A stretch of 64,000 bases of DNA from positions 2,304,001 to 2,368,000 of the forward strand of contig CAXXDV010000003.1 of assembly GCA_963674745.2 (NCBI GenBank), written 5' to 3'. The position numbers and the translations under genes are program-made. Below, piece after piece: positions 1-64,000 of this stretch. How positions within the stretch are numbered: position 1 is the first letter of the stretch; every line of letters begins with the position of its first letter. Source of the DNA: Desulfosudaceae bacterium. GTDB taxonomy: Bacteria > Desulfobacterota > Desulfobacteria > Desulfobacterales > Desulfosudaceae. The notes below the pieces were generated by a model, which worked only from the letters and a program-made list of their open reading frames with translations, ran no database searches and was not told the origin of the DNA.

Positions 1-56
1 TTCAGGGTATCAGGAAGCGAGCCGCCGGGGGACAACCGTAACCTGACAAAAAAATA

Positions 57-857
57 ATGACATCAAAAATATATAGAAAAAACAGCCTCTCCTTTATTTT
101 CATTAACTTCTGCCTTTTATGGCTGGCCGTGCCTTCCACATCAAATGCGCAGGCGGCTGAGACATCCGATCGGATAAAAACCATTTTCGATCAGGGATGG
201 GCACTGGAAAGCCAAATGCATATTGACCTTAAAAATCTTGACAGGGCCATCGCGCTTTATGAAAAAGCCATCGACATAGCGCCGGAAAATGCCGAAGCCA
301 GATGGCGCCTGGCCGAAGTCATTTTCAAAAAATCAGAAGAGACAAAAGACGAACAGGAACGGGAAAACATGGTCAACCGTTCCCTGGCCCTTGCCGAACA
401 GGCCCTGGAACTAAACCCCGAATCCGTGGGCGGCATGTACTGGGCCGGGGTTGCCCTGGCCAGGCTGGCGGATATGTCGGGCATCTTTTCAGCTATGAAG
501 CAGATCAAACGTTCCAAGGCCTATCTGCACCAGGCCATTAAAACGGATCCGGACCATCGGCTGTCCGTCCTGTCAGGCGTTGTCCTGGCCCTGATTTATT
601 CCCAATCGCCCTGGCCGTTAAAAGACATGGACCAGGCAACAGACCTGGCCCATTGGGCGGTCAAAAAAGATCCCGATCTTACGATAGCCAGCCTCAGCCT
701 GGCTAAAGTTTATCTGGCCGAAGGAAATGCCGACCTGGCCGCAAAAATGCTGGGAAAATGCCTGGCCACAAAAGATCCCACCTATGTCTGGGACGCTATT
801 CTCTATGACTGGCCCGAGGCCAAAACCCTTCTGGCCGGTATCAGACAACAGGAATAA
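57..857 (+). CDS. Exported tetratricopeptide-repeat protein
   Basis: N-terminal signal-like segment; TPR-like helices (AIALYEKAIDIAPENAEARWRLA). Confidence 0.75.
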   Translation: MTSKIYRKNSLSFIFINFCLLWLAVPSTSNAQAAETSDRIKTIFDQGWALESQMHIDLKNLDRAIALYEKAIDIAPENAEARWRLAEVIFKKSEETKDEQERENMVNRSLALAEQALELNPESVGGMYWAGVALARLADMSGIFSAMKQIKRSKAYLHQAIKTDPDHRLSVLSGVVLALIYSQSPWPLKDMDQATDLAHWAVKKDPDLTIASLSLAKVYLAEGNADLAAKMLGKCLATKDPTYVWDAILYDWPEAKTLLAGIRQQE

Positions 858-924
858 ACGTCTTATCAAATACCTCATATGAATCAAATCTGAAAAAATA
901 TGATTTGACGCCAAAGGTGATATC

Positions 925-1809
925 GTGCGCCAAAAAGAAATAGTGGCACATCATCAGGGCCGGTCGGTGACGATAATCGGTGCGGCTGTCAATACCGTCA
1001 TGATCGGCCTGAAATTGGTCACCGGTATTTTGGGCCAAAGCAGCGCCCTGATCGCCGACGCCGTACACAGCCTCTCCGACCTTGCGACAGATGTGATTGT
1101 GCTGGTCGGGCTGTGGATCGGGCAAAAACCGCCGGATGAAAGGCACCATTTCGGCCACGCCCGAATCGAAACAATCGCTTCAGTCGCGGTCGGTGTTGCC
1201 CTGATCGCAACGGCGGCCTATATCGGGTTGGCGGCATCCCAGGATATTTACTATCACCGGGAACATCATCCCACCGGCCTGGCGCTCGTCGGCGCCGGAT
1301 TGTCAATCGTCTTAAAAGAATTTTTATACCGCTACACGGTCCGTGTGGGACGTTTAATCAAAAGCCGGCTGCTGGAGGCCAATGCCTGGCATCATCGGTC
1401 CGACGCGCTCTCTTCCATAGCCGTTTTTCTGGGTGTCGCCGGTACCATGATTCATCCCTCCTGGCACGTCCTTGATGCCTTTGCCGCACTTCTGGTTTCA
1501 TTTTTTATTGTCAAAGTGGGGCTTGACATAATCGCCGGTTCTTTGGCGGAGCTGACAGATGCCGCACCGGCATCCGAAGTCGTTCAGAAAATCGACGCCT
1601 GCGCCTTGTCGGTTGATCCGGTCCAGGCCACCCATGATCTTCGTGTTCGCAGCTCCGGCGGTCGTTACCAGGTGGAAATTCATATTGTGGTTGACGGCAC
1701 GCTTCCCGTCCATAAGGGTCACGCCATCGCGAAAACAGTGGAAGATTGTATCAAGCGGGATGTTGCAGGTGTTGACCGCATCATCGTGCATGTGGATCCG
1801 GCTGAATAA
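925..1809 (+). CDS. Cation diffusion facilitator (FieF-like) transporter
   Basis: SSALIADAVHSLSD, H-FGH-R-E and HHRSDA motifs; C-terminal IVHVDP. Confidence 0.92.
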   Translation: MRQKEIVAHHQGRSVTIIGAAVNTVMIGLKLVTGILGQSSALIADAVHSLSDLATDVIVLVGLWIGQKPPDERHHFGHARIETIASVAVGVALIATAAYIGLAASQDIYYHREHHPTGLALVGAGLSIVLKEFLYRYTVRVGRLIKSRLLEANAWHHRSDALSSIAVFLGVAGTMIHPSWHVLDAFAALLVSFFIVKVGLDIIAGSLAELTDAAPASEVVQKIDACALSVDPVQATHDLRVRSSGGRYQVEIHIVVDGTLPVHKGHAIAKTVEDCIKRDVAGVDRIIVHVDPAE

Positions 1810-1872
1810 CGGAAGATCGAATAAAAAAGCTTGGGCATATATTTTGACAATATACCCAAGCTTATTTTTTTG

Positions 1873-1949
1873 TGGTGGGCACGGCTGGACTTGAACCAGC
1901 GACTTCTACCGTGTCGAGGTAGCGCTCTAGCCAACTGAGCTACGCGCCC
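1873..1949 (-). tRNA. tRNA-Val(GAC)
   Basis: Reverse complement GGGCGCGTAGCTCAGTTGGCTAGAGCG...CTACC-TC-GAC-AC-GGTAG...GGTTCAAGTCC...GCCCACCA; cloverleaf with encoded CCA. Confidence 0.96.
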
Positions 1950-2015
1950 ATCAAAACGCTTCAAGCCCTTATATTTAAACTGAGGGACCGCCGCTGTCAA
2001 GGAAAAAACAGAAAA

Positions 2016-3122
2016 CTAGATCTTTTCCAGCGTGTATGTCCTGTTCCCCAAACCAAGCTCCTGGCCGTATTCCAGCTGGATTTCCCAGTCGATATAGGGA
2101 TACAGGCCTTTGATCTTATCCTCTCCGGCAGCCCTGTTTTCCTTGAGATGGGAGCCCGGCAGGGCCTGTTCCTGATTGATCAGGTCCATGCAGGCCTGAT
2201 CAAGGGCAATCGGGTCCTTTGAAGCCAGGATGCCGATATCCCTGACAATGGGCGCGTCATTATAGGGGAAACAGTCGCAGGCCGGGGCGACATCCGTAAT
2301 AAAATTAATAAACAGGGCCTTTTCTTTCTTGTCTTTCAGAACCCCTTCCGTGTACTCGACCATGCTTTCCAGAAAAGAGGGCACGGACTGATTCCATTGA
2401 ATCTGGACCGCACCGCTGGGACAGACGACAATACATTCACCACACCCCACACAAACCTCGGGGTTGACCTTGGCTTTCTTCTCCACCAGGGTAATGGCCC
2501 CGGACGCGCAGTGGGCCGCGCATTCTCCGCAGCCGATACACTTTTTCGCTTTAACCTCCGGAGAAACCGTAGAGTGCTGCGCCATTTTCCCACGGCGGGA
2601 AGCGCACCCCATGCCCGTATTCTTAATGGCGCCGCCGAACCCGGCCAGTTCATGGCCCTTGAAATGCGCGACTGAGATATAAGCATCGGCCCGTGCAATC
2701 TCGGAAGCGATATAGACTTCTTTGAACTGTTTCCGATTGATTTCAACACCGACCTCGGATTTGCCTTTCAATCCGTCTGCAATGATCAGGGGCGCGTTAA
2801 CAACCGAATAGGCGAATCCGTTACGGGTGGCTGTTTCAAGGTGGTGAACGGCATCACTGCGTGTGCCGGCGTATAATGTGTTGGCGTCCGTCAAAAAAGG
2901 CACCGCTTTTAATTCCTTGAGGTCATCGACCACTTTGCGCAAAAAATTGGGCCGAATATATGCGGTATTGCCCAGCTCGCCGAAATGCAGCTTGACCGCC
3001 ACCAGGTCTCTGGCCGCGACCACCTCCTCAACACCGGCGGACTTCATCAAGCGGCCCAGCTTGGCCACCAGATTTTCCTTATAAGTCGCCGACAAATCAA
3101 TAAAATAAACGGTGCTTGACAT
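2016..3122 (-). CDS. DUF362-family Fe-S protein with 2x[4Fe-4S] ferredoxin insert
   Basis: VAVKLHFGE, HFKGH..GFGGAIKN, two CxxCxxCxxxC motifs, CDC. Confidence 0.88.
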   Translation of the reverse strand: MSSTVYFIDLSATYKENLVAKLGRLMKSAGVEEVVAARDLVAVKLHFGELGNTAYIRPNFLRKVVDDLKELKAVPFLTDANTLYAGTRSDAVHHLETATRNGFAYSVVNAPLIIADGLKGKSEVGVEINRKQFKEVYIASEIARADAYISVAHFKGHELAGFGGAIKNTGMGCASRRGKMAQHSTVSPEVKAKKCIGCGECAAHCASGAITLVEKKAKVNPEVCVGCGECIVVCPSGAVQIQWNQSVPSFLESMVEYTEGVLKDKKEKALFINFITDVAPACDCFPYNDAPIVRDIGILASKDPIALDQACMDLINQEQALPGSHLKENRAAGEDKIKGLYPYIDWEIQLEYGQELGLGNRTYTLEKI

Positions 3123-3204
3123 ATGGAACCTCCTCTTTGCCTATGAAATACTTGATTTTGGATCAGTCTAACAGCAGAAACGGGGGGTGGTCAAGGGGAT
3201 AGCT

Positions 3205-3248
3205 GTTGAGGGGTTGAGGGGTTGATGGGTTGATGGGTTGAGGGGTTG
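3205..3248. repeat. Short tandem repeat of ~8-nt GGGTTGA(G/T) units
   Basis: gttgaggggttgaggggttgatgggttgatgggttgaggggttg. Confidence 0.8.
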
Positions 3249-3267
3249 CAGGCTGTTCACAAATGTT

Positions 3268-3325
3268 GTAGGGGCGGCCCCCTGTGGCCGCCCGGTGAAG
3301 GGCACCCACAGGGGGGTGCCCCTAC
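3268..3325. repeat. GTAG-type REP doublet (REPIN-like)
   Basis: GTAG-GGGCGGCC-ccctgt-GGCCGCCC and an inverted copy ending GGTGCCC-CTAC. Confidence 0.8.
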
Positions 3326-3478
3326 GTGATTATGATTTAAGGTACCGGAGAGGCAATTATCCTAGAAAGACCTGAGAGGAAGTCCTAAAACTTTAACACC
3401 CTAAAACCTTTAACGCTATGTTATTTATAGGACTGGTCCCGGAGAAGGCCGGGTGAGAGCCACTAAACGACTAAACAC

Positions 3479-3844
3479 TTACATCAAAACCGCGTTAAAG
3501 GCGTTTTTGAACAGTTCTACCGATTCGCCTTCGCCCTTGATCACCACCACGTCAAATCTCACTTTGACATCGTAAGTTCTGGTCTGCTTTAAATAGTGCT
3601 GGGCCAGCCGGGTAATCTTCATTTGTTTTGTTTTGGTGATACTTGATTTCACACTGCCGGCACGTTCTGTTTTACGGGCCTTGACTTCCACAAATACAAT
3701 GGCCTGCCCGTCCCGAGCGATAATATCGATTTCGCCCAGCCGGGTGCGGTAATTACGCTGCAGGATCTCATACCCCTTTTTTTTGAGATACCTGGCGGCA
3801 AGGTCTTCGCTTTTCTGTCCGTACTGCTGGTTCTGGTTCAGCAT
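3479..3844 (-). CDS. yraN: YraN family endonuclease-like protein
   Basis: RNYRTRLGEIDIIA, IVFVEVKAR, RFDVV. Confidence 0.93.
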   Translation of the reverse strand: MLNQNQQYGQKSEDLAARYLKKKGYEILQRNYRTRLGEIDIIARDGQAIVFVEVKARKTERAGSVKSSITKTKQMKITRLAQHYLKQTRTYDVKVRFDVVVIKGEGESVELFKNAFNAVLM

Positions 3845-3868
3845 TTAGCCCTCCCTGGCTTTTCTATA

Positions 3869-4456
3869 TTACGCCTTTACCGTAAAAGTGGTGCGGTGAA
3901 TGGGCGTGGGACCGTATTTCAGCACGGCCTCGCGGTGTGCTTTGGTGGGATAGCCCTTATGGCTGGCAAAGCCGTATTCAGGATAATCAAGATGATATTG
4001 GGCCATCATCCGGTCCCGGGTCACTTTGGCAATAATGGAGGCGGCGGCAATGGAGATACTGAGGCTGTCACCCTTAACAATTGGCTGCTGATCGACCGGA
4101 ACGGGGATGCCGAAATTTCCGTCAATCAGGAGATAATCGGCCCGGGGGGAAAGGTTCTGTACCGCCATGGCCATGGCCATTAGCGTCGCCTGCAGAATAT
4201 TAATGCGGTCGATCTCAACCGCGTCGACAATACCGATACCGATGGTTACGGCATTATCATAGATCTGCTCGTATAAGAACGCCCGTTTTTTCGGCGTCAA
4301 CCGTTTCGAATCATTGATCAGAGGATTGGTGTAATCCGCCGGCAGTACTACGGCAGCGGAAACCACCGGTCCTGCCAAAGGGCCCCGGCCGGCTTCGTCT
4401 ATGCCGGCGACAGTGGAAAACCCGTCACCGGCCGCCCTGGTTTCAAACGTTCTCAT
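3869..4456 (-). CDS. rnhB: Ribonuclease HII
   Basis: GIDEAGRGPLAGPV, DSK, SIAAASIIAKVTRD. Confidence 0.97.
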   Translation of the reverse strand: MRTFETRAAGDGFSTVAGIDEAGRGPLAGPVVSAAVVLPADYTNPLINDSKRLTPKKRAFLYEQIYDNAVTIGIGIVDAVEIDRINILQATLMAMAMAVQNLSPRADYLLIDGNFGIPVPVDQQPIVKGDSLSISIAAASIIAKVTRDRMMAQYHLDYPEYGFASHKGYPTKAHREAVLKYGPTPIHRTTFTVKA

Positions 4457-4490
4457 GAATCTATCGCCGGTAAGCCGCGGCCAATCAGAT

Positions 4491-4838
4491 TCAAGCGGTA
4501 CGATCTTCCTGGATTTTAGCCGCCTTGCCCCTGAGTGCGCGGAAATAGTATATGCGGGATCGTCTTACCCGACCCTTTTTCTTGACTTCAATTCGATCAA
4601 TGCTCGGTGAATGTATCGGGAAAACCCGTTCCACGCCGACACCGAAAGAAGTCTTGCGCACGGTGAAAGTCGCATTGGTGGTGCCGTTGTGACGTTTAAT
4701 CACGACCCCTTCAAAAACCTGGATCCGCTCTTTTTCACCTTCCTTGATTTTCACATGCACACGGACGGTATCCCCGGATGAAAAGTCGGGGAGATCAAGC
4801 CGCATCTGCTCCTGTTCCAACTGTTTTAAAACTTGCAT
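4491..4838 (-). CDS. rplS: 50S ribosomal protein L19
   Basis: [32 protein letters not shown] at 4838 follows GGAGG. Confidence 0.97.
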
Positions 4839-4897
4839 ATTTTCCTCCAAAAAACTGTATTCAGTTTGCTTTCGTTACACACATCCTAAAAAATTTT

Positions 4898-5479
4898 TTA
4901 TACTATAACATCTTTTATCAGTCTGTCCAGCATTATCGACACAGCCGAGCGTACTGAAAGGTGATTATAATCACTTTTTCCCTGCAGGGGCTCAAGGACA
5001 TAATCAGCATCCGCCAGAAAGGTGTCATCAAGGCCCCAGGCAGTCCCAAAAACCAGCAGCACGGCATTTCGGGTCAACAAATCCTGCAAAACGGGGAACC
5101 CTATGGCCCCTTCCCGATAACGGGCACTGGTTACGACCACCAGCGGGCTATCCCCTCCGGACGTGCGGATATCTTCCCTGACGGCGTCCAGATCTGCCTT
5201 TACCGTCGCCAGGCGCAAGGCTTCAGCACGCTGGGGATTATATTCAGCCCCGGCTCCCCGGGTCCAATAATTGACGATCCGTTCCGCCAGGCGGGTCTGG
5301 TCCGTCAAAGGTGTAACAATGTAATACCGCTTAACACCATAAGTTCGTGCCGACCTGGCAATATCATGTATGTCCAGGTTGGTAACCGCCGAGGCAACAA
5401 CCTTCCCTTCTTTATTGAGAACAGGATAATGCAGCAAGGCCACATAAAGCTCAGGTCGCGGTGAGGGCTTCAATTTCAC
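4898..5479 (-). CDS. SPOUT-class RNA methyltransferase (trmD-associated family)
   Basis: ALLHYPV, TNLDIHDIAR, FGTAWGL, YNHLSVRSA. Confidence 0.85.
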   Translation of the reverse strand: MKLKPSPRPELYVALLHYPVLNKEGKVVASAVTNLDIHDIARSARTYGVKRYYIVTPLTDQTRLAERIVNYWTRGAGAEYNPQRAEALRLATVKADLDAVREDIRTSGGDSPLVVVTSARYREGAIGFPVLQDLLTRNAVLLVFGTAWGLDDTFLADADYVLEPLQGKSDYNHLSVRSAVSIMLDRLIKDVIV

Positions 5480-6203
5480 GACACCACTTTTTTAGAATTT
5501 CCTTCTCCTTCTCGTCCACCGGTTGCCGGCTGAACAAATCCGGCCGTTTCAAAAATGTCCGTTTCAACGAATCCTCCAGCCGCCATTCTTCGATGGCGGC
5601 ATGATTGCCGGACAGCAGTGTTTCCGGCACCGCCTGATCTTCAAAAACCGGCGGGCGGGTATAATGGGCATGCTCCACACGATTGTCTGCGAAGGTCTCT
5701 TTTTCGGCCGACTGTTCTCCGCCCAGGGCACCCGGCAACAGCCGCGTCACAGCGTCAACCACGATCATGGCCGCCACTTCTCCGCCGGTCAGCACATAAT
5801 CTCCGACGGACAACTCTTCGTCAATAAGTGTCCGGCAAACCCGCTCGTCAACGCCTTCATATCGCCCGCAAACCAGTATCAGATCACGCGATGCCCCGGC
5901 CAGCGCTTCGGCCGTTTTCTGCGAAAAAGAACGGCCCTGGGGTGTCATCAGCACCGTCAGGGCGCCGGGATGCTGCTTTCCGGCATGTCGGATCGCGGCG
6001 ACCAAGGGTTCGGGTTTCATGACCATGCCGTTACCGCCGCCATAGGGCCGGTCATCCACCTCACGATGCCTGCCGGCTGCGAAATCCCTGATATCAATGT
6101 TGTCGGCCGTAATGGTGCCCGCCTCAACAGCCCTCCTGACAATGCCGTGCGCGAAAAAAGCCTCCAGCATTTCAGGAAAAATGGTTAAAACGGTAAAATT
6201 CAT
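5451..6203 (-). CDS. trmD: tRNA (guanosine-37-N1)-methyltransferase
   Basis: VDDRPYGGGNGMVMKPEP, CGRYEGVDER, SVGDYVLTGGE. Confidence 0.97.
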   Translation of the reverse strand: MNFTVLTIFPEMLEAFFAHGIVRRAVEAGTITADNIDIRDFAAGRHREVDDRPYGGGNGMVMKPEPLVAAIRHAGKQHPGALTVLMTPQGRSFSQKTAEALAGASRDLILVCGRYEGVDERVCRTLIDEELSVGDYVLTGGEVAAMIVVDAVTRLLPGALGGEQSAEKETFADNRVEHAHYTRPPVFEDQAVPETLLSGNHAAIEEWRLEDSLKRTFLKRPDLFSRQPVDEKEKEILKKWCREIEALTAT

Positions 6204-6733
6204 CAACCGCCCTCTTCATCCGGCATATCCGTCAGATCAACCCGCATGACACCGGATGTCAGATCGATTTCCCGGACCATGGACCTGATCGCGGGGATAA
6301 GCCTCTCTCTCCCGGTCACCTCATCATAAACCATGTATACATCATTACTGCCGGTGGGTATGATCGCCTTCACCCGGCCGAGGCAAACATCGTCAACTGT
6401 GAATACCGACAGCCCGATAATATCGACCCAGTAATAAGTGCCCTCTTCCGGCTCGGGCAAGTCCGAACGCAAAATAACCAGTTCACAGCCGATTTCATTC
6501 TCTGCTTGGCTGCGACTGGTTATTTCTTTACAGGTCAGAAGAAAGATGCGGCCGTGGGGCCGCCATCCCGTCACCGTTATTCTCCGCTGCTGCTCAGAAG
6601 GCCTTCTGATAAACAGACTTGTTCCGGTGTCTATTCCTGAGAGGTCATCCGCGTAGGGATGAATTTTGAGGTTACCGTTTACGCCGTGTACGCCGCTGAT
6701 CTTTCCGATAGAAAGATAGTCATCAGTTGCCAT
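6203..6733 (-). CDS. rimM: Ribosome maturation factor RimM
   Basis: IGKISGVHGVNG, YYWVDIIG, GSNDV; position in rpsP-trmD operon. Confidence 0.94.
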   Translation of the reverse strand: MATDDYLSIGKISGVHGVNGNLKIHPYADDLSGIDTGTSLFIRRPSEQQRRITVTGWRPHGRIFLLTCKEITSRSQAENEIGCELVILRSDLPEPEEGTYYWVDIIGLSVFTVDDVCLGRVKAIIPTGSNDVYMVYDEVTGRERLIPAIRSMVREIDLTSGVMRVDLTDMPDEEGG

Positions 6734-6742
6734 TATTGCGTA

Positions 6743-6973
6743 TTATTCAACAATCTCAAGCACTGTCCGTCTCTGCAGCTTGGCGGAGGACGCGCTCAAA
6801 ATGGTTCGCATGGCGCGAGCAGTGCGTCCCTGTTTCCCGATAATCTTCCCCAGATCTTCCTTGGCCACTTTTAATTCCAGTACTGCCGTCTGACTACCGT
6901 CCACCTCATTAACCGATACCTGATCAGGATTGTCAACAAGCGCCTTGGCAATGTACTCAATCAGATCCTTCAT
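6743..6973 (-). CDS. khpA: KH-domain RNA-binding protein KhpA
   Basis: [17 protein letters not shown]. Confidence 0.92.
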
Positions 6974-7114
6974 AGCCGCATCTCCTTTAATGCCATTTGA
7001 AGTTAAAACATGTGAATCGGCACCCCAAAATCGATAGCCCGAAAATACATCTGATTATTATTATAACCGAAAATAAGGGAAAAAGTCAAAATGCAGCAAT
7101 AAATTTACCGAAAT

Positions 7115-7363
7115 TTATGCGACCGGCACACCTTCTTTGCGCAACAGGCTCTTGACGGTATCCGTCGGCAGCGCTCCCTGCCCCAGCCAATAGGTCACAC
7201 GTTCTTTTTCGACCGACACTTCGGCCGGGTCTGAAAGTGGATTATACGTCCCTACTTTTTCCAGAAAGCGACCGTCCCGGCTGAACCGCTCGTCCGCGAC
7301 AACTATCCGGAAAAAGGGTCGTTTCTTTCTGCCATGTCTTGCCAACCTGATTTTTACAGCCAT
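7115..7363 (-). CDS. rpsP: 30S ribosomal protein S16
   Basis: [38 protein letters not shown]. Confidence 0.98.
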
Positions 7364-7376
7364 CTTTTTACTCTCC

Positions 7377-8708
7377 TTAGAACGGCATCATGCCACGGCC
7401 CAAGCCGCGCATACCGCCTTTATTAATTTTCTTCACCATCTTCATTACCTGGGTATAATTCTTGAGCAACCGATTAATATCCTGAACCGTCGTGCCGCTG
7501 CCGCGGGCAATACGTTTCCGCCGGCTGCCGTTGATAATGCCATGCCGCCTCCGCTCTTCGGCCGTCATGGAATTAATAATCGCCTCAATCTTTACAAATT
7601 CTCTGTCGTCCACCTCAAGGTTCTTGAGTTGTTTCACTTTCCCCATACCGGGGATCATATTTAGCAGATCGCCGATGGATCCCATCTTGCGGATCTGAAC
7701 CAGCTGATCCCGGAAATCATCAAGGGTAAACTCATTCTGTGACAGCTTTTTTTCAAGTTCCGCAGCCTGCTTCTCATCAACAACCTGCTGCGCCTTCTCA
7801 ATAAAAGAAAGCACATCACCCATGCCGAGAATGCTGGACGCGATCCTGTCCGGGTGAAACGCTTCCAAGGCGTTCACCTTCTCACCGACACCGACAAATT
7901 TGATCGGCTTATCGGTTACGGCCTTGATGGACAATGCGGCGCCGCCTCTGGCGTCACCATCCATCTTGGTCAGGACCACACCGCCGATGTCCAGTTGTTC
8001 GTTAAACGACTGGGCGATATTGACCGCGTCCTGCCCGGTCATGGCATCGGCCACCAGCAGGATGTCGGTCGGCGACAAGGCCGTTTTGATATCCGCCAAT
8101 TCCTGCATCAGTTCAGCGTCGACATGCAGTCGTCCGGCGGTATCCAGCAAAAGCGTGTCACACCCTGTCTGATGGGCCGCCACCCGGGCATTCTTGCAGA
8201 TATCAACCGGCTTCATGTCCGTCGAGGACGGGTAGACCGGCACATCGATCTGCTTGCCCAGCTTGACCAACTGATCAATAGCCGCCGGACGGTATACGTC
8301 CGCCGGGACCAGAAAGGGCTTGCGTTTTATGCCCTTTAAAAAAACCGCCAGCTTGGCGGCAGTGGTCGTTTTACCCGAACCCTGCAGCCCGACCAGCATA
8401 ATCGATACCGGCGTCTGGCCGTCAAGCGACAGTTCCTGGCAGGTCTCGCCCAGAAGCCTGGTCAACTCCTCGTTGACAATCTTGATGACCTGTTGGCCGG
8501 GAGTCAGGCTTTCGAGAATATCACTGCCCAGGGCGCGCTGCTTGATATCGGCAATAAAGGATTTAACCACCCGGTAATGGACATCCGCCTCCAGCAAAGC
8601 CAGCCGGATTTCCTTTAAACCCTCCTCGATATGCTTATCGGTGAGTTTTCCCTGTCCTTTCAGCTTCTTAAAAACCGCATCCAGCCGGGCGGATAAATTC
8701 TCAAACAT
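7377..8708 (-). CDS. ffh: Signal recognition particle protein
   Basis: [25 protein letters not shown]-terminal M domain. Confidence 0.98.
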
Positions 8709-8823
8709 ACTGCCGTGGCATCTCCATGTTTTCTAAAATTTAAAGAAAATAAATTGTTTACACAATAAAGTCAAGCAAATAATATAGCTTTTGTTTTTCT
8801 AAAATTTATTTATTATAAAAAAT

Positions 8824-9918
8824 ATGGAACATGCAATCAAAAGAACCGACAAGCCCGAAACCGGCGCTACCGCCGAATCCCGACCGGACATAAAAGACTG
8901 TTCTAAAGAACAGCTGGTGGAATGGTTGAAAGGTAACGATATCGCTTCCTACCGGGCGGACCAGATTTTCAAATGGCTTTACCAGCACCAGGCCGACTGT
9001 TTCGGCGACATGACCAACATCGCCAAACCGGTTCGGGAACTGCTCGATCAACACTTTGCTATCAACCGGTTATGCATTGAAAAAACACAGGAATCTGCCG
9101 ACGGTACCCGAAAATACCTGTTCCGGCTTGATGATGGTCATCATATCGAAACCGTCCTGATTCCAGAAGACGGCCATGACACCCTGTGTATTTCCACCCA
9201 GGTGGGCTGCGCCCAGAACTGCCGTTTCTGCCTGACCGCCCGCAACGGCTTTGCCAGGAACCTGACCCCGGCGGAAATTACCGGCCAGATCCGTGATGTC
9301 AGTCACACGCTGGGCGGGTCCCGAAAGCTGACCAATATCGTCCTGATGGGTATGGGCGAGCCGCTGGCCAATTTCAAATCCGTAATGACCGCTCTGGAGA
9401 TTATCACTGATGGCGACAACGGCATGAAAATTTCTACCCGGCGGGTGACGCTCTCGACATCCGGACTGGTACCCAAAATGGGCGCCCTGGGCGAGGCGAC
9501 AAAAATCAATCTGGCCGTTTCCCTGAACGCCACGGACAACCGCACCCGGGACTTTCTGATGCCGATCAACAAAACATATCCCATCGAGGCCCTGCTGGCG
9601 GCCTGTGCCGCCTATCCGCTCTCTCACCGGCGAAAAATCACCGTTGAGTATATCCTCATCCGAGATATCAATGACACCGAGGCGGATGCCCGGCGTCTGG
9701 TAAAACTGCTTCACCCCATTAAAGCCAAGGTCAACCTGATTCCCTTCAACGAGCATCCCCAAAGCGAATTCAAACGCCCGGATATGGACGTTGTCGACCG
9801 GTTCAAACAGATACTGCATGATCATCACTACACGGTCATGACACGGCTGAGCAAAGGCGCCGATATTTCAGCCGCCTGCGGCCAGTTGTCGGCTGATGTC
9901 GACCACTACAACCCATAA
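8824..9918 (+). CDS. rlmN: 23S rRNA/tRNA m2A methyltransferase RlmN (radical SAM)
   Basis: CISTQVGCAQNCRFC, MGMGEP, ACGQL. Confidence 0.96.
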   Translation: MEHAIKRTDKPETGATAESRPDIKDCSKEQLVEWLKGNDIASYRADQIFKWLYQHQADCFGDMTNIAKPVRELLDQHFAINRLCIEKTQESADGTRKYLFRLDDGHHIETVLIPEDGHDTLCISTQVGCAQNCRFCLTARNGFARNLTPAEITGQIRDVSHTLGGSRKLTNIVLMGMGEPLANFKSVMTALEIITDGDNGMKISTRRVTLSTSGLVPKMGALGEATKINLAVSLNATDNRTRDFLMPINKTYPIEALLAACAAYPLSHRRKITVEYILIRDINDTEADARRLVKLLHPIKAKVNLIPFNEHPQSEFKRPDMDVVDRFKQILHDHHYTVMTRLSKGADISAACGQLSADVDHYNP

Positions 9919-9935
9919 CCGCCGGAAGGAATGCC

Positions 9936-10550
9936 ATGGAGCATGATGAAACAGAGGTTAAATTTCATATACCTGATCCGGACCTGCTGAGGCAGCGGGC
10001 CGTCTCCCTCGGCGCCGTTTCCAGCGGTCGGATGTTTGAAAAAAACATCCGCTTCGAAGACGCCACCGACAGCCTTATTGCCGGCAAATCGCTCCTGCGC
10101 CTGCGTCATGACGGCAAAAACACGTTGACCTACAAACAGGCATTGACTTCAGGCGGCAATCAATTCAAGGTCTACCGGGAGATCGAAACCGGGGTCGACG
10201 ATTTTGAGGCCACCCAACGCATCCTGGAAGCATTGGGCTATTTTCCGCGACAGGTTTATCAAAAATACAGGGAGACACTGACGCTCAAGGAAACCATTCT
10301 CTGCCTGGATACCATGCCCTATGGCGATTTTCTGGAGATAGAAGGAAATAAAGACCGGATTCGTCAGTTGGCAGACCGGCTGAATCTGGACTGGGACAAG
10401 CGCATTCTGGCCACCTACCTGGAAATGTTTGCGTTCATCAAAAACGAAGCGGAACTGGGGTTTAATGATCTGACCTTTGAAAATTTCAAACCCCTCGACC
10501 GGGACTTCTCCGCCTGCTGGAAACATTTTGAACAGGGGGCGTCGATTTAA
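9936..10550 (+). CDS. CYTH-domain (class IV adenylate cyclase-like) protein
   Basis: ETEVKF, LRLR, LTYK, EIET, KYRE, FLEIEG. Confidence 0.88.
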   Translation: MEHDETEVKFHIPDPDLLRQRAVSLGAVSSGRMFEKNIRFEDATDSLIAGKSLLRLRHDGKNTLTYKQALTSGGNQFKVYREIETGVDDFEATQRILEALGYFPRQVYQKYRETLTLKETILCLDTMPYGDFLEIEGNKDRIRQLADRLNLDWDKRILATYLEMFAFIKNEAELGFNDLTFENFKPLDRDFSACWKHFEQGASI

Positions 10551-10609
10551 ACCCGGTTATCTCACGAGTCGCGTTTGCCGCAGATGCGAGGCGCAGGAAG
10601 CACATTCAT

Positions 10610-10815
10610 GTAGGGGCACGGCGTGCCGTGCCCTATCCGTTTTCGGGCAGGCACGGGGGCCTGCCCCTACATTATTCATGAACGCCCTCCACGGCCCGTA
10701 GGGGCAACCCCCTGTGGTTGCCCTATCCCCGTTTTCGGGCAGGCACGGGGGCCTGCCCCTACATTATTCATGAACGCCCTCCACGACCCGTAGGGGCAAC
10801 CCCCTGTGGTTGCCC
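10610..10815. repeat. Cluster of five GTAG-type REP palindromes with a repeated linker (BIME-like)
   Basis: Alternating GTAG-GGGC...GCCC and GGGC...GCCC-CTAC units; linker ATTATTCATGAACGCCCTCCACG repeated. Confidence 0.85.
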
Positions 10816-10817
10816 TT

Positions 10818-11246
10818 TTACCGAGCGGCCTCTTCAGCCGGTTTCTCTCCGACTTCCGGCGCTGCATCGCTCGGTTCCTGCTGTTCTTCTTGACTCAGCT
10901 CTTCCGTTTTCGGTTCTTCAGAGTCATCGAGAACGGCCAGGCGAGCCGTCAGGGCGTTGTTTTCATCCATCAAGGAAACGGCTTTATCCTTGATCTGTTC
11001 TAATTCGGTTTGCTGTTCCAGGCGCATTGACTTTTCATGGATATACAAACCGGCAAAACAAAGTGCCGCCAGGAGCAGGATCAACATCCCCACCCCCGTG
11101 GTAATGATATAACGCTGCAGATGATTTATCGTGATGGCCTCACCATATTGATCAAAAATCATCACCTGCCAGCTTCGCTTTAAACGGCTGGATTTGCCAG
11201 GGACCGCTCCCCCCCTCGGTTCTTGAATCGTCGACTGTTTATCCAT
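10818..11246 (-). CDS. Membrane-anchored coiled-coil hypothetical protein
   Basis: One TM segment, coiled coil and acidic tail; downstream of ruvB. Confidence 0.6.
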   Translation of the reverse strand: MDKQSTIQEPRGGAVPGKSSRLKRSWQVMIFDQYGEAITINHLQRYIITTGVGMLILLLAALCFAGLYIHEKSMRLEQQTELEQIKDKAVSLMDENNALTARLAVLDDSEEPKTEELSQEEQQEPSDAAPEVGEKPAEEAAR

Positions 11247-11294
11247 TATCCACCTTCGTAAAAGCCTATTGTTTTTTAATGATGCGCCCGGCCA

Positions 11295-12329
11295 TCAATC
11301 AGGCGCCGGGCAACCGAGATGGTCATATGTCAGCGGCGTCACTTTTCTTCCGGAAGATGTTCGCTGCAACAGTCCTTCAGCCAGCAGAAACGGTTCCACG
11401 ACATCCACCAGCGTATCGGTTTCTTCCTGCAAGGTGGCCGCAATGGCTTCAATGCCCACCGGACCGCCGTTGTAATAATTAATGATCGTCGTCAGGTAGG
11501 AACGATCCAGAGGGGTCAGCCCTTTTTCATCCACCCCCTCCAGGGCCAGGGCCGCGTCAACCACGGCCGTGTTCAGGTTTCCGTCGGCACATACCTGGGC
11601 ATAGTCCCTGACACGTTTTAACAGCCGATTGGCAATGCGTGGGGTTCCCCGGGAACGCCTTGCCAGGCTCAGGGCACTTTCGTCATTTATGGCGATATTC
11701 AATAATGACGCGGAACGATGAATGATTTTGACTAGATTGTCGATCGTGTAAAAATCAAACTTGCGGAAAATACCGAACCGGTCTCTTAACGGTGCCGACA
11801 ACAGCCCGACCCTTGTGGTCGCGCCGATAAGAACAAACTGGTTCAAACGAAACCGGTGGCTGCGGGCATGAAGCCCTTTGTCAAAAACAAAATCAATGGC
11901 AAAATCCTCCATGGCCGGATACAGCAATTCTTCTACCACTTTGGGCATGCGATGGATTTCGTCAACAAACAGAATCCCCCCCCGTTCCAGATGGGTCAGC
12001 ATCCCGATCAGATCACCGCCACGTTCCAGGGCGGGCCCGGAAGTAACGGTCAGGTCGGCACCGGTTTCCGCGGCAACAATGTGAGCCAGGGTTGTCTTTC
12101 CCAGCCCCGGAGGGCCGTGAAAAAGAACATGTTCCAGGGGTTCGTCCCGCTGGCCGGCCGCTTTTATGGCGATGCCCAGTGTTTCAACCGTTTCTTCCTG
12201 CCCGACGTACCCGGAAAAATCAGGCGGCCGAAGGGAAAGAATTTCCCTGTCCAGATCAGCTTCGGTATTTTCCCTGGTCAGTTCGCTTTCCCTGCCTGAG
12301 GAAAAAGTCAGAATTCCTTTGGCCATCAC
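11295..12329 (-). CDS. ruvB: Holliday junction branch-migration helicase RuvB
   Basis: LRP...[31 protein letters not shown]. Confidence 0.97.
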
Positions 12330-12338
12330 ATAAACCCG

Positions 12339-12950
12339 TCAGCGTGTTTTAAAAATCTCTTCGAACAGTTCCTCCGGCGTCGTAATGGCGCCGTTGCGCT
12401 GCAAAGCATCAGAAATCATCTGCCTTGCCTCTGTCATTTTATACCCCAACTGTCCGATCAGGACATTCAGCGTCTGTTCCGTAAAAGCCGGGGCACAGGC
12501 ATCGTCTCTGGTGGCAGTCGATTGTGTATCTCCTGCAAACCGGCCGACCTTGCCGTGAAGGGTGGCAATAATCTTCTGGGCGGTCCTGGCGCCGATCCCC
12601 TTAAGCTGTCCCAGGAGGGCGGCATTCTTTGCTTCAATGGCCGTCGCGATTTCACCGACCGGCAGGGTCAGGGCCTGGGCCGCCTTGAGCGGTCCGATCG
12701 CCTCCACGGATATCAGCAGTTTAAAAAAATCTTTTTCATCTTCGGAATTAAAACCGATCAACACCGGCGTCGGCTGTCGATCGGTCTGATGATGATATAC
12801 ATAGAAAAAAGCCGGATCACCTTCCGCCTTCCGGCTGATGGAATCCATAACCATGGCCGGCAGCAGCAACTCATAACCCACGTGACCGGCCAGAAGCAGT
12901 ATCCGGTCGGCCCGTTTTTTTAAAAGCACACCTTCAAGATAACCGATCAT
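12339..12950 (-). CDS. ruvA: Holliday junction DNA-binding protein RuvA
   Basis: MIGYLEG, VGYEL, two HhH motifs (IGPLKA, GIGARTA). Confidence 0.95.
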   Translation of the reverse strand: MIGYLEGVLLKKRADRILLLAGHVGYELLLPAMVMDSISRKAEGDPAFFYVYHHQTDRQPTPVLIGFNSEDEKDFFKLLISVEAIGPLKAAQALTLPVGEIATAIEAKNAALLGQLKGIGARTAQKIIATLHGKVGRFAGDTQSTATRDDACAPAFTEQTLNVLIGQLGYKMTEARQMISDALQRNGAITTPEELFEEIFKTR

Positions 12951-13419
12951 ACCTGAATAATCCTATAATCGCCAGTGCCAGGGCGTCTGAAGCGTGATCC
13001 GGGCGGATGGGTTCAGCATGGTTGACGATCCGGCGAACCGCCTCGGCCATCTGTTTTTTGCCGGCACGGCCGCTGCCGGTTATAATCTGTTTGGCCTCAC
13101 GGACCGTGACGCTGATGACATCGACACCCGCCCGGTATCCGGCCAGCAGAATGATACCGGTGACCTGTCCCAGTGTAATACCGGATGCCGGATATTCTTT
13201 TAATGAAAAAACGTCTTCCACGACCATAAGATCCGGACGTTCAGCAGCGACAAGATCGGTCAGACTTGAAAAAATATGGTTCAGCCGATGTGGCAGCGGC
13301 TGTTTGCTGGAAGTTTGAATCGTGCCGAATGAATAATGGCCTATCCCGTTTTTTTCTCCCTCCACGATGCCGACGCCCGTATCCGCCAGTCCGGGATCAA
13401 TGCCGAGTACTTTTAACAT
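12934..13419 (-). CDS. ruvC: Holliday junction resolvase RuvC
   Basis: VLGIDPGLADTG, GSGRAGK, DHASDALALA. Confidence 0.95.
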   Translation of the reverse strand: MLKVLGIDPGLADTGVGIVEGEKNGIGHYSFGTIQTSSKQPLPHRLNHIFSSLTDLVAAERPDLMVVEDVFSLKEYPASGITLGQVTGIILLAGYRAGVDVISVTVREAKQIITGSGRAGKKQMAEAVRRIVNHAEPIRPDHASDALALAIIGLFRYDRLS

Positions 13420-13427
13420 GATATCTT

Positions 13428-14258
13428 TTAAAGTTCTTTAAGCATCTGGTCGGCATTTTTGGCCTCCCGCGAATCGGGGAACGAACTGATCAGGCGTTTG
13501 AATATCAATCGGGCATTGATATCATCATTGATCTTATTAAAAGCCATTCCCTGCTTTAAAAGCGCTGCCGGCACCTTGTTGCCGTCGGGGAATGTATCAA
13601 CAACCTCCTGATATTTTAAAATGGCTTTCTCATACCGACCTTCCCGGTAGTATGTCTCGCCGATCCAGAAATAAGCATTGTCGGATTGACGCGATTCCGG
13701 ATACCGTTTCAGAAACTGCTCAAAGATACCCCGTGCTCCGGAATAATCTCCTTTGTCAAACAACTCACGTCCGGATTCATAAAAAGAGGTTTCATCCACA
13801 GCCGTCTCATCCGATCGCGCTTCTTCGTCCTGGTTTTCAACCGCACCGGTTGTCACCTCCGGTAAAGCAGCATTGACAGGCGCTTCTTTTGTCGCCGGCA
13901 GATCGGTCGTTTGCTTCGGGGCCGCCGCAGCGGCTTTTTCCTGCTGCCGCCGCCAGTTCTCAAATTCCTGAAGATGACATTCCAGGGAATACGCCGTCTG
14001 TTCCTGTTCACCGCGAACAGACTGCACCTCACTTCTGATGCCGTTCAAAACAGATTTTACCTCGGCGTATTCCTTCCTCAGTTCATCATGCCTGTTATCG
14101 GTCTCTTTCTTTAAATTTTCCAGCTCCGCCTCAAGAATATGGCATTGTCTTTCCAGGCGGTCCACAGGTGATTCGCCCGGTCTGACAAAATCCAGAAAAC
14201 GGCAGCCGGACCCGAAAAGAACAGCAACTGTAAGTAATATCAGTAATTGTTTCTTCAT
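13428..14258 (-). CDS. cpoB: Tol-Pal associated protein CpoB/YbgF (lipoprotein)
   Basis: Lipobox, coiled coil, TPR domain (SDNAYFWIGETYY, KVPAALLK); next to pal. Confidence 0.9.
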   Translation of the reverse strand: MKKQLLILLTVAVLFGSGCRFLDFVRPGESPVDRLERQCHILEAELENLKKETDNRHDELRKEYAEVKSVLNGIRSEVQSVRGEQEQTAYSLECHLQEFENWRRQQEKAAAAAPKQTTDLPATKEAPVNAALPEVTTGAVENQDEEARSDETAVDETSFYESGRELFDKGDYSGARGIFEQFLKRYPESRQSDNAYFWIGETYYREGRYEKAILKYQEVVDTFPDGNKVPAALLKQGMAFNKINDDINARLIFKRLISSFPDSREAKNADQMLKEL

Positions 14259-14466
14259 AGGTATTTACCGAATAACAGATGGGTTACTGTTGAAATCGAA
14301 ATCCATCATCGTAAAAAGCAGGTTATGATGATAGAAACAGCCGCCGCCCGATCAGATGCATTACGCATGACCGGGCAACGGCTGCAACCTTTGATTCGCA
14401 CAAAACGATCAGGCCCGGGGGCTTATTTCCGCTTTGTCTTTATTTATAAACAGGTAAAGTGCCGGA

Positions 14467-15003
14467 CTAGCGGACAACGAAATGCGCCCGTCTGTTCTTT
14501 GCCCAGGCACTTTCATTATGACGCGGATCAAGGGGCTGTTCTTCACCGTAACTGACCGTTCTCAAGCGGGAGCCGCTGATACCCAGGTCAACCAGGAAAT
14601 CCCTGGCGCTGTTGGCACGCCTTTCGCCCAGAGCGATATTGTAATCGGCAGTTCCACGTTCGTCACAATGGCCCTCTATGGTCACCGCTTTTCCGGAATT
14701 ATTTCTCAGCCAGGCGGCTTTCCGCTCAAGGATGCTGCGCGCCGCCGGGGTCAGGACGGATTGATCAAAATCAAAAAGAACATCTTCGTTCACAAACGCA
14801 TCCTCGGCCCTCTGCATTTCATCCTGGATGGCTCTGTCTTCCGTGGTTCCCGTCATCGAGGAGCTGTCCCCTCCGGACGAGCTTACGCCGGTCGTATTCT
14901 GGTCGTCGGTTCCGGGTTTAATTTCCTTGGTGCATGATACCGTGAAAATCAACCCGCACACGACCATCCCCGCGATAAGAACCATCAAACATTTCCTTGC
15001 CAT
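14467..15003 (-). CDS. pal: Peptidoglycan-associated lipoprotein
   Basis: [34 protein letters not shown]. Confidence 0.96.
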
Positions 15004-15047
15004 GTTAGCCTCCTCAATTGTTGTTTACTAAAACTGTTTTTTTGTTT

Positions 15048-16376
15048 TTATTTGCCGGCTGTTATGCCGCGTGACCATTCCGGTGTCGTCTGCTCTCCGG
15101 GAAGCGTCAGTAACCGTTTCTGGTCGGTTCCGGCAACAGTCATCACGAAAATTCTTGCCTTTCCACCGTCACGTGTTGAACTGAATGCAATCAGGCTCCC
15201 GTCTGGGGACCAGGACGGCGACTCACAATCACCCTGTTTTTCAGTCAGTTGAACACATTTTTTTGTATGGACATCAACCACTTTAATTTCAAAACAGCCG
15301 TCTTCCAGGGAGCTGTAGGCGATTTTATCCTCCACCGGGCTCCATTCGGGTGTTGTATTGTATCTACCCTCAAAAGTCAACCTTTCAGTATGTCCGGAAG
15401 CAAGATCCATCATATAAATCTGGGGCGTACCTCCCCGTTTGGATACAAAGGCCATTCTGTTCCCGTCAGACGAAAAGGTCGGGGAAACGTCTATGTCCCA
15501 GGTTTTGGTCAGTTGCCTGATGATTGTTCCTTTTCCCGTCATCAGGTAAATTTCCTGATCACCGGAAAAAGACAGGCTGGCCGCCAGTTCAAAACGGTCG
15601 GGACGCCAGGCAGGAGAAATATTCACACCCTGGCGGTCAAAAACAACACCCTGATTGTCTGAAAGGTTCTGAATATAAAGATCCGGCTTCCCTTTTCGAT
15701 ATGACGTATAGGCCAGCCATTTTCCATCCGAAGACCAGGCCGGAGAAAGATCGATCACCTTGTTATTTGTAATCCGGCTGGGATTATAACCGTCAAACTC
15801 GCAGGTCCAAATTTCCTTGTTGCCGGAACCATTTGAGACAAAAGCGATGCGGCTTTCAAAAATCCCTCTGCTGCCGGTAAGCTGTTCCATGACTTCACTG
15901 CAAAACCGCCGCACTATTTTCCGCAGATCGTCGACTTGTCCTTTGTATCGTTTGCCGATCAACATCTGGTTTTTAAAAACATCGATCAGACGCATCTCAA
16001 AAACAACAACATCCTTGTTCAGGGTGACACCGCCGGTCACCAGGAATTCGGCGCCGATATCCGACCAGTTTTTTAAATTGATATCCGTCAGGCCGATACC
16101 GGTTTCCTTTGGTTGTTCCAGAAACGCGGCCCGATCGATTATTTTGAAATAGCGTGTGAATTCAAGCGTCTCTGCCAAAAGATCGGCCGCTTCCAGGCAG
16201 ATTCCGGCCTCTTTTGATGAGCCGGAAAAAGACTTGAATTCAGGTACGGCCACAGGAATTTTCCGTAAAAACGGGTTGCTGATGGTTATGGTATCATAAT
16301 CCGCTGACGCACCAGTCGGCATCAACAGGCAAAACACAAAAAAAAACAAGATCAGTCGCTGTGACGTATAAGCCAT
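15048..16376 (-). CDS. tolB: TolB beta-propeller protein
   Basis: PD40 repeats (SPAWSSDG, SPTFSSDG, SPSWSPDG). Confidence 0.95.
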   Translation of the reverse strand: MAYTSQRLILFFFVFCLLMPTGASADYDTITISNPFLRKIPVAVPEFKSFSGSSKEAGICLEAADLLAETLEFTRYFKIIDRAAFLEQPKETGIGLTDINLKNWSDIGAEFLVTGGVTLNKDVVVFEMRLIDVFKNQMLIGKRYKGQVDDLRKIVRRFCSEVMEQLTGSRGIFESRIAFVSNGSGNKEIWTCEFDGYNPSRITNNKVIDLSPAWSSDGKWLAYTSYRKGKPDLYIQNLSDNQGVVFDRQGVNISPAWRPDRFELAASLSFSGDQEIYLMTGKGTIIRQLTKTWDIDVSPTFSSDGNRMAFVSKRGGTPQIYMMDLASGHTERLTFEGRYNTTPEWSPVEDKIAYSSLEDGCFEIKVVDVHTKKCVQLTEKQGDCESPSWSPDGSLIAFSSTRDGGKARIFVMTVAGTDQKRLLTLPGEQTTPEWSRGITAGK

Positions 16377-16415
16377 ACAAAACCTGCCTGACCCGGAAAT
16401 TCCGGGGTAATGTTG

Positions 16416-17306
16416 TCATCTCAAATCTGAAGAGTCAAATTCCAGTTTCACGGTGTATGATTTGTAACCTTCGGGCAGGGCCGGTAACGGATTGGCTTTT
16501 ATTACCGCCTTGTGCGCCGAATTGTCAGCATAATCATTGCCCGACCGCCGGTCAAACCAGGTATCGGTGATGCGTCCGTCAGCGGCAATGGTGATACCGA
16601 TAACCGGCCTTAACGCCGCCTCTGTACCGGCCAGTTGACTGGAAAAAACCCAGTTTCTCAAAACATGATACCGGATTTCAAGCTTATAAATTTCAATCGC
16701 CTCTAATTGCCGCCTGGAGCGGCCGTTGCCCCCTCCCCCACCGCTGCCGGAAACCGTTACCGACTGTTGTTTGGCTGCTTCCGCCTGCCTTAAACGGGAC
16801 AGGGCGTTATCCAGGGAATCATCCGGCGCTTTCCGGTCGACCTTCTTTTCCAGGCGGGCAATGGCATTTTCGACGCTCTGCCCGGGATCAAAGGTTTTCT
16901 TTTTTAAAGACGTTTTTACCTTCTGGCTTATTTTTTTCATCGGGGTAACTTTGCGGGGGGCAACGGCCACGGCTTTTTTGACCGGCGGTGACGGGACGGC
17001 TACCGGTTCGGACCGGTCAATCTTTTCAGGGCGTCCACCAGGGTCTGCGGCATCCGGCAATGAAACAAGATCCACGTCGATCACACGGTCAGACAGCGTC
17101 CGTCGTCCGCAGCCGTTGAACCCGGACACCATTATCAGACAGACCATGATAATGATATGAAACCCGAGGGAAATGCCCATGTAAGCCAGAAAGGAACTGT
17201 TTTCCCGGGGATCCTGTCGTAGCAGAGAATGTTCAAAAACCATAATCGTGTCTTGTCGTATCTTACGGCTGAAACAGATCTTCAGCCGGTAAAACCGATT
17301 TTTCAA
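16416..17306 (-). CDS. tolA: TolA/TonB-like protein (true start may be ~17243)
   Basis: TM helix with SxxxH motif, K/P-rich linker, TonB-C-like end (SGNDYADNSA..AV..ANPLPALP). Confidence 0.85.
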   Translation of the reverse strand: MKNRFYRLKICFSRKIRQDTIMVFEHSLLRQDPRENSSFLAYMGISLGFHIIIMVCLIMVSGFNGCGRRTLSDRVIDVDLVSLPDAADPGGRPEKIDRSEPVAVPSPPVKKAVAVAPRKVTPMKKISQKVKTSLKKKTFDPGQSVENAIARLEKKVDRKAPDDSLDNALSRLRQAEAAKQQSVTVSGSGGGGGNGRSRRQLEAIEIYKLEIRYHVLRNWVFSSQLAGTEAALRPVIGITIAADGRITDTWFDRRSGNDYADNSAHKAVIKANPLPALPEGYKSYTVKLEFDSSDLR

Positions 17307-17328
17307 CCGGAATTTTCCATAACCGGTA

Positions 17329-17751
17329 TCAATCCTTCCGACTGTTTTCTTCCGGCCGGGTCAGCATGCCCAGTTTTTCCACCCCGGCGCCCTTTATTTC
17401 GGACATCACACTGACGACAAAACCGTAGGAGACATCCTTGTCCGCCTTTAAAAACACCCGGCGATCGGACCGGTTTTCCATAATCGCAGCCAGCTTTTCC
17501 CGTAAAAAAGAGAATTCGACCTTTACGGTATTGATGTAAACCCCGCGGTCCCGGTCCACGGATATGATCAGTCGGTCCTCTTCACCGGTCGGGACGGGGG
17601 CAGCCGCGGTCTCGGGTAATGATACATCCACCCCGTGAATCATCATGGGTGCCGTGACCATGAAAATAATCAGCAGGACAAGCATGACATCCACCAGGGG
17701 CGTCACATTGATTTCCGACATCAAACGGTCATCTCGGGGTTCCGGCGTCAT
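17329..17751 (-). CDS. tolR: TolR
   Basis: SEINVTPLVDVMLVLLIIFMVTAP. Confidence 0.95.
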   Translation of the reverse strand: MTPEPRDDRLMSEINVTPLVDVMLVLLIIFMVTAPMMIHGVDVSLPETAAAPVPTGEEDRLIISVDRDRGVYINTVKVEFSFLREKLAAIMENRSDRRVFLKADKDVSYGFVVSVMSEIKGAGVEKLGMLTRPEENSRKD

Positions 17752-18449
17752 TATTCTTCCTCCACCGATCTGGGACGCCGTAATTGCCGTTCGACAATAT
17801 TGAGAAAATCAGCCGAAAAATTCCGCATCTCACTATCTACGATGCGAATTTTCTGGGTGAAATAATTATAAGCCACAACCGCCGGGATAGCTGCCGCCAG
17901 CCCGGCCGCGGTCGCGACCAGCGCCTCGGAGATCCCCGGCGCGACCACCGCCAGGCTGGCGGATCCGCGCGCCCCGATACCGTGAAAGGCGTTCATGATG
18001 CCCCAGACCGTTCCGAACAGCCCGATAAAAGGCGTGGTGTTGCCGGTGGTGGCCAGAAACGGCACCAGCTGATTCAGCTTGTTCACTTCCGCGCTGACGC
18101 TGCGCTGAAGGGTCCGTTCGATACTCTTAATGGCCGGAATTTCAAACCCCTGGGCGTCGCCTTCCGATGTGCTAAACCGTTTAAACTCCACATAACCGGC
18201 CCGGAACACCCTGGCCACCGGCGACGCCCGAAGCGTTTTGGTCTGAGCGAAAGCTTCTGAGAAATCCCGTTTCTTCCAGAAAAAATCGGTAAAAGCCAGC
18301 GATTCGGACAGCGCCCTGCGAATATATCGATACTTGATAAACATGATCGCCCATGATGTCACTGAAAAAAACAGCAGTGTCAGCAGGACAAGCTGAACCA
18401 TGAAACCGGCATTAAAAACCATCTGCATTATATCAACACTTTTGAACAC
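17751..18449 (-). CDS. tolQ: TolQ
   Basis: TPFIGLFGTVWGIM, APGISEALVATAAGL; GTG start after AAGGAG. Confidence 0.95.
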   Translation of the reverse strand: MFKSVDIMQMVFNAGFMVQLVLLTLLFFSVTSWAIMFIKYRYIRRALSESLAFTDFFWKKRDFSEAFAQTKTLRASPVARVFRAGYVEFKRFSTSEGDAQGFEIPAIKSIERTLQRSVSAEVNKLNQLVPFLATTGNTTPFIGLFGTVWGIMNAFHGIGARGSASLAVVAPGISEALVATAAGLAAAIPAVVAYNYFTQKIRIVDSEMRNFSADFLNIVERQLRRPRSVEEE

Positions 18450-18734
18450 TGTCTTTTCTCCTTGTCGTATATTATGGGGGGACAAGACCATGAGGATCTT
18501 CCGGCCGGATACCGTATGTCTTATCTAATATGGATCCTTAATATCAGCCCTCAATGCTGTCATTACCGGACATTATCATATTTGCTGGGTTTAATCCAGC
18601 CCCGGAAAGTCCATCTGTTTTCGAGATGCTTTTTAGAGTTGACTGTAACTACTGAATTGCATTAAATAATTACGCATATGGATTTCAACACGGAAAGCGG
18701 GAATCAAAATAATATTAGGCCGGTGGGATAAGAT

Positions 18735-19832
18735 ATGCCAGCGTTAAATCACCATCGGAAGTTTAAATTCTGCCACAAAACATTTCTTTTCTTCGGCGCA
18801 GTGGTCTTGACACTTGCTCTTCTGGAAGCTGGTTTTCGGATAGCTCGAATCAACGGTGATTATCACCAGGCACGTGTTGACCGTGTGGTTCCGATTAAGG
18901 AATTGGTCAGACGCGCGCCTTTCGGATTTTATACAAACACAGCTGTTATCAGCCGTTACGATTCCAATCCAAGAGGATACTTTGGGCCTGGCAATACCAT
19001 TATCCACAGGCATAACTCCGTTGGTTGGCGCGATGACGAGCACGCTCTGGACAAACCAGACGGTACATTTCGCATTCTTGGTCTGGGTGATAGCTATCTT
19101 TGGGGCCAGGGTGTCAAATTCGAAGACATCTGCTTGACGAAACTCCGATTTCTTCTTCAGAAAACCATGCCGGACAAAACCATTGAAACGATCAATGCCG
19201 GAATAAGCGGCTTCAATACAGCTGACGAGTTGCAACAGTTAAAAAGGTCAGGGCTTGCTTATTATCCGGACCTGATCATTCTTCATTTTACTTTAAACGA
19301 TGTTGAAGATGATCTTTACCGAGAGGGCCCAAAAGTTGAGTTTTTCAATAACTATACATACATTTATCAATCCCCTGACTGGTTCTCCAGGATCTCTTAT
19401 GTCTGGAGCTGGAGCCGTTATCGCATTCTAAAATACACGCTCGCCGAACGATATATTCAAGAATGTGTTGACAGTTTTAATACAGACAGCATCGGATGGC
19501 GACATTGCCAACAAGCGTTGAACGATTTACGGATGATCTGCAAAGAGAATGATATTCCACTATGTGTAGTTATATTCCCATTTTTCATAGGGCTTGACGG
19601 CGGCTATCCCTTTCAGCCTGTCCATGAAATTGTGGCGGAATACTGTCAGTCACTGGGGATTCCCGTACTTGATCTTCGAAGGTACTATAAAGAATTTCGA
19701 GGGCCGGAATTGTGGGTCCACCCTACTGATCAACATCCAAATGAAATTGCCCATGACATTGCCGCTCATGCGATTGCGGACTATTTGAAGGCGAATGCAA
19801 CCGATCTTTTGATTACCACCAGTAAAAAATGA
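18735..19832 (+). CDS. SGNH/GDSL hydrolase family protein, membrane-anchored
   Basis: RILGLGDSY, INAGISG, LND, DQHPN. Confidence 0.85.
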   Translation: MPALNHHRKFKFCHKTFLFFGAVVLTLALLEAGFRIARINGDYHQARVDRVVPIKELVRRAPFGFYTNTAVISRYDSNPRGYFGPGNTIIHRHNSVGWRDDEHALDKPDGTFRILGLGDSYLWGQGVKFEDICLTKLRFLLQKTMPDKTIETINAGISGFNTADELQQLKRSGLAYYPDLIILHFTLNDVEDDLYREGPKVEFFNNYTYIYQSPDWFSRISYVWSWSRYRILKYTLAERYIQECVDSFNTDSIGWRHCQQALNDLRMICKENDIPLCVVIFPFFIGLDGGYPFQPVHEIVAEYCQSLGIPVLDLRRYYKEFRGPELWVHPTDQHPNEIAHDIAAHAIADYLKANATDLLITTSKK

Positions 19833-20077
19833 AACAACAACTACGAAGCTGGGCTTTTAAGTGGTTGCAAGCGACAACGGATTCAGACGCCACCCGGAAG
19901 ACCTTCATCAAAACGATCAGCAACCCCCTAACTTTGTGCAGATGGCCGATAGAGAAAACTCAGGAGGAATCACCCGGATTGACAGCCGGGACCGGTACTG
20001 TTATAAATAGTGACAAATAAAATGTTCCTGATTCTTTTTTATCCAAAAATAAACCATATCTAAAAATGAGGTAGACC

Positions 20078-20935
20078 ATGGAAACCCGTCAACTCATCGA
20101 CATGTTAAACAGGGATCTGGCGGATGAACACGCCGCCATTCTGCGTTATCTTATTCACAGCTACCTGGAAGGGGAAGACACGCCCATCGGCGCCAAACTG
20201 CTTTCACGGGCCCGGGAGGAAATGTGGCACATGCACTGGCTGGGGATGATCGTCGGCGCCTTCGGGGGTGAACCGGACATGAATCCGGCCGACTACCCCC
20301 ACGACCCCACCAACCGGAAAACCATTCTGGAATCCTACGTGGCCTACGAAAAGAAACTGGTTCCCCATTATGAAAAAGAAGCCCAAACAGTTGACGATCC
20401 GCACATCAAGCGGGTGCTGCTGCGGGAAGCCTGGGAGTCCGCCATGCACGCCGAAAAATTCCAGAAAATGATCGACAAACTCTCCTCCGAAGAAGCCGCC
20501 GGCCTTCCCGGAGAAGACAACGAGCTGACCGAAGACCTGGCCGGACGGCTGCAGCAGAGCGTGGCCACGAAATACCGGCAGATGCTGCAGACCCTCCGTG
20601 ACGCCTGGGTTTTTCAGGAACAGGGCCTGGGTGCCTGGCAGCGAATGGATTTTTCCATGACCAAAATGAAACAGCTGGCCCACAGTGCCGAGGAAGTGGC
20701 GGAAAACGGCATCGCCCCGGATTTTTCCGGCACCATCGCCGATCTGCCGGATACGTTCAAAGCCGTCCTGGAAAAAGCCGTCAAGGACCTGGAGACCTCT
20801 CTGGCGTTACATAACGACATCCGCAACAATGCCGAGGCGCAGAAGCACGGAGGCTTGATGTCCAACCTGGACCTGACCGTTCGCCAGGAGCAATACGAAA
20901 TAGACGAACTGCGAGACATTCGGAAAAAAGACTAA
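20078..20935 (+). CDS. Ferritin-like protein with two tandem domains
   Basis: LNRDLADEHAAI, EEMWH, YEKK, ESAMH in domain 1; degenerate second repeat. Confidence 0.75.
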   Translation: METRQLIDMLNRDLADEHAAILRYLIHSYLEGEDTPIGAKLLSRAREEMWHMHWLGMIVGAFGGEPDMNPADYPHDPTNRKTILESYVAYEKKLVPHYEKEAQTVDDPHIKRVLLREAWESAMHAEKFQKMIDKLSSEEAAGLPGEDNELTEDLAGRLQQSVATKYRQMLQTLRDAWVFQEQGLGAWQRMDFSMTKMKQLAHSAEEVAENGIAPDFSGTIADLPDTFKAVLEKAVKDLETSLALHNDIRNNAEAQKHGGLMSNLDLTVRQEQYEIDELRDIRKKD

Positions 20936-20974
20936 AGGGTCATCATAAAGAAGGCTTCGGCCGCTCCCGGAACT

Positions 20975-21553
20975 TCAGGGGCGAACGGATATCCCCATTT
21001 CCTGCCTGATGGATTCGATGTCCAGATCTTCAATCCAGTCGGGAAGATTCCGCCAGATGCCGTGGAAGCCAAAACCGCCTTCAGTCATTTCAGCAATGGC
21101 CGCCTGCTTTGTCCACCCCTGGACGACAACCCGGTAAAGCGCGCACATGGTACCGGTGCGGTCAGCGCCATGCTGACAATGAACGAGTACAGGCCCCCGG
21201 TTCGGATCAGTGGCGATCCTGAGGAACCGTACCGCATCTTCCCGCTCCGGATGCCAGGCGTGCATTGAAATATGCTCGTATGCCAGTCCGGTCCCATCGA
21301 TTTCGTCTTTGTCCGAATGGAATCCGCGAAGATTGACGATTGTTTTAATGCCCATCTGTTTAAGATTTTTCATACCGGTTTCATCGGGCTGGGCACTGCG
21401 GAACAGGTTTTTATCAACCCGGTGCAGATTGGGGACACCTTCGAGGCTGACGGGTTGCGCCCACCCGGCAGGACGGGTTGTAGCCGCATCTTCCGCCACG
21501 GCAAGGCCGGCCATTATGCCGCATATAAAAACAATCGTCAGTATTCTGATCAT
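20975..21553 (-). CDS. Exported protein-tyrosine/dual-specificity phosphatase family protein
   Basis: Signal peptide; FRSAQP; HCQHGADRTG (HCx5R). Confidence 0.88.
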   Translation of the reverse strand: MIRILTIVFICGIMAGLAVAEDAATTRPAGWAQPVSLEGVPNLHRVDKNLFRSAQPDETGMKNLKQMGIKTIVNLRGFHSDKDEIDGTGLAYEHISMHAWHPEREDAVRFLRIATDPNRGPVLVHCQHGADRTGTMCALYRVVVQGWTKQAAIAEMTEGGFGFHGIWRNLPDWIEDLDIESIRQEMGISVRP

Positions 21554-21581
21554 CTTTTTGTCTTCCTTTGGGATATCCGGA

Positions 21582-22868
21582 TCAATCTTCTGCCAGATGC
21601 CGGGCCAGCCGTTTTCCCAGGCCCAGCAGCGTCAAGGTGGGCGGCAAACCCCAGGCCTCAGGGATAACCGAGCAGTCGCAAACATAGAGGTTGTCCCGCC
21701 GTGTTTTCAGGTTGGCATCCACCAGGTCATTAATCTTGACCGTGCCCCCCGGATGGGCCGCCAGGCTCCAGCTTTTGAAAACGTCTTTGGCGCCGGCGTG
21801 TTCAAGAATCCTGCGGGCTTCACCGCAGCCCTTGTCGAGCTTGAGTTTATCTTCTCTGGAAAGGGTTTTTCGCACCCCCCCATGCCAGGTAATCCGGCCG
21901 CCAAGGTCGTCCCTGATTTTGACCATGATCATCAGGGTTTTTGAATGGGAAAAAACCTTGTGCGCTCTGAATCTGGGGGAAATCAGCGGCAGATAAATCA
22001 AGGCCGGTGTCTTCAAATCGGTCAGGACGTAGCCTTCTTCGTCCTTATGAATACCGGCCGCCATCTGGGTTTCACCCTTTGACCTGACGCCGTCGACCGT
22101 TCCGAAAACCATGTACAGGGGATCGTAGAAAAAATCATACCCGGAACTGTACAGACCGCTATGGCGCAACAGGACCGGAGAACCGATACCGCCGGCCGAT
22201 ACGATGATCTTATCGGCATATACCGAATGGGTCTTGAAATGCTTTTTGTATTCAACCCCAACGGCCTGGTTGCCTTCAAACAGAATCCGCGTGGCCCGGG
22301 CATTATTGATCAGCTCGGCGCCGCCGGCCGTGGCCTGTTCCACAAAATTTCTGGCCGTCCATTTGGCGCCATGGGGGCACCCGTAACTGCACAGCTCACA
22401 ATCCAGCCGACATTTATCCTGAAAGATGAATTTATTGATTTTCTGCCACTCATATCCCAGGTCCCGGGCACTTTCCATGATTTTGGCCGCGCCCGGCCCG
22501 ATCAGCTCATCTTTCAAAGGCGCGATGGGAATCTCGTTTTTCAGTTCCTTGATTTCTTCCGTAATGTCAATGCCGTAGGACTTCAGCATTTCATAGGGCG
22601 GCTCAAAAGCCGTGGCGCAGTAATACACGGAGCTGCCACCGGTGCCGATGCCCCGGATCATGGTCTGAAATTTATAATCGGTGAACATCAGGCCCTTGCC
22701 GGGTATGCCCACTGCCCGGGCGCATCGGACCAGAGAGCCGTTTACCGGGGCATTGCTTCCCCATTCCAGGATAAGGACTTTTTTACCCTGCCCTGTCAGT
22801 TCCCTGGCCACGGTCGCACCACCCGGACCGGATCCCACCACGATGTAATCATATTGTGGATTGTTCAT
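21582..22868 (-). CDS. GMC-family oxidoreductase
   Basis: IVVGSGPGG, GGSS, CxxCxxGC, HPGGT, NLYVCDCS. Confidence 0.88.
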   Translation of the reverse strand: MNNPQYDYIVVGSGPGGATVARELTGQGKKVLILEWGSNAPVNGSLVRCARAVGIPGKGLMFTDYKFQTMIRGIGTGGSSVYYCATAFEPPYEMLKSYGIDITEEIKELKNEIPIAPLKDELIGPGAAKIMESARDLGYEWQKINKFIFQDKCRLDCELCSYGCPHGAKWTARNFVEQATAGGAELINNARATRILFEGNQAVGVEYKKHFKTHSVYADKIIVSAGGIGSPVLLRHSGLYSSGYDFFYDPLYMVFGTVDGVRSKGETQMAAGIHKDEEGYVLTDLKTPALIYLPLISPRFRAHKVFSHSKTLMIMVKIRDDLGGRITWHGGVRKTLSREDKLKLDKGCGEARRILEHAGAKDVFKSWSLAAHPGGTVKINDLVDANLKTRRDNLYVCDCSVIPEAWGLPPTLTLLGLGKRLARHLAED

Positions 22869-22895
22869 GACTTCCTCCCTGTTTTATTGCGCCAA

Positions 22896-23897
22896 TTATA
22901 CTACAACCCGCTTTAAAGACGTCAGTTGATTCTGAACAGACATGCATCCTTTGATAGACGGATGGATTTCAGCCGGATGCACTGTCACGGAAAGCCCCAG
23001 ATGATCGGCCAGCAACTGATCAAACCCGGGAATCGTCATGGCCGCGCCGGTCGTGTGTATTGTGGTCCGATTCAACCGGTACTGCTGCTCTTTCGACAAT
23101 TTCCTGATAACCGTTTTGATCCGTTCGGTCAGCCGCACAAACGAGGGCATCAGCCCGACCGTGATGTCTTCGGTAGAAACATCCTGCTCGACCATGCGCC
23201 CCTGTTCAACTCTTCCCGCCCATGTTTCCCAGCCCGGTATCTTAACCACAGATGTCGGATCGACACCGTGTGACAGTAACTGTTTGGTAAGAGTCGCAAT
23301 ATCCGGACTAAAATGGCGGACAAGTAAAAGGTGGTTCCGGATATCCTCGACAAAGGAACGGATACCGATGGCACCGTTTTCTCCGGACAATACACCGGCC
23401 AGGGAAATGACCGCAAACGCGAACCAGTCATCAGAAACCGACAGCACGGCATTAATCTCCGGTTCCGTCACTTCCAGCTGCATCCCTATGGCGGTCGCCA
23501 TCGCCATATCCAGCAGAAAGACCTCGCGTGCGCCGCCTGCTTCAGCCATATCTTTTACAAACAGCTTCCCCGGTTCATCACTCCTGCAGGCGACCAGCAT
23601 TCTCGGGCGAACCAGAAATTTCTGTTTTTCTATATTTTTTACGCCATAACGAAACAGGGCCTGTGCGGCCTGTTGATCGGAAATGACGCCTTCGGCCATT
23701 ACCCTGCACACGGAAATGCCGTCCGGCTCCCGGTCAAGCATGTCCCGGGCTTCTTCCCCGCAGGCCAGCAGACCTTTGCCGTCTTTCCGGGTGGCGATAT
23801 AAGCGGACAAAACAAGTGGTTCCTGACTGTTCTGAGTACAGAAGATAAAGGCGTCATCTACAAGCGAAACACAAATATCTTTGCCGAATAAATTCAT
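22896..23897 (-). CDS. Divergent MreB/actin-like protein
   Basis: GEEARDMLDREP, EGVISD, AGGAREVFL, AIGMQLEVTEP align with MreB; nucleotide-binding motifs degenerate. Confidence 0.7.
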   Translation of the reverse strand: MNLFGKDICVSLVDDAFIFCTQNSQEPLVLSAYIATRKDGKGLLACGEEARDMLDREPDGISVCRVMAEGVISDQQAAQALFRYGVKNIEKQKFLVRPRMLVACRSDEPGKLFVKDMAEAGGAREVFLLDMAMATAIGMQLEVTEPEINAVLSVSDDWFAFAVISLAGVLSGENGAIGIRSFVEDIRNHLLLVRHFSPDIATLTKQLLSHGVDPTSVVKIPGWETWAGRVEQGRMVEQDVSTEDITVGLMPSFVRLTERIKTVIRKLSKEQQYRLNRTTIHTTGAAMTIPGFDQLLADHLGLSVTVHPAEIHPSIKGCMSVQNQLTSLKRVVV

Positions 23898-23938
23898 ATT
23901 ATCTTCATGTCCGATATATCATTCAACCGCCGAAATGG

Positions 23939-25147
23939 CTATCGGTCTTGAGATATTACCTCTTCGATGGCGTCTTTTAAAACGGCCAGGCCCGCTTCCA
24001 GTTCTTCCGCTTTTATATTCAGGGCCGGGAATATTCTGATACCATTGCCATGGGTCTGCCGGACAAACAATCTCCGGTTAAGACACGCTTCAGATATACG
24101 AGCAGCCGCCTCGTCATTTTTGAACTCAAGGAAAAGTAGCAACCCCGCCCCACGAACATCCGTAATCATGTCGGGGCAGTCCTGCTGCCACTGTTTCATG
24201 ATACCCATGGCCATGCTGTGCATCCGCTGAACATTTTCCGGGATATTCTGTTCAATGAGATGTTGAATAACGGCCGCCGCGACAGCGCACCCCAACGGAT
24301 TACCGCAGTAAGTCCCCCCATGATCTCCGATTTCCAGTCCGTTTGCAACCGTTTCCGATACCGCAAAGGCGCCAAAAGGAAATCCCCCCGCGATTCCCTT
24401 GGCCATGGTAAGAAAGTCGACCTGGACACCATATGCCTCAACAGCGAAAAACGGACCGGTTCTGCAAAATCCCGTCTGGATCTCGTCCGCGATCAGAAGA
24501 CTGCCGTTTTGTTGACACAGGTCTCTCACCGCTGCGAAGTATTGTCCGGGAGGGATCTGCACACCGCCCTCACCCTGGATCGGTTCAAGGATGACGGCAG
24601 CCACGTTTTCGTCCATGTTTTTCGACATGGCGTCATTGTCACCATAAGGTACAAACCGGTAGTTGGGCATCAACGGATTGAATTTTTCCCTGTGTTTTGA
24701 CTGCCCTGTGGCGGACGCGGTGCTGATGGTCCGGCCGTGAAAACTCTGAAAGGTTGAGATGACATCCATTCGACCCGTCACTTTACGGGCCAGTTTGATG
24801 GCGGCGTCATTGGCTTCCGCGCCGCTGTTGGAAAAAAATATGTGCGTGAGATTCGGGGGCAGTATGTCACGCATGCGCGAAAGCAGCCGGGCACGGGCCG
24901 GTGAGTACGTCAGGCCGGAATTCGGGTTCTGCAGAATCTTTGCCCCCTGCTCCTGCAGCGCCCTGACAATGACCGGGTGGCTGTGGCCGATGCATGTCAC
25001 GCCCCAGCCGGACGTAAAATCAATGTACCGGTTGCCTTCTTCGTCCCAGGCATAGATACCCTCTCCCCGTTCGATAGAGATTTTCTGCTTGACGAAGAAA
25101 GGCGCCATGTACTTATCTTCGATATCAAATGTATCTTTACTGGCCAT
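23939..25147 (-). CDS. Class III PLP aminotransferase (acetylornithine aminotransferase-like)
   Basis: NSGAEANDAAIKLAR, FHGRT, EPIQGEGG, DEIQTG, AKGIAGG. Confidence 0.9.
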   Translation of the reverse strand: MASKDTFDIEDKYMAPFFVKQKISIERGEGIYAWDEEGNRYIDFTSGWGVTCIGHSHPVIVRALQEQGAKILQNPNSGLTYSPARARLLSRMRDILPPNLTHIFFSNSGAEANDAAIKLARKVTGRMDVISTFQSFHGRTISTASATGQSKHREKFNPLMPNYRFVPYGDNDAMSKNMDENVAAVILEPIQGEGGVQIPPGQYFAAVRDLCQQNGSLLIADEIQTGFCRTGPFFAVEAYGVQVDFLTMAKGIAGGFPFGAFAVSETVANGLEIGDHGGTYCGNPLGCAVAAAVIQHLIEQNIPENVQRMHSMAMGIMKQWQQDCPDMITDVRGAGLLLFLEFKNDEAAARISEACLNRRLFVRQTHGNGIRIFPALNIKAEELEAGLAVLKDAIEEVISQDR

Positions 25148-25261
25148 GATGTAAATCTTCCTTTTGAATATTGCGTAAGGATCGTTGTCATCACCAGATT
25201 ATATCATTATCCGGCAGATTGTCGGCCACCTTCTGAAAATTGCGTGAGGCATTCAGAATCC

Positions 25262-25447
25262 CTGTGCCCGCCGGTTGAAGACCTGGTCGACATGATCCAC
25301 CGGCTACCTGGCCACGTCAGCGGCTGTCCGGGCCGGCTCTCTCCGGTAAGACTCTGAATATATTATTTTCTTTTTAGCCATTGAACACCTCCCTTTAGGC
25401 ATATAAACCTAATTTAGTAGGGTGTCTACTATTCGTGGGTAACTCCG
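25262..25447 (-). pseudogene. Degenerate IS3-family left end and orfA fragment (copy 2)
   Basis: Diverged copy of 26137-26336; MAKKKIIYSESYRRE then deletion and stop. Confidence 0.75.
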
Positions 25448-25449
25448 TA

Positions 25450-25510
25450 AGCTAACGGCGGGCATCAGCAGCCGCGGCTTTTTGCGGTCTGCTGAATGCC
25501 CTGGTTGAGC
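25450..25510 (-). repeat. attC (61 bp, short outlier type) of the TA cassette
   Basis: GCTCAAC...GGCATTCAGCAGACCGC-AAAAA-GCCGCGGCTGCTGATGCC...GTTAGCT. Confidence 0.85.
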
Positions 25511-25515
25511 CTTTT

Positions 25516-25854
25516 TTATCTTATTTCAAGTATTGTAGCGACTGCTTGGCAGATTTCGTCAAGTTCTTCGAGTGATAGTGACTCGATCTTCTTTTTCAGT
25601 CTGTGTTTTGCAACTGCTCGAATCTGATCCACCACGGCCACGGCAGCTCCCCCCTGACAATTAACCGGAACCGTGATTGGTGGATGTGATTTCGCAGCGG
25701 TGGAGAGAGGAACCACAACAACAGTCCGACGAAGACTGTTTATGGTATTGTGTGAAAGGACAACACAGGGACGAGTTTTTTTAATCTCGGAACCCTGCGT
25801 CGGGTCCAAACTCACCCACCAAATGTCACCCCGCGTGATAGTGGGTTCGGTCAT
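25516..25854 (-). CDS. PemK/MazF family toxin (cassette)
   Basis: RGDIWWVSLDPTQGSEIKKTRPCVVLS, DQIRAV. Confidence 0.93.
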   Translation of the reverse strand: MTEPTITRGDIWWVSLDPTQGSEIKKTRPCVVLSHNTINSLRRTVVVVPLSTAAKSHPPITVPVNCQGGAAVAVVDQIRAVAKHRLKKKIESLSLEELDEICQAVATILEIR

Positions 25855-26069
25855 TCCTCGATTCCGTCCTCAAATGCTTGCCACTCGTCGATCTCTTGCT
25901 CTAAAGCTTTGTCACGATTGGCTGCCCGGCAAGCAGCTGCCAGCGAGCTGTCTCGATCCTTTAACTCCTGTTCCAGCAAACGCGTAACAAGGCGAGATCG
26001 CTGACGGGCAGGTACTGCCGCCTGGAATCGATGAGCCACTTCATCTGGTATGGATAATGTAATTCTCAT
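25851..26069 (-). CDS. Antitoxin, ribbon-helix-helix-like (cassette)
   Basis: MRITLSIPDEV, RSRLV; ATGA overlap with toxin; acidic C-terminus. Confidence 0.85.
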   Translation of the reverse strand: MRITLSIPDEVAHRFQAAVPARQRSRLVTRLLEQELKDRDSSLAAACRAANRDKALEQEIDEWQAFEDGIEE

Positions 26070-26075
26070 AACTAC

Positions 26076-26104
26076 ATATTATGTTTTATGACTTATGATG
26101 TCAA
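26076..26104 (-). promoter_or_regulatory. Predicted sigma70 promoter of the TA cassette
   Basis: TTGACA-17 nt-TAATAT; three CATAA direct repeats in the spacer (possible antitoxin operator). Confidence 0.6.
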
Positions 26105-26113
26105 GCGTTTTTT

Positions 26114-26142
26114 GAGGCACGTCTTCAGCCAAAGGGCGCCAG
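26114..26142 (-). repeat. Truncated attC (family B, 3' arm only) with damaged core GTGCCTC
   Basis: gtcttcagccaaagggcgccag identical to family-B attC end, fused to the IS3 fragment. Confidence 0.75.
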
Positions 26143-26336
26143 TTGTAGATCTGGCCGACATGAATCCCCAGCTCCCTGGCCACGTCCGCAGCCGTCCGGT
26201 CCGGTAAAGATGCTAACCGGCCCGCCTCTCGCCGATAAGACTCTGAATATATTCTTTTCTTCCCAGCCATTTGACACCTCCTTTTAGGTATATAAACCTA
26301 ATTGATTAGGGTGTCTACTTTTCGTGGGTAACTCCG
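26137..26336 (-). pseudogene. IS3-family left end and truncated orfA (HTH) fragment (copy 1)
   Basis: IRL-like CGGAGTTACCCACGAAAAGTAGACACC; MAGKKRIYSESYRREA...VARELGIHVGQIYNWR. Confidence 0.8.
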
Positions 26337-26338
26337 CA

Positions 26339-26463
26339 AGCTAACGTCCGCCACCACCGGCAAGCAGGGCTTGCAGACTTCGCTAAAGTGAGTTTAACAC
26401 CAACCTATGCCTGAACCCAAGGCCGACCGCCCCTGCGAGTCCGTGTGAGTGGCATTGATATGT
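26339..26463 (-). repeat. attC family A; inverse core mutated (ACATATC)
   Basis: Family A arms; expected ACATAAC given cassette core GTTATGT. Confidence 0.85.
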
Positions 26464-26465
26464 TT

Positions 26466-27407
26466 TTATTTTGCCCCAGCCTGTTTAAGTAGTTCAACTA
26501 GTTCTTTATGCACACGGGTTTTTGATGCGAGCGATAAAGCCGTTTCACCGTCATTGTCTTTAGCATTAACCTCTGCCCCGCTTTCCAATAGCGCTTTTAC
26601 GACTTCAGTATGGCCGTTAATGGATGCATTAATTAATGCTGTTGCGCCTCTCTGGTTTTTGGCGTTTATCTCTGCCCCGTTTGCCAACAACGTTTTTATG
26701 ACTTCAACGTTTTCATTAATGGATGCATAGTGCAAAGCTGTCGAGTCTTTATCGTTTTTGGCGTTGACCTTCGCGCCACTTTCCAACAGCGCTTTTACGA
26801 CTTCAATATGGCCAAACCGGGAGGCTAACCTCAAAGCTGTCCAGCCTTCATTGCTTTCGGCGTTTACCTCTGCCCCTCCTGCCAGTAACGTCTTCACGAC
26901 TTCAACATGGCCATCTTGGGATGCCTTCTGCAAAGCTGTAATGCCTTCATTGTTTTTGGCGTTTACGTCTGCCCCGCTTACTAACAACGCTTTTACGACT
27001 TCAATGTGGCCTTCCTGAGATGCTATCTGCAAAGCTGTAAAGTCTTCATTATCTTTAGCATTGACAGTTGCTCCGTTTGCCAGAAGAGTTTTTACAACTT
27101 CAGCATGGCCACACTTGGATGCATTCATCAAAGCCGTTGCGCCTTTTTGGTTTTTGGCGTTGACTTCTGCCCCATTTGCCAACAGCGATTTTATGACTTC
27201 AATGTTTCCACCAATGGATGCATAGTGCAAAGCTGTCGATCCTATATCGTTTTTGGCGTTGACTTCTGATCCACTTTCAAGCAAGGATTTTACGGCCTGA
27301 ATATCACCTTTCTCGGCTACGGTGAATATATCGACATCATCCCTGGTACATGCCGGAATAGTTAATGGCAAGACAAAGAAAACTAGAAGAACAACTAAAT
27401 ATCTCAT
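26466..27407 (-). CDS. Ankyrin-repeat lipoprotein (cassette)
   Basis: ~9 repeats of TALxxASxxGHxEVVKxLLxxGAxVNAK; lipobox LTIPAC. Confidence 0.93.
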   Translation of the reverse strand: MRYLVVLLVFFVLPLTIPACTRDDVDIFTVAEKGDIQAVKSLLESGSEVNAKNDIGSTALHYASIGGNIEVIKSLLANGAEVNAKNQKGATALMNASKCGHAEVVKTLLANGATVNAKDNEDFTALQIASQEGHIEVVKALLVSGADVNAKNNEGITALQKASQDGHVEVVKTLLAGGAEVNAESNEGWTALRLASRFGHIEVVKALLESGAKVNAKNDKDSTALHYASINENVEVIKTLLANGAEINAKNQRGATALINASINGHTEVVKALLESGAEVNAKDNDGETALSLASKTRVHKELVELLKQAGAK

Positions 27408-27419
27408 GATTGTTTTAAA

Positions 27420-27543
27420 ACATAACGTCCGCCACCACCGGCGAGCAGGGTTTGCGGACTTCTTAAACGTTAGTTCAACACCACACTATGCTAAAACTAA
27501 GGCAGCACGCCCCTGCGAGTCTGTGTGAGTGGTGTTGTTAGGC
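27420..27543 (-). repeat. attC family A
   Basis: GCCTAAC...GTTATGT, 124 bp. Confidence 0.9.
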
Positions 27544-28029
27544 ATTCTCCTCATAACATATTGCTTCGAAGAATGATATTTTGTCCTTTAAAACAACCCT
27601 AAATGTAACTATTTTGTCATTCTTTCTATATTGAATTATATGACCAAAAAAAGAATCTTTAATCGTACAAATTGATTTAACGGGTATAGATACTGGTCGG
27701 AAGAAAATCCCACAGAAAATATTAAATGGAAAATGTAATCCGATTTCTACTCGATCTGATGTTACGTTTATCCAAACACAATTATTGCCACCCAAAACAT
27801 ATAAAATGCCTGCTGATGTCCATGTTTGTTCATATAGATAATCTGTATTTGAATGATAGAATATTGTATTACCAGTTTTTAAGAGCGCTATTGTTGATAA
27901 GCTGAGGTAGCTTACAATAAAAATTATGTTGTAAAAGTCACCTATCCTAAACCAATTGTAAATTCCCCAAAATAGTAAGATTCCGAAAGCAATGAAGCAT
28001 AATATTTCTATCCGACGGTTCTTGTTCAT
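27538..28029 (-). CDS. Membrane hypothetical protein (cassette)
   Basis: Two TM segments; stop lies in the attC inverse core. Confidence 0.7.
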   Translation of the reverse strand: MNKNRRIEILCFIAFGILLFWGIYNWFRIGDFYNIIFIVSYLSLSTIALLKTGNTIFYHSNTDYLYEQTWTSAGILYVLGGNNCVWINVTSDRVEIGLHFPFNIFCGIFFRPVSIPVKSICTIKDSFFGHIIQYRKNDKIVTFRVVLKDKISFFEAICYEENA

Positions 28030-28044
28030 GGACTCCCTTTTGAT

Positions 28045-28166
28045 TGCTAACGTCTTCAGCCAAAGGGCGCCAGGGCTTACTCTGACTGACTTAAAGGTGG
28101 TTAAAGTTTAATTCAGCGCGGTTGTTCAAAACCCGAGTGCCCTGGCGATCCTATTGCGCTGAATGG
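28045..28166 (-). repeat. attC family B, interrupted at its inverse core by the recombinase/HUH element; remainder at 30467-30472
   Basis: Family B arms end gaatgG|TT; cassette core GTTAGAAAA (30927-30935) matches 30466-30474. Confidence 0.88.
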
Positions 28167-28259
28167 TTGAACGAAGCCGCTACGCGGCGGATTAATAAAA
28201 AACAAGGTATACTCCAATACGTGCTCAATTACGGGCACCCCCAATGAAAGGAGTATACC

Positions 28260-29164
28260 ATGAACGATTCGGAAGTAAAACGTTTCAACCGGCTTTATGA
28301 GAGGCACCTGGAGTTGCTCAAGCTTCAGGGTATGAGTCCGAGGACCATTGATCTCTATGCCCGTTCAGTCCGCCGCATTCGTAACCATTTTGATTGTTGT
28401 CCCGACCATTTGCGTCCGGAACAATTGGAAGGTTATTTCTCTCAGCTGGTGGATAGCCATTCCTGGAGCACGGTCAGGGTTGACCGTAACGGCTTGCAGT
28501 TCTTCTGGCGGTATGTGCTCGGAAAGGACTGGGAATGGATCAAGATCGTCAAACCGCCGAAAGTCAAAACCATACCGGACATTCTTACCGTTTCCGAAGT
28601 TGAACGGATCATCGGCAAAACCAAGAAATTGCGTTACCGGGTATTTCTGCTGACAACCTATTCCATGGGATTGCGTCTGGAAGAGACGTTGTCCCTCCAG
28701 ATCGGAGACATTGATGCCGAACGCAAAAAGGTTCATATTCGTCGGGGCAAAGGCCATAAAGATCGAATGCTGCCGTTGCCGGACCTGACGTTGCTGGGCC
28801 TGCGGGAGCTTTGGTGTAAGCATCGTCATCCTAATTTGTTATTTCCCAATTGCAAGGGGTCTTTAGAGACCATCCGGGCGGCCACCAACTTTATGGATAA
28901 AGGCGGCTGCCAGAGGGCCATGAAAGTCGTCGTCGCCGAATGCGGCATTAAAAAAAAGTATCCATCCACTCCTTGCGACACAGTTTTGCCACCCACCTGC
29001 TTGAACGCGGCTTAAGCCTCCGACACATCCAGGCCTTGCTTGGCCATGCCAGTCCCTCCACAACAGCACGTTATACGCATCTAAGCGATATAACGGAGCA
29101 GGACAGCCTGACTGTCTTAAATGAGTTGATAAATACAATCCATGTTGATTTTAGAAAGGTATGA
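28260..29164 (+). CDS. Tyrosine recombinase split by a -1 frameshift at A8G (28950-28958)
   Basis: Frame 1: SAM-like N-terminus, [16 protein letters not shown]; frame -1: [17 protein letters not shown]...TTARYTH. Confidence 0.88.
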
Positions 29165-30216
29165 TTATGGAACTGGCATCAATTATTGATCAGTACGCTG
29201 ACAGGTTTATGGAAAAGCACGGCCAAAAAGCCTTGCCGGGGCATCTTAAAGCCTTGCGTGCCATACGCAGGTGCCGCACTCCTGCCTCCGGAGAATTTTA
29301 CGTTCAGTGCCCCGGCTGCCAACATGGACAATGGAAACCAATGTCCTGCGGGCACCGGAGCTGCCCCAAATGCCAGAATCATGAGGCCAGTCAGTGGATC
29401 GACCGGCAGCAGGAGAAACTGCTTCCGGTGCTTTACTTTATGGCGACGTTTACGCTGCCGTTTGAACTCCGTCCGCTGGCCTGGAACAATCAGCGGGATG
29501 TATATTCAATCTTCTTTTCCTGTGTGTCCGAAACACTCAAGGATTTTGGCTTAAACCCGAAGCAAATGGGCGCAGAAATCGGTTTGACCATGGTTCTGCA
29601 TACGAACACCCGAAGTCTGGATTATCATCCTCATATCCATGTGGTGGTGCCCGGCGGCGGGATTGATAAGCGCCGGCGACAATGGAAAAAGAAAAAAGGA
29701 AAATATCTGTTTAATGAGTTTAACCTGGCCACGGTCTTTCGTGCCCGTTTTCTGGCCGCTTTAAGAAAAGCCGGCCTTTATGTGCCTAAAAACACACCTG
29801 CGGAATGGGTCGTGGATTGTGAAAAGGTCGGTAACGGGCTCCCGGTCATAAAGTACCTGTCCCGGTACTTATACCGGGGTGTAATCAGTGAAAAGAATAT
29901 TGTGGCCAATGAAAATGGCCGGGTCACCTTCAGGTACACTGAAAGCGGCACCGGCCATACCCGTTATCGTACGCTTGACGGAGAAGATTTTCTCCAGCTC
30001 ATTCTGCAGCATGTCCTGCCCAAGGGCTTCCGCAGGGTGCGCGATTACGGGTTTCTTCATGGCAACGCCAAAAAGACGCTGCAACTGGTGCAATTGATCC
30101 TGCATGTCCGGCTTGGAATAAAAACCCAACGCCCAAGGCCTGCTGTAAAGTGCCCCCGTTGCCACATCCCGATGGTCATCAAAGGGTTCCGTTACGCGGC
30201 CTGGAAGCCCGGATAA
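29161..30216 (+). CDS. IS91-family (Y2/HUH) transposase
   Basis: Zn-binding CPGC...[37 protein letters not shown]. Confidence 0.94.
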
Positions 30217-30409
30217 AACGCTGCCGCGGCTATGACCCGGCGCAAAAAAGAACAGGAGGCAATCACACCCATGAACAAAATTGTCTTTTTAAAACCTGCC
30301 TTCAGGTTAAGGGATCCCTGCGTCCTGCAAAAAAAGTACTATCCAGGTTCACGCCGTTTGCCCACTACCCCAAATTAAATATTTTCTTTATTATAAGACC
30401 GACGGGCTT

Positions 30410-30472
30410 GTTCAACCCCGGATAAGATCGTGGCTCGTTGTCACTCACACGATCTATCCTTGTTCGTTAGAA
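30410..30472 (+). repeat. attC-like hairpin belonging to the IS91-like element
   Basis: GTTCAAC-CCC-GGATA(A)GATCGTG-loop-CACGATCTATCC-TTGTTC-GTTAGAA; extrahelical base on the + strand left arm. Confidence 0.78.
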
Positions 30473-30475
30473 AAA

Positions 30476-30922
30476 TTAATTTTTCGGACATTCTCCATAA
30501 AAAGCCATTTCGGGATAATTTGATCTCAAAATATTATAGATAATATTACATTCTTCTGAGAAATGTTTTTCGGGATCAACATTAAAGCAAGCGCTCTGAC
30601 TAAATTGGATAAATATTTCTTTTGACTCTTCTTCGCAAACACGTACTATTGATAATCTCGAAAAAGATTCTTTTTGTGCCTCAAACAATACAGGATATGT
30701 CCCCCCATATCCATCAGATATTGTATTATTCCCATCGTTTTGATTATCTTCAGATATGATGTATTTCTCCCGCTCAAGATCCTTGCTGAACGATGCCATA
30801 AATTCGGCGAGCTGATCTGCTGAGAAGATTTTATGGCCCGCAACATGAAAACTATTCATCTGAACGACACACGAACAACCAGCACAATATAATATTGTCA
30901 TTGTAAGTATGAATGGTCTCAT
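30476..30922 (-). CDS. Putative lipoprotein (cassette)
   Basis: LYCAGC lipobox-like; ATG 13 nt after GTT core. Confidence 0.72.
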   Translation of the reverse strand: MRPFILTMTILYCAGCSCVVQMNSFHVAGHKIFSADQLAEFMASFSKDLEREKYIISEDNQNDGNNTISDGYGGTYPVLFEAQKESFSRLSIVRVCEEESKEIFIQFSQSACFNVDPEKHFSEECNIIYNILRSNYPEMAFYGECPKN

Positions 30923-30928
30923 TGTGTT

Positions 30929-31046
30929 TTCTAACGTCTGCCACCACCAGCAAGCAGGGTTTGCAGACTTCGCTAAAGTGAGTTTAACTCTAAATTACGC
31001 CAAAACCAAGGCAGCCCGCCCCTGCGAGTCTGTGTGAGTGGCGTTG
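30929..31046 (-). repeat. attC family A interrupted by IS110; inverse core displaced to ~32663-32669
   Basis: ...gagtggcgtt | IS | gttaactg; matches cassette core GTTAACT at 32974-32980. Confidence 0.88.
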
Positions 31047-31134
31047 ATAATCATTGAGCCTCCCCCTTCAAACAGCATACCATTATGCTGAGAAATTGGA
31101 GTTGGCAAAAACCAAAAACAAAGGAGGAAGCCCA

Positions 31135-32178
31135 ATGAAATTCTATACCAAACAGCACAAGTATTACTGCGGTATCGACCTTCACGCCAGATCACTGTAT
31201 GTCTGTATTCTGGACAGTGACGGTCAGGTTGTTTATCACAAAAAAATCAAATCAAAACCGGATGCACTCGAACGTGCGATCTCCCCCTTCCTGGACGATC
31301 TTGTCATCGCCGTGGAATGTATGTTCTCCTGGTATTGGGTAGCAGATTTCTGCGAAAACCGCAATATTCCGTTTATCCTCGGACATGCCCTTTACATGAA
31401 AGCCATTCATGGCGGCAAGGCCAAAAACGACAGGATCGACTCATACAAAATTGCCAGCCTGATCAGGGGCGGCAATTTCCCGGTGGCCTTTGTATACCCC
31501 GCCGCGATGCGGGCCACCCGGGACCTGCTGCGAAGAAGAATGCATCTGACGCGCAAACGGGGCGAACTCATCGCGCATATCCAAAACACCAACACCCAGT
31601 ACAACCTGCCGGAGATCGGAAAAAACTTAAAGTACAAAGCCAATCGCAAGCTGGTCGAAGATCGATTTGACGATCCCAGCGCCCAGAAAAGCATTGATCT
31701 GGATGTCCAGCTGATCGGCTTTTATGACCAGCAGCTTTCCAGCGTTGAATATCATATCCTCAAACATGCCAAGGGCCACGATTACCACAGCTATATGCTG
31801 TTGAAATCCGTTCCGGGCATCGGCGACATCATCAGCCTGGTCATCTTGTATGAAATCTACGACATCAGCCGGTTCCCGACCGTCCAGGACTTTGCCTCGT
31901 ATGCCCGGCTGGTCAAATGCAGGGCAGAGTCAGCCGGAAAAATCTACGGCACCTCCGGCGCCAAAATCGGCAACGCCCATTTAAAATGGGCCTTTTCTGA
32001 AGCAGCCGTCTTATCCATAAGAGGCAACGAACCGATCAAGGCCTATGTCAATAGATTGACCAAACGGCACAGTAAAGGAAAATCACTTACCATCCTGGCC
32101 CACAAGTTAGGCCGGACAGTGTATTATATGCTCAAACATAAGGAACCGTTTAATATGGAACGGTTTCTTCCGACGTAA
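31135..32178 (+). CDS. IS110-family DEDD transposase/recombinase
   Basis: CGIDLH, VEC, KNDRIDS, SVPGIG, ESAGK, GNAHLKWA; AAGGAGG RBS. Confidence 0.95.
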   Translation: MKFYTKQHKYYCGIDLHARSLYVCILDSDGQVVYHKKIKSKPDALERAISPFLDDLVIAVECMFSWYWVADFCENRNIPFILGHALYMKAIHGGKAKNDRIDSYKIASLIRGGNFPVAFVYPAAMRATRDLLRRRMHLTRKRGELIAHIQNTNTQYNLPEIGKNLKYKANRKLVEDRFDDPSAQKSIDLDVQLIGFYDQQLSSVEYHILKHAKGHDYHSYMLLKSVPGIGDIISLVILYEIYDISRFPTVQDFASYARLVKCRAESAGKIYGTSGAKIGNAHLKWAFSEAAVLSIRGNEPIKAYVNRLTKRHSKGKSLTILAHKLGRTVYYMLKHKEPFNMERFLPT

Positions 32179-32181
32179 AGC

Positions 32182-32640
32182 TTGCCGCCACAGCTTGATG
32201 CCTAACTGGGACCTGTGAAAATGACTTTGACAGTGATATGTGAAATTGAATTTCTGCAGCCCGACTGCTTAAATATCAATAAAGCAACCGGTTGGGATCC
32301 CTTGGCGTTGATTAGAGTGGCGGCATTTAAATAATAAACGGAACAGGAAACGCTGCGCCTTACCCGACCCTGCATTATAACTGGATGGTCACGGCAGTAT
32401 CGTGATCAACCCCGACCTTTGAATAGGGCGGCATGAGGTCACCGAATATATTCTAGGGCGTTTACCACTGTGTTGTTCAACTTGGTAAACCGGCAGCAGA
32501 TACTGCGTAAGAGACCCTCAATATGTGTTTGTAGCAGCTATTTTACTACGCGCTTTGAATTAAAGACAGTGAGTCCGTTCTGTTTAAAAAACGGAAAGGG
32601 GGAGTAAAAACTCAGGCCCTAAAAAATTTTTATTCCCTAT
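32182..32640 (+). ncRNA. Candidate bridge/seek RNA in the IS1111-type non-coding end
   Basis: Two stem-internal-loop units sharing TAACTGG...TTGAnTAG; segments match target and element ends. Confidence 0.55.
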
Positions 32641-32737
32641 TGACTCCGGGCGGCTCATATGTGTTAACTGATTTTGTTTATAAAATTTCTTGTTAGATAA
32701 ATAATATTTAAAAAACAAATTTTTAAATCTTTTGTCA

Positions 32738-32968
32738 TTATAATTTTGGACTAAATTTTAATAACATTTCACGAATATATAGAATGACCATTATGGGCCA
32801 CGCTAAAAAACTTACAATTATAAAAAATATTAAACGTGCAGATAAATGGTAAAGAGCAAATTTGATTGATGCATTGTGGCCTTTAATTGAATTGTTCAGA
32901 TCTATAATTATCCATATTATTAGCCATACAAAACCTACAGCAATATATGCACAAAGAAAATTTTTCAT
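32738..32968 (-). CDS. Small membrane protein (cassette)
   Basis: Two TM segments; ATG 12 nt after core. Confidence 0.65.
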   Translation of the reverse strand: MKNFLCAYIAVGFVWLIIWIIIDLNNSIKGHNASIKFALYHLSARLIFFIIVSFLAWPIMVILYIREMLLKFSPKL

Positions 32969-32973
32969 ATTAC

Positions 32974-33096
32974 AGTTAACGTCCACCGTCACTTGGGAGC
33001 AGGGAAAGGTGACTTTTGCAAAGCCACGTTAACACAGAACCACGATACTATAAAAGCAGCCCGCCCCTGCGAGTCAAGTGCATGGTGTGGTTATAT
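32974..33096 (-). repeat. attC (family A variant)
   Basis: ATATAAC...GTTAACT, 123 bp. Confidence 0.88.
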
Positions 33097-33447
33097 GGCA
33101 ATTACATTCATTATTGCCTCTTTATCTTTAGTTTTCAGAACTTCAACAAGTTTTTTAACACGATTGATGGACTTATCAAAAACTGGAGATGTATTCTCAA
33201 ACGGCAATAATAGTTCAAGACTTGTTTCGGCTTGCTTCAATGCTTCATTAAAATTTTCTAAGCGAGCGTATGTACAGGCAATACACTCTATTAATATCGG
33301 GGTTCCACCTTCATTTTCCGCAAATTTCAGCGCAAGATTATAATGCTTTAGTGCGTCCTCGAAATTACCTTTGCGAATATTTTTGTGGCCTTTGCCCTCA
33401 TGCCATCCCGACATCATTGAATGATATATTTCTTTTACCGGATTCAT
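33091..33447 (-). CDS. TPR-like protein (cassette)
   Basis: GNFEDALKHYNLALK, YARLENFNEALKQAE. Confidence 0.72.
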   Translation of the reverse strand: MNPVKEIYHSMMSGWHEGKGHKNIRKGNFEDALKHYNLALKFAENEGGTPILIECIACTYARLENFNEALKQAETSLELLLPFENTSPVFDKSINRVKKLVEVLKTKDKEAIMNVIAI

Positions 33448-33461
33448 TCGTATACTAAGCC

Positions 33462-33586
33462 ATATAACGTCCACGGTGTGGGGGCGCAAGGGGAACGGAC
33501 CACCCGCAAAATCTCGTTAATAAAATAATGTGGCAAGAGCCAAAGCCGGACGCCCCTTGCGGTCCCTTACCAACGTGTTGTTATGA
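33462..33586 (-). repeat. attC (125 bp, outlier sequence)
   Basis: TCATAAC...GTTATAT with GCAAGGGG/CCCCTTGC arms. Confidence 0.82.
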
Positions 33587-33892
33587 CTTTTTATAATATA
33601 TGTAGCATTCATCACATAAGAGGCGAATGCGTCCTTTATTGAACCAGTAAGTATCGCCTTCCTTTATTTTGTAATTGCATACAGAACAATGCTCATGGTC
33701 CCACATATCATCAATTAAATCATATTTTTCTTGGTCGAATTGTCCCCCATAATAGGGTAAAAAGTTACGATGACCATTTACAGGCTTTTTGCATACAAGT
33801 GCCGGATATGGGATAAAGACGGTTTTGGCAAAATCCTTATCGATTATTTCTTCCCATGTTTGCTTATAATATTCGTCATTGCGATTGATCAT
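33581..33892 (-). CDS. Putative Zn-binding hypothetical protein (cassette)
   Basis: WDHEHCSVC...LCDEC. Confidence 0.72.
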   Translation of the reverse strand: MINRNDEYYKQTWEEIIDKDFAKTVFIPYPALVCKKPVNGHRNFLPYYGGQFDQEKYDLIDDMWDHEHCSVCNYKIKEGDTYWFNKGRIRLLCDECYIYYKKS

Positions 33893-33923
33893 GGGTTGTC
33901 CGGGCTATTATTTATATTCATAG

Positions 33924-34050
33924 TCATAACGTCTGAAGCCAATGGCAGCAAGGGCTTCCACTAACTTGGTTAAAGATTTAGGTTGTTCAGTTCCCCCGAA
34001 ATTTCAAAACCCGAGTGCCCTTGCTGTCCACTTGAGCTTCTTGGTTAAAC
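33924..34050 (-). repeat. attC family C
   Basis: GTTTAAC...GTTATGA, 127 bp. Confidence 0.9.
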
Positions 34051-34059
34051 CAAAAAACA

Positions 34060-34549
34060 TTAGTTTGGAACTTCCATTTCTTTTTTTATTCGATTGATTT
34101 CATCAAGATGACATGATTCCAATTCATTTTTATTTTTTTCCAACAGCGCAAGGAGTCTGTTCCCTTCTTCTTTTATTTTTATTTTTTTCCAACAGCGCAA
34201 GGAGTCTGTTCCCTTCTTCGGTGTCCCCCTTATTCAATTCTGCGCATATTAGTCCCAATAGGATATCAGGGTTTTGCATTTTTGTGTATGCTTCCCGATA
34301 ATACAATACAGACTTTTCATAGTCCCCTATCATAATATAGCAATAGCCAAGAGCAGCTTTAATAAGTGGGCTTGTCGATTCATTTAAAGCTTTTTTGTAA
34401 TTGCCGATCGCAAAACTAAACCAGTGAAGTTCAGTAAAACAGTTCGCTCGCGCAATATACAAATGTTCTTGGTCAAGCCCTACAAGTAAGTAAGCCAAAT
34501 GGAGATAGATTAATTTAACAATTGTCCATATTTTGCTGGCTATGCTCAT
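34060..34549 (-). pseudogene. TPR protein cassette frameshifted by a tandem duplication (current ORF ends at 34130)
   Basis: 45-bp duplication 34126-34170 / 34175-34219; removing one 49-nt period restores an ORF ending ...IKKEMEVPN* at 34060. Confidence 0.7.
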
Positions 34550-34559
34550 AGTTATATAG

Positions 34560-34686
34560 GTTTAACGTCTCAAGCCAATGGCGGCCAGGGCTTCCACTGA
34601 CTTGGTTAATAAGTATGGTTGTTCAGTCCCCCCGAAATTTCAAAACCCGAGTGCCCTGGCTGTCCACTTGAGCTTGATTGTTATCG
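34560..34686 (-). repeat. attC family C
   Basis: CGATAAC...GTTAAAC, 127 bp. Confidence 0.9.
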
Positions 34687-34692
34687 AAATAA

Positions 34693-35019
34693 TCATTTTG
34701 GGCTTGGGTTTCTATATACAAATTTCATTTGTTCAATAGAATTTGAATTTTTGAATAGAAACCATACTCTATTTTTTGTCCAGATAGTCACGTGCCCAGA
34801 ATCATCTATATCCATCGCCTCAAACGTATCATTATCCGATGTAATGATGCTTTTCGAAAAAATTGTACCTCTTTCAGAAGAAGGAGAATAGTCTTCTGGG
34901 TAATCCCCATCTTCATTTGATTTTTGAGCTTGTGCCGTATTTAATCGATCTTGTCTTGATTTAACTTTTTCGGGATTTGTTGGATATATGACAAAATCTT
35001 GCCATTCTTCGTAAATCAT
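34693..35019 (-). CDS. Hypothetical protein (cassette)
   Basis: ORF fills the cassette downstream of the intron 3' end. Confidence 0.7.
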   Translation of the reverse strand: MIYEEWQDFVIYPTNPEKVKSRQDRLNTAQAQKSNEDGDYPEDYSPSSERGTIFSKSIITSDNDTFEAMDIDDSGHVTIWTKNRVWFLFKNSNSIEQMKFVYRNPSPK

Positions 35020-35030
35020 ATTTTTCTCGA

Positions 35031-37033
35031 GTCGTGGTAGGAATGCCGGTTACCCGGCACCCCCCACACAGTCCCGGACGTGCGGTTTTCCCGCATCCGG
35101 TTCCTCGGTTATACTCGCTTCCGTGTCGGCTTAGCTCAACGCGCACGTGCGAAAACGTTTCTTTTCCGTCAGCTTCGGTTTCGGTATTTTTACGTATTCT
35201 AAGACCTGCTTAAATCGTTCCCAATTATAGCTTTTACGCTGGCTTCTGCGATTCAGCCATTTAAATGCCGAGCTGATCACATCTCTGTAAAACGACCATA
35301 CCGCACGGGCATTCCCCCGTACATAAAAATAATTGTAATGGCCGGTCAGCTTACGTTTCAGCCCATCAAAGATTTGTCTTTTCGGCAGATGCCGGGACTT
35401 CTTCAACCAATCTCTCATACGCGCCAAGGCTTCACGTTGCTTGGCCGGAGCCGTGCGACGCTGTGCCCGGGCAACACCTTTGCGGTCTTTTGACCAGTAA
35501 AATTCGAACCCCAGAAACGTGAACGTCCTGTCACGCTCCCGGCCGGGTTGGAATCGGCTGAACCGGATGACCTTTGTCTTGCTCGGCTCCACCTCAAGAC
35601 CATAGCAGCCGAGGCGTTTCGAAAGAACATCATAGAACCGGTCCGCATCTTCCCGATATTGAAAGGCGCATACCCAGTCATCCGCATATCTGCACATGAT
35701 GGCACGGCCTGCCAGCCTCGGTTTGACTACCTCCTGGAACCATTTATCCAGCACCTCATGCAGATAAATGTTCGACAGGACGGGAGATACGAGTCCTCCC
35801 TGGGGCGTCCCGGTAACCGGATGCTCGACCTGTCCGTCCGGATGCAGGATGCCCGCTTTCAGCCATTTTCTGATCAACCGCAAGAACGCCCGATCATTGA
35901 TCCGTTTCTCCAGTATGGCCATCAGCTTATCATGGTTAATGGTATCAAAATAACTTTTGATATCCGCTTCCACAACATAGCCGAATACGCCGAACTGAAA
36001 CTGAAACGTCAGGTCGCCGATCGCGTCCTTGGCCCCTTTATCCGGTCGGTATCCGTACGAACAATCCAGAAAATCCGGTTCGTATATCTCCGTCAGGATC
36101 ATGGCCACCGCCTTCTGGACAAGTTTGTCCTCCAAGGCGGGGATGCCCAGGGGCCGTTTCTTACCGTTACGCTTTGGAATAAAACGTCTTTTGACCAATC
36201 TCGCCCGGTATCTCTTCTGCCGGAGCTGTTCCGCCAGCCCTTCCAGGTTGGCGATCAGGTCCTGACTGTATGTCTTGACGGTGATGTCGTCATCGGCTAT
36301 GGCCGAACTTTTATTCAAGCCCTTCCACGCCAGATGAAGCAGTTCCGTATTAAGCAGACCATAAAGATCCCGAAAGCGATGCTGCGTGTTGAACCGAGCC
36401 GTTTTGGCTATCCCCCGCAGTGAGGTTTGCACACGTTTATCCGATCCTGCTGTGTCCGGCATGTGTTTCCTTTGCGGGCTACGTACTTCCGTCAAGTCCT
36501 TCCCCATGTACGTGGCTTTCCCACGCTCAGAGTACTATGCTCGATACGACTCCCACCCAACCAGGGTTCCTCCACTTTCGCTTTGGTTCCCCTTCCTGCC
36601 CTGCGGCTACTTAGGCTCGGCTGATATCTGTATCCGGGTTTCCCTTTCGTGTCTAAGTGTCAGCCGGACCATATTGCCGCGCAGGAGTCGGATGGGCCTC
36701 CCAAGTTCTTGTGTGCGTCTCTTCGTACATGCCACGGCTTGATAACTCCGCCGGCCCTCCACACCCTCACCATAACGGATGCTTTTGTGTTGCCTTCGAG
36801 TACGTTACAACTCTCGGCGACCGGAACCAAGCTTCCTTTCGAAGCGATACCAGCACTTCAGGGAGCACGGACTCCCCTACGGCCTGTACGATTCTCTGTG
36901 TACGCTTCGTGTGGGTCGTTCGACGGTATGCCTATCCTTCCCAATCACGCAACACTCGATACGGGTGGCTGGTTAGGCCTCACCCGACGGGGACTTGCAC
37001 CCCGCAAGACGCACCAAGCTTCGCTTGGCGCGC
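35031..37033 (-). mobile_element. Group II intron (2003 nt) inserted in attC core after GTTA
   Basis: 5' GCGCG; domain V GAACCGGATGCGGGAAAACCGCACGTCCGG; domain VI ending CTACCACGAC; joined exons give GTTA|TCG matching inverse core CGATAAC. Confidence 0.93.
35131..36432 (-). CDS. ltrA: Group II intron reverse transcriptase/maturase, no endonuclease domain (start GTG 36432 or up to 36507)
   Basis: RPLGIP, SYGYRP, GTPQGG, RYADD, FTFLGF, GHYNYF. Confidence 0.95.
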   Translation of the reverse strand: MQTSLRGIAKTARFNTQHRFRDLYGLLNTELLHLAWKGLNKSSAIADDDITVKTYSQDLIANLEGLAEQLRQKRYRARLVKRRFIPKRNGKKRPLGIPALEDKLVQKAVAMILTEIYEPDFLDCSYGYRPDKGAKDAIGDLTFQFQFGVFGYVVEADIKSYFDTINHDKLMAILEKRINDRAFLRLIRKWLKAGILHPDGQVEHPVTGTPQGGLVSPVLSNIYLHEVLDKWFQEVVKPRLAGRAIMCRYADDWVCAFQYREDADRFYDVLSKRLGCYGLEVEPSKTKVIRFSRFQPGRERDRTFTFLGFEFYWSKDRKGVARAQRRTAPAKQREALARMRDWLKKSRHLPKRQIFDGLKRKLTGHYNYFYVRGNARAVWSFYRDVISSAFKWLNRRSQRKSYNWERFKQVLEYVKIPKPKLTEKKRFRTCALS

Positions 37034-37157
37034 TAACGTCTGAAGCCAATGGCAGCCAGGGCTTCCACCGACTTGGTTAAAGATTTTGGTTATTCAACTC
37101 CCACTATTTTTCAAAACCCGAGTGCCCTGGCTGTCCACTTGAGCTTCTTGGTTAGTT
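37031..37157 (-). repeat. attC family C (core interrupted by intron)
   Basis: AACTAAC...GTTA|. Confidence 0.9.
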
Positions 37158-37537
37158 TTCTTCTTCTCTCTGATGTTAAGAATTGTCTTATACAAATCCT
37201 CCATATCCTGACCAGCCCATGGATACATCCGATAATATTTTGATCTGGGCAATATGCTGTTGGCTATGTCGAAGCAATTACAAGTATCGATGTCAATTTG
37301 GAAATTCATTATGACCATTGATTTGGTTTTATTATCATAAATCTTGAGATCTTCCCATGAACGGGGCCATTCATTGTTTCTCTTCACATAGAATGTTGTT
37401 TGTTTTATAACATCGGCAGTTTTATATTCTGGCCCGGTGTTAGCAATGAGTGCAGTGAAACGCCCCAAAAAATAGGCAACCAAGATTGATAGAATGAATA
37501 AAGCCGCTATTAAAAATTTCTTCTTCTTACCAGTCAT
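37094..37537 (-). CDS. Membrane-anchored hypothetical protein (cassette); reads ~60 nt into its attC
   Basis: N-terminal TM; stop at 37094 inside the attC loop. Confidence 0.7.
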   Translation of the reverse strand: MTGKKKKFLIAALFILSILVAYFLGRFTALIANTGPEYKTADVIKQTTFYVKRNNEWPRSWEDLKIYDNKTKSMVIMNFQIDIDTCNCFDIANSILPRSKYYRMYPWAGQDMEDLYKTILNIREKKKTNQEAQVDSQGTRVLKNSGS

Positions 37538-37603
37538 TTCACACTTCTCGTAGGTATATGAAGCTATTCATTCGGGTTGCTGCTTCTCATGTGTAGTAAT
37601 GAA

Positions 37604-37731
37604 AACTAACGGCTGCAGCCAAAGGGCGCCAGGGTTTCCTCTGACTGTCTTATAGGTGGTTTATGTTCAGTTCCCCCTGAGTGTTCAAAAGCCGAGTGCC
37701 CTGGCGATCCTCTTGCGCTGCTTGGTTCGGC
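37604..37731 (-). repeat. attC family B
   Basis: GCCGAAC...GTTAGTT, 128 bp. Confidence 0.9.
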
Positions 37732-38214
37732 TTACTCTATATTTTTCTGTAGATGATTTAGAATTTTTTCGCCTCTTTCTACTATAACATCAATATCTTC
37801 ATTAACCCACATCAAGTAAATAACTCTAATGTAATTAAAATCCTCGATACAATCTTCTTGGGGGAACATTGTTATTGTAAAATGTCCATTTTCAACCCGC
37901 CAAGCCCAAAATTTATCTCCTACAATATATTCGGTATCGGGATACTTTGTATTTATGATCTTCCTCATTTCATCAAGTTTGATTTTATTGTCTGGGAAAA
38001 GCATGGATATTGCTTTGCATAAATTGTTCTCAATATCTAATTGAATGTTGCTGGGATAAAGAAGAGTATTTTTATTATTTTCTCCCACTGAGAATAATTG
38101 AAGAGGCGTGTTTACGTCTTTCCCAAGTATACTTGTATTTACGTCAACTATCTCAGTCGCATTTGCATCATTAAGCACTAAAATGAGAATGATTAAAAAA
38201 AATATCTTTTTCAT
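37732..38214 (-). CDS. Secreted hypothetical protein (cassette)
   Basis: Signal peptide MKKIFFLIILILVLNDANA. Confidence 0.72.
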   Translation of the reverse strand: MKKIFFLIILILVLNDANATEIVDVNTSILGKDVNTPLQLFSVGENNKNTLLYPSNIQLDIENNLCKAISMLFPDNKIKLDEMRKIINTKYPDTEYIVGDKFWAWRVENGHFTITMFPQEDCIEDFNYIRVIYLMWVNEDIDVIVERGEKILNHLQKNIE

Positions 38215-38234
38215 TTTGATATTTCCAATCAGAA

Positions 38235-38329
38235 GCCGAACGTCTGAGGTTAGCTGCAAACTGGAGAGAAAAAAAATAAATTGGCCTCGGTCGGCCAGCC
38301 AGTTTGTCAGCTACAACTCATTGTTCAAG
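38235..38329 (-). repeat. attC (95 bp, outlier)
   Basis: CTTGAAC...TAGCTGACAAACTGG/CCAGTTTGCAGCTA...GTTCGGC. Confidence 0.82.
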
Positions 38330-38665
38330 TCGGCCCTTCTATATTAATGGTGAAAAGTACCGACTGTCCGTTTAAAATATTTTTTTATCCCCTGGACATG
38401 ACCCTTTTTAGAATCATTATTACCTTCGGCCACCAGGAATTGGTTCATCAATTTCCCTTTTTCAGACTTCAAAATCATTTTTTCAGCCTTTTCCCAGAAT
38501 CGGATCTGGTTCTTAATGCCGATGAATATCGCACAAATAAAACAAAAATGTACCAGCTGATCCGAGCTTATGAAGACTGAAGCGTAAGCCCCTTTTTATA
38601 ATTGTGCTCGCCCCTAAATTATAACTTAATGCCCAAAATTGTCGCATAAAACCTGCGGCAGCTTA
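38330..38665. other. Cassette body without a convincing ORF
   Basis: Core GTTCAAG matches inverse core; only ~44 and ~49 codon ORFs on the cassette strand. Confidence 0.65.
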
Positions 38666-38791
38666 CTTGAACGTCGGCAGCCAGAGGGAGCCAGGGATTC
38701 CACTGACTGTCTTAATGTTGGTTAATGTTCAATTCCCCCGGTTACTCAACAAAGCCTGCCCTGGCGATCCTGCTGCGATGCCTTGTTATGA
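38666..38791 (-). repeat. attC (family B variant)
   Basis: TCATAAC...GTTCAAG, 126 bp. Confidence 0.88.
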
Positions 38792-38793
38792 AT

Positions 38794-39084
38794 CTATTGA
38801 ATTATTACAGTTGCTACAAGTGCCATTCCGCAAAGAGGAACCATTATAATTGCAGGCCATTTAGGTTTTCTCCTATATGCATAAACTGCAAAAATAAGAG
38901 ATGCAATTCCGAACAAACGATAATATTCCAATTTTCCCAATAATCTCGTACAGCCCCGAAGATCTAAGGCATTGTGTATGTCCGAATATAGGTTGAATAA
39001 ATAAAGACAATTGGCAGCACAAACGATACTTAGTATCACAAGTGGCCAAGATGATTTTTTATTATCTCTTGAATCGTGATCCAT
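38794..39084 (-). CDS. Small membrane protein (cassette)
   Basis: Three hydrophobic segments. Confidence 0.7.
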   Translation of the reverse strand: MDHDSRDNKKSSWPLVILSIVCAANCLYLFNLYSDIHNALDLRGCTRLLGKLEYYRLFGIASLIFAVYAYRRKPKWPAIIMVPLCGMALVATVIIQ

Positions 39085-39104
39085 TAATTTTCATATCATA
39101 AGAT

Positions 39105-39228
39105 TCATAACGTCCGCCACCACCGGCGAGCAGGGTTTGCGGACTTCGCTAAAGTAAGTTTAACACCAAACTACGCTAAAACCAAAGCAGCACGCCCCTG
39201 CGAGTCAGCGTGGGTGGTGTTGTTATAT
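39105..39228 (-). repeat. attC family A
   Basis: ATATAAC...GTTATGA, 124 bp. Confidence 0.9.
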
Positions 39229-39663
39229 TTAAAAAAAATCTAATTGCGATATTACAGCCGCCAAAATAATTGCAATAATAATTGCGCCTAATGCAAGTGC
39301 CAAAAACTGGAAGGCTATTGCCCCGCCTCCAAGAACTGCGGCCCCTCCGGCAACTCTGAGAGATTCGTTTTTAATAAAAGCCACAACTGCAATGATAATC
39401 GCTATGCCACCCAAGAGCGCTGTGATCACATCAATTATTTTGTCTGCATCCCATTTCGACGACCATTTTTCTTCTTTTACTTCTTTACCTTTAAGGGCAG
39501 CAACTGTCGCATCTCTTATGGCAACTGCTTTTTCAGCAATGGTTTGCTCTAACTTTGGCTGTGGTGCGAAAGGTCCTGCGTAAAAATGGAATAACGCCAA
39601 CAGCAAAGCAATTGACCCGATAATAACACCGATAATTCCGATCTTTGATTTCTCTTCGTCCAT
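39229..39663 (-). CDS. YidI-like inner membrane protein (cassette)
   Basis: GSIALLLALFHFYAGPFAPQP-LEQTIAEKA and KNESLR...VLGGGAIAF resemble E. coli YidI as recalled, not searched. Confidence 0.7.
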   Translation of the reverse strand: MDEEKSKIGIIGVIIGSIALLLALFHFYAGPFAPQPKLEQTIAEKAVAIRDATVAALKGKEVKEEKWSSKWDADKIIDVITALLGGIAIIIAVVAFIKNESLRVAGGAAVLGGGAIAFQFLALALGAIIIAIILAAVISQLDFF

Positions 39664-39676
39664 TGTTGTCCCTAAA

Positions 39677-39803
39677 ATATAACGTCTTCAGCCAAAGGGC
39701 GCCAGGGCTTACTCCGACTGACTTAAAGATGGTTAAAGTTCAATCGCCAAGGTTTTTCAAAACCCGAGTGCCCTGGCGATCCTCTTGCGCTGAATGGTTA
39801 TAA
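39677..39803 (-). repeat. attC family B
   Basis: TTATAAC...GTTATAT, 127 bp. Confidence 0.9.
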
Positions 39804-40127
39804 GATTTTGTTTATATAATATAAGACAGTTACAAAACATAAAGCTGAAAATAGAAAGTAGAAAGACACCAGAACATTGAACAGTTTAGGCATTTTTTCT
39901 TTATCGATAGCAACTGTTGACGCCCAGGCTCTTCCAGAGACAACTGAAAAGAAAGCGCTCAAAAATGATATTAGGCAAAACAAGACTGCGAACCACAAAG
40001 TTACTGTATCTTTGCTCAAAAAACCTTGCTTGTATTGCCAAATCACAAAAAACGAAATAAATATGCTCGGGATTATTAGAAATAATTGGATATTATAAAA
40101 TCTATTTCTCTTTTTATGGTCAACCAA
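39798..40127 (-). CDS. Membrane protein (cassette)
   Basis: Three TM segments; stop in inverse core. Confidence 0.68.
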   Translation of the reverse strand: MVDHKKRNRFYNIQLFLIIPSIFISFFVIWQYKQGFLSKDTVTLWFAVLFCLISFLSAFFSVVSGRAWASTVAIDKEKMPKLFNVLVSFYFLFSALCFVTVLYYINKIL

Positions 40128-40154
40128 TTCGATTTTCTCTATTTCTGATTTGTC

Positions 40155-40279
40155 TTATAACGTCTGCAGCCAAAGTAGCCAGGGCTTTCTCCGACTGCCT
40201 TAAAGATGGTTAATGTTCAATTTTCCCCGAATTTTCGAACCCGAGTGCCCTGGCTGTCATTTGGGCTGCTTGGTTGTGC
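40155..40279 (-). repeat. attC family D
   Basis: GCACAAC...GTTATAA, 125 bp. Confidence 0.9.
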
Positions 40280-40546
40280 GAAAATATATTTTATAGTGAT
40301 TCACAAAAATTTGCAGGGCTTTTCGTTACAAAGTTTTGCAAAAAATTACAGAAACCGATTTTCATCTTTTCCGGATTGACTGGCGAATTCAAAAAATCTA
40401 ATTTTTGGCTGATCAGAAACGCATGATCTGATCGATGCCGGTGGTTCATTCGCAAAGATGAAAAATATATCTTTTTTCCCCTTTGTTTCAAATTCATCCT
40501 GCCAAAAATTATCGAGTAGCTCGATTTTCCAAAAAGCGTTTTATAC
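40280..40546. other. Probable ORF-less cassette (68-codon ORF 40291-40497 doubtful)
   Basis: A/T-tract rich; peptide has no recognisable features. Confidence 0.5.
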
Positions 40547-40672
40547 GCACAACGTCTGCAGCCAAAGTAGCCAGGGCTTCCAGTGACTGACTTTAAGGTG
40601 GTTGATGTTCAATTTCCCCCGAATGTTCAAAAGCCGAATGCCCTGGCTATCATTTGGGCTGCTTGGTTAAGT
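40547..40672 (-). repeat. attC family D
   Basis: ACTTAAC...GTTGTGC, 126 bp. Confidence 0.9.
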
Positions 40673-40952
40673 GCCCGCATTATTCAGAAAGACTTAAACG
40701 ACAGCATGGGCAAATAAAATAAAATGTTATTTTTCTTTTTACGCTTTGTCCATCATGAACTTATGAAAACGGGTAGGTCTCTTTTCATCCGGACAAATAA
40801 AGGCGCATTATCACTTGGCCGCGCCAGTTCGAAATTACAATTTATCTTTACTGGACAAAAATATCAACTTGGTGACAATTACCATTTTGGCAACGAATGT
40901 CGATTTCAGCCCAAATTCTTTTTTTTATTTTTTTCCCGTACAGAATCAGTGC
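40673..40952. other. ORF-less cassette, copy 2
   Basis: ~97% identical to 42642-42921; no ORF >=60 aa on the cassette strand. Confidence 0.8.
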
Positions 40953-41079
40953 ACTTAACGTCTGAAGCCAATGGCAGCAAGGGCTTCCACTGACTTGGTT
41001 AAAAGTTTTATTTGTTCAAATTCCCCGATTGTTCAAAACCCGAGTGCCCTTGCTGTCCACTTGAGATTCATTGTTAGGT
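40953..41079 (-). repeat. attC family C
   Basis: ACCTAAC...GTTAAGT, 127 bp. Confidence 0.9.
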
Positions 41080-41091
41080 TTCGCAGTGGCA

Positions 41092-41457
41092 TTATTTTTG
41101 TAATCTGGCTTCAAAAGCAGTAACTCTATCTTGGTCAATCAGATATACAATGTCATTTTCAAATTTCACAATCCCTTTTTCGATAAGACGATTTATTACT
41201 GCTTTACCTTTTTTCTCTGACAAAGCGCCTATAATTTTTTTAAACGGCATCTTACATCCATTTTTCTTTAGGTCATGAATAAATAATTCTTCCCCTAACA
41301 TGCGATACCAGAAAAAGATTAAGACGACGTTTGTTGCTAACAGAATTATCGCAAAAGTGAATTTCTTCGCGACTAATAAAAAGACAAAGAATATGGAAAT
41401 AAGTACGATAGAAAAAGAGAGCTTTTGTGTTTTTGTCTTTAAAATAAAAAGTCGCAT
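41092..41457 (-). CDS. Membrane protein with C-terminal winged-helix-like segment (cassette)
   Basis: Two TMs then INRLIEKGIVKFENDIVYL. Confidence 0.7.
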   Translation of the reverse strand: MRLFILKTKTQKLSFSIVLISIFFVFLLVAKKFTFAIILLATNVVLIFFWYRMLGEELFIHDLKKNGCKMPFKKIIGALSEKKGKAVINRLIEKGIVKFENDIVYLIDQDRVTAFEARLQK

Positions 41458-41473
41458 TCTGTAATTTTCTGAA

Positions 41474-41597
41474 ACCTAACGTCCGCCACCACCGGCGAGC
41501 AGGGAATGGTGACTATTGCAAAGCCACGTTAACACCAGACCACGAAATTTAAAAAGCAGCCCGCCCCTGCGAGTCCGTGTGAGTGGCGTTGTTAGCT
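41474..41597 (-). repeat. attC family A
   Basis: AGCTAAC...GTTAGGT, 124 bp. Confidence 0.9.
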
Positions 41598-41602
41598 CTT
41601 TT

Positions 41603-41968
41603 TTAAAATAATTTTATACTGTATCGGTCTACCAACATTAGAGCACCCAAAAGCGAAATCCCGCCAAATGTTAAATTATAAAGAAACGCCCAGCTAAAAT
41701 AAACAAGGGCATCTCTTCTGCTTCGTTTGGTTGTGATATTTAAAACTTCTGCAACTAAAGTAATTGCGAGAACGATTACGAAAAGCAATGCGCCACTCAA
41801 CAAGATTATTCCGAGCCACAAAAGAGCGGCTGGGAAACCTGATTTTATCCATGCGATGATGAACGCAATGCCAGAGATCCATCCCACCGATGCAAAACTC
41901 CAGATTGCCCCCAAAATCATTCCTTGATGCAAGCTGATTCTTCGTTCAATTTTCTCTGGAGTATCCAT
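41603..41968 (-). CDS. Membrane protein (cassette)
   Basis: Three TM segments. Confidence 0.72.
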   Translation of the reverse strand: MDTPEKIERRISLHQGMILGAIWSFASVGWISGIAFIIAWIKSGFPAALLWLGIILLSGALLFVIVLAITLVAEVLNITTKRSRRDALVYFSWAFLYNLTFGGISLLGALMLVDRYSIKLF

Positions 41969-41975
41969 ATTGTAG

Positions 41976-42102
41976 AGCTAACGTCTGAAGCCAATGGCAG
42001 CCAGGGCTTCCACCAGCTTGGTTAAAGATTTTGGTTGTTCAATTCCCCCGATATTTCAAAACCCGACTGCCCTGGCTGTCCACTTGAGCTTCTTGGTTAT
42101 AC
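41976..42102 (-). repeat. attC family C
   Basis: GTATAAC...GTTAGCT, 127 bp. Confidence 0.9.
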
Positions 42103-42501
42103 GCCTAATTTATTATTTTCGACTTTATCAAGAATATCCTTTATTAACGAAGGGTCCTCTGCCCAGAAAGGTCTTGGAATTTTAACGACCGATTTATTTG
42201 TGTCGTCCTTTAGTTTTATGAATAGAAAAGGATTAAGGCTAAATGTTTTTCTTGCATTTGATAATTTGACAGTTCCTCGTCCTAAATACCAGTCTATGGC
42301 TTTTATTTCGTCATTTCTCATAACTGACTCCATGCGTAGCATAGCATTTAAAGCCGCTATGATACCGGATAATAGTGCTATAAACCCGATAAAGGGTATG
42401 TCGAGTCCACATTCACGACCAGCGAAAATAATAACAATCGAAACGGATAGTGCAGAGCCTAAACCCAGTTTCCAGGCGTTAAAATTTATATAGTTTCTCA
42501 T
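42097..42501 (-). CDS. Membrane protein (cassette)
   Basis: Two TMs plus soluble domain; stop in inverse core. Confidence 0.72.
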   Translation of the reverse strand: MRNYINFNAWKLGLGSALSVSIVIIFAGRECGLDIPFIGFIALLSGIIAALNAMLRMESVMRNDEIKAIDWYLGRGTVKLSNARKTFSLNPFLFIKLKDDTNKSVVKIPRPFWAEDPSLIKDILDKVENNKLGV

Positions 42502-42515
42502 TTTATTTGTATAGC

Positions 42516-42641
42516 GTATAACGTCTGCAGCCAAAGTAGCCAGGGCTTCCAGTGACTGACTTTAAAGTGGTTGATGTTCAATTTCCCCCGAAAGTTCAAA
42601 AGCCGAATGCCCTGGCTATCATTTGGGCTGCTTGGTTAAGT
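42516..42641 (-). repeat. attC family D
   Basis: ACTTAAC...GTTATAC, 126 bp. Confidence 0.9.
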
Positions 42642-42921
42642 GCCCGCATTATTCAGAAAGACTTTAACGACAGCATGGGCAAATAAAATAAAATGATATT
42701 TTTCTTTTTACGCCTTGTCCATCATGAACTTATGAAAACGGGTAGGTCTCTTTTCATCCGGACAAATAAAGGCGCATTATCATTTGGCCGCGCCAGTTCG
42801 AAATTACAATTTATCTTTACTGGCCGAAAAATTCAACTTGGTGACAATTACCATTTTGGCAACGAATGTCGATTTCAGCCAAAATTCTTTTTTTTATTTT
42901 TTTCCCGTACAGAATCAGTGC
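42642..42921. other. ORF-less cassette, copy 1
   Basis: Duplicate of 40673-40952. Confidence 0.8.
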
Positions 42922-43045
42922 ACTTAACGTCCGCCACCACCGGCGAGCAGGGTTTGCGGACTCCGCTAAAGTGAGTTTAACTCCAAATTACGCCAATACA
43001 AAAACAGCCCGCCCCTGCGAGTCCGCGTGAGTGGCGTTGTTAGAT
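42922..43045 (-). repeat. attC family A
   Basis: ATCTAAC...GTTAAGT, 124 bp. Confidence 0.9.
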
Positions 43046-43073
43046 TTATTTATAATTTTAAGGATAGAATAAG

Positions 43074-43445
43074 TTACTCTTTTTCTTTGTTGGCGTTATC
43101 TAAACAGGACGTAGTTTTGTGCTTTAAAGGTTCTATTTTTTTATATCTTTCTTCCAACCAGCTCTTATCTCGACCTTCCTCGATAAAATTCATTACTACA
43201 CCAAATCGAATATGCATATTAGTTTTAAGAGAATCCGTAATTTGTTGATCCGTGCCTTTATTCTTTTTTTCATATTCTATTGATTCAAGCACATTCAGGC
43301 ATAATTCTGCTTCCCCATTAAACTGCCCTTTGTTGTATCCATATTTTTCACCATCACTGTATGCTTTTAAGTAAATGGCAACTATAGAGACACTTTGAAT
43401 TATGATAACTAAAACCAAGCATTTTATTATATTATTTGTTTTCAT
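43074..43445 (-). CDS. Membrane-anchored hypothetical protein (cassette)
   Basis: GGAG RBS; N-terminal TM. Confidence 0.72.
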   Translation of the reverse strand: MKTNNIIKCLVLVIIIQSVSIVAIYLKAYSDGEKYGYNKGQFNGEAELCLNVLESIEYEKKNKGTDQQITDSLKTNMHIRFGVVMNFIEEGRDKSWLEERYKKIEPLKHKTTSCLDNANKEKE

Positions 43446-43455
43446 AGCTCCAGTA

Positions 43456-43584
43456 ATCTAACGTCTTCAGCCAAAGGGCGCCAGGGCTTCCTCCGACTGA
43501 CTTAAAGATGGTTAAAATTTCAACTCAGCATGGCTGTTCAAAACCCGGGTGCCCTGGCGATCCTATTGCGCTGAATTGTTCGGT
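43456..43584 (-). repeat. attC family B (first cassette)
   Basis: ACCGAAC...GTTAGAT, 129 bp; two extrahelical bases on the - strand left arm. Confidence 0.92.
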
Positions 43585-43591
43585 GCCGATT

Positions 43592-44002
43592 TTAGTTTCC
43601 GAAAAACAACTCTTTTGTCTCATAAAGCTTAGAACTATGTTTCCATCCAGACTCATGAGGTGGATCAGGGAAAGGGGCCTTTGCATAACCACAAGATTCC
43701 TTGAAATTAAATACAGCATGTGGAACTTGATTGATCAATAAGGCTGCTGCAGAAAAATCCCTCGTCCATATAATTTTAATCATGGATGGTTTATCTCGGT
43801 CTATTACATCCTTAACATTGTATATATGTAGAGCATCTACGAAAAATTGACCAGAGAGAGAATAATCTCGCGCATAAAAATAGCCTGTCTCACCATCATC
43901 TTCAAAGACAACTCCACGAATCCCATCAGATGTATCCGATTCAAGGACGATTTCTTCCCCGACCACGATTTCTTCTTCTACACCCAAAAATGGTGGCTTC
44001 AT
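43592..44002 (-). CDS. DUF2251-like protein (first cassette)
   Basis: VVFEDDGETGYFYA...DALHIYNV. Confidence 0.8.
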   Translation of the reverse strand: MKPPFLGVEEEIVVGEEIVLESDTSDGIRGVVFEDDGETGYFYARDYSLSGQFFVDALHIYNVKDVIDRDKPSMIKIIWTRDFSAAALLINQVPHAVFNFKESCGYAKAPFPDPPHESGWKHSSKLYETKELFFGN

Positions 44003-44011
44003 ATTTTATGC

Positions 44012-44085
44012 ACCGAACAGTGTAATAAATGGAAAATTTTTCCATGTTATTGACTCATATATGTGGAAAATTTTCCATTTATTAC
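44012..44085 (-). other. attI site (core G|TTCGGT at 44018-44012; upstream extent approximate)
   Basis: GTTCGGTGC matches the inverse core of the first attC; no attC arms upstream; lies 5' of intI. Confidence 0.85.
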
Positions 44086-44218
44086 TATTATTAAAGGGGT
44101 AAACGTGGAAAATTGTCCGCATTATTTTCCACGTTTGCTTTTTCCAATATATTATTCTTGTAATTTTCCATTTATTACCATATTAAAGGGGCAAACATGG
44201 AAAGTTGAAAGGGTCATC

Positions 44219-45211
44219 ATGGAAGATAAACCCAAATTCCGCCCCAATCCCCAGTTGAAATTGCTCGATCAGGTCCGCCAGGTCCTTCGATATCATCATT
44301 ATGCCTATAGCACGGAACACACCTATAGTCACTGGATCAAACGTTACATTTATTATCATGGTGGTAAAACCCATCCCCGTGAATTAAACGAGAAAGACAT
44401 TGAAAATTTTTTATCGCATCTGGCTACAAATGTCAACATTGCAGCTACGACCCAGCGACAGGCATTGAACGCCCTGGTGTTTTTGTACCGTGAGGTGCTG
44501 GATATCCCGCTGACGAAAAAGATTGCGCCGGCCAAGGTAAAAAGGCAAAGCCGACCTCCAACGGTCTTAACACAACAGGAGACCGCCCGGCTTCTGGAGC
44601 AGATGACCGGCACCAATGCGCTGATGGTCAAACTGATGTATGGTTCCGGTATGCGCCTGATGGAATGCATCCGTCTGCGAATTCAAGATATTGATTTTGG
44701 TCAGGGGAAAATTTTCGTGCGGGGCGGTAAAGGGGGGAAAGACCGGGTCACTCTGCTGCCGTCAAATATCCAGGAGAAACTCCAGCATCATATTGGCCGG
44801 GTAAAACAATTGCACAGGGACGATCTTGAAGCGGGTTACGGCCGGGTGTATCTGCCCGGAGCGCTGGCCAAGAAATACCCTGACGCACCAACCAAAATCG
44901 GCTGGCAGTATGTTTTTCCGGCCAAAGAACGATCGTTGGATCCGCGTTCAGGTAAAATACGACGTCATCATGTATTGGGATCCACCCTGCAGAAGGCCAT
45001 CCGCACGGCTGTACGTCGGGCCAGAATAGACAAACGGGTTTCAAGTCATACCCTGCGGCACAGTTTTGCCACCCATATGCTTGAAAACGGGGTTAATATA
45101 AGAGTGCTGCAGGAGCTTCTGGGGCATGCTGATGTGAAAACCACCGAGATTTATACCCATGTGATGAGAAAAGATATTGACGGCTTGAAAAGCCCGTTGG
45201 ATCTGCTTTAA
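44219..45211 (+). CDS. intI: Integron integrase
   Basis: LLDQVR..LR..HYAYSTE.TY, YGSGMRLME, GKGGKDR, integron-specific insert (VYLPGALAKKYP..WQYVFP..RRHH), [24 protein letters not shown]. Confidence 0.97.
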   Translation: MEDKPKFRPNPQLKLLDQVRQVLRYHHYAYSTEHTYSHWIKRYIYYHGGKTHPRELNEKDIENFLSHLATNVNIAATTQRQALNALVFLYREVLDIPLTKKIAPAKVKRQSRPPTVLTQQETARLLEQMTGTNALMVKLMYGSGMRLMECIRLRIQDIDFGQGKIFVRGGKGGKDRVTLLPSNIQEKLQHHIGRVKQLHRDDLEAGYGRVYLPGALAKKYPDAPTKIGWQYVFPAKERSLDPRSGKIRRHHVLGSTLQKAIRTAVRRARIDKRVSSHTLRHSFATHMLENGVNIRVLQELLGHADVKTTEIYTHVMRKDIDGLKSPLDLL

Positions 45212-45261
45212 AAAACCATGGGTTTGGATCTCAAATTTGATTAAGGGGGTTTGTGCGTAAT

Positions 45262-45308
45262 AAAAAAAAGGGCGATGACGATTAATAAAGAACCGTCATC
45301 GCCCCTGT
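45262..45308 (-). terminator. Rho-independent terminator of htpG, possibly bidirectional
   Basis: GGGCGATGACG/CGTCATCGCCC stem with adjacent A8. Confidence 0.75.
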
Positions 45309-45324
45309 TTCGGTCAACATATAA

Positions 45325-47277
45325 TTATTCTTCTGTGGTCTTCGCTGTCTGCGCCATCAGGTCGCCCACAATCTTCGACATTTTGGACGGGTCAGCCACC
45401 CGGCCGCCTTCACCGATCAGGGCCAGGTCGTAAATCAGGCCGATGTATTCGCCCAGCCTGGCGTCGTCCTTGTCCTTTTCAAACACATCGTTGATCATGG
45501 CAATGGCCGGATGATTGACGTTGATTTCCAGGATGCGCTTTGTTTCCGGCATGGACTGGCCCGAGGCCTTCATGATTTTTTCCATGTAGGCGCTCATGTC
45601 ATAGGTATCACCGGTCAGGCAGGCCATGGACTCTTTCAGGCGGGTCGACGGCCGGACTTCCTTGATCTTTTCTTCCAGGTTTTTCTGCATATGTTCAAAC
45701 AGCTTGCCAAAGCTTTTTTTCTTGTCTTCATCCACCTTGTCCAGATCCAGGTCACCCTTTTCCGCGCTGATTAATTTTTTGCCGTCATACTCGGGCAATG
45801 ACGAAACCACCCACTCGTCCACCGGATCGGTCATCAGCAGGACCTCAAGGCCCTTGTCCTTGAGCTGTTCCAGGTGGGGATGGTTTTTAAGGGATTCAAG
45901 GTTGTCGCCGGTAATGTAATAAATTTCCTTTTGATCGTCTTTCATGCCGGCCACGTAATCCTTGAGGCTGACCCATTTGCCTTCGGACTGGGTGGTCTGA
46001 TAGCGCAGCAGGTCGGCGATCCTGTCGCGGTTGGCAAAGTCGGTGTGCATGCCTTCCTTTAACACCGGGCCGAATTCCAGGTAAAACTGCTCGTATTTTT
46101 CCGCTTCCATGTCGGTCAGCAGGCCCAGCATTTTTTTAACCAGGTTCTTGCGGATGTTGCGGACCACCGCGTCCTGCTGGAGAATTTCGCGGCTGACGTT
46201 CAGGTTCAGGTCGGGCGCGTCCACCACGCCTTTGACAAACCGGAGGTATTCGGGGAACAGCTCCTGGCAGTCGTCCATGATAAAAACCCGCTTGCTGTAA
46301 AGGGACAGGCCGTGTTTCTTGCCGGGGTGAAACAGCTCAAAAGGGGCCTTGGAGGGGACATACAGCAGGGCCACGTATTCGGTCACCCCTTCCAGCTTCA
46401 TGTGCAGATGGGCCAGGGGCGGGTTCCAGTCGTGACTCAGGTGCTTGTAAAATTCTTCGTGTTCTTCTTCGGTGACGTCATCCTTGTCTTTGAGCCAGAT
46501 GGCCTTCATGGAGTTCAAGGTTTCTTCTTTGACCACTTTTTGGGTCTGGCCCTCGATCTTTTTGCCGTCACCGTCGACCAGGGCGTCGGCGTCATCCACC
46601 GGTTCTTCGCGCTCCACATCCATGACAACGGGATAGGCCACAAAATCCGAGTGTTTTTTGACGATATGACGGATGGTGTATTCCTCGGTAAAGTTATCCG
46701 CTTCATCATCACCTTCGGGCACGGGTTTCAACTCCAGGATGATGCGCGTGCCCCGCTCCGGCTTTTCCACGGTTTCAATGGTATAGGTACCGTCCCCGGC
46801 GGATTCCCAGCGCACGGCCTGGTCGGCCGGCGCACCGGCCGCGCGGGTGATCAGGGTGATCCTGTCGGCCACGATAAAGGCGCTGTAAAAACCGACCCCG
46901 AACTGACCGATCAGTTCCGGCGAGAGGCCTTCACTTTCCTGGGCCTGCTGGATGGCTTTCATGAAAGCGCCGGTACCGCTCTGGGCAATGGTACCGATAT
47001 TTTCAACAACATCGTCCCGGGTCATGCCGATGCCGTTATCGGCGATTTCAAGGGTGCGTTTATCGCCGTCCGGAATAAGCTTGATTTTAAATTCCGTGTC
47101 GTCACCCAGGGCTTCGGGCTCGGTCTGGGCCTTGAACCGCAGCCGGTCAATCGCGTCCGACGCGTTGGAAATCAGTTCCCGGAGGAAAATTTCACGGTTG
47201 GAGTAAAGAGAATTGATAATCAGGTTCAGGATCTGCTGGTCATCGGTCTTGAATTGAAATGTTTCTTTTCCGGTCAT
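45325..47277 (-). CDS. htpG: Chaperone HtpG (Hsp90)
   Basis: [43 protein letters not shown]. Confidence 0.98.
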
Positions 47278-47419
47278 GTTTTACCTCGTTCTATTTTTCT
47301 GGTTTATCTCACGATTAATTTCAGCAAAATATTCGAATCACTTTCCATTAATTCAATGGTTTTGAAAAGGGTTCGAGAGTTCAAGGGGCCAAGTAAAGAA
47401 AGACCCCCCTCTTGCCCCC

Positions 47420-47453
47420 TTGAATCCTTGAATCCTTGAATCCTTGAATCCTT
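47420..47453. repeat. Tandem 8-mer TTGAATCC x4
   Basis: Direct reading. Confidence 0.85.
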
Positions 47454-47548
47454 ATAAACCAACTGAATTGGAAAAAATCTAATTTTAAAAAATGTGCATT
47501 AATGACGGATTGTCAAGGCCCGCTCAATTGCAACCGACTCAATTAATG

Positions 47549-47587
47549 AAAAAAAAGCCCGGATACCGCTTCCGGTACCCGGGCTTT
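47549..47587 (-). terminator. Rho-independent terminator of the acyl-CoA dehydrogenase gene
   Basis: A8-GCCCGG-TACCG...CGGTA-CCCGGGC. Confidence 0.75.
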
Positions 47588-47612
47588 GATCATATTTTAA
47601 AAAATTATCGGC

Positions 47613-49424
47613 TTACAGGAAGGCCTCTTCCGGCATTTCCATGACGGCCTTGTTCAGCGCTGCCACACCATCCATTTTCCCCATAGTGGCCGGGAAAAGA
47701 GAGGTCAGATAGAACTGGGCCGTTTTGATCTGTCCGGTGTAAAAAGCCTTGTCCTTTTCTTTGACCTTGTCGTTCTGCAGGGCTTCTGAAGCCACCGCCG
47801 CCCGCCACAGGTGCATCCAGGCCATAACCACGTCGCCGACCACTTCCATGAACGGGGTTGCCGAAGCAAAGGCATCCAGGACGTTTTCGGACATGGCGGT
47901 CTTGCCGATGGCCATGGCCACTTCGCCCAGGCGTTTGACCGCATTTTCCACGTTCTCGGCCCCGTCTTTCAGGCCCTCAAGCTGTTTGGCTTTGGCCGCC
48001 GCGCCACCAACTTCACCCAGAAAATCCATGAACGGCTTGCTCTTGTTCATGCCCAGTTTCCGGGCCAGCAGGTCCATGGCCTGAATACCGTTGGTGCCTT
48101 CATAGATACTGGTGATCTTGCAGTCCCGCACCAGCTGTTCCTGGGGGTATTCTTTGATGTAGCCATAGCCGCCGTAAACCTGGCAGCCCATGGCACAGAC
48201 GTCAAAGCCCTTGTCGGTGCAGTAAGCTTTGACCACCGGGATCAGAAATTCGATCAGGCCCGTATATTTTTCTTTTTCCGCCTCATCCTCGGTTACTTCC
48301 ACCCGGTCAAAGCAATGGGCGACAAAATACAGCATGCCGCGCATGCCTTCCACGTAGGATTTCATCCAGAGAAGCTGGCGGCGTACATCCGGATGTTTGA
48401 TAATGTTCACGCTGGGGGCTTCGGCGTTCATGAAATCCAGCAGTTCCCGGCCCTGAATTCTCTCTTTGGCGTAAGCCACGGCATTGGCATAGGAGGTGGC
48501 GCCCAGGGAGTAGCCCTGCACACCCACGCCGAAACGGGCTTCGTTCATCATCAGGAACATGGTTCTCATGCCCTTGTTTTCTTCGCCCAGCAGGGTACCG
48601 ATGCAGTTGCCCTTGCCGCCCAGGGTCAGGGAACAGGTGGCATTGCCGTGAATACCCATTTTTTCCTCGATGCCGGTACAGACCACATCGTTGAACTCGC
48701 CCAGGCTGCCGTCCTCGTTAACCCGGTATTTGGGTACGACAAACAGGGAAATCCCCTTGGTACCGGCCGGCGCGCCTTCGATCCGGGCCAGGACCGGATG
48801 GATAATGTTTTCGGCCAGATCATGCTCGCCGGCGGAGATAAAAATCTTGTTGCCGGAGATGGAAAAGGTGCCGTCATCATTTCTGACCGCGGTGGTGGTC
48901 AGGGCGCCGACATCGGACCCGGCGTCCGGTTCGGTCAGCAGCATGGTGCCGGCCCACTTGCCGGCATACATGTTTTTGACATAGGTTTTTTTCTGCTCTT
49001 CGGTGCCCACGGTTTCGATCATTTTAGCAGCCCCGTGGGTCAGCCCGGGATACATCATAAAGGCCATGTTGGCGCCGGAGAAATACTCGGCCGCCGCCAG
49101 GTTCAGGACGTTGGGCATGCCCTGGCCGCCGAACTCGGGATCTTCGGAAGCGCCGATCCACTCGCCTTCACAATAAAGGTCATAAATTCGTTTAAATGAT
49201 TCGGGAACCTTTACCTGGCCGTTTTCAAACGTGCACCCGCTATCACCATCCTCGTTGGTGGGCAGTATTTCCTTTACGGCCAGGTTACGGGCCTCGGTAA
49301 CCACCATATCCATGGTTTTTCTATTAAAATCAGCAAATTTTTCGTACTTTGACAGTTCTTCGGCTTTCAGCATTTCATGCAGGACAAAATCGACATCCCG
49401 ACGATTGGAAAGTGTACCAGCCAT
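47613..49424 (-). CDS. Acyl-CoA dehydrogenase (long FadE5-like family)
   Basis: GTMLLTEPDAGSD, GNKIFIS, IEEKMGIHG, IYEGTNGIQAMDL. Confidence 0.95.
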   Translation of the reverse strand: MAGTLSNRRDVDFVLHEMLKAEELSKYEKFADFNRKTMDMVVTEARNLAVKEILPTNEDGDSGCTFENGQVKVPESFKRIYDLYCEGEWIGASEDPEFGGQGMPNVLNLAAAEYFSGANMAFMMYPGLTHGAAKMIETVGTEEQKKTYVKNMYAGKWAGTMLLTEPDAGSDVGALTTTAVRNDDGTFSISGNKIFISAGEHDLAENIIHPVLARIEGAPAGTKGISLFVVPKYRVNEDGSLGEFNDVVCTGIEEKMGIHGNATCSLTLGGKGNCIGTLLGEENKGMRTMFLMMNEARFGVGVQGYSLGATSYANAVAYAKERIQGRELLDFMNAEAPSVNIIKHPDVRRQLLWMKSYVEGMRGMLYFVAHCFDRVEVTEDEAEKEKYTGLIEFLIPVVKAYCTDKGFDVCAMGCQVYGGYGYIKEYPQEQLVRDCKITSIYEGTNGIQAMDLLARKLGMNKSKPFMDFLGEVGGAAAKAKQLEGLKDGAENVENAVKRLGEVAMAIGKTAMSENVLDAFASATPFMEVVGDVVMAWMHLWRAAVASEALQNDKVKEKDKAFYTGQIKTAQFYLTSLFPATMGKMDGVAALNKAVMEMPEEAFL

Positions 49425-49490
49425 AACCTTGTTCTCCTTTTTCTAAAATTCCAGATTATTCTATAATCAATCAACAATAAACGATTGTAA

Positions 49491-49508
49491 TGAATGAATA
49501 CTCATTCA
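49491..49508. promoter_or_regulatory. Palindromic operator TGAATGAATACTCATTCA (TetR-family FadR/YsiA-like box)
   Basis: TGAATGA/TCATTCA inverted repeat just downstream of a - strand TTGACA (49534-49539) and TATA-like -10. Confidence 0.7.
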
Positions 49509-49786
49509 CTATATAGGTCATACACGTCTGCGGTGTCAAGAATAAATTATAAGTATATGTTTGTTTTGACAAATCCATATTCATATAAAACTCAAAAAAG
49601 TGAATAATACGTCAGATTGGGCCTCGACCTGGATTTAAAAAACCTGCGTCTGAAACAATTCGAGCCATTGATCGGTTTGGTCATTCCGTTCAAAAACCAA
49701 TAAAATACCAAAAAGAAGAATAGCATCAGAAAAATTATTGTGATAGATTATAGATTCCTTCGAACCTGCCGGGGAGAGTAACCCAA

Positions 49787-50434
49787 ATGAAACTACCCGC
49801 CTTTATCCGTGCCCTGGAAAAACATTATCACAGCAGTCAGGCCCCGGTTGTGACCCTGATTGCCGATCGCGGGGCATCGCCTTTTGAGATTCTGGTGTCT
49901 ACCCTGCTCTCTTTGAGGACCAAGGACGCGGTCACCACCCTGGCCACCGCCCGCCTCCTGGAAAAAGCCCGCACCCCGGAACAGATGCTGGCGTTGTCCG
50001 AAAAACAGATTGAAAAGCAGATCTACCCGGTGGGGTTTTATCCCACCAAGGCCAAACGGCTCAAACAGATCTGCAGCATGTTGATGACCCAGTTCAACGG
50101 CATTGTCCCGGATTCTTTGGATGAACTGCTGACGTTGCCCGGCGTGGGCCGCAAAACCGCCAACCTGATCTTAATCGAAGGGTTCGGCCATGACGCCATC
50201 TGCGTGGACACCCATGTCCACCGCATCAGCAACCGCATCGGCCTGGTGGACACCAAAACCCCGGACCAGACCGAAGCCGCTTTAAAAGAAGCCCTGCCTA
50301 AAAAATACTGGCGGCGGTACAACAGCCTGCTGGTATGTTTCGGACAGACCATATGCGTTCCGGTGTCACCGTTTTGCAGCAAATGCCCGGTAAAACGAAG
50401 ATGCCCCAAAAACGCCGTAACCAAATCAAGATGA
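49787..50434 (+). CDS. nth: Endonuclease III
   Basis: LPGVGRKTANL, VDTHVHRI, C-x6-C-x2-C-x5-C. Confidence 0.94.
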   Translation: MKLPAFIRALEKHYHSSQAPVVTLIADRGASPFEILVSTLLSLRTKDAVTTLATARLLEKARTPEQMLALSEKQIEKQIYPVGFYPTKAKRLKQICSMLMTQFNGIVPDSLDELLTLPGVGRKTANLILIEGFGHDAICVDTHVHRISNRIGLVDTKTPDQTEAALKEALPKKYWRRYNSLLVCFGQTICVPVSPFCSKCPVKRRCPKNAVTKSR

Positions 50435-50455
50435 CAATATCAAGGAGAGCCCCAA

Positions 50456-51133
50456 ATGGACTTTGAAACTACGGTCATGACCCGCCGCAGCATCAGAAAA
50501 TTCAAACCCGATCCAATCGACCGGGAAACCATCCGGCGTGTACTGACCCTGGCTGCCCGGGCGCCGTCGGCCATGAACACCCAGCCCTGGGATTTCTTCG
50601 TCATTACCGGCGACCCGCTTGAGAAAATCAAGCAGGACAACGTTGCCGCCTTAAGAAGCGCCAAGCCGGCCAAACCCGAGCATGCCCTGTCCGGATGGCC
50701 CCAGGACTCTGTTTTCCGCCGTCGCCAGGTCGACCTGGGTAAACAGCTGTTTACACTAATGGAAATCCCCAGGGACGATATGGAAAAACGCGTCTCCTGG
50801 ATGGAGCGGGGTTATCGCTATTTTGACGCGCCGGTGGCCGTCATCATCACCTATGACGCCGCCTTCTCCCACCCCGGCCCCTTGATGGACATCGGGGCGG
50901 TCATACAGACCCTGTGCCTGGCGGCCACTGATACCGGCCTGTCCACCTGCATCGAAGACCAGGGCGTGCATTATCCGGATGTTGTCCGGCGGCATGCCCC
51001 CATTCCGGAATCAAAACAAATGGCTACGGCTATTGCCCTGGGCTACCCGGACCCGGATTTTCCGGCCAACCGGATCCAGAGCGAACGGGCGGACGTAGAT
51101 GATATCACGACCTGGATCGGGTTTGATTCGTGA
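50456..51133 (+). CDS. Nitroreductase family protein
   Basis: RRSIRKF, APSAMNTQPW, IALGYP. Confidence 0.92.
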   Translation: MDFETTVMTRRSIRKFKPDPIDRETIRRVLTLAARAPSAMNTQPWDFFVITGDPLEKIKQDNVAALRSAKPAKPEHALSGWPQDSVFRRRQVDLGKQLFTLMEIPRDDMEKRVSWMERGYRYFDAPVAVIITYDAAFSHPGPLMDIGAVIQTLCLAATDTGLSTCIEDQGVHYPDVVRRHAPIPESKQMATAIALGYPDPDFPANRIQSERADVDDITTWIGFDS

Positions 51134-51894
51134 TTGAGCTATCAGAAAACGGTTTGAAATTATACCGGTTTCCCAACCTGTCCGGCTGTCCCGGGCTGGT
51201 CCATGGTGTTTTCACCCGTATTGGCGGCAACAGCCCGCCGCCATTTGACAGCCTCAACATGAGCACCGGGGCGGGTGATGACGCCGAAAGGGTCAGCCGC
51301 AACCGGAATTCCGTTGCAACCTGTTTTGACAGCCGCCCCATTCTTTTTTTAAACCAGATTCACGAAGATGATATCCTGGTTTTTTCCAGCGATGATCCTG
51401 CCCCCGACCCGGCCAAAAAACGCCGGGGCGACGCCATGATCACCAACCGTCCCGGGCTGTTGCTGGCCGTCAAACTGGCCGACTGCCAGGGCGTCATCCT
51501 GTATGACCCGGACCAAAAGGTGGCGGCGGCCGTTCATTCCGGATGGCGCGGCAGCGTGATCAATATCATCGGCAAAACCATCGCCCGCATGGAAACGGAA
51601 TTCGGCTCTGCGCCGGAAAACATCCTGGCCGGCATCAGCCCGTCTCTTGGTCCCTGCTGCGCGGAATTTATCCATTATAAAAGCGAGCTGCCGGAATCTT
51701 TTCGGCCCTATAAAGACGGACGGGATTGTTTTGACTTCTGGCAAATCAGCCGGGACCAGATGACGGCCGCCGGTCTGTTGGGAAAAAACATTGAAATCGC
51801 CGGTATCTGCACCAGCTGCCGCACCGACCTGTTTTATTCCTATCGCAAAGAAGGCCGGACCGGCCGTTTTACGACCGTGGCAGGGATAATTTAA
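51130..51894 (+). CDS. pgeF: Peptidoglycan editing factor PgeF/YfiH
   Basis: QIH, ADC, HSGWRG, FYSYR. Confidence 0.92.
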   Translation: MIELSENGLKLYRFPNLSGCPGLVHGVFTRIGGNSPPPFDSLNMSTGAGDDAERVSRNRNSVATCFDSRPILFLNQIHEDDILVFSSDDPAPDPAKKRRGDAMITNRPGLLLAVKLADCQGVILYDPDQKVAAAVHSGWRGSVINIIGKTIARMETEFGSAPENILAGISPSLGPCCAEFIHYKSELPESFRPYKDGRDCFDFWQISRDQMTAAGLLGKNIEIAGICTSCRTDLFYSYRKEGRTGRFTTVAGII

Positions 51895-52041
51895 AGCGGA
51901 CATTTGGGGGGGCCGGTCATCCCCGTCCTTATCGATATCCAAAGCACTGCATAATAAGGGGAGACGTCACACACCGTTGCGAAATGCCCATTTTTGTACA
52001 ATAGTGTCATATGAATTCTTGCAGCACAAAATAATTGAAGT

Positions 52042-53238
52042 TTGTTCCTGAATATTTTTGTTTCCATGGCTACGGAGGGTACCATGACCTTAAGGGTTCT
52101 AATTGCTATTACTATTACTTTAGTAATTCTAGAAACAGGGTCATATTTATTCGACCCGCCCGTTACAACGATAGTTGAATTTTTAGAAGACGGTACAATG
52201 ATTCTGGATAGGCTCCCAGACGCAGGGCTCTATATACGTACATCAAAAGGGACACGATTAAGAAAAAATGTCCGCGCAATCTTGAGGAACCATGTTTTTG
52301 GTGTACCTGAAGTGGAGATTATTACCAATTCTCTGGGGTTTAGACATAAAGAATTGGATAAAAAAGAACCGAATTTATGCCGTATACTTGTTTTAGGAGA
52401 CAGTATTACTTTTGGCGACTGTATGCCCAATAAGCTTACTTACCCCAGCCAAATCGAGTTTTGTTTAAATACCAACAATCAAAAAAATAGAACGGAAGAC
52501 GTATTTGAAGTAATTAATGCCGGAATAGGTTCCATTGATTTAGAAAATGAATTTGAAATTTTAAAAGAATCTTGCCTGGCAGTTGATCCGGATATCGTTA
52601 TCGTTGGTCTATACTTAAACGATGCCTTTGGTTCACCGGCATTTAAGATGCTACATCCACCGCCCATTTTAGATAAGAGCCATTTCATAAAAGTTCTCTG
52701 GGATAAAACGAATAAGGTCCGTGTTGTACATCAATTAAATAAATGGTTAACATCACAAGAAAAAATAATCAGGCATGAAAAAGAAAAATTTGCTCAATTG
52801 AATCAAATAACAGGTGTTGGAAGACCTGGTTCACAAATTTGGCTTAATCAGGAAATCTACAAAAATTTCAGCGACTGGGGATATGCGTGGAGTGAGGGAT
52901 ACTGGAACCGTGTTCTACCGATTTTAGAATTAATGCAAAAATCAGCCGAACAAAATGATTTCCAACTTCTTGTTGTGTTTTTTCCGGTTGCCCAACAAGT
53001 ATATTCAAATTACGATAATAGTGAGCCGCAAAAGAGGTTTTGCATTGAAATGGAAAAACGCAAAATTTTATATCTAGATATACTTCCCTTACTGAGAGAG
53101 AAGGTTAGGAAAGATCATGTACAGATTTTCTTTGATCATTGTCATTATAATAGAGGAGGAAATGCATTTATAGGCAAAACAATTTCTATTTCCATCATAC
53201 GACATTTCTTTAAAGATGATAATTATAACGGATTATAA
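52042..53238 (+). CDS. SGNH/GDSL hydrolase family protein (start uncertain, 52066 or 52084)
   Basis: RILVLGDSITFG, INAGIG, YLND, DHCH. Confidence 0.85.
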   Translation: MFLNIFVSMATEGTMTLRVLIAITITLVILETGSYLFDPPVTTIVEFLEDGTMILDRLPDAGLYIRTSKGTRLRKNVRAILRNHVFGVPEVEIITNSLGFRHKELDKKEPNLCRILVLGDSITFGDCMPNKLTYPSQIEFCLNTNNQKNRTEDVFEVINAGIGSIDLENEFEILKESCLAVDPDIVIVGLYLNDAFGSPAFKMLHPPPILDKSHFIKVLWDKTNKVRVVHQLNKWLTSQEKIIRHEKEKFAQLNQITGVGRPGSQIWLNQEIYKNFSDWGYAWSEGYWNRVLPILELMQKSAEQNDFQLLVVFFPVAQQVYSNYDNSEPQKRFCIEMEKRKILYLDILPLLREKVRKDHVQIFFDHCHYNRGGNAFIGKTISISIIRHFFKDDNYNGL

Positions 53239-54941
53239 AGTGACCGGTCAATTTCAACCTCCAGATCATGATCTAAGATCAGATCTTTTTCACGCACCGT
53301 TCCGATTGCCTGGTTGGCATTTTTTTCAGCGCCGGTTTGTTTAAGCCTGAAAACCGATATGATTTTTGCTCCTTTGACTACAATGGAGAATATCTCTTCA
53401 TCAAGGTTTTTCACTATATTATCCCACCGATAGTTTGTAAGATAATAATCTGCGTACTTTATATCTGAGACATACCAAATTCGCTGCCGCTGTTTTTCCG
53501 GAAGGATGCAAAGATTAAGAAAACACGAATCATTGGGGGCAAAGACGGTTATTTTTTCCCTGTCATCAACTTTTAGAATTTTTTCCAGTGCCTGTCGATA
53601 AGAAAGTCCCCAATAATCCATCTCGAACTTGTCTTTTACACGATTATAATCTCCACCGGCAATAATGTTGAAATAGACGTTGCCATGGGGATGGTATCTT
53701 ACCATAAACGCCAGAACAAAAATCATGTTGAACGATAGGCACAAAACCAGGCTGCTTCTTAAGAAGAACCTCTTTTTTATCCCGTGTCTTGATGCCACCG
53801 TCCATAGCATTTTTATGCCTTTTACACCGATAATCACAAAAGCCGGATAGACAAAAAACAGATGGCGCCAGGCATCATAAATCGTTGCCTTCAAAGCAAT
53901 AAGAACGATTATCGGGCCAAAAAACCATGCCAGGAGCAAAAGGCTCTCCGTTTTATTCAAAAGAAAAATTTTCCGGCTTTTCGTCATTTCAGTTATGATT
54001 CTGATCACGCCTAAGCAAAAACAAAAAGAATATACTGGTGGAATTGTTATCACCATCCAGACCGGAATGTAGTGCCAAGGAAGCGCGTTGGACTTATAAT
54101 GCGCCCCCAAATAAAACACATCAACTACGGTTGGATGTCTGCTCATGTAGCGAAAGGCTTCTATAAAATTGTTCAGCGGCGCCGGCCAAAGATAGGGCCA
54201 AAAAACTATCGTCAGTAAGACAAAAACAGGCAAAAAGAGCATGATCCGCTTAAAGAGCAGAGTCGCCTGTCTCTTTTGAACAAACTGCAACGCTGTCCAA
54301 AAAAGAGTAAAAGCAGGGATTATGATTCCTATTAGACGTACATCCACGAGGCAGGCAGAAGCGGTAGCATGTAAAAGGCTGTTAAAAACGGAACTTTTTC
54401 TCATAAAGACGGTCATGGTAAAAAAAGCGATGACAAACTGGCCCATAAAAATGATGTCTTTAGAGTTGTAAAAAGCGTGTGCGAATATTCTCGGGTTCAA
54501 AATCAGCATCCCGACTGCAATAAAAGCCATAGGCCAGCTTTTAAGCAAACGTCTTGATAAAAAATAAAAGACGATGCAGGAAAAATAAAAGAAAAGAAAA
54601 GTGGCATAATGCCGGGTGAAAAAGACATCCCTGAAGGTTTCTGGATTTAATAAAAACTCCAAGAAAATAAGCGGCAATTCAAAGGCCGTTCCGTAAAATC
54701 TGTCCCCATAATCATTCAGACCGGGGTCACCGATTAGGTATTTAAAAGCCCCGTAACCGGTCATCCGTTGAACATATTCATCACTGGAAAGACCGTAATC
54801 GCCAACAGATGTTAGTCCCACCACCAGCAGAAGAATAAAAACAACAAAAAAAATCAGAATCTCTTTGTTCGTCATGAATCTTGCCTTTGCCCGGCCGGGG
54901 AACAAACTGTTTTGGTAATTATTAACGGACATAAATAGCAA
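53223..54941 (-). CDS. GT-C (ArnT/PMT-like) membrane glycosyltransferase (start possibly 54875)
   Basis: DYGLSSDE, NSKDI, many TMs, LPWHY, YDAWRH, DYWG. Confidence 0.8.
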   Translation of the reverse strand: MLFMSVNNYQNSLFPGRAKARFMTNKEILIFFVVFILLLVVGLTSVGDYGLSSDEYVQRMTGYGAFKYLIGDPGLNDYGDRFYGTAFELPLIFLEFLLNPETFRDVFFTRHYATFLFFYFSCIVFYFLSRRLLKSWPMAFIAVGMLILNPRIFAHAFYNSKDIIFMGQFVIAFFTMTVFMRKSSVFNSLLHATASACLVDVRLIGIIIPAFTLFWTALQFVQKRQATLLFKRIMLFLPVFVLLTIVFWPYLWPAPLNNFIEAFRYMSRHPTVVDVFYLGAHYKSNALPWHYIPVWMVITIPPVYSFCFCLGVIRIITEMTKSRKIFLLNKTESLLLLAWFFGPIIVLIALKATIYDAWRHLFFVYPAFVIIGVKGIKMLWTVASRHGIKKRFFLRSSLVLCLSFNMIFVLAFMVRYHPHGNVYFNIIAGGDYNRVKDKFEMDYWGLSYRQALEKILKVDDREKITVFAPNDSCFLNLCILPEKQRQRIWYVSDIKYADYYLTNYRWDNIVKNLDEEIFSIVVKGAKIISVFRLKQTGAEKNANQAIGTVREKDLILDHDLEVEIDRSLYNPL

Positions 54942-55084
54942 GGCCCAATAAAAACTCTGGTAACTTTTTCATAATTTATTTCCTGTTTTTCACCCTTTAC
55001 AAATGGGATTATAATAAATTAAGTATAGAAGCCAGTAGCAACCAGTTTGTTTTTAAATTGAATTATTTAGCCACATTCATCAAG

Positions 55085-56614
55085 TCAAGGCCCGTTAGAA
55101 CGAAATAGCCTGTGGTCGATGTTCTTGGCGATAAGCGTGGCCAGGGTCATGATGGTGATCTGGGGATTAACGCCCAGCGAGGAAGGCACTACGCTGCCGT
55201 CGGAAACATAAAGATTCCTGACGTCATAAGTCTCGCCGGTCGGGCTGACCGCGCCAAGTCGCGGATGGGCGGCCATTCGGCACGATCCCAGCGGGTGAAA
55301 GGCCAGCATTTCCACATGAACGGGCTTGATCTTCATGGCCAGCAGTTTTTCAATGTCAGCCGCGGAATGGATCACCGGCATTGGCGCAATCCCGGTAAAC
55401 ACCTTGCGCGCACCGGCCGCAAAGAAAATTTCGGCCGTGCGGGCCACGCCGGTGACCAGCCGCTTGATGTCCTGCCAAACGACAAAATAGGTAGAAACCG
55501 GCCGGTTGGCCCGGCCGCTGCCCGGCAGGTTAAATACCCGACCGGTTGTTTCGTCATGGGCCATGACCCCGAAAGCCGCCAGCCGTTTGCAATCCATAGC
55601 CATCTGCTTGTGTGCCTGACCGATGCCCGGAAGGGCCGGCAGCATCAGGGAGGGATGGACGAATATCCCTTCCAGCATGATGCCCTGTCCGTGAAAATCA
55701 TCCACATAGGCGCCCTGGGAAACGCCTTTCCAGCCCTCGACGACCTCGTCCATCAGGGCCACCACCCGGGTGCCGGGATGAATCTGCAGATTGTTGCCGA
55801 TATGCCTGTTTTTCAAGCCATTCCGTTTTAAGAAAGCAGGGCTGATCATGGCCCCGCAGGCCACCACCACCATCCGGGCGGCCACCTCGACCGTGTAGTG
55901 TCGGGTGCCTGTCTCAGGATGAATCACCGATGCGACAACACCATTCACGATATGGTTGCGGATGATCAGTTTTTCCGCCCGGCAGTCGGCCAGAATCCGG
56001 GCGCCATGCTGTTTTGCCAGAGGAATATAGGTAACATCCACGCTCTGCTTGGCCCCCTCCTGACAGCCGAACTGACATGGTCCGCACCCCTTGCAGTCTT
56101 TGACATTATGCATCAGCGGACGACAGGTCAGGCCCAGCCGGTCACAACCCCGCTTGACTATTTGTGCGTTCTTTCCCAGCACCTCCCAGGGGAGCCGGGT
56201 AACGTTGAGTATTTTTTCCACCCGCTCGAACAGAGGGCTCAGGTTCTCCGGCGTCAGCCGATCCAATCCCAGATCATGGCGCCAGTTGGCCAGCACTGTA
56301 TCCGGCGTGCGAAAACAGGTGGCCGAGTTGACGGTGCTGGAACCGCCGATGCACCGGCCCATGGTCACGGATATGGCGGTGTTACCGATGGTGCCGGTAG
56401 CCCCGCCGTCCCGGTACATGCGCATCAATCCGGGCAGCGGCATGCCATTACATTCCGACTGTTTAACATGGCTGCCTTCTTCCAGCAGCACAACATCGTG
56501 ACCTTTCTCCGCCAGTTCCTTGGCCACTACCGCGCCGCCCGGGCCACTGCCGATCACGCAGACATCGCAGGCCAGATGAAGGTCGGATTGATAGTCTTCA
56601 AAAGTGGTAATCAT
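55085..56614 (-). CDS. GMC-family oxidoreductase
   Basis: VIGSGPGG, GGSSTVN, CKGCGPC, HPLGSCRM, SLGVNPQIT. Confidence 0.92.
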   Translation of the reverse strand: MITTFEDYQSDLHLACDVCVIGSGPGGAVVAKELAEKGHDVVLLEEGSHVKQSECNGMPLPGLMRMYRDGGATGTIGNTAISVTMGRCIGGSSTVNSATCFRTPDTVLANWRHDLGLDRLTPENLSPLFERVEKILNVTRLPWEVLGKNAQIVKRGCDRLGLTCRPLMHNVKDCKGCGPCQFGCQEGAKQSVDVTYIPLAKQHGARILADCRAEKLIIRNHIVNGVVASVIHPETGTRHYTVEVAARMVVVACGAMISPAFLKRNGLKNRHIGNNLQIHPGTRVVALMDEVVEGWKGVSQGAYVDDFHGQGIMLEGIFVHPSLMLPALPGIGQAHKQMAMDCKRLAAFGVMAHDETTGRVFNLPGSGRANRPVSTYFVVWQDIKRLVTGVARTAEIFFAAGARKVFTGIAPMPVIHSAADIEKLLAMKIKPVHVEMLAFHPLGSCRMAAHPRLGAVSPTGETYDVRNLYVSDGSVVPSSLGVNPQITIMTLATLIAKNIDHRLFRSNGP

Positions 56615-56676
56615 AAACCCTGCCCGTCTTTCGGTTCACCCCGCATTACATTAATCATGAACAATCCCCTCGGCCC

Positions 56677-56824
56677 GTAGGGGCAACCCCCTGTGATTGC
56701 CCTTCACCGGGCGGCCACGGGGGGCCGCCGCTAAACTGTCCATGAACGCCCTCCACGGCCCGTAGGGGCAACCTCCTGTGGTTGCCCTATCCGTTTCCGG
56801 GCAGGCACGGGGGCCTGCCCCTAC
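56677..56824. repeat. Cluster of four GTAG-type REP palindromes
   Basis: Same units and linker as 10610-10815. Confidence 0.85.
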
Positions 56825-56863
56825 AAAATTCGCACGCGACCGACAACCTCCCTGTTGTTAAAT

Positions 56864-57766
56864 TCATGGGCCGTCAGGATCAAGGTGACACCCATGCACA
56901 TACCCGATGGATTCGGCCGGAATCTGCTGCTCGTAAAAGGCCGTCATGGTCAGCAGCTTCAAAAACAAAATGATATACCTGTGATACAGCAGCCGGCCGG
57001 ATTCCATCCGCTCGAAAAAACGCTCCGCTTTTTTTCGGGAAAGCCGGGAAAACCGGCGACCGTTGAAGATCAAAGAGACCAGCTCGACATACCAGAGCAT
57101 GAGCGGGGTCAGGCGACGGATCACCGGGGCCAGTGTGTCCAGGTAGGCGTTTACCCGGGGAACCAGTTCATAATCAGCCGCGCCTGCTTCAAAAGCACCA
57201 CCCCGGGGAATAATCGTGCCGGCCGCTTTTTTGAAAAAAGTCTCGGCTTTACCATGAATAACGGGCCCGGCTTTTCCTGGCGGCCGCAAGGGGGCATCAA
57301 CCCTGTTTTTGACCTGTTTCCCGGTAAAACGGCCGCGGCCTTCCCTTTCAACCGAGAAATAAAATGAATTAAACGTCAGGCCGAACAGCCGGAAAACGCC
57401 ACGGCCCAGGTAGCACTGGTCACCGACCTTTTTCAGTTCATCATTCAGGGGACGCAACCAGAAGGGGTTGCCGGTCCGGTTGTAATTGATGCGCAACACC
57501 TGCTGGCCGTCACCCAGAATCGAGTCTGCCGGTTCAATGGTAAACAAACCGATACGAATTTTACCGGCAAATTCATTAAAGCCGCCGCTTTCCGGTTCGG
57601 GGTCGGCAACATCGACCGGGAAAAACTTACGGTGGCCGAAGAACCGCAACGGGGGCAGAAAACCGGTCACCAGTCTTACCGCATAATACCCATGCAGCTC
57701 TTCCGTACCCGGCGGCGGACTTTGAGCAAACTGTTTTTTTAATTTCAAAAACGGCCTGAACCCCAT
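56864..57766 (-). CDS. Two-domain hypothetical protein; C-terminal half resembles gluconate-2-dehydrogenase subunit-3-like GMC partners
   Basis: AGTIIP, RFSRLS..K, LK.L...AFY...SIGY; upstream of GMC gene. Confidence 0.6.
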   Translation of the reverse strand: MGFRPFLKLKKQFAQSPPPGTEELHGYYAVRLVTGFLPPLRFFGHRKFFPVDVADPEPESGGFNEFAGKIRIGLFTIEPADSILGDGQQVLRINYNRTGNPFWLRPLNDELKKVGDQCYLGRGVFRLFGLTFNSFYFSVEREGRGRFTGKQVKNRVDAPLRPPGKAGPVIHGKAETFFKKAAGTIIPRGGAFEAGAADYELVPRVNAYLDTLAPVIRRLTPLMLWYVELVSLIFNGRRFSRLSRKKAERFFERMESGRLLYHRYIILFLKLLTMTAFYEQQIPAESIGYVHGCHLDPDGP

Positions 57767-57804
57767 TTCACCCTCGAATCCTCGAGCCTGGAACTTTAAA
57801 AAAA

Positions 57805-57971
57805 TAACCGTGACAAAAGGGCACGGCACGCCGTGCCCCTACAACATTTGCGAACGGACGGTGAACCCTTAAACAAATAACCATGACAAAAGGGCACGGC
57901 ACGCCGTGCCCCTACCGTATTTGCGAACGGACGGTAAACCTTGAACCTCTTGAACCCTGAACCTTGAACCT
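57805..57971. repeat. Two direct copies of a REP-containing unit followed by TGAACC tandem repeats
   Basis: TGACAAAAGGGCACGGCACGCCGTGCCCCTAC...TTTGCGAACGGACGG twice. Confidence 0.8.
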
Positions 57972-58086
57972 ATTAATTACCACAACCGCAAGAATCCGAA
58001 AACATCTAAAAAATCTTGAGTCTGAGCCCTGATAAGCATAAATTAGAACATTCAGCCCGACAACCCGAAACAAAGAGGACAAAACC

Positions 58087-58956
58087 ATGACGGAAAAAAT
58101 TATTATTACGGCAGCCCTGGCCGGTGCCGCCACATTCAAGAACAATAACCCGGCCGTCCCTTACACGCCTGAAGAATTCGCCGAAGAAGCCGCCGCCGCT
58201 CACCGTGCCGGAGCGGCCATGGTACATGTCCACGCCCGGACCGACGACGGTTGGGCCACCTGGGAAGTCGACCGGATCCGGCAGACCTATGACGCCATCC
58301 GGCAGAAAACACCCGAACTGATCGTCAACCTGAGTTCCGCCGTGGGCCTGGGCGCTACTGCCGAACAGCGGATCGAACAGATCGTGGCCATCAAACCGGA
58401 AATGGCCTCTTTGAACACCAACACCATGAACTTCAGCGTTATCGACCGCAACAGCGGACAGATCATCATGGACTATGTCTTTGAGAACACATTTACCATG
58501 CTCCAGGATTTCGGCCGGCAAATGGCGGAGAACCGGGTCAAACCGGAAATCGAAATTTATGATATCGGCGGATTTGACAATTATTCTTTGATCGCCAAAC
58601 AGGGCTTCTTTACCGAGCCGCTGAACTTTAATTTTGTCTGGGGAGTGGCCGGCGGCCAGCGTTTCCGTCCGGACGCCTTTATCACACTGGCACACGCGGT
58701 CCGCCATCTGGATCAGAAAGCTAATTTCACCACCTGCGGCGTGGGACTGGATGAATTTCCCGCCATCATGCAGTCAGCGCTCATGGGCGGACACATGCGG
58801 GTGGGGCTGGAAGACAACACCCGGCTGGGCAACGGACAACTGGCCAAAGGCAACTATGAACTCGTTGAGCAGGCGGTTAAAATCGCTGAAGTACTTGGGA
58901 AAGAGCCGGCCACACCGGATGAAGCCAGGGCCATCATGGGCTTAAGGGGCAATTAG
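58087..58956 (+). CDS. Beta-keto acid cleavage enzyme (BKACE/Kce family)
   Basis: IITAALAG, VPYTPEE, GAAMVHVHAR, GGHMRVGLEDN. Confidence 0.92.
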   Translation: MTEKIIITAALAGAATFKNNNPAVPYTPEEFAEEAAAAHRAGAAMVHVHARTDDGWATWEVDRIRQTYDAIRQKTPELIVNLSSAVGLGATAEQRIEQIVAIKPEMASLNTNTMNFSVIDRNSGQIIMDYVFENTFTMLQDFGRQMAENRVKPEIEIYDIGGFDNYSLIAKQGFFTEPLNFNFVWGVAGGQRFRPDAFITLAHAVRHLDQKANFTTCGVGLDEFPAIMQSALMGGHMRVGLEDNTRLGNGQLAKGNYELVEQAVKIAEVLGKEPATPDEARAIMGLRGN

Positions 58957-59161
58957 TAGTCAACCGAGGCCGCCCTAAAAGATAACAATTTGTTTATATT
59001 ATATTTTATTACCAAATTGAATTTTTCATATATTTTTTGACAAACATTCCTGCTTGGGTTATCATTTTCAAGTTAATATCTGTATGCATGCATCGCCCGG
59101 TGAACAGTGTTTATCGACACGGGCGACAACAAGCGAAAGCTAGAACATAAAGAAGTGAGAA

Positions 59162-60601
59162 GTGACAATATCAATTCCCAACATTCTGGTGATTGATGAC
59201 AGTGCCGCCATCCGGCACCGTCTGACCAAGTTGCTGGAACCGCTCAACGCCAATTTTGAACAAGCGGACAACGGTCGGCAGGCATGGGACATCATCAACA
59301 ACAAGAAATTCGACGTAATCCTGACGGACATTGATATGCCCGAAATGAGCGGGATTGAACTCTGTCGTCGTCTGAAAAAGAAGGATGATACCCGTGATAT
59401 CCCGGTAGTAGTTGTCAGTTCGCTGGATTCCGAAGAAGACATCGAAAAAGGGTTTGAGGTCGGTGCGACATACTATATCGCTAAAAACGATGTCTACACC
59501 GACCTGTTCAATGTGGTCGAGGGTATTCTTTCCCGGAGCAACCGCAACAGCAACCAGATCATTCTGATTGTCGATGATTCCGCTACCATCCGAAAAATCG
59601 TTGAACGGGGGTTGAAATCAGCCGGTTTCAGGACCATGACGGCTGAAAACGGTCGAAAGGCAATGGACGTTCTCAACGAACATATTCCCGACCTTATCTT
59701 AAGCGATATCGATATGCCGGAAATGAACGGTTTTGAATTCTGTGAAACCGTCTATGCCGACCAGCGCTTCTCGGGCATCCCGTTTATCGTCATGAGTGCC
59801 AAGAACGACCGCGGCCATATGAACCGCATGGTTCAACACGGGGCGGCCTCGTATGTCACCAAGCCTTTTAATATCGACTCACTGGTGTTACAGATTGAGG
59901 AAGTACTTTCCAACCAGTTCCGGCTGCTGCTCAAAGAAAGAGAACGGCTGGAAACGGAACGCAACCTGGTAATCGCCAGCATCTCCAGCCTGATTTCAGC
60001 CTTAGAAGCACGGGACCCTTACACCAAGGGGCATTCGGAAGTGGTCGGCCGGATCGTTTCCGGCATGCTGGCCTTGACCGGAGCGACCAAAAGAGAAATT
60101 GAAAACGCCCACATCGGCGGCCGGCTTCACGATATCGGCAAAATCGGCGTTCGGGACAGTGTCTTGCTCAAAAGCGGCCCCCTGACCGACATCGAACTGG
60201 CCCACATCATGGAACACCCGCTGAAAGGTGCTGAAATAATAAAAAATATACCCAGCCTGTCCGAAACGCTCGATATTGTCATGTATCATCATGAACGAAT
60301 GGACGGAAACGGCTACCCGGAAGGGCTCAAAGGCAGTGATATTCCCCTTCTGGCCAGAATGACGGCCGTGGCCGATACCTACCACGCTTTAAGCAGCGAC
60401 CGCCCCTATCGTACCGCCACCAGCCATGACAGGGCCCTTCAAATTATTTACGATGCCCGGGAGACGCAGCTTTGCCCGGACTGCGTTAAACTGTTTATAG
60501 AATGGTGCGATAAAAACAACTCCCACAAAGTCCTCAAACATAGAGCCCCAGAGACAGTAAAACCTTTCGATGTTCCTACCTCCTCGATCGCCTCCGGATA
60601 A
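59162..60601 (+). CDS. Response regulator with two receiver domains and an HD-GYP phosphodiesterase
   Basis: Two DD...D..MP...KP receiver sets; YTKGHS, LHDIGK, HHERMDGNGYP. Confidence 0.93.
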   Translation: MTISIPNILVIDDSAAIRHRLTKLLEPLNANFEQADNGRQAWDIINNKKFDVILTDIDMPEMSGIELCRRLKKKDDTRDIPVVVVSSLDSEEDIEKGFEVGATYYIAKNDVYTDLFNVVEGILSRSNRNSNQIILIVDDSATIRKIVERGLKSAGFRTMTAENGRKAMDVLNEHIPDLILSDIDMPEMNGFEFCETVYADQRFSGIPFIVMSAKNDRGHMNRMVQHGAASYVTKPFNIDSLVLQIEEVLSNQFRLLLKERERLETERNLVIASISSLISALEARDPYTKGHSEVVGRIVSGMLALTGATKREIENAHIGGRLHDIGKIGVRDSVLLKSGPLTDIELAHIMEHPLKGAEIIKNIPSLSETLDIVMYHHERMDGNGYPEGLKGSDIPLLARMTAVADTYHALSSDRPYRTATSHDRALQIIYDARETQLCPDCVKLFIEWCDKNNSHKVLKHRAPETVKPFDVPTSSIASG

Positions 60602-60612
60602 ATTGGATCCAG

Positions 60613-61263
60613 TCAGGATGTCATCAAATTTTTGATACCGCCCACGGTAAAGGCGGTAACGTCATCGGCCGCAGCCTCGATATCGTCCGGGCGGTCGTGC
60701 CAGAGCATGTAATAACCGGCTACCCGTTCATATATACCCAGGATACAGACGGCCATCAACTCGGCCGACATGTTGGACCGGTAACGGGTTTTGGTTTCCG
60801 TGGCCACCCTTTTCAGCGCGCCTTCCAGGTCTTTGATCAGCTTGCCGTAAAGGCGTTTGCGTTCCTGTTCCACAGCCGCGCTCTGGCCGCTGGCCTCCCT
60901 GAAAAAAATCGACAGACGTTCCGGATATGTGAGGCAGAAATCTTTAAAAAATGAAAGGCCGGCATTGACGATGCCGTCCAGCGTGCCGTGTTTACCTAAA
61001 AAAGCATCCCCCAGGGTTTTGCGGAGTTGAAAACCGACCTCCTGCATCAGCGTGATGAGCAGGTCTTCCTTGTTCTTGAAATAAAAATAGACGGTTCCCA
61101 CCGATACTTCGGCGGCATCGGCGATATTCTCAAGACTGGTCTGATGGTAACCGTTTTTGGCAAAAAGCGATTCCGCCACACTTAAAATCGTGGCATAGCG
61201 TTTTTCTTTTTCCCGCTGCCGGCGCTGGGCCGCCCTGGAAAGGGTTTCGTTCTTAACGTTCAT
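60613..61263 (-). CDS. TetR/AcrR family regulator
   Basis: LFAKNGYHQTSLENIADAAEVSVGTVYFYFKNKEDL. Confidence 0.93.
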   Translation of the reverse strand: MNVKNETLSRAAQRRQREKEKRYATILSVAESLFAKNGYHQTSLENIADAAEVSVGTVYFYFKNKEDLLITLMQEVGFQLRKTLGDAFLGKHGTLDGIVNAGLSFFKDFCLTYPERLSIFFREASGQSAAVEQERKRLYGKLIKDLEGALKRVATETKTRYRSNMSAELMAVCILGIYERVAGYYMLWHDRPDDIEAAADDVTAFTVGGIKNLMTS

Positions 61264-61275
61264 ACAACTCGATCC

Positions 61276-62049
61276 TTATTTGCCGGTAAAATTGGGTTTC
61301 CTCTTTTCAATAAAGGCCGTAATGCCTTCGACCGCATCCCCGGTGGCCGCTACTTCGGCCAGCTTCCCGGCGAGGAACTCAACTGCTTCGGCCAGGGGCA
61401 TGGCTTCGGCAACAGCAAAAGCCTGTTTGCCGATTTTCATGCCGATGGGACTTTTTTCACACAATGATGTCACCACCGCCGCGACTTCCGCTTCAAACCT
61501 ATCTTCCGGATAGACCCGGGTCACCAGCCCCATCTCCAGGGCCTGGTCAGCCGTCATTTTTTCACCCAGCAGCACCATCTCCATGGCCTTTTTACGGGGA
61601 ACATTGCGAAAAATCAGGGCGCCGATCATCATCGGGAACAACCCGACGTTTACTTCCGGCGTGCCGAATTTAGCCGTGTCTTTAGCGATGACAATATCGC
61701 AACCCAGCATAAAACCCGTGCCGCCGGCCAGGCAATACCCGTTGATGCGGGCCACGGTGGGTTTCGGAAAAGTCGCCAGACGGGTGATCAGCCTGGCATA
61801 ATCTTTTAAAACATCCTGCCCGCTGTCTCCCAGGCTACCCCCACCGAGGTCGGCCCCGGAGCAGAAGGCCTTTTCACCGGCGCCGGTGACCACCACAACC
61901 CGTACGTTTTCGTCCTGCTCGGCATGGTCCAGTGCCTGGTCAAACAGCGCCATGGCTTCAGGGCTGATGGCATTGCGCTTGTCCGGCCGGTTGATCGTCA
62001 ACCAGGCGGCTTTGTCTTTGACTTCATAGGTCAGATGCGAATCATTCAT
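61276..62049 (-). CDS. Enoyl-CoA hydratase/isomerase family protein
   Basis: NRPDKRNA, AFCSGADL, FGTPEVNVG, AFIEKRKP. Confidence 0.93.
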   Translation of the reverse strand: MNDSHLTYEVKDKAAWLTINRPDKRNAISPEAMALFDQALDHAEQDENVRVVVVTGAGEKAFCSGADLGGGSLGDSGQDVLKDYARLITRLATFPKPTVARINGYCLAGGTGFMLGCDIVIAKDTAKFGTPEVNVGLFPMMIGALIFRNVPRKKAMEMVLLGEKMTADQALEMGLVTRVYPEDRFEAEVAAVVTSLCEKSPIGMKIGKQAFAVAEAMPLAEAVEFLAGKLAEVAATGDAVEGITAFIEKRKPNFTGK

Positions 62050-62581
62050 TATCCCCTCCCTGCGGCGTTCCGGCCTCGTCTGTCTTTTGAATGTCAACCA
62101 GGATATCACCCGGCATGACCTTGTCCCCTTCAGCCGTGTTGACACCGGTGACCACCCCGTCAAAAGGCGCGTAAAGCGTGGTCTCCATCTTCATGGCCGA
62201 GACGACCACCACGGGCTGGCCTTCGGTAACCGCGTCACCCGTACTGACATTGATCTTAACCACCACGGCCGGCATGGGCGGCGTGACTTCCAGGGGCATT
62301 TTTCTGGCTGATTTGCGACCCGTTACCGACTGCGCCAGCGCATCCTCATCGACAAGCTCATATGAACAGCCATTTAAACAAATTGTTTTACCGTCATCCT
62401 TGTCCACCACAACAACCGGCATCTGGCGGCCGTTAACCGTCATCAGCAGGGTGTTGTCCGATGTCCTTACAAATTCAACCCGGTATTCCTGATCATCCAT
62501 GACCGCCGTAAACGATCCGTCATCGACATCGTTCACGTCCACAGGCAAATCGATATCGTCCATCTTGAGTTTATATTCCAT
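62042..62581 (-). CDS. Biotin carboxyl carrier subunit
   Basis: SAMKME biotinylation motif, APFDGVV. Confidence 0.9.
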   Translation of the reverse strand: MEYKLKMDDIDLPVDVNDVDDGSFTAVMDDQEYRVEFVRTSDNTLLMTVNGRQMPVVVVDKDDGKTICLNGCSYELVDEDALAQSVTGRKSARKMPLEVTPPMPAVVVKINVSTGDAVTEGQPVVVVSAMKMETTLYAPFDGVVTGVNTAEGDKVMPGDILVDIQKTDEAGTPQGGDNE

Positions 62582-62622
62582 AATCGTCTCCTTAATTCAC
62601 TTGAACCACAAACCCGACAAAT

Positions 62623-62686
62623 GGGCACGGCACGCCGTGCCCCTACAACCTTTGCGAACGGCCCTCAAACCTTGAACCCTGAACCC
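62623..62686. repeat. Single REP unit plus TGAACC repeats inside an operon
   Basis: GGGCACGGCACGCCGTGCCCCTACAACCTTTGCGAACGG. Confidence 0.75.
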
Positions 62687-62687
62687 T

Positions 62688-64000
62688 TTATAGTCGCCAA
62701 TGTCCCAACGTCTGCCACGGCAAGGGAATTTCCGCCGGCCCTTCCGCAACGGCATCTGCCACCCGTTTTCCGGCCATGCCGTCCGCGATAAAGGCCAGTG
62801 CCGCTAAATCCTTGTCCGGCAGGGTTGGCTCCCAGGACGGAAAATAGGTATCAATAAAACTGGTCAGGGTGTTCCCCTCACGGAACGGTTGTGAGTCGAT
62901 AATATCGGCCAGAAACTGGGTCGGCGTTTTAATGCCGATCACGACATAATCGGCCAGCGCTTTTTTCATGCGTTCGATGGCCGCCTCCCGGTTTTCCGCA
63001 TGAACCACCAGCTTGGACAGAATCGGGTCATACTCTACGGGCACGGTAAACCCCTGGTAAACACCACAATCGTTTCGGATACCCGGGCCGGTGGGTTCTT
63101 TCAGGCAGACAATCTTCCCCGGAGACGGAAAAAAATCGTTGGCCGGGTCCTCGGCGTAAATCCGGCATTCAATGGCATGGCCACGGGCCGTGACGTCTTC
63201 CTGTTTCAAGTCCAGAGGAAGGCCGGCGGCAATTTCGATCTGGCGGCGGACAAGATCGATACCGGTAATCATTTCCGTTATGGGATGTTCCACCTGGAGA
63301 CGGGTGTTGGCCTCCAGAAAATAAAAACAGCCGTCTTCATCCAGGATAAACTCCACCGTACCGGCATTGACGTAACCGGCCGTGGCCGCTGCCTGCACGG
63401 CGGCTTCGCCCATCTTTTGCCGCAGTTCATCGTTGACGGCGGTAGAAGGCGTTTCTTCGATGATTTTCTGGTGTCGCCGCTGGATGGAGCATTCACGCTC
63501 GAACAGATGGATGATGTTGCCGTGGGTATCGGCCAGCACCTGGATCTCCACATGCCGGGGGTTGGTAATATATTTTTCCAGATATACCGACCCATCGCCA
63601 AAGGCCGCTTTGGCCTCGCTGGCAGCCGATTCCAGGGCGGCGGCCAGTTCGGAAGGTGCGTTTACGATCCGCATGCCCTTGCCGCCGCCGCCGGCAGCCG
63701 CTTTGACCAGAACAGGATATCCGATTTCCTCGGCATGCGCGGCCACCCGCTTTGCGTCAAGATTTGATTCGGTCATGCCCGGCACAACCGGCACACCGCC
63801 GTCAACCATCATTTTCCGGGCTACGGTTTTATTGCCGAAATCCCGAATGACCTTGGCCGGCGGACCGATAAAGACAATGCCATTGTCCTGGCAGGCCCGG
63901 GCAAAATCGGCATTTTCGGCCAGAAACCCGTAACCGGGATGAATGGCTTCGGCCCCGGTCTGTTTGGCCGCATCAATAATCCGTTCCACGTTCAGGTAAC
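62688..64000 (-). CDS. Biotin carboxylase subunit of an acyl-CoA carboxylase (5' end outside window)
   Basis: HPGYGFLAEN, GGGGKGMR, RECSIQRRHQK, NTRLQVEH. Confidence 0.95.
   Translation of the reverse strand, partial: YLNVERIIDAAKQTGAEAIHPGYGFLAENADFARACQDNGIVFIGPPAKVIRDFGNKTVARKMMVDGGVPVVPGMTESNLDAKRVAAHAEEIGYPVLVKAAAGGGGKGMRIVNAPSELAAALESAASEAKAAFGDGSVYLEKYITNPRHVEIQVLADTHGNIIHLFERECSIQRRHQKIIEETPSTAVNDELRQKMGEAAVQAAATAGYVNAGTVEFILDEDGCFYFLEANTRLQVEHPITEMITGIDLVRRQIEIAAGLPLDLKQEDVTARGHAIECRIYAEDPANDFFPSPGKIVCLKEPTGPGIRNDCGVYQGFTVPVEYDPILSKLVVHAENREAAIERMKKALADYVVIGIKTPTQFLADIIDSQPFREGNTLTSFIDTYFPSWEPTLPDKDLAALAFIADGMAGKRVADAVAEGPAEIPLPWQTLGHWRL

Follow-up and report, generated by a model that had tools for sequence, protein, structure and literature searches.

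A probable IS91-family element with a frameshifted tyrosine recombinase gene, inserted backwards in integron attC sites

The element and its place in the array

The window (the whole 64,000-nt stretch of DNA analysed here) contains a cassette array, one attC site of which is interrupted by a two-gene element: a tyrosine recombinase gene in two reading frames, followed by an IS91-family HUH transposase gene (tnpA) and bounded by ends that both carry hairpins (Table 1). An IS1111-attC element and a group IIC-attC intron both appear to be present in the same array.

Table 1. Features of the element and of the integron surrounding it (window coordinates)
Feature	Position	Strand	Evidence or remark
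Whole element, 2300 nt	28167-30466	+	Full-length 1-2300 matches in 4 copies; junctions identical in 4/4
Interrupted host attC body	28045-28166	+	Plus strand is the integron's bottom strand
Left terIS-like terminus TTGAACGAAGCC, with 5-bp hairpin GCCGC (28176-28180), TAC, GCGGC (28184-28188)	28167-28190	+	Conserved among the left ends listed (n=47)
Tyrosine recombinase, frame 0, 251 aa: SAM-like N-domain and first part of catalytic domain	28260-29015	+	PF13495 1.7e-16; PF00589 1.4e-12
Slippery heptamer A AAA AAG within A8 run (28950-28957), putative -1 shift site	28952-28958	+	Common to all 4 copies
Recombinase C-terminal part, -1 frame: HxLRH, LGH, catalytic Y	28958-29164	+	PF00589 profile positions 132-169; in-frame 301-aa homolog in L021
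IS91-family HUH-Y2 transposase, 351 aa: N-terminal zinc-binding domain, motifs HPHIH and YLSRY	29161-30216	+	PF04986 164 bits; PF14319 96 bits; NF033538 388 bits (cut-off 125)
Subterminal box GGGCTTGTTCAAC, pairing with left terminus on minus strand	30404-30416	+	Covariation, 49 distinct elements
oriIS-like, attC-like hairpin: 12-bp stem, one bulged A, variable loop (arms 30420-30432 and 30448-30459)	30420-30459	+	Covariation
Right terminus TTGTTCG	30460-30466	+	TTATTCG in most relatives
Rest of host attC R'' core, TTAGAA	30467-30472	+	Abuts stop codon of cassette ORF 30476-30922 (-)
Integron integrase of the array holding the element	44063-45211	+	TIGR02249 428 bits (cut-off 265)

The left junction reads ...GCTGAATGG|TTGAACGAAGCC and the right ...ATCCTTGTTCG|TTAGAA. 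When the two pieces of host attC are rejoined they form a 128-nt imperfect palindrome (CTAAC...GTTAG) with a fold of -27 kcal/mol, matching unoccupied attC repeats of the same array (families D2, D5, D6, D9, and D10); that removal of the element restores such an attC, with G|TT at both junctions, had been proposed in an earlier, sequence-only reading of this DNA and can be read directly from the letters. Since G, T, and T are common to both junctions, the element boundary could be drawn at any of four positions, and absence of a duplication and a 3-bp GTT repeat look alike in the sequence; the pattern is consistent with a conservative exchange.

The genome has four copies of the element, 96-100% identical. 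They occupy four different attC sites of three types, each at the same nucleotide position and with the same orientation. All lie within attC clusters, which make up about 173 kb of the 5.55-Mb genome (~3%); shared junctions in different attC sites, together with this confinement, argue that the junctions are not due to chance. The copies show insertion in a single orientation throughout, at the G|TT of the R'' core (AA|C on the cassette top strand). An attempt to explain the inverted orientation as insertion into the lagging-strand template was dropped, because only three of the four copies fit by GC skew, vs. four of four that follow attC polarity. A solo left-end motif at C3:1001331 is probably a chance match, as about 0.7 such matches are expected. 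Public assembled contigs of four runs, searched over 27900-30700, yielded neither an empty site nor a circle joint, but being contigs only they are uninformative on absence.

Genes and ends

Two features not raised in the earlier reading concern the recombinase: a conserved -1 frameshift, and a closer resemblance to Xer than to IntI proteins. The same shift is needed in 43/50 relatives with an A run, and in two relatives the run is A7 and the gene reads in frame. Across phyla, the recombinase gene is conserved together with its catalytic residues and recoding site. Gene comparison shows a recombinase predicted to be produced by way of a conserved -1 shift; its TGA stop shares bases with the tnpA ATG, and this ATGA overlap couples the two genes. 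Transcriptional slippage on the A8/A9 run and ribosomal frameshifting are equally possible; no stimulatory RNA structure was found downstream of the shift site (z = +0.56). Either way, the A AAA AAG shift would be a clear added example of recoding in a tyrosine recombinase gene. Variable sites among copies of the recombinase/transposase gene pair are biased to third positions (25/29 and 36/50), a substitution pattern showing purifying selection on both genes.

Against the integron integrase profile TIGR02249 (cut-off 265), the in-frame L021 homolog scores 141 bits, with XerA (176) and XerD (161) higher, and the N-terminal part of the window recombinase scores 88 bits. Three insertions in the window IntI (19, 8, and 4 residues) have no counterpart in the element recombinase or in its E. 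coli relative, and the extra domain specific to IntI, located between the GKGxKDR strand and HxLRH, is missing from the element recombinase. Judged by profile and alignment, the recombinase is Xer-like rather than IntI-like.

The transposase places the element in the IS91 family, for which PMC13181058 describes subterminal palindromes, absence of target duplication, and a single-stranded bottom-strand circle as functional intermediate. Palindromes are conserved at both ends here too, oriIS downstream of tnpA and terIS upstream, and the termini also fit an ordinary IS91 oriIS/terIS architecture. The family targets GTTC, CTTG, or GTCC beside oriIS are not seen: none of the four genome copies has GTTC or CTTG in its flank. 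The right flank is TTA(G/T)G(C/T), so that the minus strand reads NAAC next to ori.

The same ends can be described in cassette terms: TTGAAC...GTTCAAC-hairpin-G, corresponding to TTRRRY...RYYYAAC-hairpin-G. TTGAAC or TTGGAC is present in 51/51 left ends, and the minus-strand loop of the left hairpin is a GTA (GNA) triloop. The right end consists, in order, of GGGCTTGTTCAAC, CCC, the hairpin, and TTGTTCG; GGCTTGTTCAAC is a near-complement of the left end GTTGAACGAAGCC. Covariation shows the predicted terminal hairpin to be real: 99% of cells are paired, four of the 12 pairs have compensatory changes, and 0/500 shuffles scored as high. It also shows that the two element ends pair on the minus strand: in a set of 49 distinct elements, box and left end give 42 Watson-Crick pairs, seven wobbles possible on the minus strand only, and none possible on the plus strand only (7+6 minus-strand-only wobbles for the end-to-end covariation overall, none plus-strand-only; all covariation counts are raw tallies, uncorrected for phylogeny). 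The minus strand, which bears this structure, is the one that a rolling-circle transposase would displace, in line with the earlier reading. The joined ends of this strand fold at about -20 kcal/mol, as predicted. The end-to-end pairing could also serve the HUH enzyme as a guide, in the manner of IS200/IS605.

Relatives and their insertion sites

A search of species-representative genomes gave 101 tblastn-confirmed relatives, of which 80 were kept. Relatives with 46-77% identical transposases, from many phyla, retain both termini; both were found at 42/84 loci, with a spacing of 2186-2432 nt. The target logo has G at -1 in 44/45 sites and T at +1 and +2 in 54/55 and 55/55. Homologs without a hairpin, at plain targets, would have spoken against the earlier reading; the relatives keep both the hairpin and the G|TT junctions, so this test does not refute it. 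The attC flanks that it anticipated were recovered in part: 13 of 36 scored sites have a clear attC, and the other 23 share only the core motif.

This partition rests on an arm-pairing score, a heuristic for the attC partner arm, adopted after raw folding energies, computed for reconstructed empty sites, failed to tell insertion sites apart from random GTT sites. Scores of at least 20 were obtained for 13/36 insertion sites (about 40% clear attCs), vs. 22/590 control GTT sites in the flanks and 5/400 random GTT sites of the genome; at the remaining 23 scored sites no partner arm was detectable. At 32/48 sites an opposite-strand ORF of at least 60 codons terminates no more than 45 nt from the right junction, vs. 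329/2000 random sites. In an E. coli class 1 (intI1) integron, a clinical resistance integron, a 43%-identical relative splits the aadA1 attC at CAATTG|TTAGAC, inverted and at the same spot. The backwards insertion at the inverse core (R'') originally described for this window is found in all four genome copies and in E. coli as well, and copies and relatives together support the view of an autonomous mobile element with cassette-like grammar. For distant integrase-bearing relatives on Clostridium and Herpetosiphon plasmids (35-36% identity), the ends were not definable from single copies.

Could the element instead be a true gene cassette moved by the host IntI, its two genes being cargo and its terminal hairpin a working attC? 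Its start (TTGAAC), end (RYYYAAC...G), and crossover (G|TT) follow cassette grammar, an IntI above the TIGR02249 cut-off is encoded in 5/5 tested host genomes and in this one, and the E. coli copy sits in an intI1 integron. A cassette would be expected at attI or an R' core, in array orientation; these copies, the four in this genome and that in E. coli, are all inverted at R'', so that IntI would need the top strand of the host attC, use of which is disfavoured about a thousand-fold. Two of the four genome copies are in attC clusters far from any intI, a full attC is missing at many sites, and the termini stay together with the two genes as one conserved unit of IS91 architecture. Movement as an IntI cassette is improbable.

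Head-to-tail junctions with a single GTT occur in 20 contigs: one circularly permuted genome contig (unit of 2312 nt) and 19 metagenome contigs, which include a second circular one. In one metagenome contig, a 402-nt gene-less tandem lies inside an attC. These junctions need not stem from circles; tandem copies are another possible source.

Possible routes of movement, and known systems

That this is an attC-targeting IS91-family element moving through a minus-strand intermediate is, in our view, very probable. A fuller version, an active insertion sequence of this family specialised on attC and moved by HUH transposase and recombinase in five steps, we regard as an evenly balanced proposal. 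The HUH-Y2 transposase would nick the minus strand at the right (ori) junction, and rolling-circle replication would displace this strand up to the left (ter) end. The box at the ori hairpin would then pair with the ter end, uniting both ends, and the strand would be closed into a single-stranded circle. The joined ends would take a fold resembling the bottom strand of an attC, made up of an R box (GTTCAAC/GTTGAAC) and an internal loop, then a stem of 12 bp whose 3' arm carries a bulged T, and a loop of the GNA type. Finally, the Xer-like recombinase of the element would carry out a single-strand exchange at the R'' core of a target attC, and replication would complete the insertion; this step is modelled on IntI with cassettes, or on XerCD with the single-stranded DNA of CTX phage.

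For the assignment of integration to the element's own recombinase, our confidence falls just short of even. The specific two-enzyme single-strand pathway, in which an HUH-made minus-strand circle would undergo exchange by a frameshift-limited Xer-like recombinase with the "wrong" (top) strand of the host attC, is offered more tentatively still. Speaking against integration by this recombinase, it is without the IntI domain that reads the extrahelical bases of attC.

Another possibility is classical IS91 transposition by the transposase alone: TnpA would cut the minus strand after ...CAAC at the ter end and NAAC in the target, guided by the GTTGRAC box beside the ori hairpin, and the recombinase would be an accessory, either a regulator (as Orf121 in IS91) or a resolver of tandems or dimers. 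Of the IS91 hallmarks given in the family description (PMC13181058), the Y2 transposase and hairpins at both ends are present and the junctions are consistent with absence of target duplication; the box-to-ter pairing covaries, and the target YAAC resembles the CAAC of the ter end, as the family rule of likeness between target and ter cleavage site has it. The recombinase product is expected to be mostly the truncated frame-0 form, which would fit a regulatory protein, and one relative's contig (L079), with its left end 222 nt upstream of tnpA, has no recombinase gene. The 23/36 sites lacking a clear attC fold also belong here: a short sequence motif may suffice, in which case transposition by the transposase alone would gain. 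A four-base target, however, accounts neither for four of four copies lying in 3% of the genome nor for their single orientation relative to attC, and the conservation of recombinase gene, catalytic residues, and recoding site across phyla also speaks against this route; canonical IS91 elements without the recombinase target GTTC/CTTG anywhere, according to PMC13181058. On this evidence the transposase-only route is a serious contender that we nonetheless rather doubt.

Among Gram-negative bacteria, integrons are the chief platform for gene capture, and to our knowledge just two kinds of element target their attC sites specifically. With its insertion at a fixed nucleotide of attC and relatives that do likewise in many bacteria, one of them in a clinical resistance integron, the element appears to represent a third type of integron-specialised parasite. 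The literature searched, ISfinder and TnPedia being outside that search, gave no account of IS91-type elements that target attC. Since it splits attC at the inverse core, in a clinical class 1 integron among others, the element can have effects on cassette excision, on the stability of the array, and on expression. The proposed route would offer a natural enzyme pair recognising folded single-stranded attC DNA without the IntI-specific domain, and a testable case of cooperation between rolling-circle and tyrosine-recombinase enzymes. If true, it would be the first transposon to couple HUH and tyrosine-recombinase chemistry, and a natural system showing how single-stranded cassette-like circles can arise; a bold extension would be shared ancestry of attC hairpins and IS91-type ori hairpins.

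ISfinder has IS91 members with an upstream integrase gene, such as ISShvi3; we know of no attC target stated in their entries. With IS91, IS801, and IS1294 the element shares the transposase family and hairpins beside oriIS and terIS; its junctions are consistent with the absence of target duplication in that family, and its gene overlap recalls orf121 of IS91, which likewise lies upstream and has a stop codon that overlaps the start of tnpA (PMC13181058). It differs in its target, the attC R'' core (TTG|TTAKGY) rather than GTTC/CTTG, in having a frameshift-dependent tyrosine recombinase as upstream gene, and in joined ends that fold like attC. For ISCR28, attC-like sites at its end are mentioned in the text of PMC12772301, as data not shown.

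IS1111-attC elements (IS110 family) and group IIC-attC introns likewise insert at a fixed place of attC, the introns opposite to cassette transcription (PMC9229058). Their enzymes are unrelated to the HUH transposase and tyrosine recombinase of this element: a DEDD transposase with guide RNA in the former, a ribozyme with reverse transcriptase in the latter. The proteins of the element match PF00589 and PF04986, with no DEDD (IS110-type) transposase; the IS110-type protein of the window is encoded by a separate gene (31054-32178).

With gene cassettes and IntI the element has in common the G|TT crossover, cores of the RYYYAAC/GTTRRRY type, a folded single-strand site whose 3' arm carries a bulged base, and head-to-tail arrays; unlike cassettes, it sits backwards at R'' and brings its own enzymes, including a recombinase below the IntI cut-off (141 vs. 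265 bits) and without the IntI insertion. In CTX phage and other elements, Xer recombinases integrate folded single-stranded DNA, and the single-strand exchange is completed by replication. The final step proposed above would be similar, an Xer-type recombinase acting on a hairpin of the element's single-stranded DNA, except that the element encodes the recombinase itself, attC takes the place of dif as target, and the single strand would come from a rolling-circle transposase. In IS200/IS605 elements (HUH-Y1), a guide adjacent to a hairpin recognises the cleavage sites by base-pairing with them; here too a short box beside the terminal hairpin pairs with the putative cleavage site, and intermediates would be single-stranded, but the enzyme is Y2 rather than Y1, the pairing extends over 7-12 bp rather than 4 nt, and there is an extra recombinase.

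An element inserted in a cassette attC

The cassette array of the window lies on the minus strand and extends leftwards from about 43600 to about 25000, with attC repeats of two families interspersed. The attC of one of its cassettes (ORF 30476-30922, minus strand) is broken at 28166|28167 by the 2300-nt IS91-type element, whose left junction reads ...GCTGAATGG|TTGAACGAAGCC...; host sequence picks up again after the element at ...ATCCTTGTTCG|TTAGAA. Joined together, 28045-28166 and 30467-30472 form a 128-nt imperfect palindrome, running from CTAAC to GTTAG and folding at -27 kcal/mol, which is the same as unoccupied neighbours such as 39679-39805. The sequence-only reading had described an element inserted backwards in an attC, with a recombinase and an IS91-type HUH transposase, whose deletion restores a 128-bp site; re-reading of the window sequence bore out this restoration and the coordinates, junctions and terminal sequences. 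Its claim of G|TT at both junctions also stands. The two junctions share G, T and T, so the element boundary can be placed at four positions, and the absence of duplication, as a conservative exchange within GTT, is formally indistinguishable from a 3-bp repeat. Elsewhere in the array, a cassette ORF at 26466-27407 (minus strand, 313 aa) is made up of 99-nt (33-residue) repeats, ankyrin type by appearance, and outside the integron there are two families of GC-rich, REP-like palindromic repeats of 73-92 nt in tandem pairs.

Coordinates and supporting matches of features in the window
Feature	Position	Strand	Support
Tyrosine recombinase, two parts	28260-29015 (frame 0); 28958-29164 (-1 frame)		
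IS91-family HUH-Y2 transposase (tnpA)	29161-30216		PF04986 164 bits; PF14319 96 bits; NF033538 388 bits
IS110-family transposase gene	31054-32178 (region 30932-33100)	+	NF033542 208 bits
Group II intron	34700-37030	-	RF02005 at 36736-36997; reverse transcriptase/maturase ORF 35131-36507
Integron integrase	44063-45211	+	TIGR02249 428 bits (cut-off 265)
REP-like palindromic repeats	10637-10820; 56616-56882; 57789-57934; 62593-62665		By appearance

In the source genome, profiles of the two attC families picked out 15 clusters holding about 239 attC-like sites (86 on contig C3, 153 on contig C1) and covering by our own sum about 173 kb of 5.55 Mb; three integron integrases score above the family cut-off. 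Gene-cassette clusters of 88 and 45 attC-like sites have no adjacent integrase. A whole-genome search recovered four full-length copies of the element (100, 97, 97 and 96% identity), as well as two short, weak matches to other recombinase genes. All four copies are inside attC clusters in one common orientation relative to the attC model, with junctions ...G|TTGAACGAAGCC and ...CCTTGTTCG|TTA(G/T), and their left flanks represent three different attC types; two adjoin an integron integrase and two are in clusters without one. A distant fifth IS91-family transposase gene (C3:1013981-1014874, 126 bits) falls outside this element family.

The four copies differ at 112 alignment columns; differences within the genes are mostly at third codon positions, in the frame-0 part of the recombinase (25/29), its C-terminal part (4/7) and tnpA (36/50), which indicates purifying selection on both genes. 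The recombinase is split in all four copies at ATT AAA AAA AAG, including A AAA AAG, the classic -1 slippery heptamer, and its stop codon overlaps the tnpA start in ATGA. The same -1 shift is needed in 43 of the 50 relatives with an A run here (31 with A8, 12 with A9), while two (loci L021 and L063) are in frame with A7 and five have another frame relation; at locus L018 the A run is absent and the recombinase frame is an uninterrupted 343 codons. At L021, which is in frame, the 301-aa protein is continuous through the split region, so the -1 product is the full-length recombinase. Ribosomal frameshifting and transcriptional slippage are both possible means of making the shift; a search downstream of the slip site found no stimulatory RNA structure (z = +0.56). 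By sequence the recombinase is Xer-like, not IntI-like: a full-length homolog scores 176 bits as XerA, 161 as XerD and 141 as integron integrase (cut-off for the last, 265), and in alignment the 19-, 8- and 4-residue insertions of the window IntI are absent.

Relatives, terminal structure and joined ends

Relatives were sought by scanning one genome per species: 155 pattern matches yielded 101 encoding a relative, and 80 were kept (transposase identity 46-77%), with hosts that by record title include Desulfobacterota, Gammaproteobacteria, Omnitrophota and Spirochaetes, among others. With the four copies of the source genome these make 84 loci; simple motif rules found both termini in 42, the left only in nine and the right only in 18, and most of the remainder are cut by contig ends. 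The left-end consensus of relatives is G|TTG(A/G)ACGAAGCCGC-loop-GCGGC; that of the right end is GGGCT(T/C)GT(T/C)CAAC, a 2-5 nt spacer, GGATAAGATCGTGG-loop-CACGATCTATCC and TTATTCG|TT. Since most relatives end in TTATTCG, the GTTC and CTTG of the window copy are not conserved. An integron integrase scored above cut-off in all five host genomes tested. Locus L079 has no recombinase gene: its left terminus lies upstream of tnpA at a distance of about 222 nt, and the contig ends inside tnpA. At four other loci (L015, L022, L047, L097) the last 7, 19, 22 or 44 nt of the right end are tandemly duplicated, ending ...TTCGTT, possibly through initiation or termination errors at the nick site.

A 43%-identical relative lies in a class 1 integron on an E. 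coli IncC plasmid, between aadA1 and qacEdelta1, and faces the opposite way to the cassettes. The aadA1 attC is split by it at ...CGAATTG|TTGAACGAAGCC and ...CCTTATTTG|TTAGACATTATTTGCC, that is, at AA|C of the R'' core, and the integrase gene of this relative has no frameshift.

An alignment of the 12-bp hairpin across 52 distinct right ends has 99.0% of its cells paired and compensatory changes in four pairs (23 cells), a covariation matched by none of 500 shuffles. The left terminus in turn covaries with the subterminal box beside the hairpin in 49 distinct elements, in counts uncorrected for shared ancestry: TTGAAC goes with GTTCAAC in 26 and TTGGAC with GTCCAAC in 16, and in seven TTGAAC goes with GTCCAAC or GTCCGAC, a combination that wobbles (T·G) on the minus strand and is mismatched (A·C) on the plus strand. 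None of the 49 combines TTGGAC with GTTCAAC, which would wobble on the plus strand only. Read by eye, left-end position 8 against GCT(T/C)GT has six minus-strand-only wobbles, no plus-strand-only ones and one double change, and the hairpin itself has six T·G pairs on the minus strand; these asymmetry counts are raw, relatives being treated as independent despite shared ancestry. Both terminal hairpin loops are GNA triloops, which are stable, on the minus strand only. End-to-end pairing is only possible with both ends joined on one strand, and the computed minus-strand junction fold (-20 kcal/mol) has a 12-bp stem with GTTCAAC/GTTGAAC, an internal loop, and the 12-bp hairpin stem with a bulged T on its 3' arm.

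Joined ends are present in several contigs. The 2453-nt genome contig L060 begins and ends with the same 141 nt, so that its unit is 2312 nt long, and carries the junction ...CCTTAATCG|TTGGACGAAGCC; no such terminal overlap was found among the other loci compared. The junction motif matched 19 metagenome contigs. The metagenome contig L092 is also circularly permuted (unit 2327 nt), at least six contigs (L088, L089, L094, L096, L097, L102) hold a complete copy and then the start of another, and L099 and L103, which are one locus, carry a 402-nt gene-less derivative in perfect tandem within a short attC-like site. The two identical 402-nt copies (2211-3015 of L099) have left and right termini only, and look like a non-autonomous (MITE-like) form. 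In the junction contigs the two ends are separated by just one GTT, which circles and tandem insertions fit alike.

Target specificity and route of integration

The junction logo has T at -3 (40/45), T or G at -2 (42/45) and G at -1 (44/45) on the left side, and T at +1 (54/55) and +2 (55/55), A at +3 (38/55) and G at +5 (37/55) on the right. Folding energy did not separate insertion sites from controls, but scoring how well the two arms of a putative attC pair did: at least 20 was reached at 13 of 36 insertion sites, versus 22 of 590 same-locus GTT controls (neighbouring attCs among them) and 5 of 400 GTT sites taken at random from the source genome; for the other 23 insertion sites this heuristic found no partner arm within 160 nt, and many of these nonetheless carry proximal-arm sequence. 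The sequence-only reading had proposed looking in homologs for the terminal hairpin and G|TT junctions, both of which are kept (in 52 distinct right ends and in the junction logo, respectively), and for attC flanks, where the outcome is divided. At 32 of 48 distinct sites, versus 329 of 2000 random ones, no more than 45 nt separates the right junction from the end of an opposite-strand open frame of at least 60 codons; this is the place of a cassette R'' core, which argues for attC targeting. As judged from these sites, attC targeting by the element family is well supported, but the sites of a substantial minority of insertions, if not more, are not demonstrably attC.

According to PMC13181058, IS91-family elements make no target duplication, have subterminal palindromes at both ends, take a target tetranucleotide that adjoins oriIS and is similar to the site cleaved at ter, and integrate from a single-stranded bottom-strand circle; except in its target, the element fits these features, its shared GTT being consistent with an absence of duplication. 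A nick at the right junction, with displacement toward the left end, would release the minus strand, i.e., the strand carrying the structure. The recombinase could then handle the folded junction as IntI handles the attC bottom strand, with exchange at the R'' core of the target attC. This integration by the element's own recombinase is tentatively preferred because attC attachment, a fixed attC orientation and a conserved, tightly regulated recombinase co-occur in the lineage; among the four copies, orientation follows attC in four versus replication in three. Another possibility, given less weight, is that TnpA alone integrates the circle, the box being a guide for YAAC and the recombinase a regulator or resolver; canonical IS91, lacking a recombinase, uses GTTC/CTTG, which is counted toward the recombinase route. 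That the host IntI moves the element like any other gene cassette is improbable, and the least likely of the routes, every copy being inverted and at R''.

Comparison with known systems

To our knowledge, the only attC-specific invaders are IS1111-attC elements and group IIC-attC introns, and candidates for both are present in the window array. Both are mentioned in PMC9229058. The region with the IS110-family gene is probably an IS1111-attC-type insertion; the gene comes after an attC belonging to the other family, and this attC diverges from intact copies immediately past ...GGCGTTG, at or beside the same G|TT. The group II intron sits between two attC copies (34556-34697 and 37027-37168) and appears to be oriented as the cassettes are, which would be unusual for attC introns. 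In the literature searched, ISfinder and TnPedia being outside the search, nothing was found that describes IS91-type elements as targeting attC. The element is neither an integron integrase system nor a normal cassette: by transposase and termini it belongs to the IS91 family, departing from the family's target rule, and its computed minus-strand junction fold is laid out like the bottom strand of an attC, the junction falling at AA|C in the 5' arm.

Follow-up and report, generated by a model that had tools for sequence, protein, structure and literature searches.

An IS1111-family element at the inverse core of an integron attC site and its candidate guide RNA

RNA-guided IS1111 elements, including the attC-targeting ISKpn4, ISPst6 and ISPa25, were published in 2024 (Siddiquee et al., PMC11187229), and in the IS1111 seekRNA as described there the top-strand match comes on the 5′ side of the bottom-strand match. 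In many IS1111 elements the donor-binding nucleotides are reported to lie in a multiloop (PMC11208160), an arrangement that we infer here too. Published criteria for the IS1111 type include a longer non-coding region downstream of the transposase gene, and terminal extensions that reach 7 (or 6) bp beyond the inverted repeat at the left end and 3 bp beyond it at the right end.

The DNA analysed here (the window, 64,000 nt) contains a 1.6-kb IS1111-family element at 31045-32663, which encodes a 347-aa DEDD transposase, carries subterminal inverted repeats of 10 bp and has 483 nt of non-coding sequence at its 3′ end (Table 1). This is very probably an intact element that site-specific, RNA-guided recombination placed at a TG on the inner edge of attC R″. 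The mechanism class is already in print; the element is a further member, comes from an environmental lineage and has its insertion point slightly displaced.

Element boundaries and the interrupted attC site

The assignment to the IS1111 type, made in a preliminary description of this sequence, is borne out by the protein and by the layout of the ends. The transposase matches both PF01548 (DEDD_Tnp_IS110; residues 12-155, E 4.6e-16) and PF02371 (Transposase_20; residues 222-305, E 1.5e-18), and scores 208.3 bits against the NCBIfam model NF033542, "IS110 family RNA-guided transposase" (cut-off 140). The inverted repeats are subterminal, as is typical of IS1111, with TGAGCCTCCC and the complement of GGGCGGCTCA matching at 9/10 positions, and the non-coding sequence is longer downstream of the transposase gene (483 nt, 32179-32661) than upstream (88 nt, 31047-31134). 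Terminal extensions of 8 nt on the left (ATAATCAT) and 4 nt on the right (TATG), plus the shared TG, were counted by a convention that may differ from that of the source of the criterion. Every string noted in the preliminary description was present at its coordinates when the window was re-read. The span that it proposed, 31039-32665, does hold the element but is slightly too wide, as comparison with uninterrupted attC copies gives the order ...GGCGT, TG (31045-46), IS, TG (32662-63), TTAAC, and thus a TG-bounded element at 31045-32663.

Table 1 Features of the element and its surroundings, in window coordinates
Feature	Position	Strand	Remarks
Larger part of interrupted attC (left flank), ends ...GAGTGGCGT	30931-31044	-	One of 75 attC-like repeats
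Left core dinucleotide TG	31045-31046	+	TG at both junctions; uninterrupted attC copies read GGCGT-TG-TTAT
Left end	31047-31134	+	8-nt extension ATAATCAT, subterminal inverted repeat TGAGCCTCCC (31055-31064), ribosome-binding site
Transposase gene, 347 aa, DEDD/IS110 type	31135-32178	+	Pfam and NCBIfam matches
Unit 1, predicted target-binding loop	32183-32325	+	Stem covariation, guide-flank identity tests
Unit 1 basal stem, 9 bp	32183-32191 / 32317-32325	+	Compensatory changes
Unit 1 5′ guide GAUGCCUAAC	32197-32206	+	Antisense to right flank GTTAGGC
Unit 1 inner stem	32208-32213 / 32294-32300	+	
Unit 1 3′ guide UUGGCGU	32302-32308	+	Followed by core UG (32309-10) and AU (32311-12)
Long-range stem, 5′ arm GCUGC	32352-32356	+	Pairs with 32534-32538, closes donor multiloop
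Unit 2, conserved helix with internal loop (UUAUAAC-UGG ... CUU-UG-AAUAG)	32357-32439	+	In multiloop; compensatory pairs
Candidate right-donor guide CACCGAAUAUAUUC	32440-32453	+	Partly antisense to left IS end
Candidate left-donor guide CCUCAAUAUG + core UG + UU	32516-32529	+	Copies right IS end; includes ATATGTGTT
Long-range stem, 3′ arm GCAGC	32534-32538	+	Pairs with 32352-32356
3′ tail and right end	32539-32661	+	-35 box TTGACT (32640-45), inverted repeat GGGCGGCTCA (32648-57), extension TATG (32658-61)
Right core dinucleotide TG	32662-32663	+	TG at both junctions; uninterrupted attC copies
Rest of attC inverse core (R″), plus strand TTAACTG (right flank)	32664-32670	-	Junction comparison
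Integron integrase gene	44063-45211	+	TIGR02249 428.9 bits (cut-off 265); Pfam integrase domains

Insertion into attC, also proposed previously, agrees with the 75 attC-like repeats found in the genome by a fuzzy pattern search and with an integron integrase gene, scoring above its curated cut-off, 11 kb away and divergently oriented relative to the cassette array in which the IS lies. Three integrase genes are present in the genome. The element is flanked by cassette ORFs on the minus strand, one of which (30476-30922) starts 9 nt from the larger attC part, while the other (32738-32992) ends 68 nt from the attC remainder in the right flank. Because the cassettes' own orientation is the minus strand, the end of attC that was hit is the inverse core (R″). 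The GTTRRRY core of attC is the place of integrase crossover; insertion of the IS at that crossover point, between G and TT, was considered and is ruled out by the cassette orientation. GCCTAAC complements GTTAGGC as first noted, but GTTAGGC is the complement of R″ rather than the GTTRRRY integron core for which it had been taken.

Five insertions or remnants of this IS were found in the genome, including two full copies at different attC sites with different flanks. The sequence ...GGC(G/A)T-TG precedes the IS in all three copies that retain a left end, indicating sequence-specific insertion, and TG-TTA(A/G) follows all five right ends, each at an attC-like site. Three of the five right junctions read GTTAGGC, exactly as GCCUAAC predicts; the right flanks of both full copies read TTAAC/TTAAG, not TTAGG.

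Guide strands of the target-binding loop follow the flanks among relatives

A relative is encoded in 555 stretches, from which 79 loci were kept; about 40 relatives from at least eight phyla, with 53-78% protein identity, have ends and non-coding architecture in common. The left-end motif (T/G)G-ATACT with its inverted repeat could be parsed in 54 of the 81 loci examined (27 had no parsable ends), and 42 non-coding regions were aligned, with TTGAC and the right-end repeat kept in the alignment. The best matches in a plasmid collection outside this clade were at most 32% identical. Neither of two that were examined could be placed with the named attC-targeting relatives: a Pseudomonas aeruginosa match (30.8% identity) is IS1111-type but its site is not attC-like, and a Klebsiella match (23.8%) adjoins iutA.

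Within unit 1, GCCTAACTGG lies at 32200-32209, the stem strings GCCGCCAC and GTGGCGGC lie at 32184-32191 and 32318-32325, and TGGCGTTGAT occurs both at 32303-32312 and at the left junction, 31039-31048. Compensatory changes were seen in 9/9 basal pairs, each in 4 to 15 of 30 sequences, and 14/16 predicted pairs of the unit still pair through two-sided changes. A mutual information scan of non-coding against flank columns linked position 32309 to the left junction's first core base (z 13.2) and was otherwise uninformative, being swamped by lineage effects; in-register identity tests were therefore used, with 36 distinct guide-flank pairs. Own identity between the 3′ strand and the left flank was 3.75 of 8, against a cross identity of 2.57, and that between the 5′ strand and the right flank was 5.64 of 9, against 4.72; these means are imperfect, and for either strand the observed value was reached by 0/5000 permutations. 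Among relatives, the 5′ strand (GCCUAAC) thus tracks the right flank and the 3′ strand (UUGGCGU-UG) the left flank, which is the covariation of loops and flanks across homologs that the preliminary description had put forward as a check of its reading. Its three proposed guide strings coincide with positions that vary with flanks or ends in relatives. When own-minus-cross identity was scanned blindly over 48 offsets on both strands, the largest difference fell on the predicted register for all four guide segments, those of the donor as well as those of the target.

The junction matches in the window alone are only moderately unlikely, and the weight of the case comes from the relatives. Following 5000 mononucleotide shuffles of 32179-32640, compared with 30-nt windows on both junctions and both strands, a left-junction match of at least 10 letters was obtained in 79 shuffles and a right-junction match of at least 9 letters in 373. 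Taken singly, then, the matches are not extreme, as would be expected if they were due to chance or were DNA-level protein-binding sites, with no guide RNA. The RNA is also a prediction from sequence: a permissive Rfam scan of 30500-33200 gave no match, including none to a curated bridge or seek RNA family, and a single ambiguous 235-nt contig from an RNA library, which spans 32437-32665, could be DNA carry-over (parts of the element that such contigs leave uncovered carry no information). Such an origin of the matches is nevertheless extremely improbable, given that both occurred together in just 3/5000 shuffles, that the compensatory pair changes of the stems are consistent with an RNA, that the flank covariation follows the strand arrangement of validated seekRNAs, and that NCBIfam names the protein family RNA-guided.

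Candidate donor segments and the role of unit 2

Whereas two structured units had been described previously, three structured parts were found, the third being a multiloop closed by a long-range stem of five pairs, one of which covaries (UA 12, CG 7, UG 5, GC 1) and four of which are nearly invariant. The string ATATGTGTT, present at 32521-32529 and at the right junction (32657-32665), belongs to this multiloop part. Its earlier reading as a guide holds insofar as the string tracks the right end, but it stands outside the two units that had been described. With anchors taken from a MAFFT alignment, own identity of the left-donor segment to the right end was 5.13 of 8 against a cross identity of 4.14 (0/5000 permutations), and that of the CACCGAAUAUAUUC segment to the left end was 5.49 of 12 against 4.72 (0/5000 permutations, n = 35), its best register of 96 being the minus strand at offset 26 (core G and left-end positions 1-9). 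No more than 2 to 4 positions carry the donor-segment signal, the left end hardly varies among relatives, and the permutation test overstates significance because guide and end are inherited together. There is moderate support, confounded by this co-inheritance, for CACCGAAUAUAUUC as a putative right-donor guide.

The segment at 32516-32529 that includes ATATGTGTT might instead be the relic of a second right end, the last 135 nt being a separate small element and the donor guide being absent. Over about 12 nt (32516-32527) it is similar to the right end, a stretch equivalent to about 32531-32666 (tail and right end) stands alone at two other attC sites, and covariation between a co-inherited segment and end is expected under duplication too. 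This origin is unlikely, however, on several grounds. Both the internal segment and the distal right end (inverted repeat, TTGAC) are kept in 42/42 aligned relatives from many phyla, indicating that they are maintained and not decaying. The two variable bases that adjoin the core agree with their right-end counterparts in 100% and 83% of 23 distinct pairs, compared with 54% and 32% in cross comparisons. The segment is followed by a conserved UG-UUUGG that mirrors the UG-AUUGG of the target loop, and a motif like CCUCAAUAUG-UG is visible by eye in the published non-coding regions of ISKpn4 and ISPst6 (PMC11187229 supplement), differing as their ends differ. In addition, both full copies in the genome moved as a single 1.6-kb unit.

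Unit 2, in which TTATAACTGG lies at 32375-32384 and CTTTGAATAG at 32417-32426, is kept in 42/42 aligned relatives and is better conserved than the rest of the non-coding region; together with the long-range stem, it has compensatory changes in 10/18 pairs. No guide role was detectable for it, as identity permutations and the offset scan gave no covariation with any flank or end: the observed identity of its loop segments to flanks or ends was reached in 2149 and 518 of 5000 permutations, and the same counts do not support a second target loop. Its conservation, and a motif frame common to units 1 and 2 (xxYUAAC-UGG, xxxYUU-UG-AxU), would be consistent with a two-loop, IS621-like model in which unit 2 is the donor-binding loop and the third part a mere spacer. 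That model is very unlikely, since the 5′ strand is no closer to its own left end (3.51 of 12, cross 3.73), nor the 3′ strand appreciably to its own right end (1.73 of 8, cross 1.70), no offset or strand is prominent in the register scan, and the 5′ strand of unit 2 varies although the left end is almost invariant. It is also doubtful that unit 2 is a paralogue of the target loop, with a UG "core" of its own, that acts as a third guide-type loop and reads a third DNA partner. If so, candidates for the partner would include the generic inverse core of a second attC and, during excision, the donor flank, and the RNA would have three DNA-reading loops rather than two.

Proposed mechanism and comparison with known systems

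The anatomy, insertion site, conservation, stem covariation, and covariation of guides with flanks and ends are compatible with a model in which RNA production, transposase binding, circle formation, promoter activity and strand exchange are inferred by homology with ISEc11, ISKpn4 and IS621. The element would excise as a circle, whose joined ends would make a sigma-70 promoter (TTGACT, 17 nt, GATAAT; computed from the window, the -10 being G plus the ATAAT of the left end), from which transcription would run across the transposase gene and on into the 483 nt of 3′ non-coding sequence. A general scan of the sequence gave 5 promoter-like sites (3.1 expected) and 4 terminator-like sites (2.0 expected), with no site at a telling place. 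The circle junction, right end joined to left end, was not seen among contigs of four sequencing runs, a form of data that drops rare forms. The transcript is predicted to fold into the target-binding loop (32183-32325), the extra helix (32357-32439) and the donor multiloop (closed by 32352-56 / 32534-38). The 3′ strand of the target loop, UUGGCGU-UG, would pair with the bottom strand because it is the sense of the left flank, and the 5′ strand, GCCUAAC, being antisense to the right flank GTTAGGC, would pair with the top strand. In the multiloop, CCUCAAUAUG-UG, the copy of the right end, and CACCGAAUAUAUUC, partly antisense to the left end, may jointly hold the circle junction, and the DEDD transposase would then carry out strand exchange at TG.

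As the mechanism class is established, the value of the element lies in its use as a resource and in integron biology. The IS parts the inverse core from the remaining attC, and should block cassette excision there and fuse the neighbouring cassettes. With about 40 natural orthologues in at least eight phyla, whose target and donor guides can be read and whose flanks are known, the clade offers a ready comparison set for the rules that govern guide length, tolerance of mismatches and choice of core in IS1111-type recombinases; these have been studied less than IS621.

According to published descriptions, ISKpn4, ISPst6, ISPa25 and ISPa21 form a group that inserts into attC of integron cassettes, as here. 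ISKpn4, ISPst6 and ISPa25 likewise belong to the IS1111 type, have subterminal inverted repeats and encode a guide RNA just past the transposase stop (PMC11187229), and in common with the present element they have the top-strand match 5′ of the bottom-strand match, a target attC end reading ...GTTAG in the IS orientation, and a right end finishing in CATATG. Their insertion point, as given in a review table, lies 6 nt left of GTTAG, between ...GAA and CGAATTGTTAG, whereas the junction here, ...GGCGT-TG-TTA, is about 6 nt nearer the inverse core than in the ISKpn4 group (ISKpn4, ISPst6, ISPa21, ISPa25), and the exchanged TG overlaps the G of GTTAG, unlike in ISKpn4, ISPst6 and ISPa25. Those three are described as having a non-coding region of about 260 nt, a compact loop and an 82-86-nt seekRNA (PMC11187229); the 483-nt region here differs from theirs in length and in carrying an insert of about 80 nt (32214-32293) between the target guides.

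The proposed RNA resembles the bridge RNA of IS621 in having two guide pairs, each with a core dinucleotide (Durrant et al. 2024, PMC11208160), in the sense of the guides, left ones being top-strand sense and right ones antisense, and in the discontiguous pairing of the right-donor guide (PMC11208160). It differs in that, as described for IS621, the RNA precedes the gene, within the left end, the core is CT, each of the two loops is a simple internal loop and the inverted repeats measure only 2-3 bp (PMC11208160). In ISEc11, as in the arrangement predicted here from the sequence, a promoter is described that exists only once the circle has brought the two ends together. The ISEc11 seekRNA also lies within the 3′ non-coding region and its retargeting requires matching donor flanks; its target, by contrast, is a short linear sequence and not attC.

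The insertion sequence and its attC site

The IS is an intact, ordinary representative of a known kind, as the preliminary description had correctly read it: the IS1111-type assignment is supported by both Pfam domains and by a match of the transposase to NCBIfam NF033542 ('IS110 family RNA-guided transposase') at 208 bits, and the attC location by an integron integrase gene and a flanking repeat of ~125 nt, found in 75 copies in several arrays of the genome using a fuzzy pattern. These repeats are attC sites. Cassette ORFs between them lie mostly on the minus strand, directed away from the integrase gene (the genome has three such genes), so the canonical attC orientation is the minus strand, and the transposase gene runs opposite to the cassettes. 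In attC sites RYYYAAC is designated R'' and GTTRRRY R'. The IS is inserted at the inner edge of the inverse core R''; with cassettes in minus orientation, GTTAGGC, earlier called the core consensus, is the complement of R'' and not the integrase crossover core. Interrupted attC copies read ...GGCGT-TG-ATAATC... at the left junction and ...CATATG-TG-TTAAC at the right, and copies without insertion end ...GAGTGGCGT-TG-TTAT, a comparison showing that TG is common to both junctions.

Coordinates of the IS, its 3' non-coding region and the surrounding integron
Feature	Position	Strand	Details
IS	31045-32661 or 31047-32663	+	alternative bounds
Transposase ORF	31135-32178	+	347 aa; DEDD_Tnp_IS110, Transposase_20
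Unit 1 basal stem	32183-91 with 32317-25		9 bp
Unit 1 inner stem	32208-13 with 32294-32300
Unit 1 loop strands	32196-32207, 32301-32313		between the stems
Unit 2 helix	32357-32439
Long-range stem	32352-56 with 32534-38		GCUGC/GCAGC
Integron integrase gene	44063-45211	+	TIGR02249, 428.9 bits (cut-off 265)
Cassette ORF	32992-32738	-	end 68 nt before IS
Cassette ORF	30922-30476	-	start 9 nt after repeat
attC sites (near)	26330-26465, 27410-27545, 30931-31046, 39095-39230, 41465-41600, 42910-43050
Neighbouring 'cassette'	28260-30216	+	second mobile element

The integron is complete: its integrase gene scores above the curated cut-off and is divergent from the minus-strand cassette array. The 75 repeats form at least six arrays, and two long ones have no integrase gene beside them. 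Two ORFs of the neighbouring 'cassette' oppose the cassette direction; one (251 aa) is tyrosine-recombinase-like, and the other (351 aa) encodes an IS91-type Y2 transposase with a zinc-binding domain. This is a second mobile element resident in the arrays, and its recombinase-like part is present at four places in the genome, always inside cassette arrays.

A search of the genome with window 31000-32700 as query gave 51 matches, ~46 of which were short and confined to the first 50 nt, which is flank and not IS. A second full copy (99% identity) has different flanks from the window copy on both sides, indicating that the 1.6-kb unit moved whole. At right junctions in this genome, GTTAGGC, the exact complement of GCCUAAC, is present in 3 of 5, and both full copies have GTTAAC or GTTAAG. 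A truncated copy (C3:1843563-1844415; C1 and C3 are contigs of this genome) corresponds to the initial 853 nt of the query (31000-31852), its first 808 nt of IS ending ...CTTGTATG and joined directly to TG-TTAGGC; at the breakpoint, 6 of 8 letters agree with the right end CTCATATG. The final 135 nt also stand alone in two places (C1:1481764-1481899, 136 nt; C1:2287284-2287422, 139 nt; window 32531-32666), both attC-like sites whose right flank is GTTAGGC. The two junctions differ from each other, and the left edge lies 3-7 nt beyond the donor-type segment, as if this internal right-end look-alike had acted as a deletion pseudo-end. Two attC sites (window ~26453-26470 and C1 ~902332) have the sequences ...GGCATTGATATGT... 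and ...GGCATTGATAATCATT, after which unrelated sequence begins; these may be a footprint and a 9-11-nt left-end stub of the IS.

Covariation of guide segments with flanks and ends

Scanning a single genome for each species returned 578 stretches, 555 encoding a relative. The best 79 loci, 53-78% identical, were retained; they represent Desulfobacterota, Nitrospirota, Acidobacteriota, Planctomycetota, Spirochaetota, Gammaproteobacteria and other groups. In nearly all, the region before the gene holds (T/G)G-ATACT and then an inverted-repeat arm; the region after it holds TTGAC, the second arm, TA(A/T/G)G and (T/G)G-TTRRR, and all right flanks are attC-like. After removal of 7 own-genome or partial loci and addition of 7 further copies and the 2 window-genome copies, 81 loci were examined; IS ends were parsed in 54, L013 and L066 were dropped as false parses, the right end was unparsed in L032 and L082, and 49 non-coding regions were carried forward, 42 of them distinct and aligned. 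For each element, the letters left of six anchor columns of the alignment were set in register against its own flanks or ends, and against those of elements carrying a different guide (cross).

Identity of guide segments to own and cross flanks or ends (permutations are those reaching the observed identity; all pairs are distinct)
Segment	Compared with	Own	Cross	Letters	Permutations	Pairs
Unit 1 3' strand	left flank	3.75	2.57	8	0/5000	36 distinct
Unit 1 5' strand (antisense)	right flank	5.64	4.72	9	0/5000	36
Before UG-UUUGG (32516-25)	right IS end	5.13	4.14	8	0/5000	23
Before UC-UAGG (32440-53, antisense)	left IS end	5.49	4.72	12	0/5000	35
Unit 2 3' strand	left flank	2.71	2.67	8	2149/5000	35
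Unit 2 5' strand	right flank	4.39	4.14	9	518/5000	36
Unit 2 5' strand	left IS end	3.51	3.73	12	4833/5000	35
Unit 2 3' strand	right IS end	1.73	1.70	8	2213/5000	33

Loop/flank covariation across homologs, proposed in the preliminary description as a check, was found for both strands of unit 1. Two stem/internal-loop units with a shared motif had been described; unit 1 follows the flanks, whereas unit 2 follows no flank or end in these comparisons. The string at 32521-32529 that equals the right junction lies within the donor-type segment and its core (32516-32529), which tracks the right IS end in relatives. A blind scan covering all 48 offsets and both strands at every junction context placed the largest own-minus-cross difference exactly at the predicted register for all four positive segments, with nothing comparable for unit 2. 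Guide identity to flanks and ends is far from perfect. The donor-segment signal is carried by few positions, and its permutations overstate the case because donor guide and IS end are co-inherited; for the segment compared with the right end, own pairs agree at the two variable bases beside the core in 100% and 83% of cases, cross pairs in 54% and 32%.

Individual relatives pair loop and flank as GCAUAAC/GTTATGC (L062), GCACAAC/GTTGTGC (L077) and GCCCAAC/GTTGGGC (L046) on one strand, and UGUGCAU-UG/TTTGCAT-TG (L060) and ACGAGU-UG/GCGAGT-TG (L068) on the other. Among elements whose left junction is GG in place of TG, L034, L042, L045 and L048 also have GG as loop core, but L074, L085 and L089 have UG. 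Five copies of one element in a Holophagales genome (L045, L046, L047, L049, L050) have G as first core base at every left junction and G, T, G, G, T at the right, so that the left base travels with the IS and the right one comes from the target, a pattern that bears on the place of strand exchange. On a Vibrio campbellii plasmid (L093, 1068-3544), two tandem IS110-family transposase genes adjoin an IS4-family gene, the second being the relative (62% identical).

All strings reported previously were found where they had been placed: TGGCGTTGAT at 32303-32312 and the left junction (31039-31048), ATATGTGTT at 32521-32529 and the right junction (32657-32665), GCCTAACTGG at 32200-32209, the stem arms GCCGCCAC and GTGGCGGC at 32184-32191 and 32318-32325, and the unit 2 strings at 32375-32384 and 32417-32426. 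When the non-coding region was shuffled 5000 times and compared with 30-nt windows at both junctions, on both strands, a left match of at least 10 letters arose in 79 shuffles, a right match of at least 9 in 373, and both jointly in 3. Judged from the window alone, the junction matches are suggestive and not decisive.

RNA structure and predicted roles

Consensus folding of unit 1 used 30 of the 42 sequences, chosen by eye for non-redundancy, and that of the downstream region 28, two sequences with long inserts being excluded. The basal stem of unit 1 has two-sided changes in every pair (4-15 of 30 sequences) and is followed by two more pairs and the inner stem, with compensatory changes in 14 of 16 pairs. 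Downstream, where 10 of 18 pairs have such changes, the unit 2 helix contains covarying pairs and the long-range stem one (UA 12, CG 7, UG 5, GC 1), its other four being nearly invariant. Folded as a single sequence, the entire non-coding region gives z = -2.85 versus shuffles. An oligo-dT RNA library prepared from sediment contains a 235-nt contig that spans 32437-32665 with one difference, at most a hint of expression. In one relative (L017:1641-1868), a 22-nt insert separates donor-type segment and core from the conserved UUUGG, and would part guide from frame.

In IS1111 elements the top-strand-pairing segment lies 5' of the bottom-strand-pairing one (Siddiquee et al., PMC11187229); in IS621 left guides pair with the bottom strand and right guides with the top, each including the core, and many IS1111 elements have donor-binding nucleotides in a multiloop (Durrant et al., PMC11208160). 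The IS ends, joined computationally, give TTGACT, 17 nt and GATAAT, a predicted junction promoter like that described for ISEc11, which would account for the strong conservation of GATACT/GATAAT and TTGAC. Given an arrangement equal to the published scheme, and this promoter, unit 1 is most likely the target-binding loop, 32440-53 and 32516-27 most likely donor guides inside a multiloop, and unit 2 most likely an extra arm of the predicted RNA.

Comparison with known attC-targeting elements

A word search for literature joining attC, IS110 and bridge RNA found only Durrant et al. (PMC11208160), in which a bridge RNA is predicted for 93% of IS1111 elements, and among 10 papers found for IS1111-attC, titles and abstracts pointed to none on this clade. 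As far as could be seen, the element appears to differ in lineage; plasmid-borne matches beyond its own clade are at most 32% identical. Its value is as a comparative data set. The attC-targeting IS1111 elements in print include ISKpn4 and ISPst6, with purified and sequenced seekRNA, and ISPa25, with a predicted one (PMC11187229). By eye, the non-coding regions of ISKpn4 and ISPst6 in that paper's supplement contain a right-end-like ATATG/ATATA, then CG and ATTGCA/AATGCA, and their right ends finish CATATG and CATATA; by this likeness the motif is a donor segment of the same kind as that of the IS. Compared with these two elements, the IS is inserted closer to the inverse core, by ~6 nt relative to the point marked for them in a review table, its non-coding region is about twice as long, and ~80 nt (32214-32293) are inserted between its two target guides.
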